Origin: a virus
Virus record (IMG/VR): IMGVR_UViG_3300009551_000004
DNA length: 64,000 nucleotides
Strand: one strand, 5' to 3'
This document shows, piece after piece, positions 1 to 64,000 of this stretch; position 1 is the stretch's first letter, and every line of letters begins with the position of its first letter. Both the position numbers and the translations under genes were made by a program. The notes below the pieces were generated by a model. It had not been told where the DNA came from and searched no databases. It was given only the letters and a program-made list of their open reading frames with translations.

Positions 1-89
1 AGCCCGCAGAGCAACACATCCACAAGGCGGTGGCCAAAGTGATGCAGAGTTCGAGCAGGTATGGCGCTCAGCGCGTAATCGCACGGTAG
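1..89 (+). CDS. 3' end of an upstream gene (partial)
   Basis: Frame-3 ORF open from the window edge (..AVAKVMQSSSRYGAQRVIAR) and ending at TAG 87-89. Confidence 0.3.
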   Translation, partial: PAEQHIHKAVAKVMQSSSRYGAQRVIAR

Positions 90-109
90 GTCAGGGGCGC
101 GCACTGCCC

Positions 110-1642
110 GTGAATCCGAGCGAGGCATTTGCGTTCCCTTTCGGGGATACGGGCGTCGCTGATCCTTTCGCCGCGCCCAGCATCGTCGACATGCCGACTG
201 CGCCCATCCCGCCAGCCGCGCCGGCACCTGCGGCTATGGAGAGCGTGAGCGCTCCCGAGACGGAACGAGCCATTTCCGCGGCCGTAAAAGTCGCCGAGCC
301 TCCGGTGGTGGAAACGACCGAGGCGGGCATCGACATCCTGGCAACGCTTCCCGTGGAATTCTACGAGCGACGCGTGTGGCTCAAAGAATTGCGACGCATC
401 GCGCATGAGCGCATGGCAGCAGCGGATGCTGTGCTGGGAAGCTATCTGGCCATCGTCGCCAGCCAGATTCCGCCCGGCCTGCGCCTGGACACTTCTATCG
501 GCTCGCCGTTGACCGCGTCGCTGTACGTCATCATGGTGGGCCCGTCCGGGCGCGGCAAGACCAAGGGCACTTCGGTCGCCAAGAAACTGTATCGCGAACA
601 GATCGTGTCGGAAGTCCTCGCTACTGGCGAAGGGCTTGTCGAGGCATTCTGGGGTAAAACCAAAATCCAAGATCCCACGACATTGAAATTCACTACTGAA
701 CGCGCGCAAATCCACACGAACAAGCTTTTCGTTCTCGACGAAGGTCAAGGCTTGTTGCAGATGGAGAAGCGCGTCGGCAATATGACCGGCGTGATTCTCC
801 GGAGCGCGTGGTCCGGTAGCGACGCTGGTCAGTCCAACGCGACCGAGGAACGCAAGCGCAAGCTCGAAGCCGGCTCTTACAATCTCGGCCTCGTCATGGG
901 TATGCAGAACGAAGTGGCCGGCGAGTTGCTCGCCGATCCTTCACTGGGCACGCCGCAGCGATTCCTCTGGTTCTCCGTCATCGACCCCACGATGAAGCTC
1001 ACCGACGTCGATCGCCCTTTCGATGACGTGCTTACGCACCCTATTCACCCGAGTCACATCCGGCTCGCGCCGCCGTCATTTATCGGCGGATCGACGACAC
1101 TCGATCTCACACCCATGCCGATGACCCTCGACGCCAGTATTCGTTTGCGGCTCCGCGAGGAAGACTTCCTCAAGAGCACGGGTCAAATCGCTGTCGATGA
1201 ACAGGATTCACAGAAGCCAGCCTCCCTGGGCAAACTGGCCATGATCTTCGCCTACCTGGACGGTCACGACCACGTCAGCGAAGACGATTGGGACATGGCC
1301 ACGACGATTTACGACACGTCGGCGCTCGTGCGTGAACAGCTACTGGAGATAGAGCACCGCCGGCAACGTGACGGCAAGCTCGCCATCGCCCAGGACAAGG
1401 CCCGCGAGAAGCAGGCCATCGGCCGCTACGGTCATGAGCAGGTCGAAACAATGCAGAAGATCTACGACTGGATCGCCCACGGCAAGACCACCCGACGCGC
1501 TATCACCCAAAACGCCAAGGGCGCACGACGAGAAGTGCTCGCCGACGTGCTCGATCAGATGGTCAAGAACGGATACCTGAAAGAGATTGACGCGGGCAAT
1601 CGGCAGATTCGTTACGAGCGCGTCGAAGGCAAGGCCCCCTGA
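110..1642 (+). CDS. P-loop NTPase, DUF3987-like / primase-associated helicase-like
   Basis: 510-aa ORF with GTG start; Walker A GPSGRGKTKG and Walker B-like LFVLDEGQ; a hairpin terminator follows. Confidence 0.7.
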   Translation: MNPSEAFAFPFGDTGVADPFAAPSIVDMPTAPIPPAAPAPAAMESVSAPETERAISAAVKVAEPPVVETTEAGIDILATLPVEFYERRVWLKELRRIAHERMAAADAVLGSYLAIVASQIPPGLRLDTSIGSPLTASLYVIMVGPSGRGKTKGTSVAKKLYREQIVSEVLATGEGLVEAFWGKTKIQDPTTLKFTTERAQIHTNKLFVLDEGQGLLQMEKRVGNMTGVILRSAWSGSDAGQSNATEERKRKLEAGSYNLGLVMGMQNEVAGELLADPSLGTPQRFLWFSVIDPTMKLTDVDRPFDDVLTHPIHPSHIRLAPPSFIGGSTTLDLTPMPMTLDASIRLRLREEDFLKSTGQIAVDEQDSQKPASLGKLAMIFAYLDGHDHVSEDDWDMATTIYDTSALVREQLLEIEHRRQRDGKLAIAQDKAREKQAIGRYGHEQVETMQKIYDWIAHGKTTRRAITQNAKGARREVLADVLDQMVKNGYLKEIDAGNRQIRYERVEGKAP

Positions 1643-1644
1643 GT

Positions 1645-1700
1645 CGACCAACGGGCAGCCCTGCTAGACTGGCCGCTGCCCGTTGGTCGGGTTCTTTCGG
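1645..1700 (+). terminator. Intrinsic terminator
   Basis: 15-bp stem CGACCAACGGGCAGC / GCTGCCCGTTGGTCG followed by GGTTCTTTCGG. Confidence 0.7.
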
Positions 1701-1749
1701 GGTTATTGTCAGATCGTTGTGGGGACTGTCTGACAATCGGGGAAGACGC

Positions 1750-1787
1750 GAATGGCCCCGGTACGCAATTGCGTACCGGGGCCATTC
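1750..1787. terminator. Bidirectional terminator palindrome
   Basis: 38-nt perfect palindrome GAATGGCCCCGGTACGCAATTGCGTACCGGGGCCATTC between convergent genes. Confidence 0.65.
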
Positions 1788-1796
1788 GTTCGTACA

Positions 1797-2357
1797 CTAC
1801 TCGGCGTGGTCGGCGGCCTCCAGCTCCGGCACCACGTTCGCCTCCGACAGGAAGGCATTCGCAAAGGCGGTGGCCTGACCCTTCTTGAACTCGTTCGCCA
1901 CAACATCGTATCGCCCGTGGAAACGCTCCCGAATCGACGCGGTCCCCGTGGAGTATTCGGCGTTCACCGCTTCGAGGGCTTCTCCGTACGCCTTGCGGGC
2001 GACCACGTTGTATCCGGCGAGCTCCTCCGCCGCTTCCAACGCGCGACGCGCCTCCGTGGCGACCTTCTGGTACGCGTCTTCGTACGGCTTCATCGCTTCG
2101 CTGTATTCCGCGTCGATGGGCTTCTCGGCCTCGCGCTGCGCGGCGAAAACCGTGTCCATGTCAGCGTCGTACACGTCGTACGCCTTGAAGGTGAGCAGCT
2201 CCTCTGCCGCCCAGCTCCAGTCGAAGTCGCCCGCGTGCTTGACGCACAGCTCGACCGTCACCTCGGTGCCGTCCGGGAACAGCTTGGCGAAGAAGTCGCG
2301 CTCCTCCTGGCAGGCTCCGAGCCTGCGCAGCAACTCGACGGTGATCTTCTTGCTCAT
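1797..2357 (-). CDS. Hypothetical protein
   Basis: 186-aa ORF, last gene of the leftward operon, with a GGAAAC-type purine leader upstream. Confidence 0.75.
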   Translation of the reverse strand: MSKKITVELLRRLGACQEERDFFAKLFPDGTEVTVELCVKHAGDFDWSWAAEELLTFKAYDVYDADMDTVFAAQREAEKPIDAEYSEAMKPYEDAYQKVATEARRALEAAEELAGYNVVARKAYGEALEAVNAEYSTGTASIRERFHGRYDVVANEFKKGQATAFANAFLSEANVVPELEAADHAE

Positions 2358-2408
2358 GTGGTTTCCTTTTCTTTTCCGTGTGTCATAGACGTTACACCTT
2401 GCCGTCGG

Positions 2409-2807
2409 TCACGGCAAGACAGGAGTGACTGCGGGCGGCGAATTCTTTCCGTGGACACCCAACGCCCACGCGCGACGACGCGCCTCCGCCAATGCCCTGC
2501 CCCACGTTTCGTTCATGTCCTGAACGCGTTGCGCGGCACGAAGAATGGATGCCACGCCATACGACAGATCCACTACATCGCTCAGGCTGCCGGATTCCCA
2601 GAGGCTGTAGACATTACTTCCGCAGCCTTCCAGACGACTCAACGGAACGCCGACTTCGGCGAAAACGCATCCGACAATGCACCACGGAACGAGCTCGTTA
2701 TCTTCCCAGGTAACATACACGCAACCGCGCTTCGTGTCGCGACCATGTTTCGCGACCACGTGTTCCAGCAATTCGAGAGCACGTTCAGCGGTGATCTGTT
2801 CCGTCAT
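2409..2807 (-). CDS. Paralog family A protein (Cys-containing, about 115-130 aa), copy 1
   Basis: MTEQITAERALELLEHVV..C.Y......CIVGCVF...W..AL shared with the next four genes. Confidence 0.8.
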   Translation of the reverse strand: MTEQITAERALELLEHVVAKHGRDTKRGCVYVTWEDNELVPWCIVGCVFAEVGVPLSRLEGCGSNVYSLWESGSLSDVVDLSYGVASILRAAQRVQDMNETWGRALAEARRRAWALGVHGKNSPPAVTPVLP

Positions 2808-2931
2808 GACATCATCCCGCTATTCCAGCAGCCATGCTGATCAGCACAGCATCCTTCGCCGCTGCGCTGGATTGCTCGATGGCCGCATACGGCATTGGGA
2901 TTCTCATTCCTTGTTGCCGACCCTTGCTCCG

Positions 2932-3288
2932 TCATTCTTCGTCGCCCCATTCCTCAGCCGTGTCGAGCGCGGCCCCCAGGGCGACCCCCCACGTGCTGGG
3001 AGTGTCCTGCGCGCTCTGAGCATCGTGGAGAACTTCCGTAGCAGCCTCCGTGAGCTCGATACCGTCAAGCGGCCAGCTCAGCGCAAGCTCATTAACACAC
3101 GTGCCCTCGTTGGCGCTCAGCGTCGACAGCGACACGCCCCACGCAAAAAAGAAGCAGCCGGCGATGCAATTCGGCACATTCAACGAATGGTTAACGTACC
3201 GATTGCTGCGCACGGTATCCGCGCCGTGCTGATCGACGAGTGTCCGCAGGGTATCGATCACCTGCATCTTGGTGATCGTCTTCGTCAT
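2932..3288 (-). CDS. Paralog family A protein, copy 2
   Basis: 118-aa ORF with the same NCIAGCFF / TWG.AL motifs. Confidence 0.8.
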   Translation of the reverse strand: MTKTITKMQVIDTLRTLVDQHGADTVRSNRYVNHSLNVPNCIAGCFFFAWGVSLSTLSANEGTCVNELALSWPLDGIELTEAATEVLHDAQSAQDTPSTWGVALGAALDTAEEWGDEE

Positions 3289-3638
3289 CGTGTCACCTGA
3301 TCATGCATCTTCCGCGCCGCTTCGAGAGCATCGCCCCACGTCTTGTTTTCATCCTGGGCATACTGCGCCACATCCAGGATCTCCGCAGCGTTTTGCGTAA
3401 GTGTAAACCCGCCAAGAACGCGAGTGCCCATGTAGAAAACCGACTTGCCTTCGAATTCGGCAAACGCATCCACCGGCATACCCGCCTCGGCCAGTACACA
3501 CGCGGCGATGCAGTGCGCCTTGCCGTCGACCACGTACCTGCATTCACGCTTGATGTCTTCACCCTCGCGTTCGACCACCAATTCCAAAAGCTCCATGACT
3601 TCCGGAACGGTGATGACATGCACCTCATCGTCACTCAT
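3285..3638 (-). CDS. Paralog family A protein, copy 3
   Basis: Internal ATG (MSDDEVHVITVPEVMELLELVV) preceded by GGAGG; ATGA overlap with the upstream stop. Confidence 0.8.
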   Translation of the reverse strand: MSDDEVHVITVPEVMELLELVVEREGEDIKRECRYVVDGKAHCIAACVLAEAGMPVDAFAEFEGKSVFYMGTRVLGGFTLTQNAAEILDVAQYAQDENKTWGDALEAARKMHDQVTR

Positions 3639-3982
3639 TCGCCTGCCTCCAATGACGCCGCTCGTGCCCGTGCGCGCTCCAGTGCTTCGCCCCACGTGAG
3701 CTCGTTGTCCTGGGCAATCTGCGCACAACGCAGCACGCGACCGGCGTACATGCTCAAATTGACTGCAAGGCCAGCCTTGTCGGTCCACGCGTACACGGAA
3801 CGATGCTCCATGGCCACGAGCTCAGGCAGCGGAACGCCCAGCTCGAACAGGACGGTTCCGCCGATGCACTGCGGTGCGTCATCAACCACGTAACGGCATT
3901 CGCGCTTGGTGTCCGCGCCTTCGCGCGCGACCACGAGCTCCAGAACTTCCAGCACGCGCTCGACGCTGATTTGGTCATTCAT
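3635..3982 (-). CDS. Paralog family A protein, copy 4
   Basis: MNDQISVERVLEVLELVVAREG..; ATGA overlaps at both ends. Confidence 0.8.
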   Translation of the reverse strand: MNDQISVERVLEVLELVVAREGADTKRECRYVVDDAPQCIGGTVLFELGVPLPELVAMEHRSVYAWTDKAGLAVNLSMYAGRVLRCAQIAQDNELTWGEALERARARAASLEAGE

Positions 3983-4314
3983 TCGATCTCCCCCATCGCC
4001 TTCGCCTTGGCCATCTCCAGCGCCTCGCCCCATACGCAGCCGGCGTCTTGGGCGACCTGAGCGGTGCGCAATACGCGGCCGGCACCGTCGCTCAAGCTCA
4101 CGCCGCCGACGGACGTGAATGAACTCACGGAAGTCCCCTCCAATTTTACGAGGTGACTGAGCGGCACGCCCAGCTCGAACAGCACCGTGCCGCCGATGCA
4201 ATGCGCCTGGCCGTGGACCACGTACTTGCATTCACGCTTGGTGTCTTCACCTTCGCGTGCGACCACGAGCTCCAGAACTTCCAGCACGCGCTCGACGGTA
4301 ATCTGGTCACTCAT
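3979..4314 (-). CDS. Paralog family A protein, copy 5
   Basis: MSDQITVERVLEVLELVVAREGED..; start chosen by alignment to copies 3 and 4. Confidence 0.75.
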   Translation of the reverse strand: MSDQITVERVLEVLELVVAREGEDTKRECKYVVHGQAHCIGGTVLFELGVPLSHLVKLEGTSVSSFTSVGGVSLSDGAGRVLRTAQVAQDAGCVWGEALEMAKAKAMGEIE

Positions 4315-4320
4315 TCCGCG

Positions 4321-4425
4321 TCCGCCTTTGTCATAGCCGCCTTCAGTGTCTCGCTCCAGGTGACGCCACCGTCCTGGATCATCTGCGCGGCACAGCACGT
4401 CCGTCTTGGTGATGATCTTCGTCAT
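4321..4425 (-). pseudogene. Decayed sixth family A copy (N-terminal stub joined to a frame-shifted C-terminal stub)
   Basis: MTKIITK start is almost identical at nucleotide level to the start of copy 2; a +1 frame reads AQMIQDGGVTWSETLKAAMTKADAE*, like the family C-termini. Confidence 0.45.
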
Positions 4426-4682
4426 CTCTTCCACACCGCTTCCGAAACCCAGAGAAACGCCTCGACAGTGCCGTCCCGCTTGGCGGGATCCACCCGGTAG
4501 CCACGATAGCGGAAACTGCACAGCTTGTCACCGAGGAAAATCGGCCGCCAATCCACAGCGGCGATGTTCTTCAATTCCGTGGCGGATTCGACCGTAATTG
4601 TGCCCAGCTCCACACCCGCTTCATTGCACACATGCACGATAATGTCGGGATTCGGCAGCTTGTACGCCTTACGCGGGGCCAT
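4422..4682 (-). CDS. Hypothetical protein
   Basis: 86-aa ORF with ATG preceded by GGAAGGA. Confidence 0.7.
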   Translation of the reverse strand: MAPRKAYKLPNPDIIVHVCNEAGVELGTITVESATELKNIAAVDWRPIFLGDKLCSFRYRGYRVDPAKRDGTVEAFLWVSEAVWKR

Positions 4683-4836
4683 TGATCACCCATCCTTCCG
4701 CATCCACCACGTCAGGCGATTCGTCGTCTTGCGTCGGGATGATTGGCGGACGGCGCAGCGGGGTGGCCGCACCGGTCGTCACCTGCTCCACTTGCTCGTG
4801 CAGCCACCCCAACATGACGTGCGACAGCGCACTCAT
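4669..4836 (-). CDS. Small hypothetical protein (55 aa)
   Basis: ATG overlaps the upstream TAA (TAATG) and the ORF fills an otherwise empty gap; below the track cutoff. Confidence 0.45.
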   Translation of the reverse strand: MSALSHVMLGWLHEQVEQVTTGAATPLRRPPIIPTQDDESPDVVDAEGWVINGPA

Positions 4837-5471
4837 TAGCCGAACAGCTTCTTCGCCTCGGCCACCTTCGCCTCGGCCTGCTCGGCGCGGGCCTCAGCCG
4901 CCTCGGCGCGGGCCTTCGCCTCGGCGAACTCTCGCTCCAGCTGCGAAACGCTGCCGGCCTGGGCAAGCACAACCCGAAGCGCGTCCATGGCGTCGGACAG
5001 GCCCGTGGCGTTGCCATTCGTGGCCGGCACGACGTCCTGGACAACCGATCGCGGCTTCTCCTGAGCGGGCCCTGACGTCCTGGACGGCTCGGCCTTGACC
5101 GGCTTCGTCGCCGATTCGACCGTCACCTTCCTGACGGCACGCACGGCGCGCCTGGCGTTGGCCGCCTCCTTCTCGGCGTTCCTGGCGCGACGCTCCTCCG
5201 GCGTGATGTGGGCATTGCGGTGCGGGAAGACGCTGCGAGGACTCTCGGCGGCGAACTGGCAATCCGCGCAGCCGTAAGCGAGGGTGTCGTCCGCCAGCAG
5301 CAACGTGCGCACCGACTTCCAGTTGACCGTCATGGGCCTGTAGCCCCGACTGGTCCCCGACACCTGCGTGTCATCCGTGGCCTCCACCGAGACGTGCTTG
5401 CCGTTGTCGAGCTCGACGTATCCGTGCTCGCCCCACGCCTCGCCTGCGAACGGCTGCTTGATCCACCACAT
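4836..5471 (-). CDS. Hypothetical protein with Ala/Glu coiled-coil C-terminus
   Basis: Start at MWWIKQP after GGAAGGAAC; a promoter lies upstream. Confidence 0.75.
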   Translation of the reverse strand: MWWIKQPFAGEAWGEHGYVELDNGKHVSVEATDDTQVSGTSRGYRPMTVNWKSVRTLLLADDTLAYGCADCQFAAESPRSVFPHRNAHITPEERRARNAEKEAANARRAVRAVRKVTVESATKPVKAEPSRTSGPAQEKPRSVVQDVVPATNGNATGLSDAMDALRVVLAQAGSVSQLEREFAEAKARAEAAEARAEQAEAKVAEAKKLFG

Positions 5472-5508
5472 GGTTTGTTCCTTCCGGGTCGGTTCCGTGT
5501 CATCGCTG

Positions 5509-5537
5509 ACACTAGCGAACCATTGATGGTTTGTAAA
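5509..5537 (-). promoter_or_regulatory. SigA-like promoter (TTTACA-17-TAGTGT)
   Basis: Member of the GTGTTTACA-N17/18-TAnnnT family, just downstream of the 5543-5575 hairpin. Confidence 0.6.
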
Positions 5538-5542
5538 CACCA

Positions 5543-5575
5543 GGCCCGTACCTGCCGTTTCCGCAGGTACGGGCC
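5543..5575 (-). terminator. Hairpin terminator
   Basis: 13-bp stem GGCCCGTACCTGC / GCAGGTACGGGCC after the stop of 5582..5776. Confidence 0.6.
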
Positions 5576-5581
5576 ATGGTC

Positions 5582-5776
5582 TTACCTTGACTTGAGTCGA
5601 CGTCGCAACGCTGGCCCGACCGTGTCAAGGTGGTGGTTGATCTCGCCCAGCATGCGCGTCTCCAGCGCGTTCCGCCCTTCGGGAAGTTCATCCCCCAGGG
5701 CGCTCTGGATTGCCTGCGCCTCTTTACGGAAAGCCGCAAGACGTTCGATGAGTTTACCTATGGCATTGACGTCCAT
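5582..5776 (-). CDS. Small hypothetical protein
   Basis: 64-aa ORF in the track, helical-looking. Confidence 0.6.
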   Translation of the reverse strand: MDVNAIGKLIERLAAFRKEAQAIQSALGDELPEGRNALETRMLGEINHHLDTVGPALRRRLKSR

Positions 5777-5780
5777 GGCG

Positions 5781-5906
5781 CTACTGAGTCACCCCCGTCG
5801 ATACCGGAACTGCCGGCGCGGCGTTCGTGTGTGAATGCTTCGTCACCATGATCAGCACCAACACGAACACCAACGCGGCAACAAAAGTCTTCGCTCCTCT
5901 GGTCAT
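5781..5906 (-). CDS. Small membrane protein (41 aa)
   Basis: MTRGAKTFVAALVFVLVLIMV.. has one hydrophobic helix; CGGAAACGGAA leader upstream. Confidence 0.45.
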   Translation of the reverse strand: MTRGAKTFVAALVFVLVLIMVTKHSHTNAAPAVPVSTGVTQ

Positions 5907-5946
5907 TCTTTATCCGACTTCCGTTTCCGTTTCTTGACGATGTATA

Positions 5947-6150
5947 CTACTGCTTCTTTGCCGCGTCGATCTGTGCACTCACCATGCGCATCGTGTTGTC
6001 CAGCTGAAGACAGGCGAGCCTGACTTCATGTACCACACGATGCTGCTCACCGAGGCCGTTGATCGCTTCGACCTGCTGGCTTTCCAGCTGCCCGAAAACA
6101 GACTCCAACTGCTTCAGGACAGCCGTCATGACGCGAATTTCCTCAGTCAT
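5947..6150 (-). CDS. Small hypothetical protein
   Basis: 67-aa ORF in the track. Confidence 0.6.
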   Translation of the reverse strand: MTEEIRVMTAVLKQLESVFGQLESQQVEAINGLGEQHRVVHEVRLACLQLDNTMRMVSAQIDAAKKQ

Positions 6151-6316
6151 ACTGTTCCGCCCATTCCTTTACGGTGACCTTGTGACCACTGGAATCGAAA
6201 TTCGGGTACACGGGCTTGTCGTTGACGTAGTGTATCCAGCCGAACGTCCCGGACCAGTACGCCGGATTGTCGCACGTGTCGCAAAAAGGATCTTTGCGTT
6301 CGATGTCATCCCACAC
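6143..6316 (-). CDS. Small hypothetical protein (57 aa)
   Basis: GTG start inside the last codons of the HAD gene; the C-terminal part reads like real protein (DPFCDTCDNPAYWSG..). Confidence 0.5.
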   Translation of the reverse strand: MWDDIERKDPFCDTCDNPAYWSGTFGWIHYVNDKPVYPNFDSSGHKVTVKEWAEQYD

Positions 6317-6827
6317 TGTACGTTCCGATCTCCCGGTCCCACCACTTCTCGACGTATTCGAGATGGGCCTCCAAAAGGCCCACGTTCTCGTCGGTTCGCA
6401 AAAGCAACGTCCCCGGCCGAATCGACGACCACCGGTGATCCGCTGGCGTGAACTGATCGTCGATCCACACCAGCGGCCGAGCTCCCACCGCTGCCAGCAC
6501 CTCACGCTGCTTCCAGTGCGGCCCCGGCTTGACCCGGAACGGCGGCGTCACCTCGATCACCGGGAGGGCCGGCAAGCCGATCCTCGGCGCGATCTCAGTG
6601 TTGGCGTGCTCGTTCCACGTCGTGGCCCACATCAGATCGGCGCTCAGCGCCTCGGCCAGCTGAACGAGCCTCGCGCCGTGGTCCGGATGCAACCACAAAT
6701 CGAAGTGACTTCCATCAACTGGCACGGCGCGATGCTTGACGAAACCGCGCCGATCGAGCTTGGCTGGATTGCCCAATGGATTAAGCACGCCATCGACATC
6801 CAACGCGACGACGAGACGATCGGTCAT
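6306..6827 (-). CDS. HAD-superfamily phosphatase-like protein
   Basis: VALDVDGVLNP (DxDG motif I) near the N-terminus; WIDD near the C-terminus; ATGA coupling. Confidence 0.65.
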   Translation of the reverse strand: MTDRLVVALDVDGVLNPLGNPAKLDRRGFVKHRAVPVDGSHFDLWLHPDHGARLVQLAEALSADLMWATTWNEHANTEIAPRIGLPALPVIEVTPPFRVKPGPHWKQREVLAAVGARPLVWIDDQFTPADHRWSSIRPGTLLLRTDENVGLLEAHLEYVEKWWDREIGTYSVG

Positions 6828-7021
6828 TTCCTCACCGTCCTTACAGTAATCGCGCAACCGCCATCTCGGAAGCCCATTTCTTTCGTGATCTCGCGCACGG
6901 CGGTCGACAAATGCCTGCCGCAGGTGTAGCGGCCGTCGGTACCGTCCACGTAGAACGTGACAAAAAACGAGGCACCATCGGAACAGGTGAATCCGCTACG
7001 CCCGCGACAAGCTTCTGTCAT
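6824..7021 (-). CDS. Small Cys-containing protein
   Basis: Internal ATG with ATGA overlap to the upstream stop. Confidence 0.55.
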   Translation of the reverse strand: MTEACRGRSGFTCSDGASFFVTFYVDGTDGRYTCGRHLSTAVREITKEMGFRDGGCAITVRTVRK

Positions 7022-7440
7022 GACGTCTCGCCGTCCAGGGCGCGTCGCAGGAACCAGTTGTAGCGTTCGTCGTCGTCGGAATACAGGACATTGGCAATCC
7101 ATGTCGCAAACTCACCAATGGCCATCTCGTGTTGCACGCCGCGTTTGATCGCTTCAGTGAAAATCGCCGTAGCGATGGTCACCGCTTCGGCGCTCAACAG
7201 GCCCTGGGGGTCAACGTCGCCCCGGGCAACCGCGTGCGCCGCCTCGATGCGCAACTCACACCACTCACACGTGACCTTCGAATTCCCGACGTCTCGCCAG
7301 TCGTCCGACACGGGAACAAGCTTGCCGGTGAGATCGCACAGTGCGCGACGAAACGGACTCGCCGGCTTGCCATCGACGACGTGATCCTTGTTCACGTCGC
7401 AATGTGTGATCCCGGTTTTTGGATTGAGCAGGTTTCCCAC
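7018..7440 (-). CDS. Hypothetical protein; N-terminal domain paralogous to 7443..7646
   Basis: GTG start; GNLLNPKTGITHCDVN matches ANLINVHTGVIHADIN of the neighbour. Confidence 0.6.
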   Translation of the reverse strand: MGNLLNPKTGITHCDVNKDHVVDGKPASPFRRALCDLTGKLVPVSDDWRDVGNSKVTCEWCELRIEAAHAVARGDVDPQGLLSAEAVTIATAIFTEAIKRGVQHEMAIGEFATWIANVLYSDDDERYNWFLRRALDGETS

Positions 7441-7442
7441 GG

Positions 7443-7646
7443 TCAGGCCGCCGTCGCCACGTGCTGAATGTTTTCGATCAGCATCGCGCAGTCGGCGCAG
7501 GTGATCGGAGCGGCACCGCACTCAACGAAGTCGTCCCAGCTCACCACCGTGGCGGGGTCGCAGAACAGGGCCGACACCGGCGTATTCGCCAGCACGTTGA
7601 TGTCGGCATGGATCACGCCGGTGTGCACGTTGATCAGATTTGCCAT
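7443..7646 (-). CDS. Small protein, paralog of the 7018..7440 N-terminal domain
   Basis: 67-aa ORF in the track with GGAAAGGGAAAG upstream. Confidence 0.65.
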   Translation of the reverse strand: MANLINVHTGVIHADINVLANTPVSALFCDPATVVSWDDFVECGAAPITCADCAMLIENIQHVATAA

Positions 7647-7676
7647 GATCTTTCCCTTTCCGGTTCGTTACGGCAG

Positions 7677-7706
7677 ACCGTATCACGACCTGTTTCGTCG
7701 GCGCAA
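7677..7706 (-). promoter_or_regulatory. Putative promoter (TTGCGC-18-TACGGT)
   Basis: Weaker member of the promoter family, embedded in the 7683..7850 ORF. Confidence 0.35.
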
Positions 7707-7850
7707 CGGCGACACCACATTCGCCAGCAGGCCCGCGCCAACGGCGGTGACCAGCCAGAGCACGTCGCCCGTTCCGATCAGCAGCACGACGCTCAACAAG
7801 CAGGCAATCGCCAGCACGACGCCCGCGACCTTGCGCAATTCAGCAATCAT
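7683..7850 (-). CDS. Small membrane protein (55 aa, two hydrophobic helices)
   Basis: MIAELRKVAGVVLAIACLLSVVLLIG..; ATGA overlap with the upstream stop. Confidence 0.5.
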   Translation of the reverse strand: MIAELRKVAGVVLAIACLLSVVLLIGTGDVLWLVTAVGAGLLANVVSPLRRRNRS

Positions 7851-8104
7851 CGACGGATCATATCAGCGCATGCCGCGATAGCGTGCAGGAGTGCCTTTTC
7901 GTGGTCCATCTGAAGCTTCCGGCTCGGCTCCCAGACCTCGCTATACGCATCCAAGGCCTTCTGTCGCAGGTCATTACGGTCGAGACCGCTCGTGAGACCC
8001 AAAGCCTCCAGCTCACGACGCACATCGTCAGAGCTGAGACGGTCATTCTCATGGTCGATTTTCGTCTTGGCCCTTTTGACTTCAGGCCAGGGTCGCGTCG
8101 CCAT
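7847..8104 (-). CDS. Hypothetical protein
   Basis: 85-aa ORF in the track. Confidence 0.65.
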   Translation of the reverse strand: MATRPWPEVKRAKTKIDHENDRLSSDDVRRELEALGLTSGLDRNDLRQKALDAYSEVWEPSRKLQMDHEKALLHAIAACADMIRR

Positions 8105-8328
8105 TACCGCCCCTGCCTCTCCATCGACGGGATGATCTGCTCACGCAGCAGCCGCGTCACACCGCCCAGAGCCGCGATGGCGACGAAGCTCTTAATTCCC
8201 GGCTTGATGCGCATCTGCGCTTCGAGCCAGCCGGTCAGCGTGACGAAGCGCCTCAATGCTTCGACGTCGCCCGGCTGAAAGATGTTCCGCACAGCCTCAT
8301 CAACTTCACTTTGCTGATTCCGGTTCAT
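8104..8328 (-). CDS. Hypothetical protein
   Basis: Start MNRNQQSEV; TAATG overlaps at both ends. Confidence 0.6.
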   Translation of the reverse strand: MNRNQQSEVDEAVRNIFQPGDVEALRRFVTLTGWLEAQMRIKPGIKSFVAIAALGGVTRLLREQIIPSMERQGR

Positions 8329-8609
8329 TACTTCCACTCCCCTTCGACGAATCGCTTGCCGTCGGTCCACATGTCCAATGTCATCAAGGCGTTGGTGTAG
8401 GTCACGCGCCCCTCCGAATCGACCGGCGCATTCCACACCCGATACCCCTTGGCATCGAGAATGTCATAATGCTGATCGGCCACGAGAAACGGTGAATGGG
8501 TAGAGCGCAAACGGCCGACGAACTTCCCGTCACGAAGAACCCGCCACCAGTACACGCCGCCGCTGGACTCGTCATTGACACAGGCCCAGTCGTGATCCTC
8601 GAAGGCCAT
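8328..8609 (-). CDS. Hypothetical protein
   Basis: 93-aa ORF in the track. Confidence 0.65.
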   Translation of the reverse strand: MAFEDHDWACVNDESSGGVYWWRVLRDGKFVGRLRSTHSPFLVADQHYDILDAKGYRVWNAPVDSEGRVTYTNALMTLDMWTDGKRFVEGEWK

Positions 8610-8821
8610 CAGGAGTTCCGCTTCTCGCGCCAGTACGTCCGCGTCGCCGCCTCGGCGTCACCACGCGTCTTGTACGCGTTGTCGCGGCGATTCCAGCCGG
8701 GACCACCAGACATCCCGTGGAAGTCCTCCGCCATGGCGTGCCAGCCGTTGTGCACGGGGTACACCACGCCGCACTTCTCCCCGTTGTCGAGAACGGGATA
8801 ACTCTCTGCTTCCTCTGCCAT
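8609..8821 (-). CDS. Hypothetical protein
   Basis: Start MAEEAESYP after AAAGGAACGGAA; an alternative ATG lies at 8836. Confidence 0.6.
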   Translation of the reverse strand: MAEEAESYPVLDNGEKCGVVYPVHNGWHAMAEDFHGMSGGPGWNRRDNAYKTRGDAEAATRTYWREKRNS

Positions 8822-8832
8822 TTCCGTTCCTT

Positions 8833-9024
8833 TCATTCTTCCGAATTGTACCAGAAAACGAAGCTATTGCACTGGCACTTGATCTCGATGTTACGATCGT
8901 CAATGCGACCAATCAGCGTACCAACGCACCCCGGCACCGTCGGTTCAATCGATTCGACGTGCTCGCACCATGGATGGCCGCAGTGACACACGTCGAACAG
9001 TCGCCGGGATGCCGGGGTGCTCAT
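8833..9024 (-). CDS. Small Cys/His-rich (zinc-binding-like) protein
   Basis: 63 aa with CHCGHPWCEH .. C.C pattern. Confidence 0.6.
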   Translation of the reverse strand: MSTPASRRLFDVCHCGHPWCEHVESIEPTVPGCVGTLIGRIDDRNIEIKCQCNSFVFWYNSEE

Positions 9025-9026
9025 GC

Positions 9027-9164
9027 TCAGTCCAGATTCTTGATCGTCACGCTGTAGTTGACCTGCCCATTCGTGACGTGTACAACGTGTTCGCCGAGCT
9101 GCGTCACATTGTAATCGTACTCGCGCAATGCGCTGATCAGGTCGCGAATGAAGGTCTCATCCAT
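9027..9164 (-). CDS. Small hypothetical protein (45 aa)
   Basis: Fills the gap between 9024 and 9171; below the track cutoff. Confidence 0.4.
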   Translation of the reverse strand: MDETFIRDLISALREYDYNVTQLGEHVVHVTNGQVNYSVTIKNLD

Positions 9165-9170
9165 GTCGGA

Positions 9171-9446
9171 TCACTTCTTCGGACACAGCGGGTCGACGAC
9201 TGTGGTCACCGCGCCGTAGTTGTTGTTGTTGTGGAACACGACGGTGTATCGGATGTCGCCGACGCACTTCGTCGCCAGGTTCGAGAAGCCGTCCGGCATG
9301 GCGATGATCTGCGCGCCGGTCATGTCCTCCCCGCCGAGACGCGGCGCATCCTGAAAGGGCTCAGCCGCCTTCTCCAGGCCGCAGCCGGCAGCCGTGAAGG
9401 CGATCGCGGCGGCAATCGCGCCGACGACAAGAACACTACGCTTCAT
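9171..9446 (-). CDS. Putative lipoprotein
   Basis: MKRSVLVVGAIAAAIAFTAAGC: signal peptide plus a lipobox-like AAGC. Confidence 0.65.
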   Translation of the reverse strand: MKRSVLVVGAIAAAIAFTAAGCGLEKAAEPFQDAPRLGGEDMTGAQIIAMPDGFSNLATKCVGDIRYTVVFHNNNNYGAVTTVVDPLCPKK

Positions 9447-9627
9447 GATCGGTTTCCTTTTCTGTGTAATACGCTTCGAAAATCGGTTCTACGATACGAG
9501 AAAACTTCAGGTACAGCTCGCGATGATCCGGTGACGCGTTATCCCAGTTCAAGTCGGGATGATAACCGTGCACCTGTTCGAACATTGCCTTGGCGGCACG
9601 AAGGACGATGTCCGAATCGGGTTCCAT
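9436..9627 (-). CDS. Small hypothetical protein
   Basis: 63-aa ORF in the track. Confidence 0.6.
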   Translation of the reverse strand: MEPDSDIVLRAAKAMFEQVHGYHPDLNWDNASPDHRELYLKFSRIVEPIFEAYYTEKETDHEA

Positions 9628-9719
9628 CAGTCACTTCCTGTCGCCAGGTTTCGATTAGCCTTTCGCGAGAAACCCCATTCGGCCCGTCCCCTCTGCGGGC
9701 CGAATGGGGTGGTCATGAG

Positions 9720-10115
9720 TCAGACCGGCGCGTGGCTCGACAACTGCACGGTCAACACCGCCGGATCGGCGCACTTCGCCTTCTGCGCCTCGACCATCTG
9801 CCCGTGAACCTCCCAGGCCTCGGCCATGGAACCCGCCCTGAGGCCGCCAACCTTCTTGCCGCACTTGTTGGTCACCAGCGTCTCGAAGATCAGCAGCTGA
9901 CCTTCCGTGCCGTAATTCCGGCCGGTCCACGCCGTGGACACGAAGAACGACGTGCCGATGCAGTCGGCCTTGTCGAACACCTGCGTCTTGGCCACCATGC
10001 GGTAATCGTAATCGTTCAGTAGCTCACGCCACTGCGTCTCGGAGATCTTTTGGCCATTGTGGTCGTAGTGCGTGGTGACCTGGGCCCATACGCGCTCGAT
10101 CTCGTTGATGTCCAC
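9720..10115 (-). CDS. Hypothetical protein
   Basis: 131-aa ORF in the track. Confidence 0.7.
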   Translation of the reverse strand: MDINEIERVWAQVTTHYDHNGQKISETQWRELLNDYDYRMVAKTQVFDKADCIGTSFFVSTAWTGRNYGTEGQLLIFETLVTNKCGKKVGGLRAGSMAEAWEVHGQMVEAQKAKCADPAVLTVQLSSHAPV

Positions 10116-10151
10116 GGGTGTGTGCTCCTTTTCCGGTTCCGAAACGACGAT

Positions 10152-10421
10152 TCAGGGGTGGACGTGCTGACCGCTGCTCGACGGGGGCGTTAGGGTGCCT
10201 CCGTCGGCAACCTGCTTGGCCAGGTCGCGCAGCTTGCCGTCCACCTGACGTGCGGTGCCGGCCCCGATGCCCGTGCCGGTGATACGGATCAACGTCGCGA
10301 CAACGGCTTTACGAACGATCTCATCCACCTCATCGCGCCCCACCGAGGACACCGGATACATGCCGCCGATGGCCGCGTGGACCTGATTGACAACCTGGTC
10401 AGCCAGACTCGACACGATCAT
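10152..10421 (-). CDS. Hypothetical protein
   Basis: Start MIVSSLADQ after GGAAGGAA. Confidence 0.6.
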   Translation of the reverse strand: MIVSSLADQVVNQVHAAIGGMYPVSSVGRDEVDEIVRKAVVATLIRITGTGIGAGTARQVDGKLRDLAKQVADGGTLTPPSSSGQHVHP

Positions 10422-10432
10422 TTCCTTCCGGC

Positions 10433-10714
10433 TCAGGCGTTCCACGGCGCGATGCCGCTGGTGTCGTAGATCGAGTTCTGGTTCAGCAGCTCGGACACGG
10501 GGATCGGATTCGGGCCGGCGGTCATCGGCGGGGCGGCCGGCACGTACAACTCCGTGTAGATGCGGCGGACGACGCCTTGGGTGGCCAACACCTCGGATCG
10601 CCAGCCGGAACCAGCCGGAAGATGCTGCGTCTCGAAACGGCGCAGCAGGTTAGACAGCAACTGCCATTCGTTGAACTTCAGTGGGCCGGTGGGGAGCGAG
10701 GCGGGCGTCGTCAT
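10433..10714 (-). CDS. Hypothetical protein
   Basis: 93-aa ORF; promoter and CGGAAACGGAACACGGAGGAAAAG leader upstream. Confidence 0.7.
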   Translation of the reverse strand: MTTPASLPTGPLKFNEWQLLSNLLRRFETQHLPAGSGWRSEVLATQGVVRRIYTELYVPAAPPMTAGPNPIPVSELLNQNSIYDTSGIAPWNA

Positions 10715-10749
10715 CGTCTTTTCCTCCGTGTTCCGTTTCCGATACGCAG

Positions 10750-10779
10750 ACCCTAGCAGGAAGCGGCACGACCTGTAAA
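10750..10779 (-). promoter_or_regulatory. SigA-like promoter (TTTACA-18-TAGGGT)
   Basis: GTGTTTACA family member. Confidence 0.6.
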
Positions 10780-10821
10780 CACCTGAGATGCTGCATGGTG
10801 TTTCGCCTGCTCAGGCCATCA

Positions 10822-10983
10822 TCAGTCCAGCTCTATGACATGCAGGAAACCTTCCTCGTCGCGCCTCACGACCTCGAACACGGCGTCACCGTCATCCACG
10901 ACGAGAACCACTTGCGCGCCGATCGGAGCCTCATCCAGACGGCCGATCCAGAACCCATCCTCGTCAACGTTCGGCTTGCTCAT
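10822..10983 (-). CDS. Small hypothetical protein (53 aa)
   Basis: ATGA overlap with the upstream gene; below the track cutoff. Confidence 0.45.
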   Translation of the reverse strand: MSKPNVDEDGFWIGRLDEAPIGAQVVLVVDDGDAVFEVVRRDEEGFLHVIELD

Positions 10984-11144
10984 TCTCCCAGCACCTTCCA
11001 CCGTCTGCTGCCATCAGGATTTTCCGTGATCTGAAGCACGAGATGTCGAACCGGCTCACCGGCCTTCTCGACGCGGAGCATAGCCTGGTCGCCCACCTTC
11101 ATCGTGTGGAGCAACGTCTCCAGGGTCGGCTTTTCCTCGGTCAT
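10980..11144 (-). CDS. Small hypothetical protein (54 aa)
   Basis: ATGA overlaps at both ends; below the track cutoff. Confidence 0.45.
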   Translation of the reverse strand: MTEEKPTLETLLHTMKVGDQAMLRVEKAGEPVRHLVLQITENPDGSRRWKVLGE

Positions 11145-11500
11145 TCGTCACTCGCCGCCATCTTCGCGCGATGCGCCTTCAGATTTTCGACGTGCTTGAG
11201 CTGCTGCTCCGAGCCGGCCTCGCTCCAGCGGATCTGATCCGTCAGATACTCCTCATACTCCCGATCGCTATGGTCGAGAAGTTCCTGCGGGAAACGCTCG
11301 AAGTATTCCGACTCCTCAACGCAATCCCAATCCTCCTCGTTCAGCTGATGCGCGATTGCTCGCACGAACGGCCGCAGCAATTCGTCGATAACCGGATGAA
11401 CATCATTCACACCCGGCATCGAGCCCAGCGCCGCGCGAACGAGCTTCTCCGCCTCGGAGATCGCCAGGTCCGCGAAATCCGTGCCGCCACACCAACCCAT
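11141..11500 (-). CDS. Hypothetical acidic protein
   Basis: Start MGWCGGTDF after AAGAAGGAAAG. Confidence 0.65.
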   Translation of the reverse strand: MGWCGGTDFADLAISEAEKLVRAALGSMPGVNDVHPVIDELLRPFVRAIAHQLNEEDWDCVEESEYFERFPQELLDHSDREYEEYLTDQIRWSEAGSEQQLKHVENLKAHRAKMAASDE

Positions 11501-11501
11501 G

Positions 11502-11771
11502 TCACTTTCCTTCTTGTTTATGTCGCCGCCATACCGGCACCTGCGGTTCGACCGGTGCCGGCGGGTTCGCCTTCCACCACGCCTCCATCTCTCTACGGAG
11601 AGCCGGCGTCGATTCAGTGTTGACAAACTTCGGTGAAACCGCCTTGCGGTAACGCTGCTGCAATTCCAGCGGCAACCTGTTGAAACAACCGATGCACCCC
11701 CATAGCGAAGGGGAAAATCCCCCCTCGCTCACGCCCCGTCCGCACCCACGACACACCCCGCCCCGACTCAT
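11502..11771 (-). CDS. Zinc-ribbon paralog family C, copy 1
   Basis: CRGCGRGVSEGG..WGCIGCFNRLP..Q.RYR..WW..NP, close to the next gene. Confidence 0.7.
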   Translation of the reverse strand: MSRGGVCRGCGRGVSEGGFSPSLWGCIGCFNRLPLELQQRYRKAVSPKFVNTESTPALRREMEAWWKANPPAPVEPQVPVWRRHKQEGK

Positions 11772-12052
11772 CGTTCCTTTCCTTCCTGCGTGTGCCGCTT
11801 CCATGCCGGCAAGGCGGGCTCTGCCGCCGGGGCCGGATTCTCCTGCCACCACTTCTCGATCTCGTCGCGCAACGACTGCATTTTCTCAGCCGTTGGCGAG
11901 GAGAAATCCGACGCTGCCCTACGATACCGCTGACGTAGGGCCTGCGGCAGGCGATTGAAGCAATCGAGGCAGCCCCATCGCGTAGCGAGCTTGCCGGCTT
12001 CGCTGACGCCACGCTCGCACCCCGGACACCGAAAACCGAACGGCATCGTCAC
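11768..12052 (-). CDS. Zinc-ribbon paralog family C, copy 2
   Basis: CPGCERGVSEAG..WGCLDCFNRLPQALRQRYR..WWQENP. Confidence 0.75.
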   Translation of the reverse strand: MTMPFGFRCPGCERGVSEAGKLATRWGCLDCFNRLPQALRQRYRRAASDFSSPTAEKMQSLRDEIEKWWQENPAPAAEPALPAWKRHTQEGKER

Positions 12053-12246
12053 TCATCTCCCGTGTCACGTATACGGATGAGGAATGTCTTGCCGCCTTCG
12101 TGGCCGGTCACCTCGAAGACCACCCTTTCCCTGCTCACCATGAATGGCACCCACTGGCCGATTGATATGCCGAGCAACTCCGGCAGATCAACGACGAGAT
12201 TCTCGGTCTCGTCGTTGATCTGCGGATTGGAGAACTCGCCGCTCAT
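12049..12246 (-). CDS. Small hypothetical protein
   Basis: 65-aa ORF with ATGA coupling. Confidence 0.6.
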   Translation of the reverse strand: MSGEFSNPQINDETENLVVDLPELLGISIGQWVPFMVSRERVVFEVTGHEGGKTFLIRIRDTGDE

Positions 12247-12698
12247 TCGTCACCGTCGATCGACAGCATGAACTCGTCGTTGCGCGCGTCGGCGTCGTCA
12301 TCGGTTGCCAAGGCGTCGAACTGCTCAGCGGGCATGACCGTCGCGGTCAACTCGGCAGGCGCGATCAGGTTGGCCGGATCGTCCGTCTCGTGGGCGTCCC
12401 ACTCCATACGCCACGCGGCCAGATCCTCCACGTCGAACGTGCGGATCATTTTCTCCACGACCTTCAGGAGATTCACGTCGTTCGGCACGACGTGAATCTT
12501 GTAGTCACTGCGCTCCGAGTCCGTCAGCGTGATGGACACCAGATTCGGCACTGTGGTGGATGACACGATCTCCATTTCCAGCCGCAGGCCGGTAGCCTGA
12601 ATCGCTGCCCACTGTGGCGCGAGGGCGTCATCCACCACGCCCGTGATGATCTCCTGCTCGCCGTGCGGGCGATGGAACTGCGTCGCTTCGATGATCAT
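12243..12698 (-). CDS. Hypothetical acidic protein
   Basis: Start MIIEATQF after GGAAGAGGAA. Confidence 0.7.
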   Translation of the reverse strand: MIIEATQFHRPHGEQEIITGVVDDALAPQWAAIQATGLRLEMEIVSSTTVPNLVSITLTDSERSDYKIHVVPNDVNLLKVVEKMIRTFDVEDLAAWRMEWDAHETDDPANLIAPAELTATVMPAEQFDALATDDDADARNDEFMLSIDGDE

Positions 12699-12699
12699 G

Positions 12700-13020
12700 T
12701 CATTCCTCTTCCTGTTCCGGATTTTCCACAAACCACTGGCGGACGACCTTTTTATGCTCCACTAGCTGTCCAGAGCCCATGGTCGATTGACCCACACTTC
12801 TGCACGCCATGCGTATATCCAGCGGTAGACGAACCCAGCAAACGGCGCAGCACGGACGGTTGCCGGCGAAGTGGTCACCGCATCCAGGGCATTTCCTAAG
12901 TCCAGATTTTCCATGCACGTGCACATTCTCCGGCGGACCTTCCGACGCGGCTTCTGGATAGGTCTGCGCAAAAGAGCTATTGATTATCTTGCCGCGACAA
13001 TGCCGTCGTCGGGAAGTCAT
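12700..13020 (-). CDS. Zinc-ribbon paralog family C, copy 3 (divergent)
   Basis: CPGCGDHF..CCAVCWVRLP..WFVENP; the start is uncertain. Confidence 0.55.
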   Translation of the reverse strand: MTSRRRHCRGKIINSSFAQTYPEAASEGPPENVHVHGKSGLRKCPGCGDHFAGNRPCCAVCWVRLPLDIRMACRSVGQSTMGSGQLVEHKKVVRQWFVENPEQEEE

Positions 13021-13319
13021 TACGCCTCCTGCACTCGGCCGGCGCGCATGTCCTCCAAGCCGCGCTGAAGGTCCGAATTCTCCAGGGTGGCCTGGTCCTG
13101 GAGTCGGTGCCACACGTATTCCTGCACCTCGCGCGGCGCGGCGCGCAGTTGCGTCAGCAGCTCCGACATGGCGCGAACCAACTCCACCATGTCCGCCGCG
13201 TCATCAGCCGCCATGTCGTTGTGCGATGAGCCATCGGCCGTGACCTCGGCCCCGTCCTTGAATCCGAACAGGTCGCAGAGGTCGTTGAACAGCTTGTCGT
13301 TCTCGGTGGGCTCGCTCAT
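13020..13319 (-). CDS. Hypothetical acidic protein
   Basis: Start MSEPTENDK with ATGA overlap. Confidence 0.65.
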   Translation of the reverse strand: MSEPTENDKLFNDLCDLFGFKDGAEVTADGSSHNDMAADDAADMVELVRAMSELLTQLRAAPREVQEYVWHRLQDQATLENSDLQRGLEDMRAGRVQEA

Positions 13320-13579
13320 TCCGAATCCTTCTTTCGTTTCCTCGGACCACGGTAATTGTTCACCTGCGCGGCGTGCGCGTCCTTGCACGGCTGGCAGCGA
13401 CAATTATAGTTCGTATAGCCGTTGACCGTGCCGTGCACACGGTCGGGAATGGGCTTGCTGAGCTTATTCGCTCGGTAGAAGGCCATGGCGTCGGCATTGG
13501 CCTTCTTGCATTTGTCGCAACGGCAGCCCTGATTGTAGCGTCGCTGCGTGCCGTGCTCCGCCAGTTTCCGCTCAGCCAT
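13316..13579 (-). CDS. Putative DNA-binding protein with two HGT..Y..GCRC..C repeats
   Basis: HGTQRRYNQGCRCDKCK and HGTVNGYTNYNCRCQPCK; this repeat is common in actinophage DNA-binding proteins (recalled from memory, not searched). Confidence 0.55.
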   Translation of the reverse strand: MAERKLAEHGTQRRYNQGCRCDKCKKANADAMAFYRANKLSKPIPDRVHGTVNGYTNYNCRCQPCKDAHAAQVNNYRGPRKRKKDSE

Positions 13580-14219
13580 CAGGCACCTTCTTCAGCCAGT
13601 TCCGGATGTGCGCCGACGATGCGACGGTCAGTGGCACGCGGCGCGACGGGCCCGTCTGCCACATCCAGCCAGCCGCGTACGTCCACTTCGTGAGCAAAGG
13701 ATCCTTGACCACGTCTTTGGCCGGCGTTTTCATCGGCGGGTGCCACGGGACCACCTCGACCGGCGGCGGCAGCATCGGCGGATGCCACAGCCACGTCTTG
13801 CCCTCGTTGGTCTTGCGGCCCTCGCCCTGCCGCTCCTCCGCTTCGCCGGCCGTAGCCGCGCGGCGGCCGAGCACCGGCCATGTCGTCCGCGACCACATGG
13901 CCACGGCGTGGTCAACGTCGCCCTGACCCTCGCCGCCGGCCGCCGCGCGCCAACACCGCAGGCTCAGCGTGTCCGTGAGCGGCCCCACCTTGCCGACGGC
14001 CGTCGGTGTGTACCCCCGGGCGACGAAGGCCTTCACGACCCAACCGCCATCCCGTGCCACCTTGGCCATCGACTTCCACGGGCCGTCAGACCAGCGCTCG
14101 TCATCCGGCTCCAGCCAATGCGCCATCAGTGGTGCCGGCCAGAAGTGCAGGGTGGGATGGACCGGAAGCAGAAACTCCAGTCCATCCACCATCATGCGCG
14201 GAATCTCGATCGTCATCAC
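13572..14219 (-). CDS. Hypothetical protein
   Basis: 215-aa ORF in the track. Confidence 0.7.
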   Translation of the reverse strand: MMTIEIPRMMVDGLEFLLPVHPTLHFWPAPLMAHWLEPDDERWSDGPWKSMAKVARDGGWVVKAFVARGYTPTAVGKVGPLTDTLSLRCWRAAAGGEGQGDVDHAVAMWSRTTWPVLGRRAATAGEAEERQGEGRKTNEGKTWLWHPPMLPPPVEVVPWHPPMKTPAKDVVKDPLLTKWTYAAGWMWQTGPSRRVPLTVASSAHIRNWLKKVPDG

Positions 14220-14590
14220 AGCGATGACTCCATGGACGCCAGAATCCTCGTCGCAAACATGATCGCCTGCTGCTCATTGGCGCAGAGCGTGGGCGACAAC
14301 GCCAATGCCTCGTCCAGATGCTCGCGAATGCAATCCGCCGCGTCCTTGAGCCACGCGGCCAATGGGATCAACGTGGTGGCCGGCGACATCATCGCAATCC
14401 ACGTGCCATTCCGATCCGCATCGGTGCAGATCGCGACACCCGACACCGACTCGACGCTCGTTAAGCCCTGGTCGTCATACGCGCGCCATGGGCCCGACGT
14501 CGTGTTCTCCGCGACGGAAATCAGGTGCGCCAGCACGCGCTCCACCTTCTCCGCATCCGCCACGGAGAAAGACCGCTCCGCGTCCGCCAT
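14216..14590 (-). CDS. Hypothetical protein
   Basis: 124-aa ORF in the track. Confidence 0.7.
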   Translation of the reverse strand: MADAERSFSVADAEKVERVLAHLISVAENTTSGPWRAYDDQGLTSVESVSGVAICTDADRNGTWIAMMSPATTLIPLAAWLKDAADCIREHLDEALALSPTLCANEQQAIMFATRILASMESSL

Positions 14591-14593
14591 TGA

Positions 14594-14800
14594 TCAGCCC
14601 TCCGCAACCTTGATGGTCGCCTGTGCCATCTTCAGCAGGTCCGCCTCGTTGTCGACTGGCGTGCCCTTCTCCCGCTTCTCGGCTGCGTTCGTGAACCAAC
14701 CCCGCAGCTGCCGGCCCGACGGCGAATTCGGATTCGTCAGACGCGCCGCCTCGCGGAACGTGTTGACGATCTCGGTGTTCTCGTCCTGCTTGCCCATCAC
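14594..14800 (-). CDS. Small paralog family B protein
   Basis: 68 aa; C-terminus ..DLLKMAQATIKVAEG matches the family. Confidence 0.6.
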   Translation of the reverse strand: MMGKQDENTEIVNTFREAARLTNPNSPSGRQLRGWFTNAAEKREKGTPVDNEADLLKMAQATIKVAEG

Positions 14801-14985
14801 GCCTCACTCGCTTCGATGATCTGCTGCGCACGGTGCAGCAGATCGGTTTCGTTGATCGCAAACGGCCTGGCATCCATGCGCGCCAAACACGCCTCGTTGA
14901 ACTGCCCGTACAGAGGATTGCTTCGACTGATCAAGGCCATGGCCTTGAGGAACACGCGGGTGATGTCCTGGCACTCATCGGTCAT
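14797..14985 (-). CDS. Small paralog family B protein
   Basis: 62 aa; ..DLLHRAQQIIEASEA. Confidence 0.6.
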   Translation of the reverse strand: MTDECQDITRVFLKAMALISRSNPLYGQFNEACLARMDARPFAINETDLLHRAQQIIEASEA

Positions 14986-15317
14986 CGTTCATCACGCCAA
15001 CCGCGCTCGTGCAGAATCGCCCACTTCTTCGCGATCTCCACGTCCAATTCGACATGCAATACCGCCGCCGTGACGAATGCGGTGATCACCACGTCGGCCA
15101 GCTCGCCAGCCATCTCCTCGAACGTGCCCGTTCGCCGCGCCTCGCCCGCCCAGCGTCGAAACGCGCCGACGAACTCACCCGCCTCCTCGGCCAACGCCAA
15201 CACCTGGCGCGTCTGAGCGGTGTCCGGATTGAACCCGACGGCTTGCAATTTCCGGGCAATGGCGATGCCGACCATCGCCAATTCGCCGACCTCGATCCGC
15301 TCCTGCTGCTCACTCAT
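14982..15317 (-). CDS. mazG: MazG-like nucleotide pyrophosphohydrolase
   Basis: LAEEAGEFVGAFRRW..ELADVVI..I..K...RGW pattern typical of phage MazG-like proteins. Confidence 0.65.
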   Translation of the reverse strand: MSEQQERIEVGELAMVGIAIARKLQAVGFNPDTAQTRQVLALAEEAGEFVGAFRRWAGEARRTGTFEEMAGELADVVITAFVTAAVLHVELDVEIAKKWAILHERGWRDER

Positions 15318-16389
15318 ATTCGGTCACATTCCCCTTGCGCGTCAGGTAGTCGGCCGACACGACCTTCACAATCGCGCGCTCGCCACCCAGCGCATCCGAG
15401 ACGCGCTCCCGCACCGGCCGCACCACGACACCCTCGCGGATGTGCGCCCCGGTGCCGGTGACCTGTTCGCGGCCCGACGCCAGGGACAGAATCGTGTCGA
15501 TGTCGAAGCCGCCCACATAGAGCACTGGCACGAACGGCACGACGCCGTGGAGCAGATCGCCCACCTGGTCATGGTCGGCCCAGAACACCTCACCGTTGAC
15601 GTCCACGCGGATGTCGAACGCGGCATACCCTGGCGTGCCCTTCGTGGTGCCGTACTTCAGATCCTGTACGCCATACACCTCGCCGAAGATCGCCACGCGA
15701 TCGGCCTCCAAATCGGTCAGGATGTTCCGCGCCACCTCTTCGATGTCATACGCGCGCACGGCCCGCCAGTACAGGTTCCGCTCCGACTCCGCGATGGCCA
15801 GACGCTTCTCGGAGAAGCCCTTCGACGTCACGAACAGGCCGCCGTCTTTCGTCACCGTGACGCAACACGCCGAGCCGTGAATCTTCTCCGTGGCGACGAC
15901 GCGCTCTCCCGGCGCGAACACGTCCGGATAGCGCTGAAAATGCTGGATGTCGGTCCACGGCAGCAGATCCGGCGCGGAAATCATAGTTCCCGAGAGATCC
16001 CCGGGCACCTCCGGCACCCACTTCGTGATGCCCAGCGGCTCGGAATAATCCTCGTCGCCGAAGACGCGCGAATTGGCTGCCCAGGAAAGCGTCAATCCGG
16101 CAACCGCCTTCGGCCGGCACACGATGCCCTGGGAGAGCTCACCGCGCAGCCGCACCGCCTTGACGCGATTGGCCTGCTTGCCGGCGAGGCGGCCGACCAG
16201 CCCCAACTCCTCGATCAGCTCCGTCGGCAGGATCGCCTGCTCCGGAATGTAGATCGCGTACTCGCCCGTCTTGTAGACGCCCTTCGGCACCACGGCGCGG
16301 TACAGGCCCACCTGAGCCAGCTCCAGGGCATCCGCATTCGGATGCTCGTGAATCGTCAACCGCTCAGCGGTGACGCGCAGTGTGGACAT
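15310..16389 (-). CDS. RNA ligase with N-terminal OB-fold tRNA-binding-like domain
   Basis: N-terminus ERLTIHEHPNADALELAQVG resembles tRNA_bind/CsaA domains; nucleotidyltransferase motif I EKIHGS. Confidence 0.7.
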   Translation of the reverse strand: MSTLRVTAERLTIHEHPNADALELAQVGLYRAVVPKGVYKTGEYAIYIPEQAILPTELIEELGLVGRLAGKQANRVKAVRLRGELSQGIVCRPKAVAGLTLSWAANSRVFGDEDYSEPLGITKWVPEVPGDLSGTMISAPDLLPWTDIQHFQRYPDVFAPGERVVATEKIHGSACCVTVTKDGGLFVTSKGFSEKRLAIAESERNLYWRAVRAYDIEEVARNILTDLEADRVAIFGEVYGVQDLKYGTTKGTPGYAAFDIRVDVNGEVFWADHDQVGDLLHGVVPFVPVLYVGGFDIDTILSLASGREQVTGTGAHIREGVVVRPVRERVSDALGGERAIVKVVSADYLTRKGNVTEYE

Positions 16390-16391
16390 GG

Positions 16392-16574
16392 TCAGTTCCC
16401 TTCAAAATTCCGGATCACTGAGCGCGCATAGGCCATGAACGCGCCGAAATTGGGAATACGTTTTCCGCGCTCCAACGCGTCGGCATTGTTGGACCAATAC
16501 ACACAGGACACCGGATCGTCCTCGGTGAGATGGGCCAATCTGCGCAACATGTCGACGTCGTCCTGGTTAGACAT
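16392..16574 (-). CDS. Small paralog family B protein
   Basis: DVDMLRRLAHL...AYARSVIRNFEGN. Confidence 0.55.
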   Translation of the reverse strand: MSNQDDVDMLRRLAHLTEDDPVSCVYWSNNADALERGKRIPNFGAFMAYARSVIRNFEGN

Positions 16575-16576
16575 GA

Positions 16577-16795
16577 TCAGTTCCCCTTGTCATTCCATTC
16601 CGACAGATCAGCCTGACAACGCCGGCATTCGAGATCGCCGGGCGTCCAGTCGTGTTCGGGATACTCGTTTCCGTCGCCATCGACGCAGACGTCCTCGTCG
16701 TCGGGATCGTCAAGCAGCCATGTGTCCTGCCACCCGTCATCCGCCGGGTCGACCCCCTGATCACCGAAATCGTCCAGGTGCGCATCCTCGTACAT
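16577..16795 (-). CDS. Small, highly acidic protein
   Basis: 72-aa ORF, Asp/Glu-rich with a C..C pair. Confidence 0.6.
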   Translation of the reverse strand: MYEDAHLDDFGDQGVDPADDGWQDTWLLDDPDDEDVCVDGDGNEYPEHDWTPGDLECRRCQADLSEWNDKGN

Positions 16796-16813
16796 TGCCG
16801 AATCCTTTCCGAA

Positions 16814-16999
16814 TCAGAAGGGGTGCCTGTCGATCAGGTTTTCCACTTCGATGATTAATTCGTCCTCGTTCTCCGCCCTGCTGCCCGCCTGGCGCAATGC
16901 CAGCGCGGCCAACAGCTTCGCGCGCAACTCGTCTGAACAGCCCTTCTGCTTCAGGCCGAGCCGCAGCATGTTCTCGTGCGACTCCAGGTCGTCAGCCAT
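16814..16999 (-). CDS. Small hypothetical protein
   Basis: Start MADDLESHE; 8-nt overlap with the upstream gene. Confidence 0.55.
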   Translation of the reverse strand: MADDLESHENMLRLGLKQKGCSDELRAKLLAALALRQAGSRAENEDELIIEVENLIDRHPF

Positions 17000-17414
17000 C
17001 CTGGGCACCCGTCGGATTGAAATGCTGAACGAACCCCGCCGCCATCTCCCGCTGCCGGCGCACCATGGCCTGGTACGACATCGCGTCCACGTACGGCGTG
17101 CAGCCCTCGCACATCGCGCGGGCATCGGTGCGACACCCCTCCACCACCAGGCGCACCAAGCCCGTCGGCAGCCACGTCAGCCGCTCCGGCTCGCCATCCA
17201 GCGCCCAGCCGATCAGCGCGCCGCAGCGCCAGCACTCCACGTTGTCCGGGTGCTGATGCAGGTACTTCAGAGCGTCGAGAAACGGTGCCGGCAGGGCCGC
17301 CACGGCGGCACTCAACACGGGCATGTCGTCGAGGTCGTAGTCGGTCCACGGCGTCGACTCCAGGAACACCGACTCCATGCGCTCCAGCTTCGGGCCCAGA
17401 TCGTCGTCGGTCAT
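16992..17414 (-). CDS. Hypothetical Cys-containing protein
   Basis: Start MTDDDLGPK with ATGA overlap. Confidence 0.65.
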   Translation of the reverse strand: MTDDDLGPKLERMESVFLESTPWTDYDLDDMPVLSAAVAALPAPFLDALKYLHQHPDNVECWRCGALIGWALDGEPERLTWLPTGLVRLVVEGCRTDARAMCEGCTPYVDAMSYQAMVRRQREMAAGFVQHFNPTGAQDG

Positions 17415-17683
17415 GGCGTTCCCTCCGAGTTGTAGAAGCAGGACGGGCACAGCACCCGCATGGGGCCTCTGCCTCCACGGACGAGGCCACACGGCATCCA
17501 CTTGCCGGCCACCCAGCCGACCAGATCCCTGCACTGCGCGCACATCGTACGGTTCGGATCCTCGTCGATGACGTCCAACGCGATCGTGAAATCCTCGTCC
17601 GTCGTCACATCGGAACGAACGAAACGGCACTTCTCGATCGGGTCGTAGTAGAACGGGGACGTGTCGAAAAACATTCGCGTCAT
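17411..17683 (-). CDS. Hypothetical Cys-containing protein
   Basis: Start MTRMFFDTSP with ATGA overlap. Confidence 0.6.
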   Translation of the reverse strand: MTRMFFDTSPFYYDPIEKCRFVRSDVTTDEDFTIALDVIDEDPNRTMCAQCRDLVGWVAGKWMPCGLVRGGRGPMRVLCPSCFYNSEGTP

Positions 17684-17868
17684 GACGTCAACCTCAGACA
17701 TTTCTCGCACCACGCGGCCTTATCCGTCTCGCGGAACGGGATGAGCTCCGATCCCCTGCCCGGGATACGACACGCCGCATAGGGGTACGACGTGTTCGGA
17801 TGGCCGTAGTGCACGGTCAGGCTGCCCGGGATCACCACGTTCGGCTTCGTGGGCACGAACGGGGCCAT
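17680..17868 (-). CDS. Small protein, paralog pair D
   Basis: PNVVIPGSLTVHYGHP..C...TD...C.KC shared with the next gene. Confidence 0.65.
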   Translation of the reverse strand: MAPFVPTKPNVVIPGSLTVHYGHPNTSYPYAACRIPGRGSELIPFRETDKAAWCEKCLRLTS

Positions 17869-18080
17869 CAGGCGTTACCTCCACACTTCGGGCAGTTCAC
17901 GGGCGCGTCGGTGACGCGGTACGGATTGGCCGGCAGTGGGCGCATGTCCGCCGCAGGCTCACACAGCGGATACGGCTCCGCCGTGTACGGGTGCCCCCGG
18001 TGCACCGTGACGCCGCCGGTCACCTGCACGTTCGGCGCGAGGTTGGGGTGCGCGGTCTCCAGCAACAAGGGGTCGATCAT
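17868..18080 (-). CDS. Small protein, paralog pair D
   Basis: PNVQVTGGVTVHRGHP..C...TD..NCPKC. Confidence 0.65.
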   Translation of the reverse strand: MIDPLLLETAHPNLAPNVQVTGGVTVHRGHPYTAEPYPLCEPAADMRPLPANPYRVTDAPVNCPKCGGNA

Positions 18081-18265
18081 CAGCCCAGTCCCTTCACGAT
18101 CATGCGCGCCGAGGCGACAAACCAGTCCAGATTTGGCACGGAACGCTGTGCGGTCAGATCCTCCGCCACGGTGCGGAGATTCGCGGCGGCTGCCGGCTCG
18201 TTTTTCAGCAGTGCCGCCGCTTCGTGCAACAACGCGACCTTGTCGGCGCGGTCGGCCGGCGTCAC
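18080..18265 (-). CDS. Small paralog family B protein (tandem copy 7)
   Basis: GTG start after GAAGGAG; GTGA overlap; DKVALLHEAAALL..VPNLD..ASARMIV. Confidence 0.6.
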   Translation of the reverse strand: MTPADRADKVALLHEAAALLKNEPAAAANLRTVAEDLTAQRSVPNLDWFVASARMIVKGLG

Positions 18266-18453
18266 TGTTCGGACTCCTTCACGGTCTCGCGCGCGTCGGC
18301 GAGGATGCTCTCCAGATCGGCGACGTCCCGGTTGGCGTCGAGGTCGTTCGCGGCGTCGTGGAACACCGCGCCCACCCACGAGTTGCCACTCAGTGCCGTG
18401 GCCTTGCGCAACAGGGCCACGTTCTCGGCGCGCTCTTTGTCCTCGGCATTCAT
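18262..18453 (-). CDS. Small paralog family B protein (tandem copy 6)
   Basis: ENVALLRKATAL...DLESILADARETV. Confidence 0.7.
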   Translation of the reverse strand: MNAEDKERAENVALLRKATALSGNSWVGAVFHDAANDLDANRDVADLESILADARETVKESEQ

Positions 18454-18665
18454 CGGTTCTCCCCATGCGCGTCGATGATGCGTTGCGCGACCACCAGCAG
18501 CGGATCGATATCGAGCGGCACGTCATGGGATTCCATGAACATCGCGGCGGTCACCAGATTTCCGTGCATGACCTGATCGGAAATATCCATGCCCAGCGGG
18601 CCGGCGTCATCCTCCACGATCTTCGCGGCCTTTCGCAGCAATGCCACCTGCTCGTCGCGGGTCAC
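18450..18665 (-). CDS. Small paralog family B protein (tandem copy 5)
   Basis: EQVALLRKAAKIV...LLVVAQRIIDAH. Confidence 0.7.
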   Translation of the reverse strand: MTRDEQVALLRKAAKIVEDDAGPLGMDISDQVMHGNLVTAAMFMESHDVPLDIDPLLVVAQRIIDAHGENR

Positions 18666-18880
18666 GACTTCTTTCCCTTCCCCAGGATCTCGATGAGTTT
18701 GCGCGCTTGCACCCGCCGGTCATCGAGGTTCGGCACCGAGCGGCCCGCTTCCAGGTCATTCGCGATGTCGCGCAGGGAAACGACCAACGCGACATCGTCA
18801 TCGTGCATGCCGGCCGGATCGGCAGCGGCGGATTCCACCGCGTTCGCGGCGGCGTAGAAAAGAGCGGCGTCGCCGCTCAC
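18662..18880 (-). CDS. Small paralog family B protein (tandem copy 4)
   Basis: ..LRDIANDLEAGRSVPNLDDRRVQARKLIEIL. Confidence 0.7.
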   Translation of the reverse strand: MSGDAALFYAAANAVESAAADPAGMHDDDVALVVSLRDIANDLEAGRSVPNLDDRRVQARKLIEILGKGKKS

Positions 18881-19086
18881 TGCGCCTCCATCACTCTGAC
18901 GAGTATCTGGGCCAGAATGAGGGTCTGTCCGATGCCCGGAACGGGGTGACCGGCTCGCAACTCCTTCGCGAGCTTGGTCAGGCTATCCGCCAGGAGGACA
19001 TCGGATGCGCGATCTGATGTCGGGTCCGTATCGGCGTACAGCAAATGCGCGGCGCGTTCCAGGATTGCGACCTCTTCCTCGCTCAC
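18877..19086 (-). CDS. Small paralog family B protein (tandem copy 3)
   Basis: EEVAILERAAHLL...LAKELRAGHPVPGIGQTLILAQILV. Confidence 0.7.
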   Translation of the reverse strand: MSEEEVAILERAAHLLYADTDPTSDRASDVLLADSLTKLAKELRAGHPVPGIGQTLILAQILVRVMEAQ

Positions 19087-19292
19087 AGTCGACCCTCCGA
19101 TCGCGCGTCGATGACGTCGCGGGCCGCGCTCAGAATGCCGGCCAGGCCCACCACGACACGGTCTTCCATCAGAGCGTTCGCCGTGGTCTGGAATGACGTG
19201 GCCAAGGCGATTTCATACAGGCGCGGTTCGACCAGGCCGCGCAGAATCGCGGTGGCCTCGCGCAGGATCTCGACCGAGTCGAAGATGGTCAC
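19083..19292 (-). CDS. Small paralog family B protein (tandem copy 2)
   Basis: SVEILREATAIL...GILSAARDVIDA. Confidence 0.7.
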   Translation of the reverse strand: MTIFDSVEILREATAILRGLVEPRLYEIALATSFQTTANALMEDRVVVGLAGILSAARDVIDARSEGRL

Positions 19293-19510
19293 TTCGCACC
19301 GCCGTGAACGGCGATGACCTGCCGGGCGATGTGCAGCTTGCCGGCCAGGTCCGTGATGGTCGCGCCGTTCGCCAGGGCGTCCGCAGCGGACCTGAGGCGT
19401 GCCACGAGTTCCATTTCCTCCAGGTCCAGGTCACGCAGGCCGGAGAGGGTCGTCGCGGCGTCGCGCAGGGTGGCGATGTCCCTGCCCTTTTCCGATTCCG
19501 AGTTCGTCAT
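19289..19510 (-). CDS. Small paralog family B protein (tandem copy 1)
   Basis: DIATLRDAATTL...DLAGKLHIARQVIAV. Confidence 0.7.
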   Translation of the reverse strand: MTNSESEKGRDIATLRDAATTLSGLRDLDLEEMELVARLRSAADALANGATITDLAGKLHIARQVIAVHGGAK

Positions 19511-19541
19511 GGCACGAACGTAGCGTAATGCCAGTGATGCG

Positions 19542-19733
19542 TCAATGGCGGGAGTCGGTGTGGCGTGCTTTTTGCAGCTCAGCCCACTCTTCGAGGGTCG
19601 GCAAGGAGTTCGGCGGGATGCGTGACGGGCGGGCGCGTACTTCGTGCCAGGTTTCCGAGGCCTGACGTCGGCGTTCTGGGGTCCAGGCAGCTTTCGCGGC
19701 GCGGGACAGGTGGGCTCGTTGCTCAGGAGTCAT
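19542..19733 (-). CDS. Small basic protein, first gene of the leftward block
   Basis: 63-aa ORF with no SD sequence; possibly a short-leader transcript. Confidence 0.55.
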   Translation of the reverse strand: MTPEQRAHLSRAAKAAWTPERRRQASETWHEVRARPSRIPPNSLPTLEEWAELQKARHTDSRH

Positions 19734-20071
19734 GGCTCGATAGTCGCATATCAGCGTCGGTCACGCAGCGGCCAAGACGACTGGTCACTTTCGATGCGTG
19801 CAGTCGGCACGGGCCGACCAGGAGCTGCACGGGCCGAGGGTTGGGCTCTGAGAGCGTCTCTGCGCCTCGAAAACGGCCTGGCAAGTACAACCTCCCTCGG
19901 AAGCGGAGAACGTGGCGCAGCGGGCCAACCAGGGGGCAGAACGGCGGCATGGCGGTCGAGGGGGGACCGGAGGCTTGTCGTGGGGCTCCCCAGATGCAGG
20001 TCGGGGCACGTTTCGGGGCTGGTAACCGGGGGTCGTCACTCTGCGTGCACCCCGAAAAGTGCTGCTCAGGG

Positions 20072-20112
20072 GTTGAGGAAGTTGAGGATGAGGGTGAAGG
20101 TGAGGGTGAAGT
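20072..20112. repeat. GTTGAGG x2 followed by a tandem TGAGGGTGAAGG x2
   Basis: Read directly; GTTGAGG is the inverse of the CTCAAC copies at 20217-20256. Confidence 0.8.
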
Positions 20113-20152
20113 GGGGCCACCCTCGGTGACCGAGAGTGACGAAAGTGGTAGT

Positions 20153-20208
20153 GGTTATATACGTATAGTATATCTTGATCTTGATAATAATCGAATTAGA
20201 CCTCCAAA
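20153..20208. other. AT-rich core between inverted repeat sets
   Basis: GGTTATATACGTATAGTATATCTTGATCTTGATAATAATCGAATTAGACC in an otherwise GC-rich genome. Confidence 0.7.
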
Positions 20209-20216
20209 ACCCCGGA

Positions 20217-20270
20217 CTCAACGCTCAACTTGGTGAGGGTGACCCTCGCCCTCAACTTGGGGGTGAGGGT
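20217..20270. repeat. CTCAAC x3 interleaved with TGAGGGTG x2 and the palindrome GAGGGTGACCCTC
   Basis: Read directly from the sequence. Confidence 0.8.
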
Positions 20271-20362
20271 GCTGGTTACCCTCGGCCTTTTCGTCGACAG
20301 AGGGTGAGATTCGGGGCCTGTGACTGGTTGGCCTCGATGCTCTTTCCCCCTTGTGCATGTGC

Positions 20363-20388
20363 GCGTACGCGTGCGTACGCGCGTACGC
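20363..20388. repeat. GCGTACGC x3 within an alternating purine-pyrimidine tract
   Basis: Copies at 20363-70, 20373-80 and 20381-88. Confidence 0.75.
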
Positions 20389-20567
20389 CCGACGGGGAGA
20401 GGCGAGGAGCGAGAGACGAGGAAACTTTGTCGGAACTTCTCGGCCCCCTAACGCGCCCGCGTCCGCGCGCATACAGGCACGCGGCGCGTGTGTCAAGGGG
20501 TGGGGAGCCAGAAGAAACGAGACGGTGCGTCTCGCCATGGGCTGGGTAGCCGTCGTATCCTGGAGCC

Positions 20568-21020
20568 GTGAGTGGTGGTGATGTGGCGGGAATCGAGCAG
20601 ATCGAGGCCATGTTGTATGTTGCGGGATTGAAGGATTGGGATTCCGTGAAAGCCATTCTGGATATGGTGGAAGAATATGCGAATACAAAAGATTCGCGTA
20701 TTCAGTTTATTCCCGTTAATAACGGTGCGTGCATTTGCGCGAAATTGCCGGATGAAGTACGCCGTCGCTTGTCCGCTCTCTATTCTGCGAAAGATTTTCC
20801 GCGAGAATCCGTGAAAGAGTGCTCGGAATGTAGATTGACATTGCCGAGATCTGAGTTCCATAAGAATCCTGGAACAAAGGATGGCAGACAATCTGCGTGC
20901 AAGGAATGTCGGAACAGAAGGCAACGGAAACTAAGAGTGGCGCGGCGATTGGCGCGAAGCGGGGCAATCATCGGAACGGATTGGTTTGATTCCGATGCGC
21001 CGTTCGACGACTTCGAGTAA
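20568..21020 (+). CDS. Hypothetical protein with C-terminal CxxC..F....DG....CxxC zinc-ribbon motif (moron-like)
   Basis: 150-aa ORF with GTG start; visibly AT-richer than its flanks; isolated rightward gene followed by two terminators. Confidence 0.65.
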   Translation: MSGGDVAGIEQIEAMLYVAGLKDWDSVKAILDMVEEYANTKDSRIQFIPVNNGACICAKLPDEVRRRLSALYSAKDFPRESVKECSECRLTLPRSEFHKNPGTKDGRQSACKECRNRRQRKLRVARRLARSGAIIGTDWFDSDAPFDDFE

Positions 21021-21041
21021 AGGAGGGTCACCCTCCTTTTT
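21020..21041 (+). terminator. Intrinsic terminator 1
   Basis: AAGGAGGGT-C-ACCCTCCTT followed by a T run. Confidence 0.8.
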
Positions 21042-21067
21042 ATTCGACCCCCAGGCCGTTATATGCT

Positions 21068-21091
21068 AAAGGAGGGTCACCCTCCTTTTTT
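21068..21091 (+). terminator. Intrinsic terminator 2 (duplicate of terminator 1)
   Basis: AAAGGAGGGTCACCCTCCTTTTTT. Confidence 0.8.
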
Positions 21092-21190
21092 ACTGGAGCG
21101 GGAGATCCCATTTGCTGGACATCATGCATGCTGCGGATCATTCGTAACCGTCATACATTCCCTGTTGTGGGCGATATGCGGCAGCCGTAA

Positions 21191-21431
21191 GGCGGCGTGG
21201 TGCTGGGAATAGCGGACTCAATGCAATGGCGTGTGACGGCGTGAGTGATACGCAGGGTGGCCTATGCGGCAGGGATTCGAGGCGGCGTGGGCGCTGAACT
21301 GCGGCGTTGCTGAGCGGCGAGTTTTCGGGGCCGCGATGGGTGAATGCCGATGCGGCGTGGTGGGGCAGTGGGGCGGCGGGATATTCGGCGGCACGGCGTG
21401 GGGTTTGGGGGTGTGGAGCGTGGCGGCGTGG
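21191..21431. repeat. Dispersed (G/T)GCGGCGTGG repeats in a G-rich noncoding stretch
   Basis: Copies at about 21191, 21281, 21351, 21392 and 21421. Confidence 0.6.
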
Positions 21432-21653
21432 TTTCTATTTGCCAAGCCTCGATGCCGTCACGCGCGACGCGCGCGTCATGCGATTGCCGAGTGGCGATGC
21501 GTCACGGTGACGAAAGCTCGACGCCGCGTCGAGGCCGGGCAGCTCTTGACCATCTATTTAAAATTCGAATCTCACCATTTGTTACTCGTCGTCAATCACT
21601 CATAAAAAATTTTTAAAAGGTGGTTCCCCGCGCGGGCGTGCGTGCGCCCTCCC

Positions 21654-21761
21654 TGTCCCATTTGTCCGTTACGTCTCTTCTGCGCTTCTTGTCCATGATG
21701 TCCACACAGTCCTAGATGTCCGTTTTGGTCGAAGTGTCCCCAATGTCCGATTTCCCTAGAC
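21654..21761. repeat. 9-bp-phased TGTCC array (about 12 units)
   Basis: TGTCC or one-off variants at 21654, 21663, 21672, 21681, 21690, 21699, 21708, 21717, 21726, 21735, 21744 and 21753. Confidence 0.85.
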
Positions 21762-21939
21762 ATACGTCTGTACACCTCCCCATCCGATCGTTGGATGGTA
21801 GGACGTCTGCTGAGCATGCGGCATTGCCACGCGGGCCCGCAGCAGGTCAGCCACGTAACGGCCGCACTGGGCCCTCATGTGGCCGCAGACGGCCGCAACC
21901 GCGTCTCCGGTGTGTTCGTACTGCCAGTGGCGCGTCATT

Positions 21940-21969
21940 GGTCTAGCACGCGCTCAGGGCCCGTGTAAA
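21940..21969 (-). promoter_or_regulatory. Leftward SigA-like promoter (TTTACA-18-TAGACC)
   Basis: GTGTTTACA family; points into the TGTCC array. Confidence 0.5.
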
Positions 21970-21985
21970 CACCCCCGATCGGCTC

Positions 21986-22014
21986 TGTACACACCGCGCC
22001 GCATGTGGTGTAAT
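21986..22014 (+). promoter_or_regulatory. Rightward promoter (TGTACA-17-TGTAAT)
   Basis: Located upstream of 22052..22252. Confidence 0.45.
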
Positions 22015-22051
22015 GAGCTTTCGTGGAATCGGAACAGGAAGGGGCAGAGCC

Positions 22052-22252
22052 ATGTTCGATGTCGAGGTGCGCCGCGCCGGTGGCTGGTCAGCCGTTGCGC
22101 CAGGCCTACCCAGCAGGCAGGAAGCGACCGACAACGCGGCCGAGGTGCGCCACGCCGAACGGCAACGACCGCAGGGAGCCACGTCGGTACGCGTGATGGG
22201 GCTGGATGGCAACGGCGTCCGCGTGCAACTCGGCGTGTGGAAGATCCGTTGA
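22052..22252 (+). CDS. Small hypothetical protein (66 aa)
   Basis: ATG after GGAACAGGAAGGGG; followed by a strong terminator. Confidence 0.6.
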   Translation: MFDVEVRRAGGWSAVAPGLPSRQEATDNAAEVRHAERQRPQGATSVRVMGLDGNGVRVQLGVWKIR

Positions 22253-22260
22253 ACGCCGAA

Positions 22261-22289
22261 ACGCCCCGCCGGATGATCCGGCGGGGCGT
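22261..22289. terminator. Bidirectional terminator
   Basis: 12-bp stem ACGCCCCGCCGG / CCGGCGGGGCGT between convergent genes. Confidence 0.75.
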
Positions 22290-22302
22290 CGAGTGGTGCG
22301 GG

Positions 22303-22881
22303 TCAGTCCTTGTTGCACTCGCGGTGATCCATGGTCACGTGCTCAATCCAGTGGATCACGGGCAACGGGCGGCCGTCCGGCATGCTGACCGCATAGCCGG
22401 TCAGCGGGACGCGGGTCATGCGGTTCAGTTCGTTACTGGCGCGTTTCTGCGCTTCCTCGGCCGCGAGGTACGTCCGGCAGTGCTCACAGTCGTCGCGCAG
22501 CGGCATGTGGTCGCACGCGTCCCCGAGGTGTTCGAGCGTGCGGAACATGTCCGCCAACAGAACCTCGGCCGCGTCGTGCGCCGACGCAGTGCAGTACGGC
22601 GCGTTGTTCGGCGAGTAACCCGCGTCGTTGTACCCCACGTGCAGCCGCGCGACGATCGGCGTGTAACTCGTGTGCTCCGCGAGCCAGTCCCATCCGGCAT
22701 CGGTCGGCTCGTGCTCCCACTTGCGCGCGGCAGGGGTGAGCAGTTCGCGCCCGACCAGTGCGGCCGTGGTGCCGGTGGACGGGTACGCGTGCGTGACCTC
22801 GGGGCCGATGTCGCCCGTGGCGATACGGCCGTACAACTCCAGTGCCGCGCGCATGATGCCGGTGAGCTTGTGCGTGGTCAT
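22303..22881 (-). CDS. Hypothetical protein
   Basis: 192-aa ORF in the track. Confidence 0.75.
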   Translation of the reverse strand: MTTHKLTGIMRAALELYGRIATGDIGPEVTHAYPSTGTTAALVGRELLTPAARKWEHEPTDAGWDWLAEHTSYTPIVARLHVGYNDAGYSPNNAPYCTASAHDAAEVLLADMFRTLEHLGDACDHMPLRDDCEHCRTYLAAEEAQKRASNELNRMTRVPLTGYAVSMPDGRPLPVIHWIEHVTMDHRECNKD

Positions 22882-22912
22882 GTGAACCCTCTTTCCGATT
22901 CCGGTCCGTTGT

Positions 22913-22952
22913 CCGTGGCGCGGGTCCGACCCCCATCGGGCCCCGCCATGGG
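22913..22952 (-). repeat. Intergenic long hairpin, G5-loop family, copy A
   Basis: CCGTGGCGCGGGTCCGA-CCCCCA-TCGGGCCCCGCCATGG. Confidence 0.7.
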
Positions 22953-22959
22953 CGACGGC

Positions 22960-23133
22960 TCAGAGCATGCCGTCGGAGTACCAGGGTTCCTCGGCGTACG
23001 GACCGGTGCCGTTGCACGCGTCGCAGTCGTCGACACACTGGACGTTCCACGAGCGCCCCGGCTCGGTCTGGGCCATGGTGTGCCCGTTGGCCGCGCGGTA
23101 GGGGCGCTGCCAGTCCTCAAGTTCCGTGTTCAC
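22960..23133 (-). CDS. Small Cys-containing protein
   Basis: GTG start after GGAATCGGAAAGG. Confidence 0.55.
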   Translation of the reverse strand: MNTELEDWQRPYRAANGHTMAQTEPGRSWNVQCVDDCDACNGTGPYAEEPWYSDGML

Positions 23134-23174
23134 GGTGTCTGCCTTTCCGATTCCGCAACCTGACACAACACATC

Positions 23175-23193
23175 ATGTCCCATCGTGGGACAT
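23175..23193 (-). promoter_or_regulatory. Palindromic operator module, site 1
   Basis: ATGTCCCA-TCG-TGGGACAT with -10-like TATGAT immediately upstream in gene orientation. Confidence 0.65.
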
Positions 23194-23218
23194 CATACAG
23201 CCGCCAAATGGGTGAATG

Positions 23219-23512
23219 TCAGTCGGTGAATTCGTAGCCGATGACCAGCGACCCGCAACGGCCGTAGCTGACGATTTCGCCGCGCGTGAGGGTTCGCTCA
23301 AGCCTGCGCACGGACTCGCCACCATCGCGGAGCAGTGCGGCCAGTCCGGCCGCGTAGTCCTCATGGCCACCCGCGTACGCCATCACCAGACCCTCAAACA
23401 CCCGCTCCGCACGCGCGAACCGTTCCGGGCTGTACGGCTCACGGTTCGCGATCATCATCGCCTTGTACGCCCGGTCGACCAGCGTGGCCAATTCCGCAGT
23501 GGTGGCAACCAT
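23219..23512 (-). CDS. Hypothetical protein
   Basis: Start MVATTAELA after ACGGAAACGGGAG. Confidence 0.65.
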   Translation of the reverse strand: MVATTAELATLVDRAYKAMMIANREPYSPERFARAERVFEGLVMAYAGGHEDYAAGLAALLRDGGESVRRLERTLTRGEIVSYGRCGSLVIGYEFTD

Positions 23513-23536
23513 CGTGATCACTCCCGTTTCCGTCGT

Positions 23537-23575
23537 CCGTGGCGTGGGTCCGACCCCCATCGGACCCCACCATGG
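23537..23575 (-). repeat. G5-loop hairpin family, copy B
   Basis: CCGTGGCGTGGGTCCGA-CCCCCA-TCGGACCCCACCATGG. Confidence 0.7.
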
Positions 23576-23587
23576 GCGACGGAACGG

Positions 23588-23824
23588 TTAGCCGAGGTAG
23601 GCCGATGCCGCGCGACCGTGGAATTGCACGGCGTCTGCCTCGGCCGAGGTCAGCGCGCGCACACTGCCCTTGGCGACGCACGGCGTGTACCCGGTCCGGT
23701 CCATGGTGACGCTCACGCCGTTGCCGGGCACGCACTCGCGCACGGTGGCCGATTCCCAGTAGCGCGGACCGGCCGTGTCGTCGAGGTGCACCATGACCAC
23801 GTCACCCGCGCGAAAGTCCTGCAT
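23588..23824 (-). CDS. Small hypothetical protein
   Basis: ATG (MQDFRAGD) after GGAAACGGAAACGGAA. Confidence 0.6.
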   Translation of the reverse strand: MQDFRAGDVVMVHLDDTAGPRYWESATVRECVPGNGVSVTMDRTGYTPCVAKGSVRALTSAEADAVQFHGRAASAYLG

Positions 23825-23866
23825 TCTGACCACCCATTCCGTTTCCGTTTCCGAACTGCGTCAAGC

Positions 23867-23885
23867 ATGTCCCATGGTGGGACAC
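23867..23885 (-). promoter_or_regulatory. Palindromic operator module, site 2
   Basis: ATGTCCCA-TGG-TGGGACAC. Confidence 0.65.
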
Positions 23886-23931
23886 CGCACAGCCGCCAAA
23901 CGGGTGAACCATGACGGTCCACCCGTTTGCG

Positions 23932-24396
23932 TCAGTCGTGGTACAGCCCTGCCACGGTCGTCTCGCCCGGCAGTGTGGTGTCTGGGCGGGCCCGGTCGCG
24001 CACAGTCGCCGGTACGTAGAGGTTCTGGCCCTCACGGCCCGTTTCGCGGCTCAGTGGCGTCACGTGGCGGCCCAGCCAGCGGCGCGCGCTCTCCTCGCCG
24101 ATGCCGCGCACTTTGGCCACGTGTGCGCACGCCTGGTCCGTTGTCCAGTACGGCTCATGGCGCGGTTCCGGCAGCGTCCACCCGTCAGTGATTTCCCGAT
24201 AGACGGTCGTCGCGCTGTCACCGCTCACGTGTTCCACCAACACCATGCCGCGATCGAAATTCGGGCCTTCTCGCTGGGCCAGTTCCTCGGCAATCGCGGC
24301 TTGCGCCGTCAACGCGTCGCGGTAGCGCGAATCGGTGACCGGCACACGGGCATGCCACACACCGAAACCGTCGGCCCACGTGCTGATCTCGGACAC
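23932..24396 (-). CDS. Hypothetical protein
   Basis: GTG start after AGTAGGGAGGAA. Confidence 0.7.
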   Translation of the reverse strand: MSEISTWADGFGVWHARVPVTDSRYRDALTAQAAIAEELAQREGPNFDRGMVLVEHVSGDSATTVYREITDGWTLPEPRHEPYWTTDQACAHVAKVRGIGEESARRWLGRHVTPLSRETGREGQNLYVPATVRDRARPDTTLPGETTVAGLYHD

Positions 24397-24405
24397 GATT
24401 CCTCC

Positions 24406-24723
24406 CTACTTGCTCACGCTGGCCAGCAGCACGGCCAGTCGACCATTGGCGAACGAGTCACCGTTGCCCAGTCCGGACGGGTTGACGCATCCACGCGCGT
24501 CGATTGTTCGCGCGCCGTGGATCATCACCTGTCCGTACACGTCACCCCAACGCGCGCAGTCCGCCGTCCACCCATCGGCCGCCGCGTCGGCGGCCGTCAA
24601 CGTGCGCGGCGTGCTGATCGTCGGATCGATGGCGGTCACGTGGCGGCCGTTCGACATGGCGCAGCCGGTGAACGCGACACAGCCGAGAATCACGCCGATC
24701 AAAGCACCCATGAGCGTGCGCAT
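24406..24723 (-). CDS. Putative lipoprotein
   Basis: MRTLMGALIGVILGCVAFTGC: signal peptide plus lipobox-like FTGC. Confidence 0.65.
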   Translation of the reverse strand: MRTLMGALIGVILGCVAFTGCAMSNGRHVTAIDPTISTPRTLTAADAAADGWTADCARWGDVYGQVMIHGARTIDARGCVNPSGLGNGDSFANGRLAVLLASVSK

Positions 24724-24770
24724 TGTGTGTTCTCCCTCGTTCCGTTTCCGTGTGTTGAACCGCGTCAAGC

Positions 24771-24789
24771 ATGTCCCAAGATGGGACAT
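24771..24789 (-). promoter_or_regulatory. Palindromic operator module, site 3
   Basis: ATGTCCCA-AGA-TGGGACAT. Confidence 0.65.
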
Positions 24790-24811
24790 CGGCATACCGC
24801 CGAATGGGCGA

Positions 24812-25132
24812 TCAGTACGTGAGCGTTTGAGAGTCGTAGCACGCGGCGTGCAGCGGCATCCGCTCATGACCACACCACAAGCCGAATTCCTCGGCACAGT
24901 TGCCGTAAATGCCCTCCCGTTCCTGCAATTCCTCGCTCACGGTCGCGTCTTCGCGATGCGGGTTGCCATCCTGCAAATCGGTGGGGCATATCCACGTCGG
25001 CACGCCGTCGTCACTGTCCATGACGGCCTTGTGGCACGCCGGACAATGGCCGATGCATCGGCCGCCGTTCTCATCGGCGGTCGGGCCCGCCATGTGCAGC
25101 ACGGCGCATGTGGTGATCAGCTTGGCGGTCAT
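24812..25132 (-). CDS. Cys-rich hypothetical protein
   Basis: Start MTAKLITTC after GGAAAGGA. Confidence 0.6.
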   Translation of the reverse strand: MTAKLITTCAVLHMAGPTADENGGRCIGHCPACHKAVMDSDDGVPTWICPTDLQDGNPHREDATVSEELQEREGIYGNCAEEFGLWCGHERMPLHAACYDSQTLTY

Positions 25133-25206
25133 GGCGCAATCCTTTCCGATCGAATATCCGTGATGGGGCCCGTCACACACGGGCCCGCTCATGGCGATTC
25201 GATCAG

Positions 25207-25605
25207 TCAGTCAAGCCACGTGAGCGTGGCGATTCGACCGGCCTTGGTGCGGGTGATCCGCGCGTGGCGGATGTCCTTCGTGATGTGATCCACGGTCCAT
25301 CCGTTCTCGACGTCGTACGCGCACGCGGCGTCGGACGACGTCACGAGCGTTTCGCCGTCCGCGAACAGCTTGAAGCGCGGATTGCCGCTCACACTGTTGT
25401 TCAGCCGCTCGTAACGGTGAACGGTGATGACGTCATCGGCCGCAGGCTCTGCGAAGCACGCCTCGCGGAAACGGTACGCGTCGAATCGCGAGGCGTCCGC
25501 TTTGAACATGGCGGAGAATTCGCGCGTCAACTCGTCACGGTTCTCGCCGCCGTACGCGTTGATGATCCGGGCAGCCTCGACGTAGTGCTTCTTTGACATT
25601 GCCAT
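25207..25605 (-). CDS. Hypothetical protein
   Basis: 132-aa ORF in the track. Confidence 0.7.
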   Translation of the reverse strand: MAMSKKHYVEAARIINAYGGENRDELTREFSAMFKADASRFDAYRFREACFAEPAADDVITVHRYERLNNSVSGNPRFKLFADGETLVTSSDAACAYDVENGWTVDHITKDIRHARITRTKAGRIATLTWLD

Positions 25606-25635
25606 GGTGAAAGCCTTTCATTCCGATTCGGGATT

Positions 25636-25672
25636 CCGTGGCCGCACGCGTCCCCCAACCGCGTGTGACCAT
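25636..25672 (-). repeat. G5-loop hairpin family, copy D
   Basis: CCGTGGCCGCACGCG-TCCCCCAAC-CGCGTGTGACCATG. Confidence 0.55.
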
Positions 25673-25683
25673 GAAACGACGAA

Positions 25684-25938
25684 TCAACCAACCTGACCGA
25701 CGGCGAGCGCCAACACGAGAACCGGAACGCCGTTGCGGTCGGTCGTCGCGATGAACTTGTCCGCCTCATAGCGGAAAGTGTCCGACGCGCCATCGCGGTA
25801 CACCCACTGAACCGCGATGAGGTTGTTTTCCGCGTCCACGCGGACAACGCTGCCGTCCAGGTCCTCCCACCGGTTCGGTGAGCCGTTGTACCCCGAGAGG
25901 TAGACGTGCATGCCCTTGGTGACGTCCAGCGTGCGCAT
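25684..25938 (-). CDS. Small hypothetical protein
   Basis: Start MRTLDVTKG after GGAAACGGAACGAGGA. Confidence 0.65.
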   Translation of the reverse strand: MRTLDVTKGMHVYLSGYNGSPNRWEDLDGSVVRVDAENNLIAVQWVYRDGASDTFRYEADKFIATTDRNGVPVLVLALAVGQVG

Positions 25939-25984
25939 GGTGTCCTCGTTCCGTTTCCGACTGTCAATCTGTTGTGCGCTCAGC

Positions 25985-26003
25985 ATGTCCCATCGTGGGA
26001 CAC
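25985..26003 (-). promoter_or_regulatory. Palindromic operator module, site 4
   Basis: ATGTCCCA-TCG-TGGGACAC. Confidence 0.65.
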
Positions 26004-26028
26004 TGTCATACCGCCAAACGGGTTAACC

Positions 26029-26391
26029 TCAGAGGTTCGTGAAGTACGCAGGCACCTCGACATATTCCGGCCACGTGCACTCATCCTCTGTGCACACCCG
26101 GTCGTCGATTCGGTCAATCTGGTCCGTTCCGTCTCCATGTGTGACGAGATCACCATATGCCCAGCAGTACTCGTGCCCGTTTGCGTCGCTATCGTTGGGC
26201 GTGTAGCCGATTTCGTACACCGTGTCGCCCAGATACCAGCGGTCACGTTTCTGGCAGACCTTTGCCCATTCCGGGGATATGTGTTCACGAATGGCAGCGG
26301 CAAGGCAGTCCGAGCCGTGCTTGTCGCTACACACGTAACGCACGGTGTGGGTCTGCCCTTCCGGCCCCCATGCAATATAGATCAGTCCCAT
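26029..26391 (-). CDS. Hypothetical protein
   Basis: Start MGLIYIAWG after GAAAGGAACG. Confidence 0.65.
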   Translation of the reverse strand: MGLIYIAWGPEGQTHTVRYVCSDKHGSDCLAAAIREHISPEWAKVCQKRDRWYLGDTVYEIGYTPNDSDANGHEYCWAYGDLVTHGDGTDQIDRIDDRVCTEDECTWPEYVEVPAYFTNL

Positions 26392-26407
26392 GATCGTTCC
26401 TTTCGCC

Positions 26408-26463
26408 GTCTCAGTGTCCGTGAAAGAGGGCCGTTTCCGGCCCCCCAACACGGTCACTGAGAC
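26408..26463 (-). repeat. G5-loop hairpin family, copy E (composite)
   Basis: Outer stem GTCTCAGTG / CACTGAGAC enclosing CCGTG..GGCCG..CGGCC-CCCCAA-CACGG. Confidence 0.55.
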
Positions 26464-26750
26464 GCACGCCGCCGATACCAGCCCTTGGCAAACGCCAGTG
26501 CGTTCTCAAGCTGTGTGAAGCCGCCCAACCGTTCCTCGTCATCCGGCGTCAATGCGAGGTCCGACCCGCGCACCTCGAACGTGGCCCAGTTGTCGACCGT
26601 CACGCGCTTCAGTTCGACGACCCGGATTCCGTCCACCATGAGCACCGCGTGATCCGCGTACTCTTTCCCGAACGGCGCGGTAGAAAGGTCGTTGCCGTTC
26701 TCCCACAGCAGCGTTTCGAATTCGATGTCATCCACTGCGCTTCCCCTCAC
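26454..26750 (-). CDS. Hypothetical protein
   Basis: 98-aa ORF; GTG start with GTGA overlap. Confidence 0.65.
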   Translation of the reverse strand: MRGSAVDDIEFETLLWENGNDLSTAPFGKEYADHAVLMVDGIRVVELKRVTVDNWATFEVRGSDLALTPDDEERLGGFTQLENALAFAKGWYRRRASQ

Positions 26751-26971
26751 CAGTCATAGTGGAGCACGGGCAGTCCGGCCGAAATGCCGGACACCTCGAC
26801 ACACGCGTTGGTGCATTCCTCGCACTCTCGCACGTGCGCCAACACGTGTTCCGGTTCAACATCCGGCACGCCGTTGCTCACGTGCGCGTCGGTGTCGAAC
26901 ATGAGAAACAATTCATCACATCCTACGGGCTCCCAAAACCGCCCATCGGACATGTCCCACTGCATACGCAT
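26747..26971 (-). CDS. Small hypothetical protein
   Basis: Start MRMQWDMSDG after GGAATCGGAAGGA. Confidence 0.6.
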   Translation of the reverse strand: MRMQWDMSDGRFWEPVGCDELFLMFDTDAHVSNGVPDVEPEHVLAHVRECEECTNACVEVSGISAGLPVLHYDW

Positions 26972-26997
26972 GGCGTCATCCTTCCGATTCCGGGTAT

Positions 26998-27036
26998 CCG
27001 TGGCGACACGCGGCCCCCGTCCGCGTATCACCATGG
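26998..27036 (-). repeat. G5-loop hairpin family, copy C
   Basis: CCGTGGCGACACGCGG-CCCCCGT-CCGCGTATCACCATGG. Confidence 0.65.
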
Positions 27037-27405
27037 TCACTCGGAATCGCGAAACGCGATCACCCATTCGTCATCGTAACCGGCAATCGTCGTCGCCACG
27101 TAGTACCCCGGATTGTCGAGGATGTGCTGCGCCAGATTACCGCCGATGAATTCCGACGGGTGCATGCACGGACCCCGGTAGTTGTACTGGCCGGTCCAAC
27201 CGCGTAGGAGCGTCCACCCGTCGCCGGACACGCGAACATCCTCCGCGCCGTCCGTGTGCGTGTTGTCGTACACCTCGGGAGCGTGCAGACCGCGCGGCTC
27301 ACTGACCGTCCCGTCGCCATGCGAGAGAATCACGTGGCCAATGCTCATGATGTTTTCGAGCGCGTAGGGATTCGAGCGGCTCAGATTGACCGTGATGCGT
27401 TCCAT
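27037..27405 (-). CDS. Hypothetical protein, paralog pair F
   Basis: Start MERITVNLS; shares GW..L.G....NPGYYV with the next gene. Confidence 0.65.
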   Translation of the reverse strand: MERITVNLSRSNPYALENIMSIGHVILSHGDGTVSEPRGLHAPEVYDNTHTDGAEDVRVSGDGWTLLRGWTGQYNYRGPCMHPSEFIGGNLAQHILDNPGYYVATTIAGYDDEWVIAFRDSE

Positions 27406-27422
27406 GTCGTCGCCTTTCCGGT

Positions 27423-27728
27423 TCAGACTGCCGGGTGGTACGCGACGACGAACGTGTTGCGCTTGACGTCCGGGTGGGGCAAGCGCACGTAGTAGCCCGG
27501 CGCGTTCATCATGTCGTACGCCACGCGGTTGCTGATCTCGTCCGTCGGGCCGCACAGCTGGGCCCATCCGCTGCCCAGAACGGCCACGTTGCCGTTTTGC
27601 TGCTCCACGGTCTCCACGTGGTCGAGCGTGCAATTGACCACGATGTCGACCAGCGGCCCGTCCAAGGTGTTCCACACCTCGATCACGCGGTAGTTCTGCA
27701 TCATGTTGCGGAGCGTGCTCGGCTTCAC
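27423..27728 (-). CDS. Hypothetical protein, paralog pair F
   Basis: GTG start after GGAAACGGAACGAGGGA. Confidence 0.6.
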   Translation of the reverse strand: MKPSTLRNMMQNYRVIEVWNTLDGPLVDIVVNCTLDHVETVEQQNGNVAVLGSGWAQLCGPTDEISNRVAYDMMNAPGYYVRLPHPDVKRNTFVVAYHPAV

Positions 27729-27774
27729 GTTGTCCCTCGTTCCGTTTCCGTGTCCTCTGTGGTGCCGGTCAAGC

Positions 27775-27793
27775 ATGTCCCACCGTGGGACAT
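27775..27793 (-). promoter_or_regulatory. Palindromic operator module, site 5
   Basis: ATGTCCCA-CCG-TGGGACAT. Confidence 0.65.
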
Positions 27794-27865
27794 GTGTCTA
27801 CCCCCAAACGAGTGACGCCGGTCACAGAACTTGCTGCCATGTTCCCCCGAACGGAGGTATGCACA

Positions 27866-27884
27866 GTGTCCCACTGTGGGACAT
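27866..27884 (+). promoter_or_regulatory. Palindromic operator module, site 6 (inverted, serves the rightward gene)
   Basis: GTGTCCCA-CTG-TGGGACAT, then GCTT..AACGGAAACGGAAAGGGG..ATG. Confidence 0.65.
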
Positions 27885-27923
27885 GCTTATGCGGCACGAC
27901 AACGGAAACGGAAAGGGGCGACC

Positions 27924-28292
27924 ATGCGAACCACGACCCTCGCGGATTACCTGATCTCGTTTTACGAGACCGACACCGTGGACAATCAGGGCGCACAGTG
28001 CCAGCACTGCCAGGAAATCGGCGCACTAATTACGCACAACGTCAGTTACGCGGGATGCGTCACCGGCGCGATCATGTCGGTGGAGTGTTGCGGCGGCTGC
28101 GCGTCGCGGATCATCCGCGCCAACGCGGACGAGACCTATCAGGTGATCGTGTTCTGGGTGCCGTTCTCCAACGTGCTCCGTGACATCGACGTGCCGTTCT
28201 CTCCCGCGTGGCTCGCCACGTACGAACTGGACATCGTGGATGACCGAATGAACAGCATCGATGACACGCGGCCCCATCCGGACGGCGAGTGA
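27924..28292 (+). CDS. Cys-rich hypothetical protein
   Basis: ATG after AACGGAAACGGAAAGGGG. Confidence 0.7.
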   Translation: MRTTTLADYLISFYETDTVDNQGAQCQHCQEIGALITHNVSYAGCVTGAIMSVECCGGCASRIIRANADETYQVIVFWVPFSNVLRDIDVPFSPAWLATYELDIVDDRMNSIDDTRPHPDGE

Positions 28293-28381
28293 CCACGATT
28301 GACACGGCCGTGCCGGTCACGCACCGACATGCGCCGCGCCAACCGGCGTTCACCATTCCGAATCGGAAAGAGGCACTGATC

Positions 28382-28489
28382 ATGGGTCGTCGTCGTCACC
28401 GTCGTCACTCACACCGCCACGGTGTGGGCCACGCGTTGCTGCGCATTGTGGAGCACATCCTCAGACACGCCGCGCGGGGCATGCGGTAA
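28382..28489 (+). CDS. Small Arg/His-rich peptide (35 aa)
   Basis: ATG after GGAAAGAGG; very short. Confidence 0.35.
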   Translation: MGRRRHRRHSHRHGVGHALLRIVEHILRHAARGMR

Positions 28490-28721
28490 ATCGTGCGTGT
28501 AGGCACACGCATTGCCAATCACACGTCATGCAATTCGCGCGTATTCCATTGTGTGAATTGCTAGACGAACCATCGTGGTAATGCGGCACGGTATGGGACG
28601 ACATCCATCCACACCGTGCCGCGTGCTGCCCGTGCTCGCTGGCCACACAGCGCCGAGGCCCTGTGCCCTGCCGTGTGCCTTGCCGGCCCTGTGCCATGGC
28701 GTACCGGCCCGGCAGGGCGTG

Positions 28722-28856
28722 GCCTTTGGTGGACACGCGCCATGGTGCGTGCCGCTGTGCTGCACGCTGCTGGGCCGGCAAGGGACGCGGTGCCCATGGC
28801 ATGCCTTTGGTGGACACCGTGCTGCACAGCTCGGCAGGGCGTGGCCTTTGGTGGAC
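28722..28856. repeat. GCCTTTGGTGGAC x3 (two copies extended to GGCAGGGCGTGGCCTTTGGTGGAC)
   Basis: Copies at 28722, 28803 and 28844. Confidence 0.8.
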
Positions 28857-29093
28857 GCATGCCCTGCTGCGTGTGTGTACGTACGTGTGTATCGTGCAGT
28901 GTGTACACACGTACGACATGGGCCGTGTGTCGCGACGCGCTCACAGAGCGTGCCTGCCCGTTGTGTCCGCTTCGCGAGCCTCGCCCGCGATGTCCGTTTT
29001 GCCCGCTCTGCACTATATGGGGCGCATTGCGGCGAACGGCACCACCGTTTAGATCCACCGCAAAATTCCTCGATCCAAAAACTTCGTTGAACG

Positions 29094-29144
29094 CTCAACT
29101 ACTTCGTGGCCTCAACCACTTCACGGCCTCAACTACGCCCTATA
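29094..29144. repeat. Three tandem 17-bp CTCAAC(T/C)AC.. iteron-like repeats
   Basis: CTCAAC at 29094, 29111 and 29128, exactly 17 bp apart. Confidence 0.8.
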
Positions 29145-29167
29145 CACCCCCGCCGTCACAAGGCACA

Positions 29168-29542
29168 ATGGCCACCATGACAGCCACGGGTGACTTCTAC
29201 GAAGACGACGAACCGCTCGACCACATTCTCGCCGCTCTTGAAGTCGGCAAAAGGGAGATCACAAAGCACGCGGATGATCCGACTAAAATCGTAGCCCCAT
29301 GGACTCCCGACACCGTTGACGCCCTGAACGCGTTTCAAGCCTGGGGCGTGATGCACCCCTTTACATGCGGCATCGATTCGACCCACGGCACTGGTAAGCT
29401 CCACGCCACCGAGCAGGGCTGGAAGTGCACGGATTCGGAATGCGACTACCGACAGAACTGGGCCCACGCCTTCATGGCCGATCGTGACTTCCCCGTGCGT
29501 GTCGAAGCGCAGTATCAACTGTTCCTGTCTTTGAGCGAGTAG
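29168..29542 (+). CDS. Hypothetical protein
   Basis: Real-looking C-terminal part of the 28616..29542 ORF; first ATG after the repeat block. Confidence 0.65.
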   Translation: MATMTATGDFYEDDEPLDHILAALEVGKREITKHADDPTKIVAPWTPDTVDALNAFQAWGVMHPFTCGIDSTHGTGKLHATEQGWKCTDSECDYRQNWAHAFMADRDFPVRVEAQYQLFLSLSE

Positions 29543-29616
29543 ACTCCCCTGCGAGAAGCGCGGGCGAGCCATTCTCACGACGACACCCAGAACCCCTTCG
29601 ACTCGCCCGCGCTTTT

Positions 29617-30282
29617 TCATTCCCAAAGAAGCCGTCGCCGTTCTCTACATTTGCACCAGGCCTTGACGTGCACTGGTGTGCCCAACGGTGTGACGTAGCA
29701 CGCCTTGTCCATCCTCGGCCACGGCTCCGGTGCGGGCTTCTCCTCGCGTTCCTGCGCGAGTGAGTGCAGGGCAGCCGAAACCTCAGCCGGATCGAACTTC
29801 GGCAAATAACGCGTCCACGTCTCGTCGATTTCCGGTTCCGCGAAGACCTTCAATTCGACGATCGTGGATTCTTTGGCCTTTTCTCCCTCTTCACGTTCAT
29901 GCTGTTCCCGCACCATGCCCATGAGCCTGTCGAGTTCGTCGCCCCAGTACTGGGCGTCGCGGTTCTGGGTGGCCATCGCGCGCCGCCGTTCCCGCTCTCG
30001 CGCGAGCTGGGCGCGAAGCTCGCCGATGGTGTGGGACAGCCGGCCGTTCTGTCTCCGAAGGCTCCTTCGGGTGCGCCGATGATCGTCGCGCTCACGGATG
30101 TAATGCTCGGGGTTGAGGATCGGCCACGTGGCGACTTGTTCATCGGTGTAGTTGTGCCACATCTCCGTGGTCCACGCCCAGATCGCATGCCATGCGTACA
30201 CCATGTCTCCGGACAGTCGAACGACGATGGTGCCGGTGGCGTTGTCGCGTCGGATTTCCGGAAATTTCATGTCCCGATTCAT
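29617..30282 (-). CDS. Hypothetical protein with Arg/Glu coiled-coil segment
   Basis: 221-aa ORF in the track. Confidence 0.7.
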   Translation of the reverse strand: MNRDMKFPEIRRDNATGTIVVRLSGDMVYAWHAIWAWTTEMWHNYTDEQVATWPILNPEHYIRERDDHRRTRRSLRRQNGRLSHTIGELRAQLARERERRRAMATQNRDAQYWGDELDRLMGMVREQHEREEGEKAKESTIVELKVFAEPEIDETWTRYLPKFDPAEVSAALHSLAQEREEKPAPEPWPRMDKACYVTPLGTPVHVKAWCKCRERRRLLWE

Positions 30283-30527
30283 TCGAGTCCGTTCAGGAAT
30301 AGATCGGCTGTGGCGCGATCGTGAAGTCGCTTTTTGAGCGCGTCGACTGCGTCGCGAATGAGCTGCTTGAGCGTGTCCTCGTTGACGTACATCATTTTCG
30401 AGCCGGTTTCGAGCCGTCCTGGCTGGACGGCCCAGTGCAGAGAGATGATGTCATCCTGGACATAAAGCCGAATGTCGTCGGGACAGTTGCCATGTGTGCA
30501 TCGGCATTCAATCATTCCTTGCCCCAT
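30279..30527 (-). CDS. Small hypothetical protein
   Basis: 82-aa ORF with ATGA coupling. Confidence 0.65.
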   Translation of the reverse strand: MGQGMIECRCTHGNCPDDIRLYVQDDIISLHWAVQPGRLETGSKMMYVNEDTLKQLIRDAVDALKKRLHDRATADLFLNGLE

Positions 30528-30640
30528 TCAAAGCGCATGTCGTCCGGTAGGCCCCATGTGGCGCGCGCCCACTCGGTGAGCTCGACCGCGAGCCGGTCCA
30601 TACGTTCAATGAGCCATTGACGGTACTCGTCTTCGGTCAC
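30512..30640 (-). CDS. Small hypothetical protein (42 aa)
   Basis: GTG after CAAGGA; the track ORF starts at a TTG inside a hairpin. Confidence 0.35.
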   Translation of the reverse strand: MTEDEYRQWLIERMDRLAVELTEWARATWGLPDDMRFEWGKE

Positions 30641-30659
30641 GGGCTGTCCTTGACATAGG

Positions 30660-30692
30660 GGAACCCCGGGACGTCTCCAGTCCCGGGGTTCC
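30660..30692 (-). terminator. Hairpin downstream of the tRNA-like region
   Basis: 12-bp stem GGAACCCCGGGA / TCCCGGGGTTCC. Confidence 0.55.
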
Positions 30693-30774
30693 AAGTATTC
30701 ATCGTTTTCAAGTCGATGATGCCATTTTGTCTGCGCACGTCAACGGCGGTACAGCACGCGAATCAATCTGAGGG

Positions 30775-31024
30775 CGTCATGCTCTGCCTATTGAGCTACC
30801 AATCCATGGTGCAGGATCCCGACTGACACCGAGATCCTGCTGACAACGTGACGCGGAGAAGCGGAAACGCGCCACATTGTAAAGGGGTGTGAAACCTACG
30901 CATTGGCACAGATTGCCGCGCAGTCCCACGTGCGCCACTTCCTCCGTTTCCGTCGATGTAGTCGGAAAGGTACAAGCTGGAGTGGCGAGAGGATTGGGCC
31001 GGGCTCGAACCGGCAACCCTGACG
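30775..31024 (-). ncRNA. Permuted tRNA-like unit 2 (3' half 31024-30990, 5' half 30805-30775)
   Basis: The 3' half reads CGTCA-GGGTT-GCCGG-TTCGAGC-CCGGC-CCAATCC-T. The 5' half reads GGATTGG-TA-GCTC-AATAGGCA-GAGC-A-TGACG. Acceptor pairs 7/7 and anticodon stem 5/5, but only across the permuted halves. Confidence 0.5.
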
Positions 31025-31091
31025 TTCTAGTTCACGTGCGGTCGATTTGACGTGATGGCGGGGGGTTTGAGTTTTGACCAAGAATCTAAGG

Positions 31092-31186
31092 TTGGGAGTG
31101 CGTCGCCTCTGCCAATTGGGCTACCACACCACGAAGCTCGAAGAGGTGAGAGGTGTGGGAAGGGTTCGAACCTCCACTGAAACGCA
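31092..31186 (-). ncRNA. Permuted tRNA-like unit 1 (3' half 31186-31151, 20-nt linker, 5' half 31130-31092; anticodon loop CTCCCAA)
   Basis: The 3' half reads TGCGT-TTCAGT-GGAGG-TTCGAAC-CCTTC-CCACACC-T. The 5' half reads GGTGTGG-TA-GCCC-AATTGGCAG-AGGC-G-ACGCA-CTCCCAA. Confidence 0.55.
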
Positions 31187-31246
31187 CTGACGTTCAGGCT
31201 GAAACTCAAGTTCAGCTTGTGGTCAGGTACTACCTTATCACGTGCG

Positions 31247-31290
31247 CGCGGGTCAGGCAATGTGCATGTGCGAATTGCCTGACCCGCGTC
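31247..31290 (-). terminator. Hairpin terminator after 31295..32029
   Basis: 14-bp stem GCGGGTCAGGCAAT / ATTGCCTGACCCGC. Confidence 0.7.
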
Positions 31291-31294
31291 GCCT

Positions 31295-39709: not shown

Positions 39710-39983
39710 CGCAACACACTTTCTTACAGCACTCGTGCATAGCCTGGAGGGCACCCAGCACAATGCTGTGCTTCATCACGAAGAACAGGTGATCGCGATC
39801 CGGGTGGTAAATGCCGCAGGGGCAGACGCGCATCATGATTCGACGCGCTGAGTCCCAAAATAGCGGTGCGGTGTTCAAAGGATGGTCGGACGGGTTGTGC
39901 ACGGAACAGAAGCTGCCTTCACACGCTTCTGCGTCGTGCGTCTGAATGATGCTGCCGTCCGGCATCCCGAAAAGGTCCATCAT
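39690..39983 (-). CDS. Cys/His-rich hypothetical protein
   Basis: Start MMDLFGMPDG with ATGA overlap. Confidence 0.6.
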   Translation of the reverse strand: MMDLFGMPDGSIIQTHDAEACEGSFCSVHNPSDHPLNTAPLFWDSARRIMMRVCPCGIYHPDRDHLFFVMKHSIVLGALQAMHECCKKVCCDATGHH

Positions 39984-40180
39984 TTGCCCTCTTCGTCGAA
40001 GATCTCGTTGAGGAAATCTTTCCGACGCGCCGCCTTGGCTGCCTTCGCGTTCACCGCGTAGCAGGTAGGCCCATCGTGCTTCTGGGTCCACGTTTCCAGC
40101 TGGTCGACCACCTGTTGAGGGGTGAGATCCAAAGCGACCAACTCGCCGCCGCAGTTGCAGAACTTGCGAAGATCAGGCAT
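39980..40180 (-). CDS. Small hypothetical protein
   Basis: 66-aa ORF in the track. Confidence 0.6.
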   Translation of the reverse strand: MPDLRKFCNCGGELVALDLTPQQVVDQLETWTQKHDGPTCYAVNAKAAKAARRKDFLNEIFDEEGK

Positions 40181-40190
40181 GTTTTGCTCC

Positions 40191-40424
40191 TTAGTGCCAG
40201 CCGAGTTTCTTGGTGAACGTCAAGTCTGGTTGGAGTTCGTAAAGCCGCCAGAAAGTTTCCGAATGAGGGTCGTGCCAGAATTGCTCGACCTCGTCAGCGG
40301 ACTCAAGCCGCATAAGAAGCGGCGAAAGGACGCATGTGAGGTCTTCTTTGATCGTGAAAGCCTCGTTGCCGAGTCGTGCGAGTCTGACGCGTTGTCCTTT
40401 CCGTACGCCTTTGACGATGATCAT
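40191..40424 (-). CDS. Small hypothetical protein
   Basis: Start MIIVKGVRKG. Confidence 0.55.
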   Translation of the reverse strand: MIIVKGVRKGQRVRLARLGNEAFTIKEDLTCVLSPLLMRLESADEVEQFWHDPHSETFWRLYELQPDLTFTKKLGWH

Positions 40425-40428
40425 CGTG

Positions 40429-40599
40429 TTACTCTCCAAGTTCGATCTTGCCAACAATGGGAATATCAATCACCACGCCTCGTGGGTTGATGATCCCGAT
40501 GACCTTCTCTTCGATCTTATTGACGGTCCCTTCAATGCGCTTACCGTTGACGAAGACCACGATGGGATCGCCAGGCTTTTTGCCGAAAAAGTTGTGCAT
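40429..40599 (-). CDS. Small hypothetical protein (56 aa)
   Basis: ATG after GGAGAAGGG; below the track cutoff. Confidence 0.5.
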   Translation of the reverse strand: MHNFFGKKPGDPIVVFVNGKRIEGTVNKIEEKVIGIINPRGVVIDIPIVGKIELGE

Positions 40600-40623
40600 C
40601 GTTCAAACCCTTCTCCGTCATGG

Positions 40624-40863
40624 TCACCAACCGCGTTTTCGACCCCTGAGTGCACTTCCCGTCCAACGATAAGAGCTGTAACGAGACTTTCTTTCAGCTT
40701 TGATCTTCGTCGGAAACTCCACGAAAACGCCTTCGTGTCCGGTGTGCTCCTTGACCCATTGTTTTGCTTTCCGGATGCAGTCCCCGTAGCCGCAACAATA
40801 CGTCGAAGCGTTGGGAGTGTCGATTCCTGGCCGTTCGATTGGTGGCCAAGAAACCCACCCCAT
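40624..40863 (-). CDS. Small hypothetical protein
   Basis: Start MGWVSWPP after GAGGGG. Confidence 0.55.
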   Translation of the reverse strand: MGWVSWPPIERPGIDTPNASTYCCGYGDCIRKAKQWVKEHTGHEGVFVEFPTKIKAERKSRYSSYRWTGSALRGRKRGW

Positions 40864-40913
40864 CCCCTCATGTCCGCACTGCGCATCGCGAGTGCCAGAA
40901 GCTGGATCGTGGC

Positions 40914-41123
40914 TCACGGCAACGCGGCTCCACACCATTTGCACGACGCGGGAGCATTGGTTTTCGTTCCCTTGGTCGAACGGGCGCAGTAATCGCATAC
41001 CCACACGTTGACGTGACCGCCGACGTGAATCGAATGCGCTTTCCGGGTGAGAAGTGCTTCGTCGCCTTGCGCCTGCGCGATGGCGCACACGTGCGCGCCA
41101 TTCATATCGAGCCCGCCGCTCAT
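40914..41123 (-). CDS. Small zinc-ribbon-like protein
   Basis: Start MSGGLDMNG with ATGA overlap; CDYC...CKWC. Confidence 0.55.
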   Translation of the reverse strand: MSGGLDMNGAHVCAIAQAQGDEALLTRKAHSIHVGGHVNVWVCDYCARSTKGTKTNAPASCKWCGAALP

Positions 41124-41395
41124 GACTGAAGCACCCTTCCGCAGGAGTGGCAATTGGCAGGGGCGAGAGGCATTTTGCCCCGCATGCTCGTGAATGCGAG
41201 GCAGTGGGGACACACCCAGCCTTCGAGCCCGAAGACGTACACGGCCCAGTCGGTCACGCTGACGGGACTGCCCGTGTCGATCTCCTCGGGTAGCTGAGGG
41301 ATGTAGTTATCCCCCTTTTTCTCCTTTAAGAGCCGAAGGCCCTGTGCCTCTGCGCGTGTCAATTCATCGCGCGTTGGACGCTTAGACTCAGCCAT
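41120..41395 (-). CDS. Small zinc-ribbon-like protein
   Basis: CPHC....CHSC. Confidence 0.65.
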   Translation of the reverse strand: MAESKRPTRDELTRAEAQGLRLLKEKKGDNYIPQLPEEIDTGSPVSVTDWAVYVFGLEGWVCPHCLAFTSMRGKMPLAPANCHSCGRVLQS

Positions 41396-41606
41396 TGCGC
41401 AGCTCCGCGTTCAACGCGTCGCCGGAGGCCTCCAGGATGGCGAAATACGCCTTCTTGGTCTCCTTGTCGTCGACAAGAAAGCGGATGTCGTCGGCCGTCA
41501 TGTGGCCGCGCACGTATTCGGCCGCTTCGCGCAGCGTCACGGCCTGGTTCGGGTAAACCCGCTGCACGTCGGCGAGAACGAGCCTGAGCGCTTCTCGGAG
41601 ATTCAT
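41388..41606 (-). CDS. Small hypothetical protein
   Basis: 72-aa ORF in the track. Confidence 0.6.
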   Translation of the reverse strand: MNLREALRLVLADVQRVYPNQAVTLREAAEYVRGHMTADDIRFLVDDKETKKAYFAILEASGDALNAELRNG

Positions 41607-41884
41607 CGTTGCCTCTTATCGACTTCGGTCAGCCACGCTTCGGTCAATTCGTTCCAGTTTCTTTCGTCAGTCACATCGAATCCGTACATGTGTGCTTCGT
41701 CGTGACTGACGTCGATCGCGGCCAAGGCTGCCGCATACGATCCGAACACCCGGGTTCCGATACAGTGATTCATCGATCGCATGTCCAGCGTCGCGCGATT
41801 GATTCGTAAAGCCCAACCAGGCTTGTGGCGATCGAATTCGGCGGCCCCACGTCGAGCCGCTTCACTGATGCTTGGCACCATCAC
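41603..41884 (-). CDS. Hypothetical protein
   Basis: 93-aa ORF in the track. Confidence 0.65.
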   Translation of the reverse strand: MMVPSISEAARRGAAEFDRHKPGWALRINRATLDMRSMNHCIGTRVFGSYAAALAAIDVSHDEAHMYGFDVTDERNWNELTEAWLTEVDKRQR

Positions 41885-42071
41885 CCTCCTCGGTATATCC
41901 GAGCACGGTCAACTGTGCATGAGTGATGACTTCCTGGATGTTCAGGATTTCCTCGCCACCCTCCAGGGTGTTGGCCAGGTTGGTGAAGTAATCCTTGTCG
42001 CCCTGCGCGGTGTACATCTCCGCCGCCTTGCGAAGGATCTCCACGTAGCGGTCTCGCTGCGCCTTGTCCAT
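41862..42071 (-). CDS. Small paralog family B protein (outlying copy)
   Basis: RYVEILRKAAEMY...LANTLEGG..I.EVITHAQLTV; ATG after GGAAAAGGAAG. Confidence 0.6.
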   Translation of the reverse strand: MDKAQRDRYVEILRKAAEMYTAQGDKDYFTNLANTLEGGEEILNIQEVITHAQLTVLGYTEEGDGAKHQ

Positions 42072-42109
42072 AGACTTCCTTTTCCTGGTTCCGAGTTCCT
42101 GATACATCG

Positions 42110-42138
42110 ATGCTACAGCATCGGGTGTTTTTTGTAAA
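42110..42138 (-). promoter_or_regulatory. SigA-like promoter (TTTACA-17-TAGCAT)
   Basis: Promoter family member. Confidence 0.55.
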
Positions 42139-42146
42139 TACTGGGG

Positions 42147-42344
42147 TTACTTACCGCTTCCACGTTTGAATTCAGCTTCGATGTTCCTCATGGCGCGAGG
42201 ATCACTGTTCGTGGCAGAAGCGAATACTATACTCCCGCTAGAATGGACGTACTTGACGTGACCTTTCTTGCTTGTTCCACGGTTCTCGAAACCGTAGAAA
42301 GCGGCCATTTCGTCTAAACTTCTAAAATTCTTCTCAGTGCCCAT
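42147..42344 (-). CDS. Small protein, weakly HicA-like
   Basis: FYGFENRGTSKKGHVKYVH..V..A resembles the HicA G..GSH...H pattern; locally AT-rich. Confidence 0.35.
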   Translation of the reverse strand: MGTEKNFRSLDEMAAFYGFENRGTSKKGHVKYVHSSGSIVFASATNSDPRAMRNIEAEFKRGSGK

Positions 42345-42561
42345 CGCCGTTGTCCTGACGTAGGCGCTGTACGCGGACGTACGCGGCGTCGAGCTCCTCC
42401 CAGCTGATCTCTTCCGCATTCCCGTTGGCCAAGCGCACCGTGGCCGTCCACTGCGGCGCTCGCTTGATGGCGATGACGTCAGCCACCAGAACCGCGTCGT
42501 GGATCGTGCTGAATCTTGACGGCAGGTAGACAGACTTGCCTACCCAGTAATCCTCGCGCAT
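42334..42561 (-). CDS. Small hypothetical protein
   Basis: 75-aa ORF with promoter and CGGAAACGGAAGGAAG leader upstream. Confidence 0.65.
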   Translation of the reverse strand: MREDYWVGKSVYLPSRFSTIHDAVLVADVIAIKRAPQWTATVRLANGNAEEISWEELDAAYVRVQRLRQDNGDGH

Positions 42562-42588
42562 TGATCTTCCTTCCGTTTCCGTGCATTT

Positions 42589-42617
42589 ACTGTATCACAG
42601 GTGATACAGTCTGTAAA
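42589..42617 (-). promoter_or_regulatory. SigA-like promoter (TTTACA-17-TACAGT) overlapping a 20-bp palindrome
   Basis: The palindrome CTGTATCACAGGTGATACAG (42590-42609) fills the spacer and -10. Confidence 0.6.
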
Positions 42618-42633
42618 TATGTGATGCTACAAT
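42605..42633 (+). promoter_or_regulatory. Putative rightward promoter (extended -10 TGcTACAAT)
   Basis: TACAAT at 42628-33 preceded by TGC; weak -35. Confidence 0.45.
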
Positions 42634-42668
42634 CACAGTGACGGAACGGTTAAACAGGAAGGAAACGC

Positions 42669-43838
42669 ATGCGGATCATGATTTTAGGCGGCGACGGCTA
42701 TCTGGGTTGGCCGCTCTCGCTACATCTGTCGGCAGCTGGGCATAACGTGGCGATCGTGGACAACGGCGCGCGTCGAGACATCGATCGTCAGCTCGGTACC
42801 AACAGCGTGGTTCCGATCCTGAACCTGTACAAGCGCATCAATGCATGGCGCGAAGCGAGTGGTGTGTGGCTCAAACGCTATGACGTCGATTTGTTGAACT
42901 ATTCCGACTTGCGACATGCTTTGATCGACTTCCAGCCGGATGCCGTGGTGCACCTCGCGGAGCAGCGCTCCGCACCGTATTCGATGATGGGGCAGCAAGA
43001 AGCGACGTACACGCAGCGGAACAACGTCATCGGCACCCTGAACCTGATTCATGCAGTGGCGGAGATCGATCCTTCGGTTCATATCGTCAAGCTGGGCACG
43101 ATGGGTGAATACGGCACGCCGAACATCGACATCGAGGAAGGTTGGCTCGATGTCGACCACAATGGACGGCATGATCGGGTGCTGTACCCCAAGAAAGCTG
43201 GCTCGTGGTACCACCTGAGCAAAGTGCACGACTCGCATAACCTTGAATTCGCATGCCGTGCGTGGAATTTGCGCGTCACAGATTTGAATCAGGGTGTCGT
43301 CTATGGCCATGAGACCGATCAGACGATTTTGACTCTGGCTCCCGAATTGGCGACCAGATTGGATTACGACGCTATTTTTGGTACGGTGGTGAACCGTTTT
43401 GCCGTCCAGGCGGCACTGGGCCACCCTCTGGCCATCTACGGCAATGGCACGCAGACGCGCGGATTCATTAGCATCCGCGACGTCATGCAGTGCATCGAGT
43501 TGGCGATCCATAACCCGCCGAAATCGGGCGAGTTTGTAGTTTTCAACCAGATGACAGAGGCGTTTTCGATCGTCGAACTCGCCAAGCGGGTTGCGCGCGT
43601 GGATCCGAACGGCACGGGCGTGCGTTATTTCTACAATCCGCGCGTCGAACAGGAAGACCATTACTACAACGTCAAGCACACAGGGTTAGAGGAATTGGGT
43701 CTCGTGCCGCACCCACTTCACGATGATGACATCGCCGCGCTAATCGAGACAGCACAGCGCTATCGTGACCGCGTTGATTTGTCGAAGATGGACCCCACCA
43801 TCTTGTGGCGACCTCGCCACAATCGCCCTATGGCCTGA
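42669..43838 (+). CDS. sqdB: UDP-sulfoquinovose synthase (SQD1/SqdB)-like NAD-dependent sugar epimerase/dehydratase
   Basis: 389 aa. N-terminal GGDGYLGW Rossmann motif. Blocks HLAEQRSAPYSM, YTQRNNVIGTLN, KLGTMGEYGTPNIDIEEG, YPKKAGSWYHLSKVHDSHN, TDLNQGVVYG, RLDYDAIFGT..NRF..QAALGHPL..YG.GTQTRG and NPRVEQEDHYYN.KH match my recollection of SQD1. Confidence 0.8.
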   Translation: MRIMILGGDGYLGWPLSLHLSAAGHNVAIVDNGARRDIDRQLGTNSVVPILNLYKRINAWREASGVWLKRYDVDLLNYSDLRHALIDFQPDAVVHLAEQRSAPYSMMGQQEATYTQRNNVIGTLNLIHAVAEIDPSVHIVKLGTMGEYGTPNIDIEEGWLDVDHNGRHDRVLYPKKAGSWYHLSKVHDSHNLEFACRAWNLRVTDLNQGVVYGHETDQTILTLAPELATRLDYDAIFGTVVNRFAVQAALGHPLAIYGNGTQTRGFISIRDVMQCIELAIHNPPKSGEFVVFNQMTEAFSIVELAKRVARVDPNGTGVRYFYNPRVEQEDHYYNVKHTGLEELGLVPHPLHDDDIAALIETAQRYRDRVDLSKMDPTILWRPRHNRPMA

Positions 43839-43954
43839 ATGAGGGATACAACACCAAAGACGATGATCATAATCGCCGCAAGGCTCACAATGGCGACGGC
43901 AAGACCGAGCATGCCGAATTGCAACGCGGCCATTGTCGGGCCATCGTGATTCAT
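43760..43954 (-). CDS. Small membrane protein
   Basis: 64 aa with one long hydrophobic segment; convergently overlaps the 3' end of the sqdB-like gene. Confidence 0.45.
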   Translation of the reverse strand: MNHDGPTMAALQFGMLGLAVAIVSLAAIMIIVFGVVSLIQAIGRLWRGRHKMVGSIFDKSTRSR

Positions 43955-44064
43955 CTCCGCTCCTTGCGATAGGACGGGAAAAGAAGACCACCGGCCGCGA
44001 TCGCGACCAATAGGCCGAGTCCAGTATAGAGGGTAATGTAGGTCAACGCTTCGTCGTACGACAT
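43951..44064 (-). CDS. Small membrane peptide (37 aa)
   Basis: ATG after AAAGGA; ATGA overlap with the next gene. Confidence 0.4.
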   Translation of the reverse strand: MSYDEALTYITLYTGLGLLVAIAAGGLLFPSYRKERR

Positions 44065-44080
44065 ATCGATCCTTTCGCGA

Positions 44081-44110
44081 AGAAGGGGCCCCCGGCCGGG
44101 GGCCCCTTCT
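44081..44110 (-). terminator. Hairpin terminator
   Basis: 30-nt perfect palindrome AGAAGGGGCCCCCGGCCGGGGGCCCCTTCT. Confidence 0.75.
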
Positions 44111-44119
44111 TTCGTTGTA

Positions 44120-44392
44120 TTACCAGTGCCTGCGCATCTGAGTACCGTGAGGATGCGTGCTGTGCGTCGGGTCGTTGATTTCTCCCCACGCCTTGGCGCA
44201 CTTAGAACTGCCGCACGTCTCCTGATTTCCCTTCCGGTCTTTCAGGCACGCCTGCCCCCCTGCGCGCGTGGGCATCTGACACTTTTTGGACGCTGGGTCG
44301 TTGATCTTTGGCGGCCCTGCCGGCGCATCAGGTGCCGCCTTGGCCATGATTGCGGCGTCGACAGCCTTGAGAGCATTCCAGACCTTACCCAA
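44120..44392 (-). CDS. Small Lys/Cys-containing protein
   Basis: ORF 44120..44401 in the track; the start (TTG or later ATG) is uncertain. Confidence 0.5.
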   Translation of the reverse strand: MGKVWNALKAVDAAIMAKAAPDAPAGPPKINDPASKKCQMPTRAGGQACLKDRKGNQETCGSSKCAKAWGEINDPTHSTHPHGTQMRRHW

Positions 44393-44442
44393 AACAAACA
44401 ACTCCTAGATCGTTTTGCACTTTCTTTTCCGGATCTGCATGC

Positions 44443-44471
44443 AGCCTAGCACGTGCGCGGAAGGCTGTAAA
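44443..44471 (-). promoter_or_regulatory. SigA-like promoter (TTTACA-17-TAGGCT)
   Basis: GTGTTTACA family. Confidence 0.6.
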
Positions 44472-44607
44472 CACTCCCCCCGTTCGTCACGTTGAGCTAC
44501 ACACTCACACACTCACTCACCTCGGTGACACCTCTCTGACCGGCCAAAACGAAGCCGGTGGCGACACCGGGGCAGGTGAGTGAGTGTGTGAGTTGCACGC
44601 TCTGTGA

Positions 44608-46788
44608 TCAACACGCGAGTCGGTACGTGCGGTCTTCGTCTTTAGCCAACACATTCTTCGAGACGAGCTGGCCGAGCAGGTTGTACACCGCGTTTTCGTT
44701 CTTGATGACCACGCCGGCAGTTTTGAGCGCATCCATGATCTCCGCCGAGGTCAATGGCCTGTTGGCACGTCGAAGCACCCAAACGATTTGATCCGCTCGT
44801 CCTGTCGGCGGAGCTAGATCCTTCAATTCCTCCAATTCGTCATCGGGAATATCGGTATTCAGCTCTTTCGCCACTTCACGGAAGGCTTCTTGCTGTATAT
44901 CAGATATGGTGTCGAAGTCGAGTCCCATATCAGCGGCGAGACGTCGCGCCTCGGCGTCGAGGTCTATCTTTTTTTCGACTGGACGAGAATCGACAACCGT
45001 CATCGGCTTCTTGTTCTTGCGCAAGTAGTCAAGGAATTCCATGGTGACCGTGGTGTGCCGCCGGGCGTAGAGCTTGCCGGCGGCGCGTTGCGACCCCTCG
45101 TCCAAATATGTCTTGAATTTCCGACGTGACCAAGAAACCTGACTCAAGGTGAGGCCGTTGTGCAAACGCGGCTTACTGGGGTCATCCTCTTGGATGTAGC
45201 GACCCTTGACGAGAACGGGGAACGGTGTCCCTTCGTCGTCTTTCAGGTAGAACTCGCCCTTGTTTTCCGGCGGCGCGAGTTTGTAATCCCCCAATTGCCG
45301 CCCCAGGGAGAGAGTGTCTTGCGAATTGAAAGCGACGGCGTAACCGGTCTGTGCTTGAATATCGCCTCCCATCGGGCCGAGCTGGTCAATGGTGTCGCGT
45401 TGAGTCAGATACTTAGCGAAACAACCGGCGGATCCCGCGCCTTGCATGTTCATGCCCAGAAGCGCGGATGAGTGATGTTGCTGCCCATCGTATTCGGCGG
45501 TTACCGTCGTATTGCGCAAGGTGTACATCGCCTCTTCGATGATGCACACGATGTCTGGTAGGCCTACCCGCTCATGCAGACGAAGCGACTGTCGATAACG
45601 CGCTACCCGCATGAGGGCGGCCAGACATTCCGCGCTGTCTTCGGGGCCGACACAGATGAAGTCGAAAGGCATCTCCTCGCCGGTGTCGAGATAGATCTCC
45701 AGCCAGCCAGCCAGCAGGTCGTAAAGCTTTTCCGTGCCGCAGATCCACACCACGGCGTTCTCGCAGCGCGTCAGGTATGCGAGAACATTGTGAATGAGCG
45801 ACGTCTTACCCGATCGCGTCTTGCCGATGTACTGCCCGTGCTGCCGCAAAGACAAATGGACCGGCTTAGCGTCTAGCCCGTACCCGATGAGCATCGGCTT
45901 GCGAACATCGGCCCACTCCAATTCGTCCACGAAGGGATATAGCCGGGCCATGATGTCCTGTATGGTCACGGTGATGGTGTAACGACCCGACAGTTTCATT
46001 TTCTGAATAGCAACCCATCGTGTCTCCAATTCCTTGTTCAATAGTTCGGACAATGCGACGGCGATTGGTTCGGAGTCTTCCGTCGATAGGGTGCGGTTTT
46101 TCTGCGCCAAAGCCCTGGCTGGAATACGTACCTTGAATCGAATTCCAAAGAGGACGCCATCCTCGTCGCGCAACGGCTCCGATTCCACGACTTCGATCCA
46201 GCCGCGCTTAATGCGCTTGAGGGCTAGGCGCATGACCATGACGTCGTGACTCTCTGTCACTGCCGGCAACGGGCCGTCAAACGCCTCCAGCACATGCGGC
46301 GCTAGGTCGACCACTCGACCAGCAGAAACGGCCTGAGTGCGCTCCTGACGGACTTTCTGAAGGCGCGGGCGTAGACGCCCTAAGTAGGGGTCGAGAAGCG
46401 CTCCAGCGAGCACCTGGACACCCGTAACGGCCAGAAGGGCTAGTAGGCCGAGAGGAAGTGCGCTCAGGCCAGCGATCGCGAGGCTGATCGCCACGGCGAG
46501 GTCGGCCACGATCGCCGCCATGATGAGCCGAAAGACGACAGCGCGAGTGTCGATCGTCCAGTTGACGAAGACGTCGACAACGTGAACTAGTCGCTCTGTC
46601 GCAACGATGATGATGAACGCTAGGAACACCATTCCGGCGATGGATAGGGCCACCGGAATGGGGAATAGCAGGGAAATGAGCGCGACGACGAACGTCGATA
46701 GGGCACCCAGCACCGGGAGAAAGACTTTGTAGGGAATCATTTCCTCATCTTTCCGAAAAGGATAATCGGCCCATAACGGATTCGTCAT
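44608..46788 (-). CDS. FtsK/SpoIIIE/TraB-like membrane-anchored DNA translocase
   Basis: 726 aa. N-terminal hydrophobic helices, Walker A GKTRSGKTS, and a C-terminal winged-helix-like segment (LTSAEIMDALKTAGV..VYNLLGQLV). Confidence 0.8.
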   Translation of the reverse strand: MTNPLWADYPFRKDEEMIPYKVFLPVLGALSTFVVALISLLFPIPVALSIAGMVFLAFIIIVATERLVHVVDVFVNWTIDTRAVVFRLIMAAIVADLAVAISLAIAGLSALPLGLLALLAVTGVQVLAGALLDPYLGRLRPRLQKVRQERTQAVSAGRVVDLAPHVLEAFDGPLPAVTESHDVMVMRLALKRIKRGWIEVVESEPLRDEDGVLFGIRFKVRIPARALAQKNRTLSTEDSEPIAVALSELLNKELETRWVAIQKMKLSGRYTITVTIQDIMARLYPFVDELEWADVRKPMLIGYGLDAKPVHLSLRQHGQYIGKTRSGKTSLIHNVLAYLTRCENAVVWICGTEKLYDLLAGWLEIYLDTGEEMPFDFICVGPEDSAECLAALMRVARYRQSLRLHERVGLPDIVCIIEEAMYTLRNTTVTAEYDGQQHHSSALLGMNMQGAGSAGCFAKYLTQRDTIDQLGPMGGDIQAQTGYAVAFNSQDTLSLGRQLGDYKLAPPENKGEFYLKDDEGTPFPVLVKGRYIQEDDPSKPRLHNGLTLSQVSWSRRKFKTYLDEGSQRAAGKLYARRHTTVTMEFLDYLRKNKKPMTVVDSRPVEKKIDLDAEARRLAADMGLDFDTISDIQQEAFREVAKELNTDIPDDELEELKDLAPPTGRADQIVWVLRRANRPLTSAEIMDALKTAGVVIKNENAVYNLLGQLVSKNVLAKDEDRTYRLAC

Positions 46789-46808
46789 GGGCCGATTATC
46801 GGTGGTAC

Positions 46809-48170
46809 TCAGTGACGCTGTCGGTAGTCCTGGATGATCTTGGCAACCTCTTCACGCACCTCGGCGTCACGAGCGGCCTTGGCCGTGTTGAGCAGGTGCT
46901 GCTCGTGATCTGCCCGTAGGTCATCCATGCCTTCGGTCTGCTGCGCTAGGTCACGAAACTCGTGAGCCTGAAGGGTTCGCTCCTGTGCCGAGGCGAGCGC
47001 TCGCGCTGCGGCCGTGTCCAGGTATGCGTCACGCGCTGCCTTGGGCAGCATATCCACGGTGGTCACGTTGCTGCTCCTTTTTCTTTGATCGGGAATTGGG
47101 AGAACTTTGTCCGGGTCCGACGTGGGCCATTGCGGCTCGCCCATGCGATGGTAGATCGGCGGCAACCTTTTCGCCTTGCGCACAACGGTAATGCGGGGCA
47201 GGTTATGCGCCCGAATCGGCTTGTAGTGGTCGAGATCCACATTCGGCCACGCAATGTCAGGTGTCTTTGATGCGGTCTTCACTGAATCCTCCGGTCGTGA
47301 CCTGGTTTCCGGCGCGACCGTCGGAGTATCCTTCTTGTCGCCCTTCTTTTTGGTCTTCGTTTTCGGTGGGTCAATCGCGTCAGGCTTTGATGTATCTGGA
47401 ATTTTGCCGGTCAACGGACGCGGCGGCCAGTTGTCCGGCACGCGCGGCCCGGACGTTCCGGCAATCATTCGCCGCTCCCGATTAGGACGCGGCCCCTGGT
47501 TGCCCGGGTTGACCAATGTCTGTGGTGTACGAACGCCTCGCGTCCGGTTGCCGTTCCCGCGCGGTCCCGCCGGAGCTTGAGACCGATCCTGCGACCAGCG
47601 ACGAGACCGCGTGCGACTGGCCGTCTCGCCAGGCTCAGTGGGCTGCGACCGGCGAGACCGACGCCGAGACGGCTGCTGGCCGTTGGTCTCACGGTCGCGA
47701 GACCGCTGACGAGACCATGGCCACCGCTTTGTGGGACCAGTCTCAGACTGCCGATCCTGCGCCGCACGGCGAGACCGAGATTGCGGGCTGCCCGGAGACT
47801 GCGACCGAGACTGAGACGGTCCCGTCGTGCCCCCCTGAGACCGGGTCGCACGATGCCTCTGCGCGGTCTCGGACTGGAAGAAGTGGCGCAACGCCAGGCC
47901 GAGACCAACGAGAATGGCGAGACCGCCAACCGCGATGACGGCCAGCAGCGGCGATTGCAGCCACAAAATCACGCCGCCGACCAGCACAATCGTCACGCCG
48001 AGCGCGGCCGACAGGTGCCAAGGCGGCACGCCGGTCGTCCTGGTCTCGGCCTTTGCCCTGGTCTCCGGCTTCGACGTCTTGGTCTCAGGCTTGGTCTCGG
48101 TCTCACCTTCGACGAGATCCGCAGGTGAAACTGGCTTTGCCGAGGCGAAAACCGTGTCCTCGTCGCTCAT
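46809..48170 (-). CDS. Membrane protein with Glu-Thr and Arg-Ser low-complexity tracts
   Basis: 453-aa ORF with one hydrophobic segment; carries most of the GGTCTC/GAGACC copies. Confidence 0.7.
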   Translation of the reverse strand: MSDEDTVFASAKPVSPADLVEGETETKPETKTSKPETRAKAETRTTGVPPWHLSAALGVTIVLVGGVILWLQSPLLAVIAVGGLAILVGLGLALRHFFQSETAQRHRATRSQGGTTGPSQSRSQSPGSPQSRSRRAAQDRQSETGPTKRWPWSRQRSRDRETNGQQPSRRRSRRSQPTEPGETASRTRSRRWSQDRSQAPAGPRGNGNRTRGVRTPQTLVNPGNQGPRPNRERRMIAGTSGPRVPDNWPPRPLTGKIPDTSKPDAIDPPKTKTKKKGDKKDTPTVAPETRSRPEDSVKTASKTPDIAWPNVDLDHYKPIRAHNLPRITVVRKAKRLPPIYHRMGEPQWPTSDPDKVLPIPDQRKRSSNVTTVDMLPKAARDAYLDTAAARALASAQERTLQAHEFRDLAQQTEGMDDLRADHEQHLLNTAKAARDAEVREEVAKIIQDYRQRH

Positions 48171-48571
48171 TTCCTCGTCACCTCCTCGGTCGTTTCTCGC
48201 GTTGATATGACTGTATCACGCCGGTCTCGCGAATTCACTCATTGAGACCAATGCGAGACCGCGCCCCGGTCTCATGAGACCGGGGCGCGGCAGTCTCAGG
48301 ATGCCTGTTCGCGCTTAAACCGTTCCCGCGCCGTGGCCAGGCGACGGGCGACGGTGGCCCTGCTCAGGTGGGCCGGCAGCGACTGCTGCGCTTCGGGCAG
48401 CTTCAGTGCGTCAGGGTCGTTCCGCTCGACGATGAATCGGAGCAGGGTCTCCACCTCGGCCTCTGCGTCGGCACCGCGCACGGTGAGCGAAATCGTCTTA
48501 GTCTCACTCCTGACCTGCGGAATCTCAGCGGTCTCAACAGTCTCAGCAAGCGGGGTCTCATCCACGGTCTC
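47579..48571. repeat. Dense GAGACC/GGTCTC hexamer cluster (about 26 perfect copies)
   Basis: Counted by eye: 13 GAGACC and 13 GGTCTC on the plus strand, spanning two coding regions and the intergenic spacer. Confidence 0.85.
48261..48288 (-). terminator. Hairpin terminator built from the hexamer motif
   Basis: GCGCCCCGGTCTC-AT-GAGACCGGGGCGC. Confidence 0.7.
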
Positions 48572-49396
48572 ACCGATCGGGAACGGTGCGCCGTAGTCCG
48601 CGCCCCACACGCGCTGAGCGTTGGTGGCGAGCTGCATACCGCGCAGGAAGCGCTCCAAAGCGGCGGGGTCGTCCATGATGCCGGCGGCGGCGAGCGCCTT
48701 AACGAATCGGCGAACGTCCTTTTCGGTGCCCTCGGTGGTCATGCGGATGTGCGTGGCCTTGGCCAGCGCGCGTTCCCGGGCGATCGTCTTCGCGTCACGG
48801 CCCTCGTCGCCGAGGCCGAACAGCGCCAGGAAGCGCTCACGGAATTCGCGGGCAAGGCGGACGAACATCGAGTCGTCGCGGATCTCCAGCCCGCGCACCT
48901 CGATACCGAGCGCGAGGTGCAACATCACCAGGCTCAGGATCGGGCCGAGGATGACGCGGGCGATGCCCACCCAGAAGCCGCTCAGACTCCACGCCATGTA
49001 CGCCGAGACGGCGCAGAGCGTCCACGCGATCAGGCGAGCTGGCCCAGGGTGGCCGTGCTGACGGATCGAAGCGCGCATGCCCCAACCGCAGGCGATCTGC
49101 GCGAGCTCCAAGACGAAGAACATGATGCCGCGCACCCAGAGCGTGTTCACCTCCAGGACGACACCGAAGAACAGCCAGCTCGTGTCGACGGACACCGCCA
49201 TGCCGGCGACGGCCGCGAGGTAGAACAGGCCGGCACCCTTGGCCGCGTCGTCGCGAGCGGCGAGAAAGGCGCGAACGGCGTTGCCGGCCGTCTTGACGAT
49301 CGCGTACACCGTCCACGTGCCCGCTAGGGCGAGAATCGCGTAGAGGGCGGAAACCGCCCACCCCGGTGCGCTGTTCAGAAGCTCGTTGATGCTCAT
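48296..49396 (-). CDS. Polytopic membrane protein (DUF2637-like) with C-terminal HTH-like tail
   Basis: 366 aa with several hydrophobic helices; the tail reads LSRATVARRLATARERF. Confidence 0.65.
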   Translation of the reverse strand: MSINELLNSAPGWAVSALYAILALAGTWTVYAIVKTAGNAVRAFLAARDDAAKGAGLFYLAAVAGMAVSVDTSWLFFGVVLEVNTLWVRGIMFFVLELAQIACGWGMRASIRQHGHPGPARLIAWTLCAVSAYMAWSLSGFWVGIARVILGPILSLVMLHLALGIEVRGLEIRDDSMFVRLAREFRERFLALFGLGDEGRDAKTIARERALAKATHIRMTTEGTEKDVRRFVKALAAAGIMDDPAALERFLRGMQLATNAQRVWGADYGAPFPIGETVDETPLAETVETAEIPQVRSETKTISLTVRGADAEAEVETLLRFIVERNDPDALKLPEAQQSLPAHLSRATVARRLATARERFKREQAS

Positions 49397-49517
49397 TTTT
49401 CCTCCGTTCCGGTTCCGAGAATGAACCTACCAGAGGTGTTGCACGCGCGCAACAAGCACCGGGTCGACTTTTCGTCGATCCGGTGCTTGGTGTGAAGTTG
49501 TCGCAGGTCAGACGGTT

Positions 49518-49715
49518 TTACTCGTCTTCAGTTCCCACGTCATGAAGGGCTTTTTCCAGGTCGTGAATGCGCCATCGGAGCGTCTGCTCCTTCACTCTGG
49601 CACGGCTGTCCCGCTCGGCCAAGGTGGCGTTCATCCGAGCCAGGTAATTGTTGTGCGCCGAGAGTTCGCGACGTTCACGAAGAAGCTTCTTGACTAGTCT
49701 TACCAAGATCTTCAT
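49518..49715 (-). CDS. Small coiled-coil protein
   Basis: 65-aa ORF in the track. Confidence 0.6.
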   Translation of the reverse strand: MKILVRLVKKLLRERRELSAHNNYLARMNATLAERDSRARVKEQTLRWRIHDLEKALHDVGTEDE

Positions 49716-49719
49716 CGCG

Positions 49720-49845
49720 TCATCCCAGCCACTTCGTCAGCAGCAGCCCGGCCAGCGTCAAGACACCGGTCACAGTGGCGAAAACGGCGATGCCGGTGAT
49801 GGCCGAAACGAAGAGGTTGGGTTCGTGCTCGTCGTTCTGATCCAC
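49720..49845 (-). CDS. Small membrane peptide (41 aa)
   Basis: GTG overlapping the upstream TAG; one hydrophobic helix. Confidence 0.4.
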   Translation of the reverse strand: MDQNDEHEPNLFVSAITGIAVFATVTGVLTLAGLLLTKWLG

Positions 49846-50168
49846 TACGAATCCTTTTCTTCTGCTTTTCCTTCCGATTCAGGCGCTGGCCGATACGAAA
49901 ACAGCGCGCCGTGATCGGACATCAGCAACTGCGTGTCGTCGGGGAATGTCATCAACGTAACCCCGTGATCGAGGTCGCGCTGCTTGCGCAGAACGAATTT
50001 CCACTCAGCACCGGGGGTATCCGCTCGTGCCGGCACCCACTTCTGCATGCCGTGGATTTCTTCGTCGTAGTCGTCTTTCGGGACGACGAAGACCATATAT
50101 CCTCGTTTGACGCTGCCAGATTTGCGCAGTCGTTCTTCGAGTCCGGGCTTGTTGTCGTATCGAGGCAT
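49845..50168 (-). CDS. Hypothetical protein
   Basis: 107-aa ORF in the track. Confidence 0.7.
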   Translation of the reverse strand: MPRYDNKPGLEERLRKSGSVKRGYMVFVVPKDDYDEEIHGMQKWVPARADTPGAEWKFVLRKQRDLDHGVTLMTFPDDTQLLMSDHGALFSYRPAPESEGKAEEKDS

Positions 50169-50182
50169 GACCTCAGTATGGA

Positions 50183-50219
50183 GGCGGAACCTCGGCGACA
50201 GGGTGGTCGAGGTTCCGCC
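50183..50219 (-). terminator. Hairpin
   Basis: 12-bp stem GGCGGAACCTCG / CGAGGTTCCGCC. Confidence 0.55.
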
Positions 50220-50231
50220 AGTTCGGGGGTG

Positions 50232-50366
50232 TTAACGCCGCTTCGTCTTGCCGGCGTTGATCTTGCCGCCGCCGTGACGGAACGACTTCGTTCCGCGACG
50301 ACGCGCGGTTCGCGTCTGGCCGTCGGCCTTGGCCTGCTTCATCCGGGTGCTCAGCGCGGTCGGCAT
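50232..50366 (-). CDS. Small, highly basic protein (44 aa)
   Basis: ATG after AAAGGA; Lys/Arg-rich. Confidence 0.5.
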   Translation of the reverse strand: MPTALSTRMKQAKADGQTRTARRRGTKSFRHGGGKINAGKTKRR

Positions 50367-50380
50367 GATCCGACGTCCTT

Positions 50381-50755
50381 TCAGGAAACGAGAGCGGCGG
50401 CGCGAGCGAACTCGGCGGCGGCCTCGGGGTTGCTCTTCGGGCGGTAGGTCACCAGACGGCGCACGACCGTGCGGAAGTTGTACTCCTTGACCGGCACGAC
50501 GCGCTCGCTCTTGCGCGACTTCGTCTTCGGCTTGATCTTGGTGGTACTCATCTGCGTCGGAACGACACCTCGCGAGAATGCCGGCGCAAATCGCTGGGCG
50601 TTGTCCGGCGAAACACCGAGGGTGACCAGCCACGTGCGGGCCGGCTGGGGGGTCAGGGTCGCGACGCGACGCCGGGCGCGGTTCCGCTCACGGTCGGCGC
50701 GGGTGGACACGCGCAGCTGACGGGCGAGGCGGTGGCGCTCCTGGACGTTCGACAT
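50381..50755 (-). CDS. Basic hypothetical protein
   Basis: 124-aa ORF; promoter upstream. Confidence 0.65.
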   Translation of the reverse strand: MSNVQERHRLARQLRVSTRADRERNRARRRVATLTPQPARTWLVTLGVSPDNAQRFAPAFSRGVVPTQMSTTKIKPKTKSRKSERVVPVKEYNFRTVVRRLVTYRPKSNPEAAAEFARAAALVS

Positions 50756-50792
50756 GATGTGCTCCTGGTGGTTCGTTCCGGTTCCTGGTAAG

Positions 50793-50821
50793 ACCGTACC
50801 ACGGGCACATCATGCTGTAAA
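50793..50821 (-). promoter_or_regulatory. SigA-like promoter (TTTACA-17-TACGGT)
   Basis: GTGTTTACA family. Confidence 0.6.
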
Positions 50822-50869
50822 CACCTTGACTGTTTCCGCAGGTCGCAGGCCTGGTGATACCGTTACGTC

Positions 50870-51046
50870 ATGAACGAGCCGAAGCCGCCTGAAGGATTTC
50901 CCGCCTTCACTTCCAGTCAGGTGGGGGCCATCGCCATGCATGAGTTTCTGGAGATGCTGATCGAAGCCGGATGGCCAGAAAGGCGGGCAATTCTGTACCT
51001 CGTCGAGTTGGGTGAGCGGACCAGGAGAGATGGAGAAGGGACCTAA
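50870..51046 (+). CDS. Small hypothetical protein (58 aa)
   Basis: ATG only 6 nt after a TACCGT -10-like box (possibly leaderless); below the track cutoff. Confidence 0.4.
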   Translation: MNEPKPPEGFPAFTSSQVGAIAMHEFLEMLIEAGWPERRAILYLVELGERTRRDGEGT

Positions 51047-51440
51047 ATCAGCAAAAAGGGGCGACCTTCTTACATCGTATCGTCCGAAATGGCGTGACGA
51101 TGTAGACAATGACGACTACATCGCCGCTTTGGATTTTTTGTCGCTGGTCATGGAATCGGATATTGCCGCAATTAGTGTCGATCAACTGCGCGACCAGAAC
51201 GTCATCATCAAACGTAAAGCCAAAGACCTTTTACGTGCCGCCCAGCTGCCCCTGCTCGGCAGAACCGACGAGTATGTCATGCCCGAATTGGTGAAGATCG
51301 CCACGGGGGTTCGACTCTCCCCCGTGCTTTATCTTCGCGGCAACAATGCGCGGCATGCTATTATTGCCGACGGGTACCACAGAATCTGTGCCGCACATCT
51401 GTGCGATCCCGGATGCGACGTACCCTTGAAAATCATCTAG
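51030..51440 (+). CDS. ParB-like N-terminal (nuclease/CTPase fold) domain protein
   Basis: PVLYLRGNNARHAIIADGYHRICAAHL matches the ParB-box DGxHR..AA pattern; an alternative GTG start lies at 51012. Confidence 0.6.
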   Translation: MEKGPKSAKRGDLLTSYRPKWRDDVDNDDYIAALDFLSLVMESDIAAISVDQLRDQNVIIKRKAKDLLRAAQLPLLGRTDEYVMPELVKIATGVRLSPVLYLRGNNARHAIIADGYHRICAAHLCDPGCDVPLKII

Positions 51441-51453
51441 CAAAGGAAAAGGA

Positions 51454-52182
51454 ATGCCAGACAGGGATATCGTTATTCACGGCGTCGCTCATCGTGGCGC
51501 ATGTGATCCCGAAATCGCGGCCTTTGTGGCGAGTGCTCGATTGTCGGCTACGGTTTTGCCGGTTTATCCGCAACTCAACCAGCACCCCCTCATCGGTGAG
51601 GCTGAGGTGGGGATCGCGGCGAACGGTGACGTCAACGTCAGGGCGACGATTTTTGCGCGACACGCGTCATGGTTGATGGGGTTTCCTTTCCTTTCTGTGA
51701 CAATCGACGACCCGGAAGATGGCCCGCGCGAAATCATTCAAGTCGCGGTTACCGACCAGGTCACCGACCCGTTCCAACTCCCCTACCGGATCGTCGACTT
51801 CGATGACGCATTTCGTCATGAATTCTCGTATTTCTACGACCCCGTTGTCGAAGTCGACGAAGCGCACGAAGCGCAAGTTCAGCTCAACGGAGACGGCTCC
51901 GTACACCCGATGTTCAACGCGGGGAAGGTTCACATGGAATTGCGACACCGCACGGAGAACTTGCGGCGTGCAATTCCTGACGCCATCGCGCGGGCATTCG
52001 GATACGATTCTTGGACACGAGATCTGGAAACATGTGACCACTGCGACGAGTGGCCGATGACGTTGCTGGTCCTGCGTGAAGTGATGGGGGCGTTGAACAA
52101 CAAGCCGCCCCGTCGTGCGGAGTATCCCGTGATAGGCTTGCCTGTAATCGAGGAAGATGGAACTACTGGGGTTTCCCCGTGA
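51454..52182 (+). CDS. Hypothetical protein
   Basis: 242-aa ORF; ATG after AAAGGAAAAGGA. Confidence 0.75.
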   Translation: MPDRDIVIHGVAHRGACDPEIAAFVASARLSATVLPVYPQLNQHPLIGEAEVGIAANGDVNVRATIFARHASWLMGFPFLSVTIDDPEDGPREIIQVAVTDQVTDPFQLPYRIVDFDDAFRHEFSYFYDPVVEVDEAHEAQVQLNGDGSVHPMFNAGKVHMELRHRTENLRRAIPDAIARAFGYDSWTRDLETCDHCDEWPMTLLVLREVMGALNNKPPRRAEYPVIGLPVIEEDGTTGVSP

Positions 52183-52192
52183 CGAGGGATGT

Positions 52193-52342
52193 GTGTTCAG
52201 CGGTTTTCAGGATTGTGGACCGGTGGTGTGGCTGTTGGTAATGCTGCTGATTTTCTGCATGGTGATCATCGCGTTGTTGCTCGATCGGCCTCCCGAACCG
52301 ACCGACGACGCGGTGACCGAGTGCGACAAGCGACTTCCATAA
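52193..52342 (+). CDS. Small membrane protein
   Basis: GTG after GAGGGA; one hydrophobic helix; a terminator follows. Confidence 0.45.
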   Translation: MFSGFQDCGPVVWLLVMLLIFCMVIIALLLDRPPEPTDDAVTECDKRLP

Positions 52343-52343
52343 C

Positions 52344-52373
52344 GAAAGGCCCCGGCGCTCGCCGGGGCCTTTC
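52344..52373. terminator. Bidirectional terminator
   Basis: 13-bp stem GAAAGGCCCCGGC / GCCGGGGCCTTTC followed by a T-rich tail. Confidence 0.75.
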
Positions 52374-52376
52374 GTT

Positions 52377-52631
52377 TCACGTTTCTTTGTACACGTTCAT
52401 CACGTGGCCATTATCGGCCGGCGATACTATCCAGCACGCTCCCGCCATGGGTCGCCAACCGGCGCTGGCGATCTTCTCCAGGGCATTTCTCGTGGTCATG
52501 TCGGGTGCCCACGTGCCATGATGAGTTTTGCCGGTTGTGATTGTGACGCATTTATGACCTTGATCGACGGTGGCGATACCGAAGATCACACCTGCCATCC
52601 CGTTCTCATCTCCGATTTCATTTCGCGTCAT
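52377..52631 (-). CDS. Small hypothetical protein
   Basis: Start MTRNEIGDE with ATGA overlap. Confidence 0.6.
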   Translation of the reverse strand: MTRNEIGDENGMAGVIFGIATVDQGHKCVTITTGKTHHGTWAPDMTTRNALEKIASAGWRPMAGACWIVSPADNGHVMNVYKET

Positions 52632-52873
52632 TTGCCCTGAATGATCGGCCCGTTGATCGTGTGCGCCTGGTAGACCGTGCCAGTGACGTTGCCACTGATA
52701 TTGTTCCTGACGCCATCTTCGATGAGTTCGAGCTCGTCTTCGGCGTGCCAGATCGGGTCGTTGCCGAACCACGAAACCTGATGCGACGACTTGCCGCGTC
52801 GTGTGCCCGATTTGACGATGACGCCCACCTGCGCGGGCTTGCTCTTGAGTCGTACCCGGTCGAATTCCTTCAT
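52628..52873 (-). CDS. Small hypothetical protein
   Basis: 81-aa ORF with promoter upstream. Confidence 0.65.
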   Translation of the reverse strand: MKEFDRVRLKSKPAQVGVIVKSGTRRGKSSHQVSWFGNDPIWHAEDELELIEDGVRNNISGNVTGTVYQAHTINGPIIQGK

Positions 52874-52906
52874 GTTGATCTCTCTTTCCTGTTCCGTTGT
52901 CGCGTT

Positions 52907-52935
52907 ACGGTATCACGTTCGCGCGGTGCCGTAAA
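52907..52935 (-). promoter_or_regulatory. SigA-like promoter (TTTACG-17-TACCGT)
   Basis: Promoter family member. Confidence 0.55.
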
Positions 52936-53032
52936 CACTTGCTGCTCACGGTCGTTTTCCGGAAGACGCTTGACGCACGTCTGGTGGTGATGGTACGTTC
53001 TTATCACCGCTGGTCACCCGGCCGGTTCCACG

Positions 53033-53071
53033 GCACTCCGCCGGCACATTTCCCCCGTGCCGGCGGAGTGC
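53033..53071 (+). other. Perfect 15-bp hairpin abutting the first tRNA
   Basis: GCACTCCGCCGGCAC-atttccccc-GTGCCGGCGGAGTGC. Confidence 0.8.
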
Positions 53072-53073
53072 GA

Positions 53074-53148
53074 GCCTTCCTGGCCCAAATGGCAGAGGCC
53101 GTTGATTCAAAATCAACGCAAGTCTGGGTTCGAGTCCCAGGGAGGGCA
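53074..53148 (+). tRNA. tRNA with anticodon CAA (Leu-type anticodon and D arm, but a short variable region)
   Basis: GCCTTCC-TG-GCCC-AAATGGCAG-AGGC-C-GTTGA-TTCAAAA-TCAAC-GCAAGT-CTGGG-TTCGAGT-CCCAG-GGAGGGC-A. Confidence 0.6.
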
Positions 53149-53272
53149 CGTAGTACCGTCATAACCTAGGACATTGACGGAGCACTACCCGCGTACCATA
53201 CGGTCGGCGAAAATACGAAGGTCGCTCCTTCTATCACGGTTTTCGCGGTTCCAGTCCCTGCTGCGCGGTCAG

Positions 53273-53343
53273 GCCGTACAGCGCTGGCTGGGTCGGCGTG
53301 GCTGTAAACCACTCCCGTGGGGGTTCGAATCCCTCGTGCGGCA
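53273..53343 (+). tRNA. tRNA-like, anticodon GTA (Tyr), short variable region and weak D arm
   Basis: Acceptor GCCGTAC / GTGCGGC; anticodon loop CTGTAAA; T arm GGGGG-TTCGAAT-CCCTC. Confidence 0.45.
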
Positions 53344-53355
53344 CAAGAATTACAT

Positions 53356-53429
53356 GCTGGTGTAGCTCAATTGGAAAGAGCACCGCCCTGTCGAGGCGGG
53401 AGTTGCGGGTTCGAGTCCCGTCGCTAGCG
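53356..53429 (+). tRNA. tRNA-Asp (GTC)
   Basis: Canonical cloverleaf with anticodon arm CCGCC-CTGTCGA-GGCGG. Confidence 0.85.
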
Positions 53430-53486
53430 CAAAGTTGGAACTAGTCTTTCCCCGAAAACCAATCTTCCAATGTTCCAACTTTATCC

Positions 53487-53560
53487 GGCCTCGTAGCTCA
53501 GTTTGGGAGAGCATTCGGTTGAAACCCGAAGGGTCGCAGGTTCGAATCCTGCCGGTGCCA
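53487..53560 (+). tRNA. tRNA-Phe (GAA)
   Basis: Anticodon arm TTCGG-TTGAAAC-CCGAA; one acceptor mismatch. Confidence 0.8.
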
Positions 53561-53569
53561 CTTAAGTAC

Positions 53570-53642
53570 GGCTCCATAGCTCAGTCGGTAGAGCTCCCGA
53601 CTTTTAATCGGGAGGTCGCAGGTTCGAACCCTGCTGGGGTCA
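53570..53642 (+). tRNA. tRNA-Lys (TTT)
   Basis: Anticodon arm CCCGA-CTTTTAA-TCGGG with canonical D and T arms. Confidence 0.85.
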
Positions 53643-53645
53643 CAA

Positions 53646-53685
53646 GTTTCTACTGTGCATTCAACCCTGGATGCACAGTAGAAAC
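53646..53685 (+). other. Perfect 15-bp hairpin between tRNAs
   Basis: GTTTCTACTGTGCAT-tcaaccctgg-ATGCACAGTAGAAAC. Confidence 0.8.
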
Positions 53686-53691
53686 GTCCAG

Positions 53692-53765
53692 AGCGGGATG
53701 GCGCAGTTCGGTAGCGCGCCGGGCTCATAACCCGGATGTCATCGGTTCAAATCCGATTCCCGCCA
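53692..53765 (+). tRNA. tRNA-Met (CAT), initiator-like
   Basis: Anticodon arm CCGGG-CTCATAA-CCCGG has three G-C pairs next to the loop; the 1-72 pair is mismatched (A x C). Confidence 0.8.
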
Positions 53766-54032
53766 CGAGAGGGGCAATGCCGGTTCGAATCCGGTTGGTG
53801 AAAGCATCCGGTCACGGCCGGAGGGTGACTAACTGTCGGCTAACAGGCAAGCCACTCCTCGTTAAACAGGCGCACGGCAACGATCCATCGACACAAGGTC
53901 GGTGACACCTGGCGGTGACGGCCGCCGTGTGGCCTGCTACACCATCCGACATCTTGGCCCGAGTGTCGGAGTTTCATTCAAAGTGTGCGCACACAGGACG
54001 CGGCACGTGGCGTCTATCGGGCTGCCATAACT

Positions 54033-54131
54033 GGAGGATTGCCAGAGCGGCCAAATGGGCGGGACTGTCAATCCCGTGGTACAGCGAGTCCGGGGTAGCT
54101 GTATCCGTTGGTTCAAATCCAACATTCTCCG
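54033..54131 (+). tRNA. 99-nt class-II-like tRNA, Ser-like body, anticodon loop CTGTCAA (GTC)
   Basis: GGAGGAT-TG-CCA-GAGCGGCCAAA-TGG-G-CGGGA-CTGTCAA-TCCCG, then a 30-nt variable arm, then GTTGG-TTCAAAT-CCAAC-ATTCTCC-G. Confidence 0.5.
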
Positions 54132-54219
54132 CAGGTGCTGTACGGTAAAGGTGAAGAAACGATCCTCCGGGAGATAAACCGGCACAGACCAGGTGTAAGT
54201 CCTGGGCAGCATCAGATGA

Positions 54220-54262
54220 CCCCGCTCTGGCGACCCCGAAACCGCCAGAGCGGGGTTTTTCT
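54220..54262 (+). terminator. Strong intrinsic terminator after the tRNA cluster
   Basis: 13-bp stem CCCCGCTCTGGCG / CGCCAGAGCGGGG followed by TTTTTCTT. Confidence 0.85.
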
Positions 54263-54333
54263 TGCCCGATTTCAACGAAAGAAGCGACGTGCCCACCCTC
54301 ACCTCAGTCCCCGTTGCGCTCCGGCCGTTTTCT

Positions 54334-54831
54334 ATGGCGGGTGCGGCGATCGTCTCCAATCCGCAAAGAACTCGATACGACACACCACGCAAACCCAGTA
54401 AGTGGATTCTCGACGTTGACGGCACGCTGCTCCTGCGGCTGCCGGGTGGCCGTGGTCCGTTTGACTGGGATCGCGTGCATGAAGACGTGCCCAACGCACC
54501 GGTCATTCATGTGGTGCGAGCGCTCGCTCTGGCCGGCGACAGCTTCGTTGTGGTGTCTGGCCGACTCGACGTGTGCCGCGACGCGACGATTGCCGCACTG
54601 CATCGACACGTCTTTCTTCAGTCGTCGACAGCCTGGAATTCTGGCGACCTGTTCATGCGCGACAAGGCACGAGAGTTTATGCCTGACCACGAATTGAAGC
54701 GGGAATTGCTCCATCACGAGCTTGTTCCGCGTTACGACATTGTCGGCGCGATCGACGATCGTCACAAGGTTGTAGAGATGTGGCGTCAGGAAGGTATCTT
54801 TTGCATGCAGGTGGCCGACGGAAACTTCTAG
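54334..54831 (+). CDS. HAD-family phosphatase (polynucleotide 3'-phosphatase-like)
   Basis: WILDVDGTLL (motif I), VVSGR (motif II) and GAIDDR (motif IV); the start is uncertain (TTG 54262 or ATG 54334). Confidence 0.65.
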   Translation: MAGAAIVSNPQRTRYDTPRKPSKWILDVDGTLLLRLPGGRGPFDWDRVHEDVPNAPVIHVVRALALAGDSFVVVSGRLDVCRDATIAALHRHVFLQSSTAWNSGDLFMRDKAREFMPDHELKRELLHHELVPRYDIVGAIDDRHKVVEMWRQEGIFCMQVADGNF

Positions 54832-54869
54832 ATCAACTTCGCTGTCTTGCCGATGATACGATCACCAAC

Positions 54870-55511
54870 ATGACAGCAGCCCGGAGACCCGTCGTGCGTG
54901 AACAGTTGCGCGACGTGACGGGGACCGCTCTCGACCTCAACAGACGTTTGGAAGAGGTTGTCGCGGTCCCCGTCAGCAGCTTGGGTCGTAGTGGCAAACG
55001 TGGTCGAATCGACCATTCACAGCCGCCGTGGAACGCCCCCGTTGCGCACCTCATTTTGGAGATGCATGCACTTGCGCGATACCTGGAAGACGGTTTTCGC
55101 CTTCATTTGAATATGCAATGGCAGCCGCGCGGCGGCACCGACGAGAATACGCGATTTGCACTGCTGGCCATTCTCAATCTAGCCGAGTCGGCCGAGGATA
55201 GCTGCGTTTTCGAAGCCGTCCAGTCGATCGGTGGTTGGAATTCGCGCGCCTTGATCGTGCTGGGCGAACGCGACATGCCGCAACGTCTGCCACGCAATGT
55301 GGGTGAAACTGAACCACGTTGCCCTTACTGTCAACATCTGACGCTGCGATTCTGGTCGTCACGCGCCGTAGTACGATGCATCAATCCTGGGTGTTTTCAC
55401 GACGGACGGCGTCCCACCGCACGTATCGAGTATTCGGTTGTAGCCCGTGACTGGGTTCTTGCTTGGAATGACGGATCGGTTGGGATGCCGATTGACCAAA
55501 GGATTGCATGA
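54870..55511 (+). CDS. Hypothetical protein with C-terminal zinc ribbon
   Basis: Start MTAARRPVV; CPYC....C.NPGC. Confidence 0.65.
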   Translation: MTAARRPVVREQLRDVTGTALDLNRRLEEVVAVPVSSLGRSGKRGRIDHSQPPWNAPVAHLILEMHALARYLEDGFRLHLNMQWQPRGGTDENTRFALLAILNLAESAEDSCVFEAVQSIGGWNSRALIVLGERDMPQRLPRNVGETEPRCPYCQHLTLRFWSSRAVVRCINPGCFHDGRRPTARIEYSVVARDWVLAWNDGSVGMPIDQRIA

Positions 55512-55798
55512 TGGACGACTTTACCGCCGACAGTCCAGCTCCGCGTCGTGGCTGGTCGTCGCAGAACCTGCCCGTAGTGGCAGTTGACGATAATCGCTAC
55601 TGGTCGGTTTTCGACATGATCGAACTGTTTGGAACAAGCGAGAAGAAAGTACGAGCGCTAATTGAGCTGGGGGGGTTGAAACACGTCGGCAAGCGGCACG
55701 GCGGAGCCCGTAAGAGGCACGTTCCCGTCTACCTTGCCGATGCGGTCCTTAGCACAACTAAGGAAAAGGTGGAGAAGTTACTTTCTAGTAGCACGTAA
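55508..55798 (+). CDS. Small putative DNA-binding (excisionase/MerR-like HTH) protein
   Basis: 96-aa ORF with ATGA overlap; WSVFDMIELFGTSEKKVRALIELGGL. Confidence 0.5.
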   Translation: MMDDFTADSPAPRRGWSSQNLPVVAVDDNRYWSVFDMIELFGTSEKKVRALIELGGLKHVGKRHGGARKRHVPVYLADAVLSTTKEKVEKLLSSST

Positions 55799-55856
55799 GG
55801 GCAGCTCGGCGTTTCCCTCCTGAGCTGCGAATTTGATATTCGACCTATCTCAAATA

Positions 55857-55885
55857 TTTACTTGATCTTGATCGCCTGCTAGCGT
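55857..55885 (+). promoter_or_regulatory. Rightward promoter (TTTACT-17-TAGCGT)
   Basis: Located upstream of the LysM-Rpf gene. Confidence 0.5.
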
Positions 55886-56074
55886 CGTCACGTGCTCGAC
55901 GGAGCTAGTGACAGGATGACGAGTGACAGGTATACTACCGCCAGTAGGACAACTGTACCCTTTTCCTGGCCTTTTGCTCCATTGAGCCGTCGGCACCCTT
56001 GCGACATCGCGTCACCCCACGACGCGTGTCCGCTACATCGCTGTAGCGGGGTGAGGTCGCCCTCCTTCAGCTGA

Positions 56075-56794
<720 letters not shown>

Positions 56795-56808
56795 CTAACT
56801 GAAGACCA

Positions 56809-56845
56809 GAAAGCCCCCGCCGATGCCCCCTCGGCGGGGGCTTTC
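56809..56845 (+). terminator. Intrinsic terminator
   Basis: 15-bp stem GAAAGCCCCCGCCGA / TCGGCGGGGGCTTTC. Confidence 0.75.
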
Positions 56846-56866
56846 GCATGCCCAAAGGGAGGCGTT

Positions 56867-57415
56867 GTGAGCGACCGACTGAGCGACGAGCAGATGCTCA
56901 TGCCGTTGCCGATTGGCCCCGTCGACAAAAAGGGCCGCGCTCGTGACGCTGAGGCCGCACGCCTGAAGGCCATGGGCTGGTCGCTTCAGCGCATCGCCGA
57001 CCACTTGCACCTCTACGAGGACAACGATCCGGCGAACCGGGGCGATCCGGAGCGTGCCGGCGCGGCGATCAAGCGCGCGATGGCGCGTGCGGTGCGTTTT
57101 GCCGCCGACGAAACGCGCGCATTGGAGCTTCAGAGCTATGACGAGCTCGAAGCCGAGTGTTGGCGCATGCTTCAGAGCAAGCACATCATGATCCAGAACG
57201 GCAAGGTTATTCTGTTCGACGGAACTCCGGTTGATGACGACCGTTTCGTTCTGGAGACGATCGACCGCATTCTGAAGATCAAGGAACGTCGGGCTCGCCT
57301 GCTCGGTCTCGACGCGCCGACGCGGGCCGAGATCGTCACGATTGACAGCATCGAGGCGGAGATCGGCAAGCTGGAAGCCGAACTCGCCGAGTCGCGAAAA
57401 ACTAACCTGATCTGA
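56867..57415 (+). CDS. terS: Terminase small subunit (putative)
   Basis: GTG after AAAGGGAGG; N-terminal HTH (LKAMGWSLQRIADHL), coiled-coil C-terminus, located just upstream of TerL. Confidence 0.6.
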   Translation: MSDRLSDEQMLMPLPIGPVDKKGRARDAEAARLKAMGWSLQRIADHLHLYEDNDPANRGDPERAGAAIKRAMARAVRFAADETRALELQSYDELEAECWRMLQSKHIMIQNGKVILFDGTPVDDDRFVLETIDRILKIKERRARLLGLDAPTRAEIVTIDSIEAEIGKLEAELAESRKTNLI

Positions 57416-57534
57416 TGGCGAAGACGGGACAAGAGCGAGGCGTGCCGCATCCCGGGCAGGAAAAACATCCGACCAGCAAGGTGTCGCCACCGATTAGCAA
57501 GCTTCCGCTGCCGAAAACTAACCGTTAATCCGGT

Positions 57535-57672
57535 CTAATGTTCGCGCGGCTCGCCACAAGCCAGACACTGCTCGAACTGCTCGGTATCGTCGTCGAGGCT
57601 GAATTGATGGCCGAAGTATTCGCAGCTTGTGTAGGTCATGTCACGAGCTTCATCGTCGGTCAGGTCGTCCAT
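57535..57672 (-). CDS. Small antisense-oriented Cys-containing protein (45 aa)
   Basis: ATG after GGAATCGGAAGGAG with its own promoter; sits between TerS and TerL. Confidence 0.45.
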   Translation of the reverse strand: MDDLTDDEARDMTYTSCEYFGHQFSLDDDTEQFEQCLACGEPREH

Positions 57673-57698
57673 GTCAATCTCCTTCCGATTCCGAGACG

Positions 57699-57727
57699 AC
57701 GGTACCAGGCCGATCCGTGGCTGTAAA
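57699..57727 (-). promoter_or_regulatory. SigA-like promoter (TTTACA-17-TACCGT)
   Basis: GTGTTTACA family. Confidence 0.55.
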
Positions 57728-57741
57728 CACCTGGGAGGTGT

Positions 57742-59235
57742 GTGGCTGACACTCTCCTGGAGATCAAGCTCGATAAACTTCGCCGCCTTCAAGAACTGCA
57801 ACGCCAGAAGCGTGAGATCGAAAGCGGAGATGCGGCTCGCGTCGTATGGCGCGAGTCGGCGAGGCCCGATCAGCTTGAACCCGAAGGCGACTGGTTTGTC
57901 TGGCTGATCCTCGCCGGCCGAGGCTGGGGCAAGACGCGGACCGCCGCTGAGCTCATGGCGGAGAAGGCGCGACGCTACCCCGGCGCGCGTATCGCCCTGG
58001 TGGGCCGGACGTTCGGCGACACCCGCGACACCATGATCGAGGGTGACTCGGGACTGCTGAACGTTTTCAAGCAGTCGGAACTTCGTGGCGGCAAGGTCGA
58101 TGGTGCATGGAACCGATCCCTCGGTGAAGTGTATTTGGAAAACGGCACCAAGTTCTTCTCGTATTCGTCCGAAAAGCCCTGGCAACTTCGTGGTCCTCAG
58201 TTCCATTTTGCCTGGGGAGACGAGTCGTGCTTCTGGGCCGACGCCCATAAAGGCACTGCCGCTGACACGACGTGGTCAAACCTGACGATTGCCACCCGAC
58301 TCCCCCGCAAACCGGGGTGGCCTCTGGACTACCAAAGCCGCATTGTGGTGGCCACGACTCCTCGGCCGGTGGCTCTGCTTAAGGTGTCCGATCCGCAACA
58401 AGTTTCTCCCGGCCTAATGCAGCGTGACAACGTCATCGTCACCCGTGGTCGCACCGTAGACAATCTGGAAAATCTCAACGACAACTACAAGGCGAATGTT
58501 GTTGCCCCTCTGCTGGGCACGCAGCTCGGTCTTCAGGAGCTCGACGGCGAGATTCTGGAGAATCGAGACAACGCCTTGTGGAAGCGTGAATGGATTGAGG
58601 CTGACCGCTACGGCGCTGACCGCGCTAGCGAGCTCGATCTGGTACGCGTTGTCGTGGGTGTCGACCCGTCGGTCACCAGCGGAGAAGCCGCCGACCTGAC
58701 GGGCATCATCGTCTGCGCCGCAGACCGTGAAGGTAATGGTTACGTTCTCGCCGATTACACCATGCGCGGCACGCCGAAGCAGTGCATGCAGAAAGTCAAA
58801 GAGGCGTACGACACCTGGAAGGCAGACCGCGTTGTCGCCGAGGTGAACAACGGCGGCGACTATATCGGCACCGTGTTGCGCACGGTGGACGACAACATGG
58901 CATTTCGAGCTGTGCGTGCCAGTCGAGGTAAGAACACTCGCGCTGAGCCGATCTCGGCTTTGTATGAGCAGCATCGCGTGCATCACGTCGGCATGTTTCC
59001 TCAACTCGAAGACGAAATGTGCACCTGGGCACCGGGTGATCCGGAATCGCCGGACCGCATGGACGCCATGGTCTGGGCAATGTACGACCTGAAAGACCTG
59101 ATCGGCGGCTCCTGGCTGGACGCCTACAGCGTCGTTCGATGCCACAAGTGCGAACGACCCTTTACGAAGACATTCGGCGGCAAGCCGCGCGAAAAGTGCC
59201 CGCACTGCAATACGGCTGTTGAGGAGGCCGCGTGA
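57742..59235 (+). CDS. terL: Terminase large subunit
   Basis: 497 aa; Walker A-like AGRGWGKTRTAAE; typical size and position upstream of the portal. Confidence 0.85.
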   Translation: MADTLLEIKLDKLRRLQELQRQKREIESGDAARVVWRESARPDQLEPEGDWFVWLILAGRGWGKTRTAAELMAEKARRYPGARIALVGRTFGDTRDTMIEGDSGLLNVFKQSELRGGKVDGAWNRSLGEVYLENGTKFFSYSSEKPWQLRGPQFHFAWGDESCFWADAHKGTAADTTWSNLTIATRLPRKPGWPLDYQSRIVVATTPRPVALLKVSDPQQVSPGLMQRDNVIVTRGRTVDNLENLNDNYKANVVAPLLGTQLGLQELDGEILENRDNALWKREWIEADRYGADRASELDLVRVVVGVDPSVTSGEAADLTGIIVCAADREGNGYVLADYTMRGTPKQCMQKVKEAYDTWKADRVVAEVNNGGDYIGTVLRTVDDNMAFRAVRASRGKNTRAEPISALYEQHRVHHVGMFPQLEDEMCTWAPGDPESPDRMDAMVWAMYDLKDLIGGSWLDAYSVVRCHKCERPFTKTFGGKPREKCPHCNTAVEEAA

Positions 59236-59606
59236 CCCAGCCGGCTCCCCTGCCTAACTTCTTCAACGCCATTGCCGCGATCGATTCGCAATGGTCGCAG
59301 GTGTACATCATCACCAATGACGACGGCTCGTTGGCAAACATCACCAACAAAACGTTTGAGCTCGTTGTGCGCGACACCAACACCGGCTTGGTCGCCTTTT
59401 CGGTGAACAACACCGCATCCACTAGTGCGGGGAATATCGCGGTAACCAGCAGCGCGGCAAGTCTTCAGGTGATTCTTACACCCACCGCGACATCGCTGCT
59501 TCATGAATATGGCAGCAATTACACGCTGTGGATGGATCCCACTCTCAACGATGCGACAGCGCTTGTCGCCGGCATTTTTTACGGCCGTACGGTCGCGGTA
59601 CCTTAG
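59232..59606 (+). CDS. Hypothetical protein
   Basis: 124-aa ORF with GTGA overlap to TerL. Confidence 0.7.
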   Translation: MTQPAPLPNFFNAIAAIDSQWSQVYIITNDDGSLANITNKTFELVVRDTNTGLVAFSVNNTASTSAGNIAVTSSAASLQVILTPTATSLLHEYGSNYTLWMDPTLNDATALVAGIFYGRTVAVP

Positions 59607-59617
59607 GAGGCTAACGG

Positions 59618-60871
59618 GTGGTCAACGTCACCATCGTCACCGCCGGCACCTCCGGACCTCGCGGCAATGGGTGGCTGTCCGGCACAGGCGCGCCGGCTAA
59701 TTCGGTCGGTTTTAACGGCGATTTCTACCTCGACACCACAAATCCGTCGGTGTTTTACGGCCCTAAAGCAAACGGCGCATGGCCAGCGCCGACGCAGTTT
59801 ACGAGCCAGAAGAACAACTTCACTGCGACGCGTGACCCGGCGACAACGGACGACGGCACGCAAGGGTATTCGATCGGGTCGATCTGGATCAATACCTCAA
59901 CCTCGGCATATTTCGTCGCCGAAAACGTGACGACAAATGCCGCAGTGTGGTATCAGAACTATCAGCTGGGCACCACGTCGGGTAGTGCCGCTGCCGGCAA
60001 TGACAGTCGAATCACCGGCGCACTCCAGGCGTCAAACAACCTCAGCGATGTCACGAGCGTATCGGGCTCTCGTAACCATCTCGGTTTAGGCGGCGCGGCC
60101 GTGCTCAACGTCGGCACCACGACGGGCACTGTGGCTGCCGGTGACGACTCCCGAATCGTCAATGCGCTGCAAAACACGTTGCTCACCACCAAGGGCGACC
60201 TGATTGTTGCCACGAGTGGCGGTGGTGCCACCCGTCTTGGCGTCGGTAGCAACACTCAGATTCTGACGGTTGATTCGACGCAGGCCACGGGCCTGAAGTG
60301 GGCGGCCCCCGCCGCGAGCGGCATGGATCAGATTTTCCCGATGAACCAGGGCTACGGCCTTCTGACCGTCAGCGACAACCCGTTGTTCTTCCAGAACATT
60401 TCCGGCCTGGCCAGCGGGACCGTATTCGGTGCCCGATGCTGGGTGCCGGCGAATACGGCTCTGGGACACCTCGTCGCCGCTAACCACAGTGCGGGGACGT
60501 ACAACACTTCGGCAGTCCCTAACCAGCTGGGCATTTACGACGACAGCGGCACGCAGCTTCAGACCACGGCTAACGACAACACGCTGTGGACCACTGTCGG
60601 TTGGGCCGGCGGTGCTATCACGACCGTTCCGGCACAGGCTAGCGGTCGATTCGTGTACATCCTGTACATCCTGGGCGGCTTCACCGGCGTTCAGGTGCCC
60701 TATGCATTGGGCGCAAACGACACCAATGCCCCCTACATGGGCCTTGGTGTTACTAATGCCGGCAATCGTCGTGCATTTTACCTGAACGGGCAGTCGGCGC
60801 TCCCGGGCTCGTTCAATCCGACGAGTGTTGGCACTAATACCGGTTTCGTGCCGCTCGTGGGGGCGTACTAG
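59618..60871 (+). CDS. Tail-fibre-like / minor-tail-like Gly/Thr/Asn-rich protein
   Basis: GTG after TAGGAGG; GPRGNGW and GDFYLDTT...YGPK motifs common in phage fibre proteins. Confidence 0.6.
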   Translation: MVNVTIVTAGTSGPRGNGWLSGTGAPANSVGFNGDFYLDTTNPSVFYGPKANGAWPAPTQFTSQKNNFTATRDPATTDDGTQGYSIGSIWINTSTSAYFVAENVTTNAAVWYQNYQLGTTSGSAAAGNDSRITGALQASNNLSDVTSVSGSRNHLGLGGAAVLNVGTTTGTVAAGDDSRIVNALQNTLLTTKGDLIVATSGGGATRLGVGSNTQILTVDSTQATGLKWAAPAASGMDQIFPMNQGYGLLTVSDNPLFFQNISGLASGTVFGARCWVPANTALGHLVAANHSAGTYNTSAVPNQLGIYDDSGTQLQTTANDNTLWTTVGWAGGAITTVPAQASGRFVYILYILGGFTGVQVPYALGANDTNAPYMGLGVTNAGNRRAFYLNGQSALPGSFNPTSVGTNTGFVPLVGAY

Positions 60872-61203
60872 TGACAATGTCCACTGGAGAACGGGCTCCG
60901 TTCGACCAGGCAGCTCGCTCCGTCATTTCCGGCACTCAACGGATCTTTGGTGGCTCTCCTCGGCTTCCGTTGACGCAGGAAGAGAAGAAAGAAGCGCAGC
61001 AAGTCGCCAAAAGTGGTGGCGTCTGTCTGTTCTGCGGCGGCATCCACGTCGGCGCGTCCACGCCAGCGTGCCCCCGCTTGGCGAGTGGGAAGCTCAACGG
61101 TGATGGCACTGTCGTTGAATTCACGTATTGGCAGGAGTGGAACACCGACCGCGTCATTTTCCCCGAGGAAATTGAAGACGACAAGGAGTCCGGTGACGAG
61201 TGA
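60871..61203 (+). CDS. Hypothetical protein
   Basis: 110-aa ORF in the track. Confidence 0.65.
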   Translation: MTMSTGERAPFDQAARSVISGTQRIFGGSPRLPLTQEEKKEAQQVAKSGGVCLFCGGIHVGASTPACPRLASGKLNGDGTVVEFTYWQEWNTDRVIFPEEIEDDKESGDE

Positions 61204-61402
61204 CCAGGAACGCGCTGAGATTATGTTGCGCTTGCGCCTGATCAATGATGCGCAAGAGCGTGGCGCGACCTGGGCGGGAATCGCCAGTGCGCTGGGGTAC
61301 TCCGACGGAAAAGCTGCAAAGAATGACGTGAAAAAGACCGCGCGACGGCTGGAAAAGTTACTGCGCACGGAGGCGGAGAAGGTGACCGATGGCCACGAAT
61401 AA
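61193..61402 (+). CDS. Small HTH-like protein
   Basis: GTG after AAGGAG; ATWAGIASALGYSDGKAAKNDVKK. Confidence 0.55.
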   Translation: MTSDQERAEIMLRLRLINDAQERGATWAGIASALGYSDGKAAKNDVKKTARRLEKLLRTEAEKVTDGHE

Positions 61403-64000
61403 GTCTATCCTCCGCGCGACCAAGTACTCCCCCACTTCCGCGCCGCAAGGTGGCGTCAGCACCGGTCGATTCTCGCCGCTGGCAATGCAATTGGCGGATC
61501 AACACGGCTACGCCAATGCGTATTCAGGCTTCCTGCCGCGTCCGGCGTCCGACTTCACGCAAGGCGCATTCGGCCCGTTCAGCCCCATCCTGCCCGTCCC
61601 GGTTGACGAGCCGGGCCCGGATGGTCGCGCCGAACCGCGTCGCGAAGAATACCGCGTCGGCTGGAACCTTCCTGTCGGCACGCCCGGTAGCGAAGGTCTG
61701 AAGCTGGCCAGCTTCAGCACCCTTAAGACGCTGGCCGACCTGTACTCCGTGGCGCGGGCGTGTATTCAGCTGCGCAAGTCGGAGATTCGCGGTCTGGAGT
61801 GGGACATCATGCCCACCCAGGAAGCGGCCAAGGCGAACCGTGGCGACAAGAAGTGGTTCAAGGATTTCGGCGAGCGCCGAGCCAAGGCCAAGAAGTTCTT
61901 TCGGCGTCCAGACCCGGACTACTACAGCTGGAACACCTTCCTGGATGCATTTCTTGAGGAAGTCTTCGTTTTTGACGCCCTCTCCCTCTACCTGCGCCCC
62001 AAGCGCGGCAAGGGAATGCGTAAGGGCGTTCTCGGCAGTGATCTGGACAGCTTGAATCTGATCAACGGTCCGACGATTCGGCCGCTGTATGACATGCACG
62101 GTGGTTACCCGGCTCCGCCGGCTCCGGCCTACCAGCAGTACCTCTACGGCGTGCCGCGTTCCGACTTCATCAAGATGTTGACCGAAATGGACATCGAAGA
62201 GTCGGGCATGCGGTCGAGTCAACTTGGCGCATTTCGCGGCGACCAGTTGCTCTACATTCCCATGGTGCCGCGTCGCTGGACGCCGTACGGCTTCCCGCCC
62301 ATCGAGCGGGCGATGATTCCGGTCCTGTCCGGTCTCCAGAAGCAGGGTTGGCAGCTCGATTATTTCCGCGAGGGCACCGTCCCTTCGGTGTACATGTCTC
62401 CCGGCGACGAGAACATGACGCCGAATCAGATTCGCGAGCTTCAGGACGCCCTGAACGCTTTCGCGGGCGATCCGGCGTGGCACCACAAGATCATTGTTTT
62501 GCCGCCCGGCACGCGCGTCGAGCCTCAGCGTGATGTGCAGCTGGCCGACCAGTTCGACGAAATCGTCATGACGCAGGTCTGCATGGCCTTCGACATCATG
62601 CCGATGGAGCTGGGCATCGCGCCCAAGGTGTCGACGTCGATGTCGCCTGGCGCGAGCAATCAGATGGCCAAGATGGCGCAGAGCATCGGCGAACGCAAGG
62701 CGACGAAGCCGACGTTGATGTTCATCGCGGACATCATGAACGGCATTCTTCAGACCACGTGCGGTCAAGACGACATGCAATTCGTTTTCGAAGGCCTGGA
62801 AGCCGAAGAGGATCAGGTTCTTCTGACCGAATTGCTGGTCAATCAGATCAAGTACGGCCTGCGCAGCGTTGACGAGGCGCGGGACGAGCTGAGCCTTCAG
62901 CCGTGGGGTATGCCGGAAACGAGCGGCCCCGTGTATATGGCCCCGACGGGTCCGATTCCGTTCGGTGCGGTCACGCCCGTCCCTGGGCAGCCCACACCGG
63001 CCGCCCAGCCTGCCCTGCCGGGCGTGCAGCCGGCGACGCCCGTGGTGGCAGGTGGAAGTGCCAGCGGTGCTTCCAGTCAGCCCGTGGCGGCCCCTCAGCA
63101 CGTCGAGACGCCAGGCCACGCAGCCGCGCAGGGGCATGCCGGCACGCCGGCCGCCAAGCCCGCCGCGCGACCTGGCGCGGCGGGCCAGACGGTCAAACCT
63201 CCAAGAGGTCCCGCTTCCTCATCGGTGAATAGTCGCCCCAAGGTAGACGACCCGGGGTTGCTTAAAGCAGCCGCCAATGAGCTCGAAGCCCTGGGACGGC
63301 ACGTCAAAAAGGGTCGCCAGGTCTCCAGCTGGGTACCGCGCGCATTAGCGCCCGATGCTCTTGCGCGCATTAGCCAGCACATGGCCGAAGGTCTGGAGAT
63401 CGACGAAGCGATCAAGGTAGTCAAGGCGACACGGCGAATCGTCTCCCTCAATGGGCAGGAATCATGGATGGATGCCGCCGTTCCGCTCAATGCGGCAGGC
63501 GGCGGTGGCCGTTCACCCGTCAGACATCTTGGTGACGGCACCGAAGTGCCTGGCGGCGTGCCGGCGAACACGGCTGGTGGCGAACCTCCACGGTGGGCTC
63601 CGTCCCGGCCGCTCAATGGATACATGGGCGGCTTCTACGACGGCTCAGATCGGTCTCAAGCGCATCACCCCTCCAGCGGTCGTGACGACCGAATTCCCGT
63701 AGGGGTAGATCATCAAACCGACGTGAACTCACGTCCCGGAAGTTACCCCGACCCGCCGCGTGGGCAATGGCCGAACGGCGGCCACGGAACGGGACAGGCT
63801 GGAGCGAATGCCGTACCGGGCGACGTGAACGACCGAGATCGGTCACCCGGTGTCGGTGATATGGCGGCCAAGGCGGCTGCCCCTGTCGCTGCCGGTTTGG
63901 CGGTTCGAGCGGCCGACACGGGCCGCGTGCTGATGCTTCAGCGGGCAATGACCGATGACGACCCCGCCGCTGGCGCGTGGGAATTCCCGGGCGGCTGCTT
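61389..64000 (+). CDS. Portal protein fused to a long C-terminal extension ending in a Nudix-like domain (partial, runs off the window)
   Basis: I traced the frame codon by codon from ATG 61389 to 64000 and found no stop. The portal-like body is followed by a Pro/Ala linker (about 62950-63230). The last residues read GLAVRAADTGRVLMLQRAMTDDDPAAGAWEFPGG. Confidence 0.75.
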   Translation, partial: MATNKSILRATKYSPTSAPQGGVSTGRFSPLAMQLADQHGYANAYSGFLPRPASDFTQGAFGPFSPILPVPVDEPGPDGRAEPRREEYRVGWNLPVGTPGSEGLKLASFSTLKTLADLYSVARACIQLRKSEIRGLEWDIMPTQEAAKANRGDKKWFKDFGERRAKAKKFFRRPDPDYYSWNTFLDAFLEEVFVFDALSLYLRPKRGKGMRKGVLGSDLDSLNLINGPTIRPLYDMHGGYPAPPAPAYQQYLYGVPRSDFIKMLTEMDIEESGMRSSQLGAFRGDQLLYIPMVPRRWTPYGFPPIERAMIPVLSGLQKQGWQLDYFREGTVPSVYMSPGDENMTPNQIRELQDALNAFAGDPAWHHKIIVLPPGTRVEPQRDVQLADQFDEIVMTQVCMAFDIMPMELGIAPKVSTSMSPGASNQMAKMAQSIGERKATKPTLMFIADIMNGILQTTCGQDDMQFVFEGLEAEEDQVLLTELLVNQIKYGLRSVDEARDELSLQPWGMPETSGPVYMAPTGPIPFGAVTPVPGQPTPAAQPALPGVQPATPVVAGGSASGASSQPVAAPQHVETPGHAAAQGHAGTPAAKPAARPGAAGQTVKPPRGPASSSVNSRPKVDDPGLLKAAANELEALGRHVKKGRQVSSWVPRALAPDALARISQHMAEGLEIDEAIKVVKATRRIVSLNGQESWMDAAVPLNAAGGGGRSPVRHLGDGTEVPGGVPANTAGGEPPRWAPSRPLNGYMGGFYDGSDRSQAHHPSSGRDDRIPVGVDHQTDVNSRPGSYPDPPRGQWPNGGHGTGQAGANAVPGDVNDRDRSPGVGDMAAKAAAPVAAGLAVRAADTGRVLMLQRAMTDDDPAAGAWEFPGGC

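Follow-up and report, generated by a model that had tools for sequence, protein, structure and literature searches.

A UDP-sulfoquinovose synthase-type gene as a long-standing auxiliary gene of an actinophage lineage

The stretch of DNA analysed here, referred to as the window, consists of 64,000 nucleotides of the IMG/VR record IMGVR_UViG_3300009551_000004. It was recognised as a phage by its genes for a terminase, a portal protein, a prim-pol, RNA repair (RNA ligase), tRNAs, Lsr2 and a DUF397 protein. Viral hallmark genes lie on both sides of an open reading frame at 42669..43838 (+ strand, ATG start, stop codon included), which encodes 389 amino acids and was assigned to sqdB by homology, confirming the ORF of the original prediction. 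The same protein was found on 104.8-kb contigs from independent samples, and the genomes of this lineage are large (about 105-112 kb). Gene calls on one contig of the same phage (L006) placed all genes on the - strand from ~32.9 to 50.8 kb of the window, with the exception of sqdB. The gene is therefore the single rightward one of its region, as proposed, but the leftward block measures at least 18 kb and not ~13 kb.

sqdB appears to be transcribed alone, against the surrounding leftward genes, as a predicted unit bounded by a divergent promoter region and a hairpin; the signals described here (promoter, operator and terminator) are consensus-level predictions. A Shine-Dalgarno-like sequence, AGGAAGGA (42656..42663, + strand), ends 5 nt 5' of the ATG, and a purine-rich block (GAAGGA, GAAAGGA or GAATGGA) is preserved at this site in related phages. 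Further upstream, ~35 nt 5' of the ATG, lies a candidate rightward extended -10 element, TGcTACAAT (42625..42633, + strand), with no good -35 and not reported by a consensus promoter scan in which a -35 was required. It is identical in one related phage (L001) and could not be aligned in three others (L002, L003 and L005). The scan matched a sigma-70-like promoter directed leftward (42589..42617, - strand; TTTACA-17 nt-TACAGT with an upstream TG) and serving the - strand genes from 42561. The TGTAAA and AC..TA.CA columns of this promoter are invariant in five related phages. Its -10 box is held in the left arm of an inverted repeat, ACTGTATCAC-AG-GTGATACAGT (42589..42610), while the right arm takes the place where a rightward -35 would be. 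This candidate operator had been described as a perfect 20-bp palindrome; the two 10-nt arms are indeed perfect, but a 2-nt spacer separates them (10+2+10). The repeat is unique in the window, was found in 0 of 100 shuffles, and is partly retained in L001 (7/10 arm positions) but not in L002, L003 or L005. No known operator matched it. A LexA/SOS box was considered and rejected, the CTGT/ACAG spacing being 12 nt and not 8, and the repeat is also unlike the Gram-positive LexA box, GAAC-N4-GTTC.

Downstream, ~240 nt past the sqdB stop codon, a hairpin with a GC-rich 15-bp stem and a T-rich tail (44079..44112, + strand) is likely to be the terminator of the rightward transcript. Comparable strong hairpins were found at the equivalent position in L001 (10314-10345) and L002 (11736-11768), and immediately past sqdB in L003 (11166-11199). 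A convergent gene for a predicted membrane protein of 64 aa (43760..43954, - strand) overlaps sqdB by 79 nt at the 3' ends of both, an arrangement also seen in L001, L002 and L005. Together with a gene of 37 aa (43951-44064, - strand), the translation of which is conserved in L001 and L003, it lies antisense under the predicted 3' UTR of sqdB.

All the motif blocks on which the original prediction was based were found in the translated protein. In a PDB search, Arabidopsis thaliana SQD1 (1qrr/1i24) was matched over residues 2-381 with 474 bits (E=3.2e-141), the next-best matches being a UDP-glucuronate decarboxylase (52 bits) and GalE (~23 bits), and BLASTP gave 55% identity to the same enzyme over 383 residues with 5 gaps. 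Likewise, in NCBIfam the window protein scored 461 bits against the model NF041015 and 44 bits against GalE. Generic GalE enzymes, the competing assignment named in the original prediction, thus came far behind the SQD1 family in both searches. The score of 461 bits is below the curated equivalog cutoff of NF041015 (575 bits). However, Arabidopsis SQD1, included as a control, reached only 485 bits, so that the cutoff excludes proven members of the family, and it was discarded as a membership criterion; homologues from Kribbella and Saccharopolyspora scored 472-476 bits, near the phage protein. At the structural level, a Foldseek comparison of the AlphaFold model with 1qrr gave a TM score of 0.82, against 0.61 or less for non-SQD1 structures (~0.56-0.6 for GalE). 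The segments that SQD1-type enzymes possess in addition to GalE (residues ~30-70 and the Thr-to-Tyr loop GTPNIDIEEG...YPK) aligned to SQD1 without gaps. The assignment of this gene to a full-length, phage-borne UDP-sulfoquinovose synthase of the SQD1/SqdB/Agl3 type is thus strongly supported, by the sequence and the fold as well as by the catalytic residues and the phage context.

The residues that define the family were then located in the protein. The NAD-binding motif reads G7-x-x-G10-x-x-G13, and the catalytic Thr/Tyr/Lys, to be checked according to the original prediction, are present as T144, Y181 and K185 (Y-XXX-K), in agreement with the NAD motif and triad defined for UDP-sulfoquinovose synthases (PMC4388408). 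The family-specific activity residues H95, R100, M145 and H182 are also kept; in a 13-sequence alignment H95, R100 and H182 (window numbering) are invariant and M145 nearly so. Every aligned phage copy retains R101, T145, M146, E148, Y182, H183, K186 and Q209 (SQD1 numbering), as well as H95. The Arabidopsis SQD1 structures (1qrr, 1i24 and 1i2b) display the same GxxGxxG site, triad and long Thr-to-Tyr segment, and the same His183, Arg101, Met146 and Gln209. In contrast to the plant enzyme, the window enzyme is phage-encoded, has neither a plastid context nor an SQD2/SqdX partner, and carries a Trp where SQD1 has Phe181, beside the catalytic Tyr. Agl3 of Sulfolobus acidocaldarius belongs to the same family and is inactivated by Ala substitutions of H95, R101, M145, Y182 or K186 (PMC4388408). 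Judged from these published residues, the window protein has all five. If it works like SQD1 and Agl3, and as far as family membership predicts chemistry, this NAD-dependent SDR would oxidise UDP-glucose at C4, eliminate water to yield UDP-4-keto-glucose-5,6-ene, add sulfite at C6 and re-reduce C4 to release UDP-sulfoquinovose.

The Trp preceding the catalytic Tyr occurs in all copies of the phage lineage, whereas Phe occupies this position in the 78 close cellular homologues that bear the motif in the fetched loci (78/78). This lineage-wide change could reflect a tuned or altered active site and may be a viral adaptation. In the AlphaFold model, pLDDT is under 50 for residues 149-158 and 173-184, the second of which stretches includes Trp180, and the orientation of this side chain is not readable there. 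An enzyme of modified chemistry may be imagined, which would drain UDP-glucose or sulfite, or release another product (the 4-keto-5,6-ene or an adduct of another nucleophile), and so disturb wall synthesis or defence of the host. Besides the Trp itself, the solitary position of sqdB and the formation of the 5,6-ene intermediate by Agl3 and SQD1 when sulfite is lacking (PMC4388408) fit such a scheme. We nevertheless consider it quite unlikely: every residue known to matter is unchanged, strong purifying selection acts over the whole protein, and the Trp also occurs naturally elsewhere in the family, being shared by 6 of 63 diverse representatives with a recognisable motif.

Copies in a phage context were compared with each other and with cellular ones. 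Nine phage-context copies formed a single clade in a neighbour-joining tree (200/200 bootstraps), and in seven of the contigs (the window, L001, L002, L003, L005, L022 and L026) the gene occupies the same syntenic site. The nine proteins have diverged to 59-86% identity. Between the window copy and five phage orthologues, dN/dS ranged from 0.09 to 0.20 with saturated synonymous sites. The gene had been described as AT-richer than its neighbours, a claim that fails since its GC content (56.5%) equals that of the flanking 39-47 kb with the gene removed (57.1%); the only higher figure is the mean of the whole window (61%). Moreover, the GC content of sqdB tracks that of each phage. The nearest cellular homologues belong to the Actinomycetota, with 59-63% identity (e.g. 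Kribbella voronezhensis and Saccharopolyspora shandongensis), and no cellular copy above ~62% identity was detected among 185,579 species-representative genomes.

These data bear on the idea of an isolated moron, that is, a recently captured host gene that travels as a passenger with no role in phage fitness. Some traits of sqdB are indeed moron-like, namely its orientation opposite to the neighbours and its own predicted transcription signals (the candidate extended -10 and the strong 3' hairpin). Neither a foreign GC content nor a patchy presence was found, however, and the persistence of the gene in nine phages at low dN/dS, together with the lack of a closer cellular copy among the species-representative genomes, already contradicts the passenger reading. 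sqdB is not a recent moron but a long-standing gene of the phage lineage, old, vertically inherited and under purifying selection throughout. It is a viral auxiliary metabolic gene: a cell-type enzyme, flanked on both sides by viral genes and maintained by purifying selection.

As judged from its gene content, the phage probably infects a soil actinomycete, and a DUF7873 protein with nearest relatives in Actinoallomurus, Kutzneria, Streptomyces and Catellatospora would place this host among the filamentous actinomycetes. When the locus and 20 kb of the window were compared by megablast with 50,697 GenBank phages, no match was returned, so that the lineage has no close sequenced relative in this collection. 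No integrase was present among the ORFs scanned. Common prophage forms are argued against by the ~62% ceiling among the representative genomes and by the Phe of the cellular copies, and the lineage is probably lytic.

We searched the phage for an enzyme that could use the sugar nucleotide. None of the window ORFs tested (all plausible ones of at least 150 aa, some down to 113 aa) contained a glycosyltransferase Pfam domain; nor did one occur in precomputed Pfam calls over the equivalent of 32.7-69 kb of the window, or in five gene-called relatives over flanks of up to 10 kb per side where the contig allows. This agrees with the original prediction that no sulfolipid glycosyltransferase (SqdD/SqdX) is nearby, and no sulfoquinovosyl-diacylglycerol glycosyltransferase accompanies sqdB in the ranges searched. 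Similarly, the tested ORFs and precomputed calls contained no GtrA, GtrB-like GT2 or GT-C protein; these components of a GtrABC-type cassette adjoin the cellular homologues instead. Three conserved neighbours (an FtsK-like protein of 726 aa and proteins of 453 aa and 366 aa) were considered as hidden transferases and rejected, since they proved to be of low complexity or membrane proteins and gave no transferase signal.

The phage could also be self-sufficient, with an unrecognised transferase of its own adding sulfoquinovose to virion proteins or phage DNA. Many phage ORFs have no assigned family, so that small or family-less ones could hide a transferase, and about a third of the ~105-kb genome (~25-35 kb, the structural and lysis region) lies outside the search. 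In addition, SqdB homologues on other IMG/VR viral contigs are located in glycan gene clusters (GT2, GT47, NeuB, cytidylyltransferase, methyltransferase). On the other hand, neither a glycosyltransferase nor a hydroxymethylase or thymidylate-synthase-like domain was detected in the window ORFs tested, in the precomputed calls over ~47.7-69 kb or within 10 kb of sqdB in the five relatives, and the conserved 453-aa and 366-aa neighbours are silent in this respect. Such autonomous use is in our opinion unlikely. As no phage glycosyltransferase turned up in the ranges searched, it is most likely that host enzymes use the sugar donor.

The neighbourhoods of the cellular homologues gave an indication of what these host enzymes may be. 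Actinobacterial SqdB proteins share the domain and residue pattern of the phage enzyme; they differ in the Phe before the catalytic Tyr, in falling outside the phage clade and in adjoining presumed transferases. The Kribbella and Saccharopolyspora clusters comprise an SDR, a GT2, a membrane protein, GtrA and sqdB. In 57 species-representative loci that extend at least 5 kb to either side of the gene, a GT2 was found near sqdB in 42, GtrA in 41 and both in 34. The GT2 of the clusters is closest to dolichyl-P hexose transferase, PpgS, AglJ, ArnC and DPMS, that is, of the polyprenyl-phosphate type, and the membrane protein, which is often present, is weakly PMT-like, under the Pfam threshold. Because 42 of 57 cellular loci pair sqdB with a polyprenyl-phosphate-type GT2, usually along with GtrA, an envelope glycan and not a sulfolipid is the likeliest sink. 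Of the three uses put forward in the original prediction, remodelling of the host envelope or glycans thus gains indirect support from the cellular neighbourhoods, whereas nothing was found in favour of virion glycosylation or DNA hypermodification.

The classical role of SQD1/SqdB is sulfolipid synthesis, and phosphate-sparing auxiliary genes occur in other phages. The intact enzyme, with its full-length match to SQD1 and its catalytic residues, might accordingly supply a host transferase of the SqdX/SqdD type, and the sulfoquinovosyl diacylglycerol formed would replace phospholipid and free phosphate for phage DNA. This route seems rather unlikely, as no lipid glycosyltransferase came to light among the phage ORFs tested and the prevalence of GT2 and GtrA beside the cellular genes does not correspond to a sulfolipid gene set.

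Our preferred explanation is that an active SQD1-family enzyme, kept as a long-standing auxiliary gene, feeds a host three-component system and thereby changes the cell surface; we give it a probability of about 0.5. UDP-sulfoquinovose would be used by a host polyprenyl-phosphate GT2, acting with a GtrA-type flippase and a membrane transferase of the GT-C-like kind, and on the outer side of the membrane the sugar would be attached to glycopolymers or glycoproteins of the envelope. The phage would gain from a modified, negatively charged surface, which may, as a conjecture, mask receptors against superinfection or re-adsorption of progeny. Three-component glycan-modification systems have been described in bacteria (PMC11127046), and the logic proposed here, decoration of surface glycans outside the cytoplasm by way of a polyprenyl-phosphate sugar, is that of phage gtrABC serotype conversion. 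However, gtrABC phages encode the transferases and the flippase and draw on a host nucleotide sugar, whereas the window phage encodes the nucleotide-sugar synthase alone and would have to rely on transferases of the host. The proposed use of UDP-sulfoquinovose for a glycoconjugate and not for a sulfolipid also resembles that by Agl3, which serves N-glycans, although the latter is an archaeal cellular gene inside a protein-glycosylation pathway. More tentatively, the donor synthase by itself may switch on or overdrive the host GT2-GtrA-GT-C-like system, so that wall glycopolymers or surface proteins become coated with sulfoquinovose, a "donor-side" surface conversion. If true, this would expose an undescribed polyprenyl-phosphate-sulfoquinovose pathway, widespread in non-photosynthetic Actinomycetota.

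Most of what is known of sulfoquinovose concerns the sulfolipid of phototrophs and the N-glycans of archaea. The conserved phage sqdB and the sqdB-GT2-GtrA cluster of most close actinobacterial homologues point to sulfoquinovose glycoconjugates in soil actinomycetes, a subject on which a literature search for actinobacterial or polyprenyl-linked sulfoquinovose glycoconjugates retrieved no paper. Provided that the enzyme is active, phages of this lineage would manipulate organosulfur sugar metabolism of their host, which would constitute a new entry among the auxiliary genes of soil viruses and provide a compact, well-behaved clade of enzymes with which to test the role of the sugar at the actinomycete surface (receptor masking, surface charge). 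For the time being, practical use is limited, since both the phage and its host are uncultured.

The original prediction knew of no description of this enzyme in actinophages. In keeping with this, sqdB is absent from the 50,697 GenBank phage records, but viral precedents exist: 12 IMG/VR viral contigs carry SqdB homologues, and a 2020 paper reports a Mu-like virus of the Cariaco Basin that carries a putative UDP-sulfoquinovose synthase (PMC7785012), the only such report found in a literature search on sqdB among auxiliary metabolic genes. The enzyme family itself is known; among phages it is rare. Only one of the 12 contigs, IMGVR_UViG_3300025924_000001 (L022), falls within the lineage of the window; the other 11 have a lower GC content and encode proteins with 46-54% identity to the window protein. 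In the three contigs whose neighbours were scanned (L013, L017 and L018), sqdB is co-directional among other enzyme genes, which in L017 and L018 include genes of glycan synthesis.

The open reading frame predicted at 42669-43838 on the + strand (sqdB, 389 amino acids) is present in the sequence, and all the motif blocks named in the original prediction were found in its translation; a 319-amino-acid ORF antisense to it (42720-43679) is a shadow ORF of the kind usual in GC-rich genes. The top matches among PDB sequences were three Arabidopsis SQD1 entries (E=3e-141, residues 2-381), the SDRs ranking next reaching 52 bits at most, and BLASTP gave 55% identity to SQD1 with five gaps. The NCBIfam UDP-sulfoquinovose synthase model scored 461 bits, versus 44 for the GalE model. 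This is under the curated cutoff of 575 bits, which is uninformative here since Arabidopsis SQD1 (485 bits) and actinobacterial homologues (472-476 bits), used as controls, miss it as well. The AlphaFold model (pTM 0.83) matched SQD1 (PDB 1qrr) with a TM of 0.82 and GalE-type enzymes with about 0.56-0.6. The NAD motif and the Thr/Tyr/Lys triad are intact, and His183, Arg101, Met146, Glu148 and Gln209 (SQD1 numbering) are also retained; alanine mutants at some of the retained positions inactivate Agl3, the Sulfolobus enzyme of this family (PMC4388408). Because sequence and fold agree, the protein can be placed in the SQD1/SqdB/Agl3 family, with a predicted catalytic activity.

The residue directly preceding the catalytic Tyr is Trp180 (codon 43206-43208). 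Trp, not Phe, is found there in every phage-lineage copy (the window, the related contigs L001-L003, L005, L022, L025 and L026, and the same phage in public assemblies, L006) and in four of the six motif-bearing copies from unrelated IMG/VR viral contigs (L013, L015, L016, L017), whereas Phe is found in 78/78 close cellular homologues that carry the motif. This lineage-wide difference would suit an enzyme with altered chemistry, or one draining UDP-glucose or sulfite, an explanation that we hold to be highly improbable. Among 63 diverse family representatives in which the motif is recognisable, 6 have Trp as well, which makes it a minority natural state of the family.

Homologues nearer than any cellular copy were found on phage-like metagenomic contigs only, with identities to the window protein in protein searches of 75% (L001), 72% (L002), 69% (L003 and L004) and 64% (L005). 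L026 (P0017) and L025 (P0036) are phage-like too, and the 111.9-kb IMG/VR contig L022 (62% identity) has the FtsK-like gene and other neighbours in common. When 185,579 species-representative genomes were scanned, at least 594 homologues were found, none above 62% identity, and the best 80 were nearly all from Actinomycetota. The gene occupies the same genomic place in seven phage contigs, as the lone + strand gene beside a conserved trio encoding an FtsK-like protein (710-728 amino acids) and proteins of 453-522 and 366-379 amino acids, which adjoins sqdB in all syntenic relatives. The window trio (44608-49396, - strand) encodes a 726-amino-acid FtsK/SpoIIIE-like protein with N-terminal membrane helices, an Arg/Pro/Gly-rich, membrane-anchored protein of 453 amino acids and a multi-pass membrane protein of 366 amino acids; the trio may resemble TraB/Spd, the DNA-transfer genes carried by actinomycete plasmids. 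In a tree rooted on SQD1 and including 112 close cellular homologues, a set biased toward best matches, the nine phage-context proteins formed one clade in 200/200 neighbour-joining bootstraps. The dN/dS of the window copy versus phage orthologues was 0.09-0.20, with synonymous sites saturated, and the GC content of sqdB tracks that of each phage, from 55% to 69%. Such conservation and selection contradict the notion of a functionless passenger gene. Originally proposed as a moron, sqdB is an old phage gene, inherited vertically and under purifying selection, and not a recently acquired moron. Nor is it AT-richer than its neighbours, as had been claimed, with 56.5% GC versus 57.1% in the flanking 39-47 kb; a contrast appears only against the window mean (61%).

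The window is phage DNA, with a hallmark large terminase gene (57742-59235), a prim-pol/helicase-like protein (110-1642), an RNA ligase, an FtsK-like protein and six tRNA genes (31150-31239 and 53074-53766). The portal (contig L012 13648-16995, window-equivalent about 61389-64736), of 1115 amino acids and fused to a NUDIX hydrolase domain, runs off the window end; the next gene encodes a 981-amino-acid protein with zinc-ribbon (DZR) matches. The same SqdB protein was found in several ENA and JGI samples, on contigs about 104.8 kb long, and no nucleotide-level relative of the phage was found among 50,697 GenBank phage records. Gene content points to an actinomycete host, because Lsr2 and DUF397 genes occur in the phage and its relatives and because the DUF7873 protein (31295-32029, - strand; Pfam family match E=4e-105) is closest, at 61-66% identity, to proteins of Actinoallomurus, Kutzneria, Streptomyces and Catellatospora. 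The DUF7873 gene has an unusually high third-position GC (0.91), adjoins a tRNA-Ser and recurs among related phage contigs, at least on the 32-kb one of L003. The Lsr2-like nucleoid-associated protein (36872-37303, - strand) and a LysM and Rpf-type transglycosylase protein (56102-56794, + strand), the latter probably part of lysis, are both typical of actinomycete phages. A scattered RNA-repair set (6306-6857, 15310-16389 and 38313-39077 on the - strand, 54262-54831 on the + strand) comprises a HAD_SAK_2 phosphatase, an RNA ligase with an OB domain, an RlaP nucleotidyltransferase and a HAD_PNKP protein and, together with the six tRNA genes, suggests counter-defence against tRNA-cleaving host nucleases.

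Described as the only rightward gene for about 13 kb, sqdB is in fact alone over at least 18 kb, public-assembly gene calls for the same phage being all on the - strand from about 32.9 kb to 50.8 kb except for this one. The intergenic region upstream comprises 107 nt with three elements. A leftward promoter is predicted (TTTACA-17-TACAGT, with an upstream TG), and five related phages show no variation in its key columns. TGcTACAAT (42625-42633), a candidate extended -10 for rightward transcription by our own reading, is shared with L001 only. The third element is a good ribosome-binding site, AGGAAGGA (42656-42663). The reported 20-bp perfect palindrome does have perfect arms but is not contiguous, its two 10-nt arms being separated by a 2-nt spacer (42589-42610). 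This inverted repeat occurs once in the window and in none of 100 shuffles, and is partly kept in L001 but not beyond it. Its left arm includes the leftward -10, and the position expected of a rightward -35 falls in its right arm. A dimeric regulator bound to this candidate operator could close both promoters. At the other end, the last 79 nt of sqdB overlap a convergent gene for a 64-amino-acid membrane protein, followed by a gene for a 37-amino-acid single-helix membrane peptide (43951-44064, - strand) that has conserved counterparts in L001 and L003. A 15-bp GC-rich hairpin (44079-44112), which has a T-rich tail when read on the + strand but not on the other and has equivalents in L001, L002 and L003, lies between the peptide gene and that of a Cys-rich protein of about 90 amino acids (44120-44392, - strand; C-x-M-x-x-R-x-G-x-x-x-C ... 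TCG ... C) conserved in five relatives. From the hairpin position, a rightward transcript of about 1.47 kb is predicted, its 3' part antisense to both small genes.

The absence of a nearby sulfolipid glycosyltransferase, noted in the original prediction, was borne out. No glycosyltransferase domain was found in the window ORFs tested (all plausible ones of at least 150 amino acids, some down to 113), in precomputed Pfam calls over window-equivalent 32.7-69 kb, or in the gene-called flanks of five relatives (up to 10 kb per side, contig permitting). That an unseen phage transferase acts on virions or DNA seems to us quite unlikely.

Cellular sqdB clusters (L010 4393-9158; L011 4272-9170; loci L027-L106) suggest another fate for the product. 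In Kribbella and Saccharopolyspora, sqdB lies beside a second SDR, a GT2, GtrA and a membrane protein of roughly 500 amino acids that in Kribbella is joined to the GT2 as a fusion. Among 57 loci, species representatives with at least 5 kb on each side of sqdB, a GT2 was present at 42, GtrA at 41 and both within a few kb at 34. The closest similarity of the GT2 is to a group of polyprenyl-phosphate sugar synthases, namely dolichyl-phosphate hexose transferase, PpgS, AglJ, ArnC and DPMS. The membrane protein resembles PMT-type GT-C transferases, but weakly and below threshold. One cluster also contains a TauE sulfite-exporter-like gene. The actinobacterial sqdB-GT2-GtrA clusters have the same layout as the three-component extracytoplasmic glycan-modification systems described previously (PMC11127046). 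In the most economical model, the phage enzyme would raise or restore the UDP-sulfoquinovose supply of such a host system, and the steps past the synthase would alter the host envelope instead of making sulfolipid; phosphate sparing via sulfolipid is considered unlikely.

The enzyme family and viral auxiliary nucleotide-sugar genes are already known, including a putative UDP-sulfoquinovose synthase reported for a Mu-like virus from the Cariaco Basin (PMC7785012). An indirect lead is of more interest, a possible polyprenyl-phosphate-sulfoquinovose pathway in Actinomycetota exploited by phages. No sqdB homologue was detected in the 50,697 GenBank phage records, and our literature search found no published work on actinophage or actinobacterial sulfoquinovose synthesis. 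SqdB homologues were present on 12 IMG/VR viral contigs, among them the unrelated L013, L017 and L018 (46-54% identity), one of which is 227 kb long. In two of three IMG/VR contigs scanned for neighbours, glycan-synthesis genes are found next to sqdB, which also adjoins phage genes such as ribonucleotide reductase. It adjoins a NeuB-like sugar synthase and a cytidylyltransferase in L017, and an FkbM methyltransferase, a GT2 and a GT47-like protein in L018; ribonucleotide reductase and a PD-(D/E)XK nuclease (L017) and ThyX (L013) are encoded nearby.

What the first reader, a model, noticed from the sequence alone, without database searches (positions are those of the whole stretch)
47579..48571. 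Roughly 50-fold pile-up of GGTCTC/GAGACC next to the FtsK/TraB-like translocase: a possible clt/KOPS-like recognition array
I counted 13 GAGACC and 13 GGTCTC (plus-strand reading) within about 1 kb, plus several one-off variants. A random hexamer would be expected about 0.5 times on both strands.

The copies span two different genes and the intergenic spacer. In 46809..48170 the same hexamer is produced by two unrelated peptide repeats in opposite orientation: Arg-Ser-Arg (cGG TCT Cgn) at 47579-47924 and Glu-Thr (GAG ACC) at 48042-48104. Five copies lie in the noncoding 48171-48295, and three more in the C-terminus of 48296..49396. That pattern argues for selection at the DNA level rather than for a protein repeat.

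Orientation is polar and flips near 47.95-48.04 kb. The extended consensus is roughly cGAGACCg. Immediately upstream lies a membrane-anchored FtsK/SpoIIIE-like ATPase with a C-terminal winged-helix-like segment.

In Streptomyces plasmids the FtsK-like TraB binds clustered 8-bp repeats (the clt locus) next to traB. FtsK and SpoIIIE read polar KOPS and SRS motifs through their gamma domain. An alternative is a pac-type terminase recognition array. GGTCTC is also the BsaI/Eco31I site, so this is the opposite of restriction avoidance.
Basis: partly seen in the sequence, partly recalled or inferred. Interest (0 to 1): 0.8.

Follow-up and report, generated by a model that had tools for sequence, protein, structure and literature searches.

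The report
Lineage-specific DNA motif array beside phage translocase
A 1-kb stretch of a large actinomycete phage carries about 35 copies of a 7-base DNA word written across two genes and the spacer between them, next to a conjugation-type DNA pump; it is most likely a docking array for a DNA-binding protein of that pump module, and it has visibly reshaped the proteins it overlaps.

Summary
GGTCTC/GAGACC occurs 25 times in 47579-48571 and 23 times in the other 63 kb, about 69-fold over background (Poisson 4e-37). The core is [T/C]GAGAC[C/T], about 35 copies.

It is selected at the DNA level. Synonymous shuffles of gene B give 3-6 copies against 16 observed. Thirteen of 19 Ser codons in its disordered middle are the rare TCT. 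Five copies lie in 125 nt of non-coding spacer.

Ten related loci keep such an array, but the word differs by lineage: TGAGACC, TGACACC/GTGSCAC or CGAGAC[G/A]. An eleventh, partial locus (TGAGAGY) shows only the start of one. Two distant relatives place it downstream of the translocase, largely in non-coding DNA.

The neighbouring 726-aa protein has the FtsK motor fold and TraB-like architecture. TGACACC is also the published repeat bound by the FtsK-like TraA protein in the pWTY27 clt.

Polarity is not conserved, so a KOPS-like reading fails. The motif class tracks the C-terminal HTH of membrane protein A, not the translocase winged helix. That winged helix instead tracks a separate inverted repeat just after its own gene.

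Verdict: a new variant of a known kind. Binding and function remain untested.

The parts
47579..48571 (.). Motif array: 25 exact GAGACC/GGTCTC and about 35 GAGAC cores, consensus [T/C]GAGAC[C/T]. It spans the 3' end of gene A, the spacer, and the 5' third and disordered middle of gene B.
   Evidence: the same position and architecture in L001, L002, L006, L008
48296..49396 (-). Gene A, 366 aa: multi-pass membrane domain, acidic ET linker, small C-terminal three-helix (HTH-like) domain
   Evidence: AF2 model with helices 305-325, 333-339, 346-365 at pLDDT >90; homologues in Lentzea/Amycolatopsis/Pseudonocardiales; no Pfam/NCBIfam family
48302..48484 (-). C-terminal HTH-like domain of A; putative recognition helix LSRATVARRL, the candidate reader of the array
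   Evidence: helix residue 2 is R/K in all ET/TGAGACC lineages, H/Q/F in DT/AT (TGACACC, GTGSCAC) lineages, and Q in the ES/TGAGAGY lineage
48485..48583 (-). Acidic ET-rich linker of A carrying 4 GAGACC and 2 GAGACT
   Evidence: replaced by DT/DS/AT/ES linkers in lineages with other DNA words
48171..48295 (.). Non-coding spacer with 5 motif copies
   Evidence: 3-8 copies in the same spacer of six relatives
48259..48290 (.). Perfect 32-nt palindrome CCGCGCCCCGGTCTCA|TGAGACCGGGGCGCGG built around two inverted motif copies; hairpin after gene A
   Evidence: dG -54 kcal/mol for 48200-48300, z -6.7; conserved in L001; motif-built palindrome also in L004
48210..48218 (-). Extended -10-like element TGATACAGT upstream of gene B, 6 nt after a motif copy. 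The promoter reading is an inference from my own reading of the sequence.
   Evidence: TGATATAGT in L001, GTGATACAGT in L004 and L015; not picked up by the simple sigma-70 scan
46809..48170 (-). Gene B, 453 aa: ET-rich N-terminus, two TM helices, Arg/Ser-rich disordered middle (residues about 97-235, 47466-47882) that carries the reverse-oriented copies, conserved C-terminal helical domain
   Evidence: (substitutions by codon position 28/26/53 in the middle against L001)
44608..46788 (-). TraB/FtsK-like translocase (726-aa ORF; probable start at M17, 46740): four N-terminal TM helices, FtsK motor fold with Walker A GKTRSGKT, C-terminal winged helix
44503..44594 (-). Second cis element: inverted repeat (arms ACTCACACACTCACTCACC / GGTGAGTGAGTGTGTGAGT) enclosing the operon terminator 44555-44570, directly after the translocase stop codon
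   Evidence: dG -64 kcal/mol, z -6.8; arm class tracks translocase helix alpha-3 across 14 loci

Best explanation
The stretch is a cis-acting array of about 35 binding sites ([T/C]GAGAC[C/T]). The binder is a sequence-specific DNA-binding domain encoded in the same three-gene membrane module. That module is membrane protein A with a C-terminal HTH, membrane protein B, and a TraB/FtsK-like double-strand DNA translocase.

The sites are overprinted on tolerant protein segments (the acidic linker of A, the N-terminus and disordered middle of B) and on the spacer. The array most likely tethers or loads the phage (or phage-plasmid) DNA onto the membrane translocation complex. It would be the functional analogue of the clt locus of actinomycete conjugative plasmids.

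The likeliest reader is the HTH of A. The translocase winged helix more probably reads the separate inverted repeat just after its own gene.

Shown here: the cluster is real, it is selected at the DNA level, its position is conserved while its word is lineage-specific, and the translocase has a TraB-like fold and architecture.

Inferred: that a protein binds the array, which protein binds it, and what binding achieves.
For: - Enrichment: 25 copies against 0.36 expected.
- Codon evidence in gene B: 16 hexamers against 3.0 (genomic codon resampling, maximum 8) and 6.1 (within-gene synonymous permutation, maximum 12). The observed count exceeds every shuffle in 6 of 6 loci.
- Codon choice: 13 of 19 Ser codons in B residues 96-235 are TCT, against 6% in reference genes (p = 4e-8). 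Seven of 10 ET dipeptides in B are GAGACC, against 1 of 11 in reference genes.
- The word is carried in at least four frame/orientation combinations (ET, xSx, GL, VS, RD) and in non-coding DNA.
- Same position and block architecture in L001, L002, L006 and L008, whose translocases are 56-79% identical to the window's.
- Between the window and L001, 23 of about 34 copies sit in the same aligned column and the totals are 34 and 33. Copies turn over while the number is kept.
- The word changes by lineage: TGACACC/GTGSCAC in L003, L004, L009; TGAGAGY in L015. The overlapped peptides change with it, ET to DT/DS/AT to ES.
- In L005, L010, L021 and L022 (38% identity) a CGAGAC[G/A] array lies downstream of the translocase, largely non-coding.
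- Translocase: Foldseek to FtsK motor 2iut/6t8b/2ius with E 1e-10 to 4e-9; TM helices and C-terminal winged helix.
- Precedent: clt loci are clusters of 5-9-bp direct and inverted repeats next to tra. pWTY27 TraA footprints on four TGACACC repeats (PMC3583192). Spd homologues have been noted in actinophages (PMC4447253). L005 and L010 carry a divergent GntR/UTRA gene like TraR.
- Reader assignment: the recognition helix of the A HTH partitions perfectly with the DNA word in 17 sequences.
Against: - No binding data exist.
- The A-HTH/motif correlation coincides with three clades of the A tree. It therefore counts as about two or three events, and the HTH coding sequence is physically adjacent to the array.
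- The fold search gave no significant match for A. Its HTH rests on an AF2 three-helix prediction and weak Pfam HTH hits.
- The L005 clade has only an analogous, not detectably homologous, A protein.
- Classical clt loci have 4-9 repeats in 50-175 bp at the 3' side of tra, not about 35 over 1 kb on the 5' side.
- L007, L012, L013 and L014 show no clear array.
- The genome is a tailed phage (terminase, portal), for which no TraB-type transfer is known.
- In the 3' end of gene A of this window the count is explained by ET peptides plus common codons.
Confidence: 0.45

Rival explanations
1. Operator or silencing array. The sites are bound by a repressor, possibly the A HTH or an unlinked regulator. 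The repressor coats the promoter and the 5' part of the B-translocase operon to keep a potentially lethal TraB-like gene off. This would be a kil-kor type control rather than a DNA-loading site.
For: - Motif copies flank and abut the putative extended -10 element of gene B and form the hairpin after gene A.
- In Streptomyces plasmids unregulated traB is toxic and is repressed by TraR (PMC4447253).
- L005 and L010 carry a TraR-like GntR gene.
Against: - Thirty-five sites over 1 kb, most of them far inside coding sequence, is far more than operators need.
- In L005/L010 the array lies downstream of the translocase gene, next to other small genes, not at its promoter.
Confidence: 0.2
2. Partition centromere or membrane-tethering site. 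It would serve stable inheritance of an extrachromosomal prophage, with the array playing the role of parS/parC.
For: - Relatives occur on plasmids of 51-59 kb (pKutB-C3, pGBA129-24a).
- Centromeres are arrays of short direct and inverted repeats.
- L007 has a ParA-like gene 2 kb downstream of the translocase.
Against: - No ParA/ParB-type gene was seen next to the array in the window or in the eight close relatives.
- The array is always linked to the translocase module instead.
Confidence: 0.1
3. By-product of low-complexity protein evolution. ET-, RS- and DT-rich disordered segments expand by replication slippage. The DNA word would be a passive trace of repeated codons.
For: - Relatives carry true hexanucleotide microsatellites, (GACACT)n and (GACAGT)n, in gene A.
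- The gene A count in this window is not above the codon-shuffle expectation.
- All segments concerned are predicted disordered.
Against: - Slippage makes tandem direct repeats. It does not make the same 7-mer in both orientations, in several frames, at irregular spacing, in the non-coding spacer, and in largely non-coding arrays of distant relatives.
- Rare TCT codons are used 13 of 19 times.
- The copy number is held constant through turnover.
Confidence: 0.07
4. Packaging (pac) recognition array or replication origin iterons.
For: - P1 pac and many origins are clusters of short repeats (background knowledge).
- The genome encodes a large terminase and a primase-polymerase.
Against: - The array is 9 kb from the terminase gene, with a five-tRNA cluster between, and 46 kb from the primase-polymerase.
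- There is no AT-rich unwinding element; G+C is 61-63% here.
- Linkage in relatives is to the translocase module.
Confidence: 0.05

Closest known systems
[quoted passage not shown]
   Same: - A cluster of a short (5-9 bp) word in direct and inverted copies.
- It lies adjacent to, and partly inside, genes of a membrane-anchored FtsK-like translocase module.
- The word is element-specific.
- The TGACACC of three relatives is identical to the pWTY27 repeat (PMC3583192).
- The module also contains small membrane proteins, like the Spd proteins.
   Different: - About 35 copies over 1 kb instead of 4-9 over 50-175 bp.
- It lies on the 5' side of the translocase gene and is overprinted on two upstream genes.
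- The host replicon is a tailed phage.
- The motif class does not follow the translocase winged helix.
- A second, clt-like inverted repeat sits at the classical 3' position.
KOPS / SRS polar motifs read by the FtsK/SpoIIIE gamma domain
   Same: A short G-rich word associated with an FtsK-family motor that has a C-terminal winged helix.
   Different: - KOPS and SRS are dispersed genome-wide and strictly polar.
- Here the word is confined to 1 kb and depleted elsewhere.
- Its orientation is mixed and not conserved among relatives.
Plasmid centromeres made of short repeats (for example the pSM19035 omega heptad arrays and R1 parC); comparison from background knowledge
   Same: Many copies of a 7-bp word in direct and inverted orientation, forming a site for cooperative binding of a small DNA-binding protein.
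   Different: - Centromere repeats are contiguous and non-coding, and lie next to parA/parB-type genes.
- Here the copies are irregularly spaced (6-60 bp), mostly inside coding sequence, and linked to a translocase.
SpdA2 sps palindromes of pIJ101 (PMC4170104; title and abstract only were seen)
   Same: A protein encoded in the plasmid's stability region (named SpdA elsewhere in this literature) that recognises a short repeated motif on its own replicon.
   Different: No homology to A was detected. The number and layout of the sps sites were not compared here.

Membership tests
clt locus of actinomycete conjugative elements | Cluster of short (5-9 bp) direct and/or inverted repeats | tested here: met
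   about 35 copies of a 7-bp word in both orientations
clt locus of actinomycete conjugative elements | Lies next to or overlapping the FtsK-like tra gene | tested here: met
   The array ends about 790 bp upstream of the translocase start, within the same gene cluster. This is syntenic in 8 loci. It is on the 5' side, not the classical 3' side.
clt locus of actinomycete conjugative elements | Bound specifically by the C-terminal winged helix of the Tra protein | tested here: inconclusive
The covariation proxy argues against: L008 has the helix of the TGACACC lineage with a TGAGACC array. The pWTY27 TGACACC precedent argues for.
clt locus of actinomycete conjugative elements | Required in cis for conjugal transfer | not testable with these tools
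   needs mating or spread assays
clt locus of actinomycete conjugative elements | Carried by a conjugative plasmid or AICE | tested here: not met
   The window encodes a large terminase, tail-fibre-like protein, primase-polymerase, RNA ligase and a tRNA cluster. A portal gene lies near the module in L010.
KOPS/SRS-type polar motifs | Genome-wide distribution with strand polarity | tested here: not met
   25 of 48 copies lie in 1 kb and the word is depleted elsewhere. Orientation is mixed and not conserved.
FtsK/SpoIIIE/TraB translocases (the 726-aa neighbour) | RecA-type FtsK motor fold with Walker A and B | tested here: met
   Foldseek 2iut/6t8b/2ius, E 1e-10 to 4e-9, probability 1.0. Invariant G322..G327-K328 and E419.
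FtsK/SpoIIIE/TraB translocases (the 726-aa neighbour) | Sequence-level match to the FtsK_SpoIIIE family model | tested here: not met
   No Pfam, NCBIfam or PDB sequence hit. Only PHROG FtsK families at 8.6e-8 and 4.5e-5, and 31% identity to the phage PIS 136 FtsK.
FtsK/SpoIIIE/TraB translocases (the 726-aa neighbour) | N-terminal membrane anchor and C-terminal winged helix (TraB architecture) | tested here: met
   AF2 helices 20-138. C-terminal H664-675, H681-690, H698-710, then two strands. Weak PadR/RPA32 winged-helix hits.
Partition centromere (parS/parC) | Adjacent parA/parB-type genes | tested here: not met
   None among called genes of the window module or the eight close loci. A ParA-like gene is present only in L007.
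pac site | Located in or beside the small/large terminase genes | tested here: not met
   The large terminase is at 57742-59235, 9 kb away, beyond a tRNA cluster.
Origin iterons | Adjacent initiator gene and AT-rich unwinding element | tested here: not met
   G+C is 0.61-0.63 in the 46-50 kb windows. The primase-polymerase is at 110-1642.

The most novel reading that the evidence does not exclude
These large phages of mycelial actinomycetes (Pseudonocardiales) carry a complete conjugation-type double-strand DNA transfer module. It comprises a TraB-like pump, Spd-like membrane proteins and two cis sites. They use it to move phage or prophage DNA between hyphal compartments or cells without virions. 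The 1-kb overprinted array would be the handle that a membrane-anchored HTH protein uses to bring the genome to the pump. This would be a phage-conjugation hybrid, and also a clear case of DNA-level selection dictating the composition of disordered protein segments.
Probability: 0.15. Interest if true: 0.9.

Novelty: new variant of a known kind. Interest (0 to 1): 0.62.

Why it matters
If the array is a docking site for the translocase module, it gives a concrete and testable cis element for a long-standing puzzle: why many actinophages encode FtsK/TraB- and Spd-like proteins. Thoma et al. 2015 only speculated that these help phage DNA to spread.

It also shows something of general interest. 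A dense DNA-binding-site array can be written through protein-coding sequence. When the recognised word changes (TGAGACC, TGACACC, TGAGAGY), the encoded low-complexity peptides change with it (ET/RSR, DT/RGT, ES).

Practically, the unusual composition makes public gene callers break or invert gene B in several relatives.

Tried and rejected
- Plus-strand ORF 47516-47938, which reads 7 of the 9 plus-strand GAGACC copies in 47579-47924 as Glu-Thr. Rejected as a shadow ORF. Substitutions against L001 concentrate at third positions of the minus frame, which are second positions of the plus ORF. The minus ORF is intact in all relatives.
- Covariation of translocase helix alpha-3 (AVYNLLGQ against SV[H/R]NLLGK) with the array word. 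It failed at L008.
- Treating the A-HTH/motif correlation as multiple independent events. Rejected, because each class is one clade.
- Megablast of the locus against GenBank phages and PLSDB plasmids gave no match. A single-protein scan of IMG/VR found nothing. Profile scans of IMG/VR and JGI metagenomes returned mostly loci already in hand.
- Pfam, NCBIfam and PDB sequence searches gave no family for A, B or the translocase.
- The fold search for A gave nothing significant.
- Rfam has no family in 44-50 kb.
- I looked for a helical periodicity in copy spacing by eye and saw only multiples of 3/6.
- Arrays were sought and not found in L007, L012 and L013. L014 and L011 show only weak or ambiguous enrichment.
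Full report
**The observation**

GGTCTC/GAGACC occurs 48 times in the 64-kb window, and 25 of those copies lie in 47579-48571. The other 63 kb predict 0.36 copies for that span, which is a 69-fold excess (Poisson 4e-37). About ten one-mismatch variants lie in the same stretch. The extended word is [T/C]GAGAC[C/T], and the 5-mer core occurs 35 times.

Outside the stretch the word is not enriched and is somewhat depleted.

**Context**

The window is part of a large tailed phage of actinomycetes. It encodes:
- a large terminase (57742-59235), a tail-fibre-like protein, a primase-polymerase and an RNA ligase;
- six tRNAs, five of them clustered at 53074-53766.

On the minus strand the locus reads as follows.
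- Gene A (49396 to 48296, 366 aa).
- A 125-nt spacer.
- Gene B (48170 to 46809, 453 aa).
- A 726-aa ORF (46788 to 44608).

The last protein has no Pfam, NCBIfam or PDB sequence match. Its AlphaFold model (pLDDT 75) matches FtsK motor domains: 2iut, 6t8b and 2ius at E 1e-10 to 4e-9, followed by TcpA and EccC. It has four N-terminal membrane helices, an invariant Walker A and a C-terminal winged helix. This is the architecture of Streptomyces TraB.

Homologues come from metagenomic contigs of 104-128 kb, from Amycolatopsis genomes and from a Kutzneria plasmid. Homologues of A occur in Lentzea, Amycolatopsis and other Pseudonocardiales.

**Is gene B real?**

The plus-strand ORF 47516-47938 would read seven of the copies as Glu-Thr. 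However:
- B is an intact ORF in every relative examined, including those where public gene calls broke it;
- between the window and L001, substitutions in the Arg/Ser-rich middle fall 28/26/53 on codon positions 1/2/3 of the minus frame.

B is therefore a real protein. It has two membrane helices, a fast-evolving disordered middle and a conserved C-terminal domain.

**DNA-level selection**

*Synonymous shuffles.* With the protein sequence kept, resampling with genomic codon usage gives 3.0 hexamers in B (maximum 8 in 1000). Permutation of B's own codons gives 6.1 (maximum 12). The observed count is 16. The same test with the local word exceeds every shuffle in gene B of all six loci tested.

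*Codon choice.* Thirteen of the 19 Ser codons in B residues 96-235 are TCT, a codon used for 6% of Ser in reference genes (p = 4e-8). Seven of ten Glu-Thr dipeptides in B are GAGACC, against 1 of 11 in reference genes.

*Frames and non-coding copies.* The word is carried forward as Glu-Thr, in reverse as x-Ser-x, and occasionally as Gly-Leu, Val-Ser or Arg-Asp. Five copies sit in the non-coding spacer.

*Exception.* In the 3' end of gene A the count (4) is not above expectation (1.8-2.6). That part alone could be an ET linker with ordinary codons.

**Relatives**

Four loci keep the same word in the same place with the same block layout: L001, L002, L006 and L008, with translocase identity of 56-79%. 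The layout is:
- forward copies in the A linker;
- mixed copies in the spacer, including a motif-built palindrome;
- forward copies at the B N-terminus;
- a dense block in the B middle.

Between the window and L001, 23 of about 34 copies are in the same aligned column, and the totals are 34 and 33. Individual copies turn over while the number is kept.

Other lineages carry a different word.

| Loci | DNA word | Position of the array |
|---|---|---|
| L003, L004, L009 | TGACACC and the palindromic GTGSCAC | same place as in the window |
| L015 | TGAGAG[T/C] (partial contig: seen only in the 3' end of A and the spacer) | same place as in the window |
| L005, L010, L021, L022 (38% identity) | CGAGAC[G/A] | downstream of the translocase, largely non-coding, spilling into the disordered N-terminus of another small membrane protein |

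Where the DNA word changes, the overlapped peptides change too. ET/RSR becomes DT/DS/RGT/RAT, or ES. This is hard to reconcile with a protein-driven repeat. It is what co-evolution with a DNA-binding protein would produce.

L007, L012 and L013 show no clear array, and L014 and L011 are ambiguous.

**Polarity**

The orientation switch seen in this window is real. In L002, L006 and L008 the middle block is mixed, and the non-coding arrays of L005/L010 contain both orientations, including abutting palindromes. The polarity here is best explained by which frames can carry the word. A KOPS/SRS-like directional code is not supported.

**Who reads the array?**

*The translocase winged helix.* Its helix alpha-3 is xVYNLLGQ in most TGAGACC loci and SV[H/R]NLLGK in TGACACC loci. 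L008 combines SVHNLLGK with a TGAGACC array. Its motor is nearest to the TGAGACC group (68% to P0005), while its winged helix is nearest to the other group (58% to P0013).

The translocase helix does track a second element. This is an inverted repeat immediately after the translocase stop codon that encloses the operon terminator (window 44503-44594; dG -64 kcal/mol, z -6.8).
- Its arms are (CTCA)n-type in ten loci with Tyr or Phe at the variable alpha-3 position (x-V/L/A-Y/F-N): the window, L001, L002, L005, L006, L007, L010, L014, L021 and L022.
- Its arms are TCATATGA-type in all four loci with an S-V-H/R-N helix.

This element sits where classical clt loci sit.

*The A protein.* It ends in a three-helix domain predicted with pLDDT above 90. 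Its putative recognition helix reads:
- S[R/K]AT in all eight ET/TGAGACC sequences;
- [K/S/P/T][H/Q/F][S/A/T]T in the DT/AT lineages;
- AQAT in the ES/TGAGAGY lineage.

These classes coincide with clades of the A tree, and both correlated pairs are physically adjacent. The evidence is therefore suggestive, not decisive.

**Comparison with what is known**

clt loci of Streptomyces plasmids are clusters of 5-9-bp direct and inverted repeats next to the FtsK-like tra gene. The Tra protein binds them through helix alpha-3 of its winged helix. pWTY27 TraA footprints on four TGACACC repeats (PMC3583192), the same word as in L003, L004 and L009.

Small membrane Spd proteins work with TraB, and Spd homologues in actinophages have been proposed to help phage DNA to spread (PMC4447253). 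L005 and L010 also carry a divergent GntR/UTRA gene like TraR.

The present array differs in four respects:
- its size (about 35 copies over 1 kb);
- its position on the 5' side of the translocase gene, overprinted on genes;
- its replicon, which is a tailed phage;
- its probable reader.

Partition centromeres, origin iterons and pac sites fail on their neighbouring-gene criteria.

**Verdict**

The finding is real. It is a DNA-level, lineage-specific binding-site array that belongs to a TraB/Spd-like translocase module of a phage family. My best reading (0.45) is a clt-like docking array, probably read by the HTH of membrane protein A, with a separate translocase-linked inverted repeat at the classical clt position. 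The main rivals are an operator/silencing array (0.2) and a centromere (0.1).

It is a new variant of a known kind. All binding and function steps remain to be tested.

Noticed in passing
window 44503-44594 (minus strand): An inverted repeat with low-complexity arms (ACTCACACACTCACTCACC / GGTGAGTGAGTGTGTGAGT) encloses an intrinsic terminator (44555-44570) directly after the translocase stop codon. An inverted repeat in this position is present in 14 loci. The arm sequence falls in two classes, (CTCA)n and TCATATGA, and these track the translocase helix alpha-3. It may be the true clt equivalent.
   Followed up: partly
window 47700-47730 (B residues about 149-154); L005:4257-5954: A short motif R-W-P-W-S lies in the disordered middle of B (KRWPWSRQRS). 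It recurs three times as GRRWPWSTK in the otherwise unalignable B analogue of the distant clade. It may be a conserved short linear motif.
   Followed up: no
L003:3864-4046; L004:4003-4046: True hexanucleotide microsatellites, (TGACAC)n and (GACAGT)n, encode DT and DS runs in the gene A linker of relatives. Part of the array evidently grows by slippage.
   Followed up: partly
L015:2848-3030: A small ribbon-helix-helix-like ORF is inserted between genes A and B in the TGAGAGY lineage. The RHH assignment comes from reading the sequence only.
   Followed up: no
L005:2176-3006, L010:2098-2931: A divergent GntR+UTRA regulator gene lies upstream of the module in the distant clade. It resembles TraR, the kil-kor partner of traB in pSVH1.
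   Followed up: no
window, outside 47400-48700: GAGAC is under-represented outside the array: 79 observed against 98-152 expected from Markov orders 1-3. This is compatible with avoidance of ectopic sites.
   Followed up: partly
window 53074-53766 and 31150-31239: A cluster of five tRNA genes (Leu-CAA, Asp, Phe, Lys-TTT, Met) lies between the module and the terminase region. A separate tRNA-Ser (TGA) is also present.
   Followed up: no
window 32873-33748 (minus): An ORF matches a PHROG transposase family strongly (E 5e-88). It is probably an insertion sequence inside the phage genome.
   Followed up: no
L002, L003, L009, L010 (region between gene A and the translocase): Public gene calls miss gene B or replace it with opposite-strand shadow ORFs, although the full-length ORF is intact (verified in L003). 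The motif-driven composition misleads gene finders.
   Followed up: partly
window 46740-46788: The translocase probably starts at Met17 (46740), as in the identical database protein P0001 and most homologues. That leaves a 68-nt gap after gene B.
   Followed up: no
L011 (Actinoalloteichus plasmid pGBA129-24a) 3249-4434: An unannotated 1.2-kb gap lies upstream of the B-like and translocase genes. It is enriched in CCGTCC/GGACGG (35 copies in 1.2 kb against 51 in the other 11.8 kb). This could be another array or an uncalled Pro/Arg/Gly-rich gene.
   Followed up: no

Follow-up and report, generated by a model that had tools for sequence, protein, structure and literature searches.

The DNA analyzed here (the window) comprises 64,000 nucleotides of the IMG/VR virus record IMGVR_UViG_3300009551_000004 and ends inside a long gene. 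The product of this gene is a single polypeptide of 1,115 residues that serves an uncultured phage (genome of about 105 kb) as its portal protein. The modules of this polypeptide are arranged in the order portal body, Pro/Ala-rich linker, three-helix module, Gly/Pro-rich region, Nudix domain, and a domain predicted to adopt the ParB/sulfiredoxin (ParB/Srx) fold. The coordinates of the features are presented in Table 1.

Table 1. Features of the portal fusion gene within the window.
Feature	Position	Strand	Remarks
Shine-Dalgarno-like sequence GGAGAAGG	61375..61382	+	6 nt upstream of ATG 61389; read from the sequence
Portal-Nudix-ParB/Srx fusion gene	61389..64000	+	first 870 of 1,115 codons inside the window; no in-frame stop
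Portal body (ORF aa 80-547)	61626..63029	+	PF04860, PHROG 2662; dN/dS 0.03-0.09
Pro/Ala-rich linker (about aa 548-620)	63030..63248	+	from composition of the translation; dN/dS 0.20-0.31
Three-helix module (aa 621-682)	63249..63434	+	motif ELEAL.RH.[RK]KGR..S.W.P[RK]H
Gly/Pro-rich region (aa 698-827)	63480..63869	+	short conserved motifs, e.g. GGHGTGQ
AGGGGR motif (aa 703-708)	63495..63512	+	disordered junction between three-helix module and cargo
Nudix domain, N-terminal part (ORF aa 833-870 of 833-951)	63885..64000	+	box starts at 63993 and runs past the window

The translation from ATG 61389 was found to remain open up to position 64000, and the other two forward frames are interrupted in this interval by 22 and 19 stop codons. 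The chance that an extension of ~325 codons would stay open is ~4e-4, assuming about one stop per 40 codons. The IMG/VR contig L004 is identical to window positions 60357-64000 (0 mismatches over 3,644 nt) and carries the frame on to a stop codon 736 nt beyond the window end. Homolog P0001, which is 100% identical to the fusion protein over 838 aa, contains both PF04860 and PF00293, and the homologs P0002 and P0003 have the N-terminus MAT(N/T)K in common with it. The dN/dS values determined against L005, L012, and L010 range from 0.03 to 0.31 across all modules, linkers included; all modules of the fusion protein are under purifying selection.

A sequence-only reading of the window had proposed that this frame is open to the last position and that a portal body is followed in it by a Pro/Ala-rich linker, a helical segment, a Gly/Pro-rich stretch, and the Nudix lead-in AAGLAVRAADTGRVLMLQRAMTDDDPAAGAWEFPGG. 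The open frame was confirmed, and every one of these segments is present. The Nudix box, GX5EX7REUXEEXGU, which had been expected beyond the window edge, is found in L004 in the same frame, with neither a stop nor a frameshift between the portal and Nudix parts. The same reading had the protein end in a Nudix-like domain; the domain is there, but the protein continues for about 160 more residues that include the ParB/Srx-fold domain.

The portal body was matched by the Pfam family Phage_portal PF04860 over residues 121-500 (43.1 bits; gathering cutoff of 39.1) and by PHROG 2662 over residues 80-547 (E 9.8e-44). The gene for TerL (Terminase_6N + 6C) is located on the same strand at 57742-59235, 2.1 kb upstream of the portal gene, and the order of TerL followed by portal is also found in the relative L003. 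Using Pfam, PHROGs, and a PDB sequence search, no prohead protease, scaffold, or major capsid protein was recognized in the ~10 kb downstream in L003, L004, and L010, and no prohead protease was recognized among the nearby upstream ORFs of the window that were scanned; the same scans revealed neither a maturation protease nor a cleavage site for the portal fusion. The only products recognized downstream in L003, L004, and L010 are a giant protein with a double zinc ribbon, a member of PHROG 13692 (function not annotated), a glycosyltransferase, and a sugar epimerase.

The portal ORF includes a Nudix hydrolase domain whose catalytic box is intact. The Nudix box, GCLEPGEDARNAAVREWQEETGI, is canonical, occupies residues 869-891, and retains its catalytic Glu residues; G869 and C870, with which it begins, are encoded by the final two codons that fit completely into the window (63993-63998). 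Across the full protein, the Pfam family NUDIX PF00293 scores 69.9 bits relative to a cutoff of 21.1 (E 2.7e-19; profile positions 4-118 of 134), and PHROG 1198 matches the domain with an E value of 3.1e-17. The match obtained from the window only (14.6 bits) falls under the cutoff of 21.1 because the domain is truncated by the window edge. Outside of the box pattern, W832, P835, A849, and P862 are nearly invariant in 76 sequences. The sequence neighbors in the PDB are NTP pyrophosphohydrolases of the MutT/NudG type rather than ADPR enzymes; since they align over just ~60 residues surrounding the box, they assign no substrate class. Of the members, 76% have a conserved tyrosine 16 residues downstream of the box; we take this residue to be reminiscent of the ApnA hydrolases and give it no weight. 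Among 50,697 phage records, the same Nudix clade was found by tblastn (E <= 1e-8) only in Gilgamesh, Sonali, Mufasa8, and Pam4. It is part of the head module in all four, where it resides in the portal (Sonali and Mufasa8), in the capsid maturation protease (Pam4), or in the gene directly upstream of the major capsid protein (Gilgamesh).

The ParB/Srx domain of ~130 residues (about aa 986-1115) lies after the Nudix domain, beyond the window. Its AF2 model has a pLDDT of 86.5, with a core above 95, and the assignment of the ParB/Srx fold is based on this model. The top Foldseek matches in the PDB, namely PadC, Noc, Srx, KorB, SerK, SbnI, and ParB, all have this fold (E values of 2.9e-3 to 5e-2, probabilities of 0.96-1.00, TM scores of 0.3-0.5 over about 60-100 residues), and the matches in BFVD are phage ParB/Sulfiredoxin proteins (E 4e-4). 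The match to PHROG 1033 ('ParB-like', E 6e-9) covers only 47 residues. A DGHHR motif is invariant in 43 diverse members and aligns with the DGHHR of the serine kinase SerK (5x0e); it corresponds to the active-site Arg motif (GxxR / DGxHR) that this superfamily has behind its central strand. The ParB/Srx tail and the middle region of the protein gave no Pfam match, ParBc included, even at E <= 10, and the domain is thus a divergent ParB/Srx member that is recognized by fold and motif. No tblastn match to the DGHHR ParB/Srx domain was obtained in the 50,697 phage records.

The three-helix module is modeled by AF2 as three helices with a core pLDDT of 81-91, and its E, R, H, G, R, and W positions are invariant. 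It has no match in Pfam (E <= 10) or PHROGs, and its best Foldseek hit in BFVD is not significant (E value of 0.29). The Pro/Ala-rich linker that precedes it is the fastest-evolving long segment of the protein and is detectable in only 39 of 120 homologs. The Gly/Pro-rich region is detectable in 68 of 120 and has a lower dN/dS (0.07-0.18) than the linker. The AGGGGR motif is kept in most of 39 aligned homologs within a stretch that is predicted by AF2 to be disordered; we can only speculate that processing or docking takes place there.

The distribution of the modules was surveyed in the 120 best homologs from JGI, Logan, ENA, and NCBI assemblies. The three-helix module was found in 119 of these, the ParB/Srx domain in 102, and the Nudix domain, identified by its box, in about 72, so the ParB/Srx module is kept more widely across the family than the Nudix domain. 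The order of these two domains flips between subclades, and the homolog P0010 carries no Nudix domain. Other homologs carry MuF PF04233, 2H phosphoesterase PF13563, ADP-ribosyltransferase PF03496, or zeta-toxin PF06414. PF04233 is found in 19 of the 120, the more distant ones, by precomputed Pfam only, and is absent from P0001, P0002, and P0003 at E <= 0.1. The shortest members of the family (690-691 aa) stop just past the three-helix module. What stays constant in the family is the portal with the three-helix module; distal to this core, Nudix, ParB/Srx, MuF, 2H, ADP-ribosyltransferase, and zeta-toxin/kinase domains are combined and reordered to form a variable cargo.

A megablast search of the fusion gene against the 50,697 phage records gave no match, and there are therefore no close cultured relatives among them. 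Elsewhere, hits were confined to viral or metagenomic contigs, which reach 115 kb. No relative was found in 185,579 species-representative genomes, and consequently there are no prophage copies in this set and no host is assigned from it. An actinobacterial host is our guess, since the GC content is 61% and the nearest relatives of the portal and Nudix domains are in Arthrobacter and Streptomyces phages.

In established portal structures the C-terminus faces the capsid interior. By analogy with published systems, we consider it somewhat better than an even chance (roughly 0.55) that the extension is a portal-anchored, capsid-internal polyvalent cargo that is cleaved at its linkers, ejected with the DNA, and active early in infection. 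Through the fusion, as many as 12 Nudix-ParB/Srx cargo copies would sit within the head at the portal vertex, and a separate packaging signal would not be needed since the cargo is part of the portal. Cleavage within the flexible linkers would free the cargo, which would exit together with the DNA and be active as soon as infection begins. The Nudix domain would hydrolyze a nucleoside-diphosphate-X substrate, e.g. ADP-ribose or other NAD-derived molecules, dinucleoside polyphosphates, or (d)NTPs, and the ParB/Srx domain may be an NTP-dependent enzyme with DNA or nucleotides as its substrate. Such a placement follows the logic of the 'polyvalent, head-packaged effector' of Iyer et al. 2017 and 2022. 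The sequence-only reading had likewise hypothesized that up to 12 copies per virion would be delivered on entry and might act on NAD-capped RNA, ADP-ribose, or nucleotide second messengers. The presence of a single Nudix clade in the head module of all four deposited carriers argues for a packaged cargo. Release is called into question by the scans described above, in which no prohead protease was recognized, and injection by the fact that an uncleaved enzyme tethered to the portal cannot reach the host cytoplasm. Against an attack on the host, a role in assembly is conceivable for the distal parts that are conserved best, namely the three-helix module and the ParB/Srx domain.

This last point leads to the alternative that we regard as the most serious, at odds of perhaps one in four, in which the extension is specific to this lineage, replaces or elaborates functions of MuF or of the portal crown, and stays attached to the portal within the capsid rather than being an injected anti-host effector. 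The ParB/Srx domain would then be an NTP-dependent DNA binder that organizes or retains the DNA end, or nucleotides would be processed at the packaging vertex. Conservation far above that of the Nudix domain, as seen for the three-helix module and the ParB/Srx domain, would be expected of structural parts; the Gly/Pro-rich region evolves under constraint, and neither a protease nor a cleavage site was found in the scans. The occurrence of MuF in the same extension in 19 homologs, and of portal-Nudix-MuF proteins in Mufasa8 and Sonali, ties the extension to a known protein of head assembly and control of DNA ejection. However, the members of 690-691 residues have nothing past the three-helix module, and together with P0010 they indicate that the distal modules are dispensable for a functional portal. 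Conflict effectors, and not structural proteins, typically show the kind of exchange that is seen here with ADP-ribosyltransferase, zeta-toxin, and 2H domains, and the catalytic residues of the Nudix domain are strictly kept.

It is less probable still that the fusion serves mainly for co-expression of a cytoplasmic enzyme late in infection, with the domains acting in unassembled portal or after cleavage before assembly, and with incorporation into the head being incidental. The proposed activities would be the clearing of ADP-ribose or NAD breakdown products or the sanitizing of the nucleotide pool. Nudix enzymes are soluble, housekeeping-type hydrolases, as exemplified by the MutT/NudG-type neighbors of this domain, and with such long disordered linkers nothing would hinder the domains from working in trans. 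Portal monomers, however, are low in copy number and hence a poor vehicle for a bulk metabolic enzyme. Moreover, in 4 of 4 cultured carriers this one Nudix clade either is fused to a head protein (three different ones in total) or lies within the head module, and this constancy suggests a need for the head location beyond mere late expression. The notion that a sequencing or assembly frameshift or a chimeric contig merged two separate genes, one for a portal and one for a Nudix protein downstream, is very improbable. The window stops inside the gene and could not verify the fusion alone, and GC3 falls from about 0.8 to 0.60-0.69 across the extension. However, the GC3 of the extension is in the range of that of TerL (0.71), the window and L004 records do not differ at a single base of their overlap, and the same fusion is present in two cultured phages, Mufasa8 and Sonali, whose genomes are Sanger- or Illumina-finished. 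The fusion is not an artefact because dN/dS is far under 1 everywhere, linkers too, and because about 72 of the 120 best homologs, drawn from independent assemblies, have portal and Nudix in a single ORF. A foreign origin of the extension, considered because of the drop in GC3, was rejected since the extension values (0.60-0.78) bracket that of TerL.

Beyond the reading as a capsid-internal cargo, a more specific and clearly tentative proposal is that in this uncultured lineage of ~105-115 kb the portal, not MuF, carries a polymorphic, recombining array of effectors. The previously undescribed constant platform of this array would be the three-helix ELEAL.RH.KGR module together with the DGHHR ParB/Srx domain, for which there is no detectable relative in cultured phages, and cassettes of Nudix, 2H, ADP-ribosyltransferase, and zeta-kinase would be exchanged on it. 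The ParB/Srx and Nudix domains might jointly act on a nucleotide-based host signal or in NTP-dependent DNA processing at genome entry. If the cargo is packaged and ejected, each virion would bring about 12 copies each of two nucleotide-directed enzymes, and these would be in place before phage gene expression, when NAD-, ADPR-, and cyclic-nucleotide-based defenses fire. The family provides a natural experiment, in which one portal scaffold bears differing enzymatic cassettes in close relatives; this variation could map the cargo to the defense that is countered and guide the engineering of portal-tethered payloads.

MuF polymorphic toxins, as reportedly described by Jamet and co-workers in 2017, have a head-associated N-terminal domain and variable toxic or enzymatic C-termini, and capsid packaging with ejection along with the DNA is said to be the proposed route. 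The protein characterized here likewise combines a conserved head-associated N-terminus with a variable enzymatic C-terminus. It differs in that the anchor is the portal itself, with no PF04233 in the fusion protein; in that the MuF toxins are those of temperate phages, whereas this lineage has no prophage copies in the 185,579 species representatives; and in that an immunity gene is not evident and the cargo is of the hydrolase type rather than an overt toxin.

The design of a portal-Nudix fusion and the idea of its packaging and injection have already been published. Section 3.5.2 of Iyer et al. 2022 (PMC9503650) includes phage Nudix domains fused to Portal, MuF, and head protease, and passages of PMC9503650 and PMC5512222 propose that the enzymes fused to Portal and MuF are packaged and injected; they also list Portal fusions of 2H and of InPase, and 'DdrB-like' ParB/Srx domains that occur in head-packaged proteins. 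As in the polyvalent effectors outlined in Iyer et al. 2017 (PMC5512222), several unrelated enzymatic domains are joined in one head-anchored polypeptide of the late module in a portal-terminase phage: here the portal, Nudix, and ParB/Srx domains are in one ORF with TerL adjoining. PMC9503650, where it treats the portal-fused Nudix domains, places them in a T4 NudE-like clade. The tblastn matches of this Nudix domain at E <= 1e-8 in the 50,697 records include no T4-like phage. The ParB/Srx domain found here, which may or may not be of the DdrB-like family, has DGHHR, as in SerK, SbnI, and DndB-type members. The three-helix module is not described in the pertinent sections of the two papers.

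The closest cultured examples are gp3 of the Arthrobacter phages Mufasa8 (1000 aa) and Sonali (995 aa), in which one ORF directly after TerL encodes an N-terminal portal PF04860, a linker, the Nudix domain PF00293, and MuF. The Nudix domains are 37% identical over 187 aa by BLASTP (E 2e-27; 43-49% by tblastn) and have the signature DTGR.LM.QR...DDPAAG.WEFPGG in common, whereas the portal bodies are only 27% identical. The gap from portal to Nudix is about 130 residues in Mufasa8 and Sonali and about 285 here, including the three-helix module. Their proteins end in MuF PF04233 without a DGHHR ParB/Srx domain, while the fusion found here ends in ParB/Srx, and their genomes are about 60 kb in comparison with about 105-115 kb in this lineage. 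In two phages of other hosts, a cyanobacterium and Streptomyces, the same Nudix clade is found on a different head protein and not on the portal. In Pseudanabaena phage Pam4, gp13 (39% identity, E 2e-18) is a 'capsid maturation protease' of 1013 aa that follows the portal directly; in Streptomyces phage Gilgamesh, gp52 (51% identity, E 3e-28) comprises 641 aa and is encoded immediately ahead of the major capsid protein. The ParB/Srx tail was not detected by tblastn in either. Given the published concept and the cultured examples in Mufasa8 and Sonali, this locus is an additional example and not the discovery of a principle. Its value is that of a well-documented further member, which points to an uncharacterized ParB/Srx variant and to a conserved three-helix module.

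The reading frame that starts at ATG 61389 was found to contain 870 codons and no stops up to position 64000 of the window, as the sequence-only reading had claimed. In the other two forward frames this stretch has 22 and 19 stops, and thus a G+C content of 61% does not explain the open frame. The Shine-Dalgarno-like sequence GGAGAAGG is located 6 nt 5' of the ATG, and the N-terminal MAT(N/T)K is also seen in homologs. The gene for the large terminase (TerL) is 2.1 kb upstream of the portal gene. Two sources carry the same frame past the window edge. The related viral contig IMGVR_UViG_3300005578_000069 (L004) is identical to window positions 60357-64000 (3,644 nt, 0 mismatches). Its stop codon, 736 nt beyond the window, brings the frame to 1,115 aa counted from ATG 61389. 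The database protein P0001 (1,083 aa), from a 104,759-bp JGI contig, begins at Met33 of the window ORF, and all 838 overlapping residues are identical.

The portal body, Pro/Ala linker, helical segment, Gly/Pro-rich stretch, and Nudix lead-in described from the sequence alone are all present. Within the window the lead-in scores 14.6 bits against a Pfam cutoff of 21.1, and the last two complete codons encode the first two residues of the Nudix box. In L004 and P0001 the continuation reads ...AWEFPG-GCLEPGEDARNAAVREWQEETGI-VLP..., an exact match to GX5EX7REUXEEXGU in the predicted frame. The full-length protein is matched by Pfam NUDIX (69.9 bits, E 2.7e-19) and by PHROG 1198 'MutT/NUDIX hydrolase' (3.1e-17). 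Past the window edge no stop or frameshift was found between the portal and Nudix parts, and the box was not missing. The portal ORF is confirmed to run into a Nudix domain, and the structural interpretation of the fusion is supported. The Nudix domain is not the end of the protein, however, since ~160 residues follow it. The closest solved Nudix sequences are MutT/NudG-type NTP pyrophosphohydrolases, with the alignment confined to the box. Profile positions 526-574 of phrog_15528, a PHROG portal family, match the Nudix box region (E 4.9e-05), an indication that a Nudix domain is also present in some of its members.

Features of the window and of related viral contigs (L003, L004, L010), with module frequencies as surveyed in the 120 best homologs
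Feature	Position	Best homologs	Details
Portal fusion ORF	61389-64000 (+)		open to window edge
Portal body	aa 121-500	120/120	Pfam PF04860, 43.1 bits vs cutoff 39.1
Portal body	aa 80-547		PHROG 2662, E 9.8e-44
Pro/Ala linker		39/120	
Helical module	aa 621-682	119/120	
Gly/Pro-rich region	63480-63869 (aa 698-827)	68/120	
Nudix		72/120	
ParB/Srx tail		102/120	
tRNA-Ser(TGA)	31150-31239 (-)		separate from the tRNA cluster
Five tRNA genes	53074-53766 (+)		Leu-CAA, Asp-GTC, Phe-GAA, Lys-TTT, Met-CAT; ~4 kb upstream of TerL
TerL	57742-59235		497 aa
ORF between TerL and portal	59618-60871 (+)		417 aa
ORF overlapping portal start	61013-61402 (+)		129 aa; 14-nt overlap
L003 terminase	5270-8050		926 aa
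Gene directly 3' of portal fusion	L004 ~4401-7349; L003 13504-16587; L010 13541-16441		~970-1030 aa, conserved
Glycosyltransferase and epimerase genes	L010 21063-22960; L003 22834-23477		8-9 kb downstream of portal

The residues that follow the Nudix domain contain a D-G-H-H-R motif that is invariant in an alignment of 43 sequences. This tail has no Pfam matches. An AF2 model built from the same alignment has a pLDDT of 86.5 (core >95), and its top Foldseek matches in the PDB all have the ParB/Srx fold (E from 2.9e-3, probability 0.96-1.00): PadC, Noc, sulfiredoxin, KorB, the serine kinases SerK and SbnI, and ParB. A search of BFVD with the model returned phage 'ParB/Sulfiredoxin' proteins (E 4e-4). 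The tail also matches PHROG 1033 'ParB-like' (6e-9), and a weak PDB sequence match aligns its DGHHR with the DGHHR of SerK. The predicted fold, the PHROG match, and the SerK alignment place the tail as a divergent member of the ParB/sulfiredoxin superfamily. No relatives of the tail were found in 50,697 deposited phage genomes (tblastn, E <= 1e-4).

The 120 best of >600 homologs are 48-100% identical to the window protein and come from JGI, Logan, ENA, and NCBI assemblies. A frameshift or assembly artefact was ruled out by the ~72 of these 120 that carry portal and Nudix in a single ORF, together with the dN/dS and GC3 values given below. The smallest homologs (690-691 aa) terminate directly past the helical module, and thus the portal, linker, and helical module constitute the constant core; everything distal to it is, as judged from these homologs, exchangeable cargo. 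In the closest relatives (P0001-P0014) Nudix precedes ParB/Srx, and in the next clade (P0015-P0041) the order is reversed. MuF (PF04233) is found in 19 of the 120, and others contain 2H phosphoesterase (PF13563), ADP-ribosyltransferase (PF03496), zeta toxin with AAA_33 (PF06414, PF13671), or an intein. In the homolog P0098 an intein (PF14528/PF13403) interrupts the portal body.

Codon-level comparison with the related contigs L005 (85% identity), L012, and L010 gave the following dN/dS ranges: portal, 0.03-0.09; Nudix, 0.07-0.13; Gly/Pro-rich region, 0.07-0.18; tail, 0.11-0.21; linkers, 0.19-0.31. The low values in all modules mean that the entire polypeptide is translated and subject to selection. 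The extension shows a GC3 dip that falls inside the TerL range.

The helical module, predicted to form three helices (core pLDDT 81-91), has the motif ELEAL.RH.[RK]KGR..S.W.P[RK]H, in which six residues are invariant. No relatives of it were found by Pfam, PHROG, or Foldseek. The conserved motif AGGGGR lies in the predicted disordered stretch directly C-terminal to this module. Constraint is stronger on the Gly/Pro-rich region (dN/dS 0.07-0.18) than on the Pro/Ala linker (0.20-0.31), and short motifs are conserved in it (AGGGGR and GGHGTGQ, with PHD..GIQ in relatives); instead of being a passive spacer, this region may serve for docking or processing. Between its Gly/Pro region and Nudix, the close relative P0002 (from L005) has an extra zinc-ribbon-like element (..ECGTCVMF..C..CDRWE..) of ~55 aa, and in P0003 the N-terminal portion of Nudix is interrupted by a CPCG...H...H insert. 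The window protein lacks both Cys/His-rich inserts.

Among the neighboring genes, the window TerL has no intein, unlike the L003 terminase, which contains a LAGLIDADG/Hom_end intein. The 417-aa ORF has weak PHROG matches to 'tail collar fiber' and unknown families (best 5e-10), and the weak 'RNase E' PHROG match of the 129-aa ORF (9e-6) is probably compositional. In the conserved protein encoded directly 3' of the portal fusion in relatives, only a double zinc ribbon in the center (DZR, E ~1e-8) could be recognized, and the gene for this protein occupies the expected slot of a MuF, protease, or scaffold gene. The glycosyltransferase (PHROG 7162, 6e-62) and NAD-dependent sugar epimerase (PF01370, 2e-35) are encoded among presumed structural genes and may modify virion or cell-wall glycans.

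Domain composition, catalytic-motif integrity, purifying selection, and modular exchange are demonstrated by these results. In solved portals the C-terminal crown points into the capsid interior, and therefore the extension should put cargo inside the head. In the most likely reading, up to 12 Nudix-ParB/Srx cargos would be held there; proteolysis in the flexible, fast-evolving linkers could set them free, to exit with the DNA and act prior to phage transcription. Cargo release and delivery are not supported by the present results, and no maturation protease was recognized across 10 kb downstream of the portal in relatives. A search for virion proteomics of family members likewise returned nothing. 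That the conserved distal modules have a structural, MuF-like role is unlikely, though this is the stronger of the two alternatives; a late enzyme acting in the cytoplasm is more doubtful still. For cargo carried inside the head, the earlier proposal that a portal-tethered Nudix hydrolase could act on NAD-capped RNA, ADP-ribose, or nucleotide second messengers upon entry is plausible by analogy.

MuF-anchored polymorphic toxins were reportedly described by Jamet et al. in 2017. The functional interpretation of portal-fused Nudix domains is already published: Iyer et al. 2022 (PMC9503650, sect. 3.5.2) report phage Nudix domains fused to Portal, MuF, and the head protease, propose that such proteins are packaged and injected, and place the portal-fused domains in the T4 NudE-like (ADPR/FAD/Ap3A) clade, an assignment that is the paper's own. 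Polyvalent head-packaged proteins are defined in Iyer et al. 2017 (PMC5512222), with portal- or MuF-fused 2H and InPase and head-packaged ParB/Srx ('DdrB-like') domains as examples. The window protein is a new, uncultured instance of portal-anchored polyvalent cargo proteins. The conserved three-helix module and the divergent DGHHR ParB/Srx domain absent from cultured phages look undescribed from the sequence comparisons.

In the Arthrobacter phages Mufasa8 and Sonali, gp3 is encoded directly 3' of TerL and has the architecture portal(86-414)-NUDIX(542-651)-MuF(884-982). The Nudix domains belong to the same clade as that of the window protein (E 2e-27), whereas the portals are only 27% identical. 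GenBank labels Mufasa8 gp3 'portal protein', RefSeq labels it 'MutT/NUDIX hydrolase', and Sonali gp3 is a 'portal and MuF-like fusion protein'; gene 3 of NC_049478.1 / MN586027.1 and of NC_048152.1 / MK411746.1 thus carries inconsistent names for the same protein. None of these labels captures the portal-Nudix-MuF architecture shown by Pfam. Besides these two phages, only Pam4 and Gilgamesh among the deposited ones have this Nudix clade, and no T4-like phage was matched (tblastn, 50,697 records, E <= 1e-8). In Pam4 the domain is part of gp13, a 1013-aa 'capsid maturation protease' encoded directly 3' of the portal, and in Gilgamesh it is part of gp52, a head-module protein whose gene immediately precedes that of the major capsid protein. 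The clade is consistently associated with the head module in deposited phages, and because Mufasa8 and Sonali are cultured, the packaging-and-injection hypothesis is directly testable.
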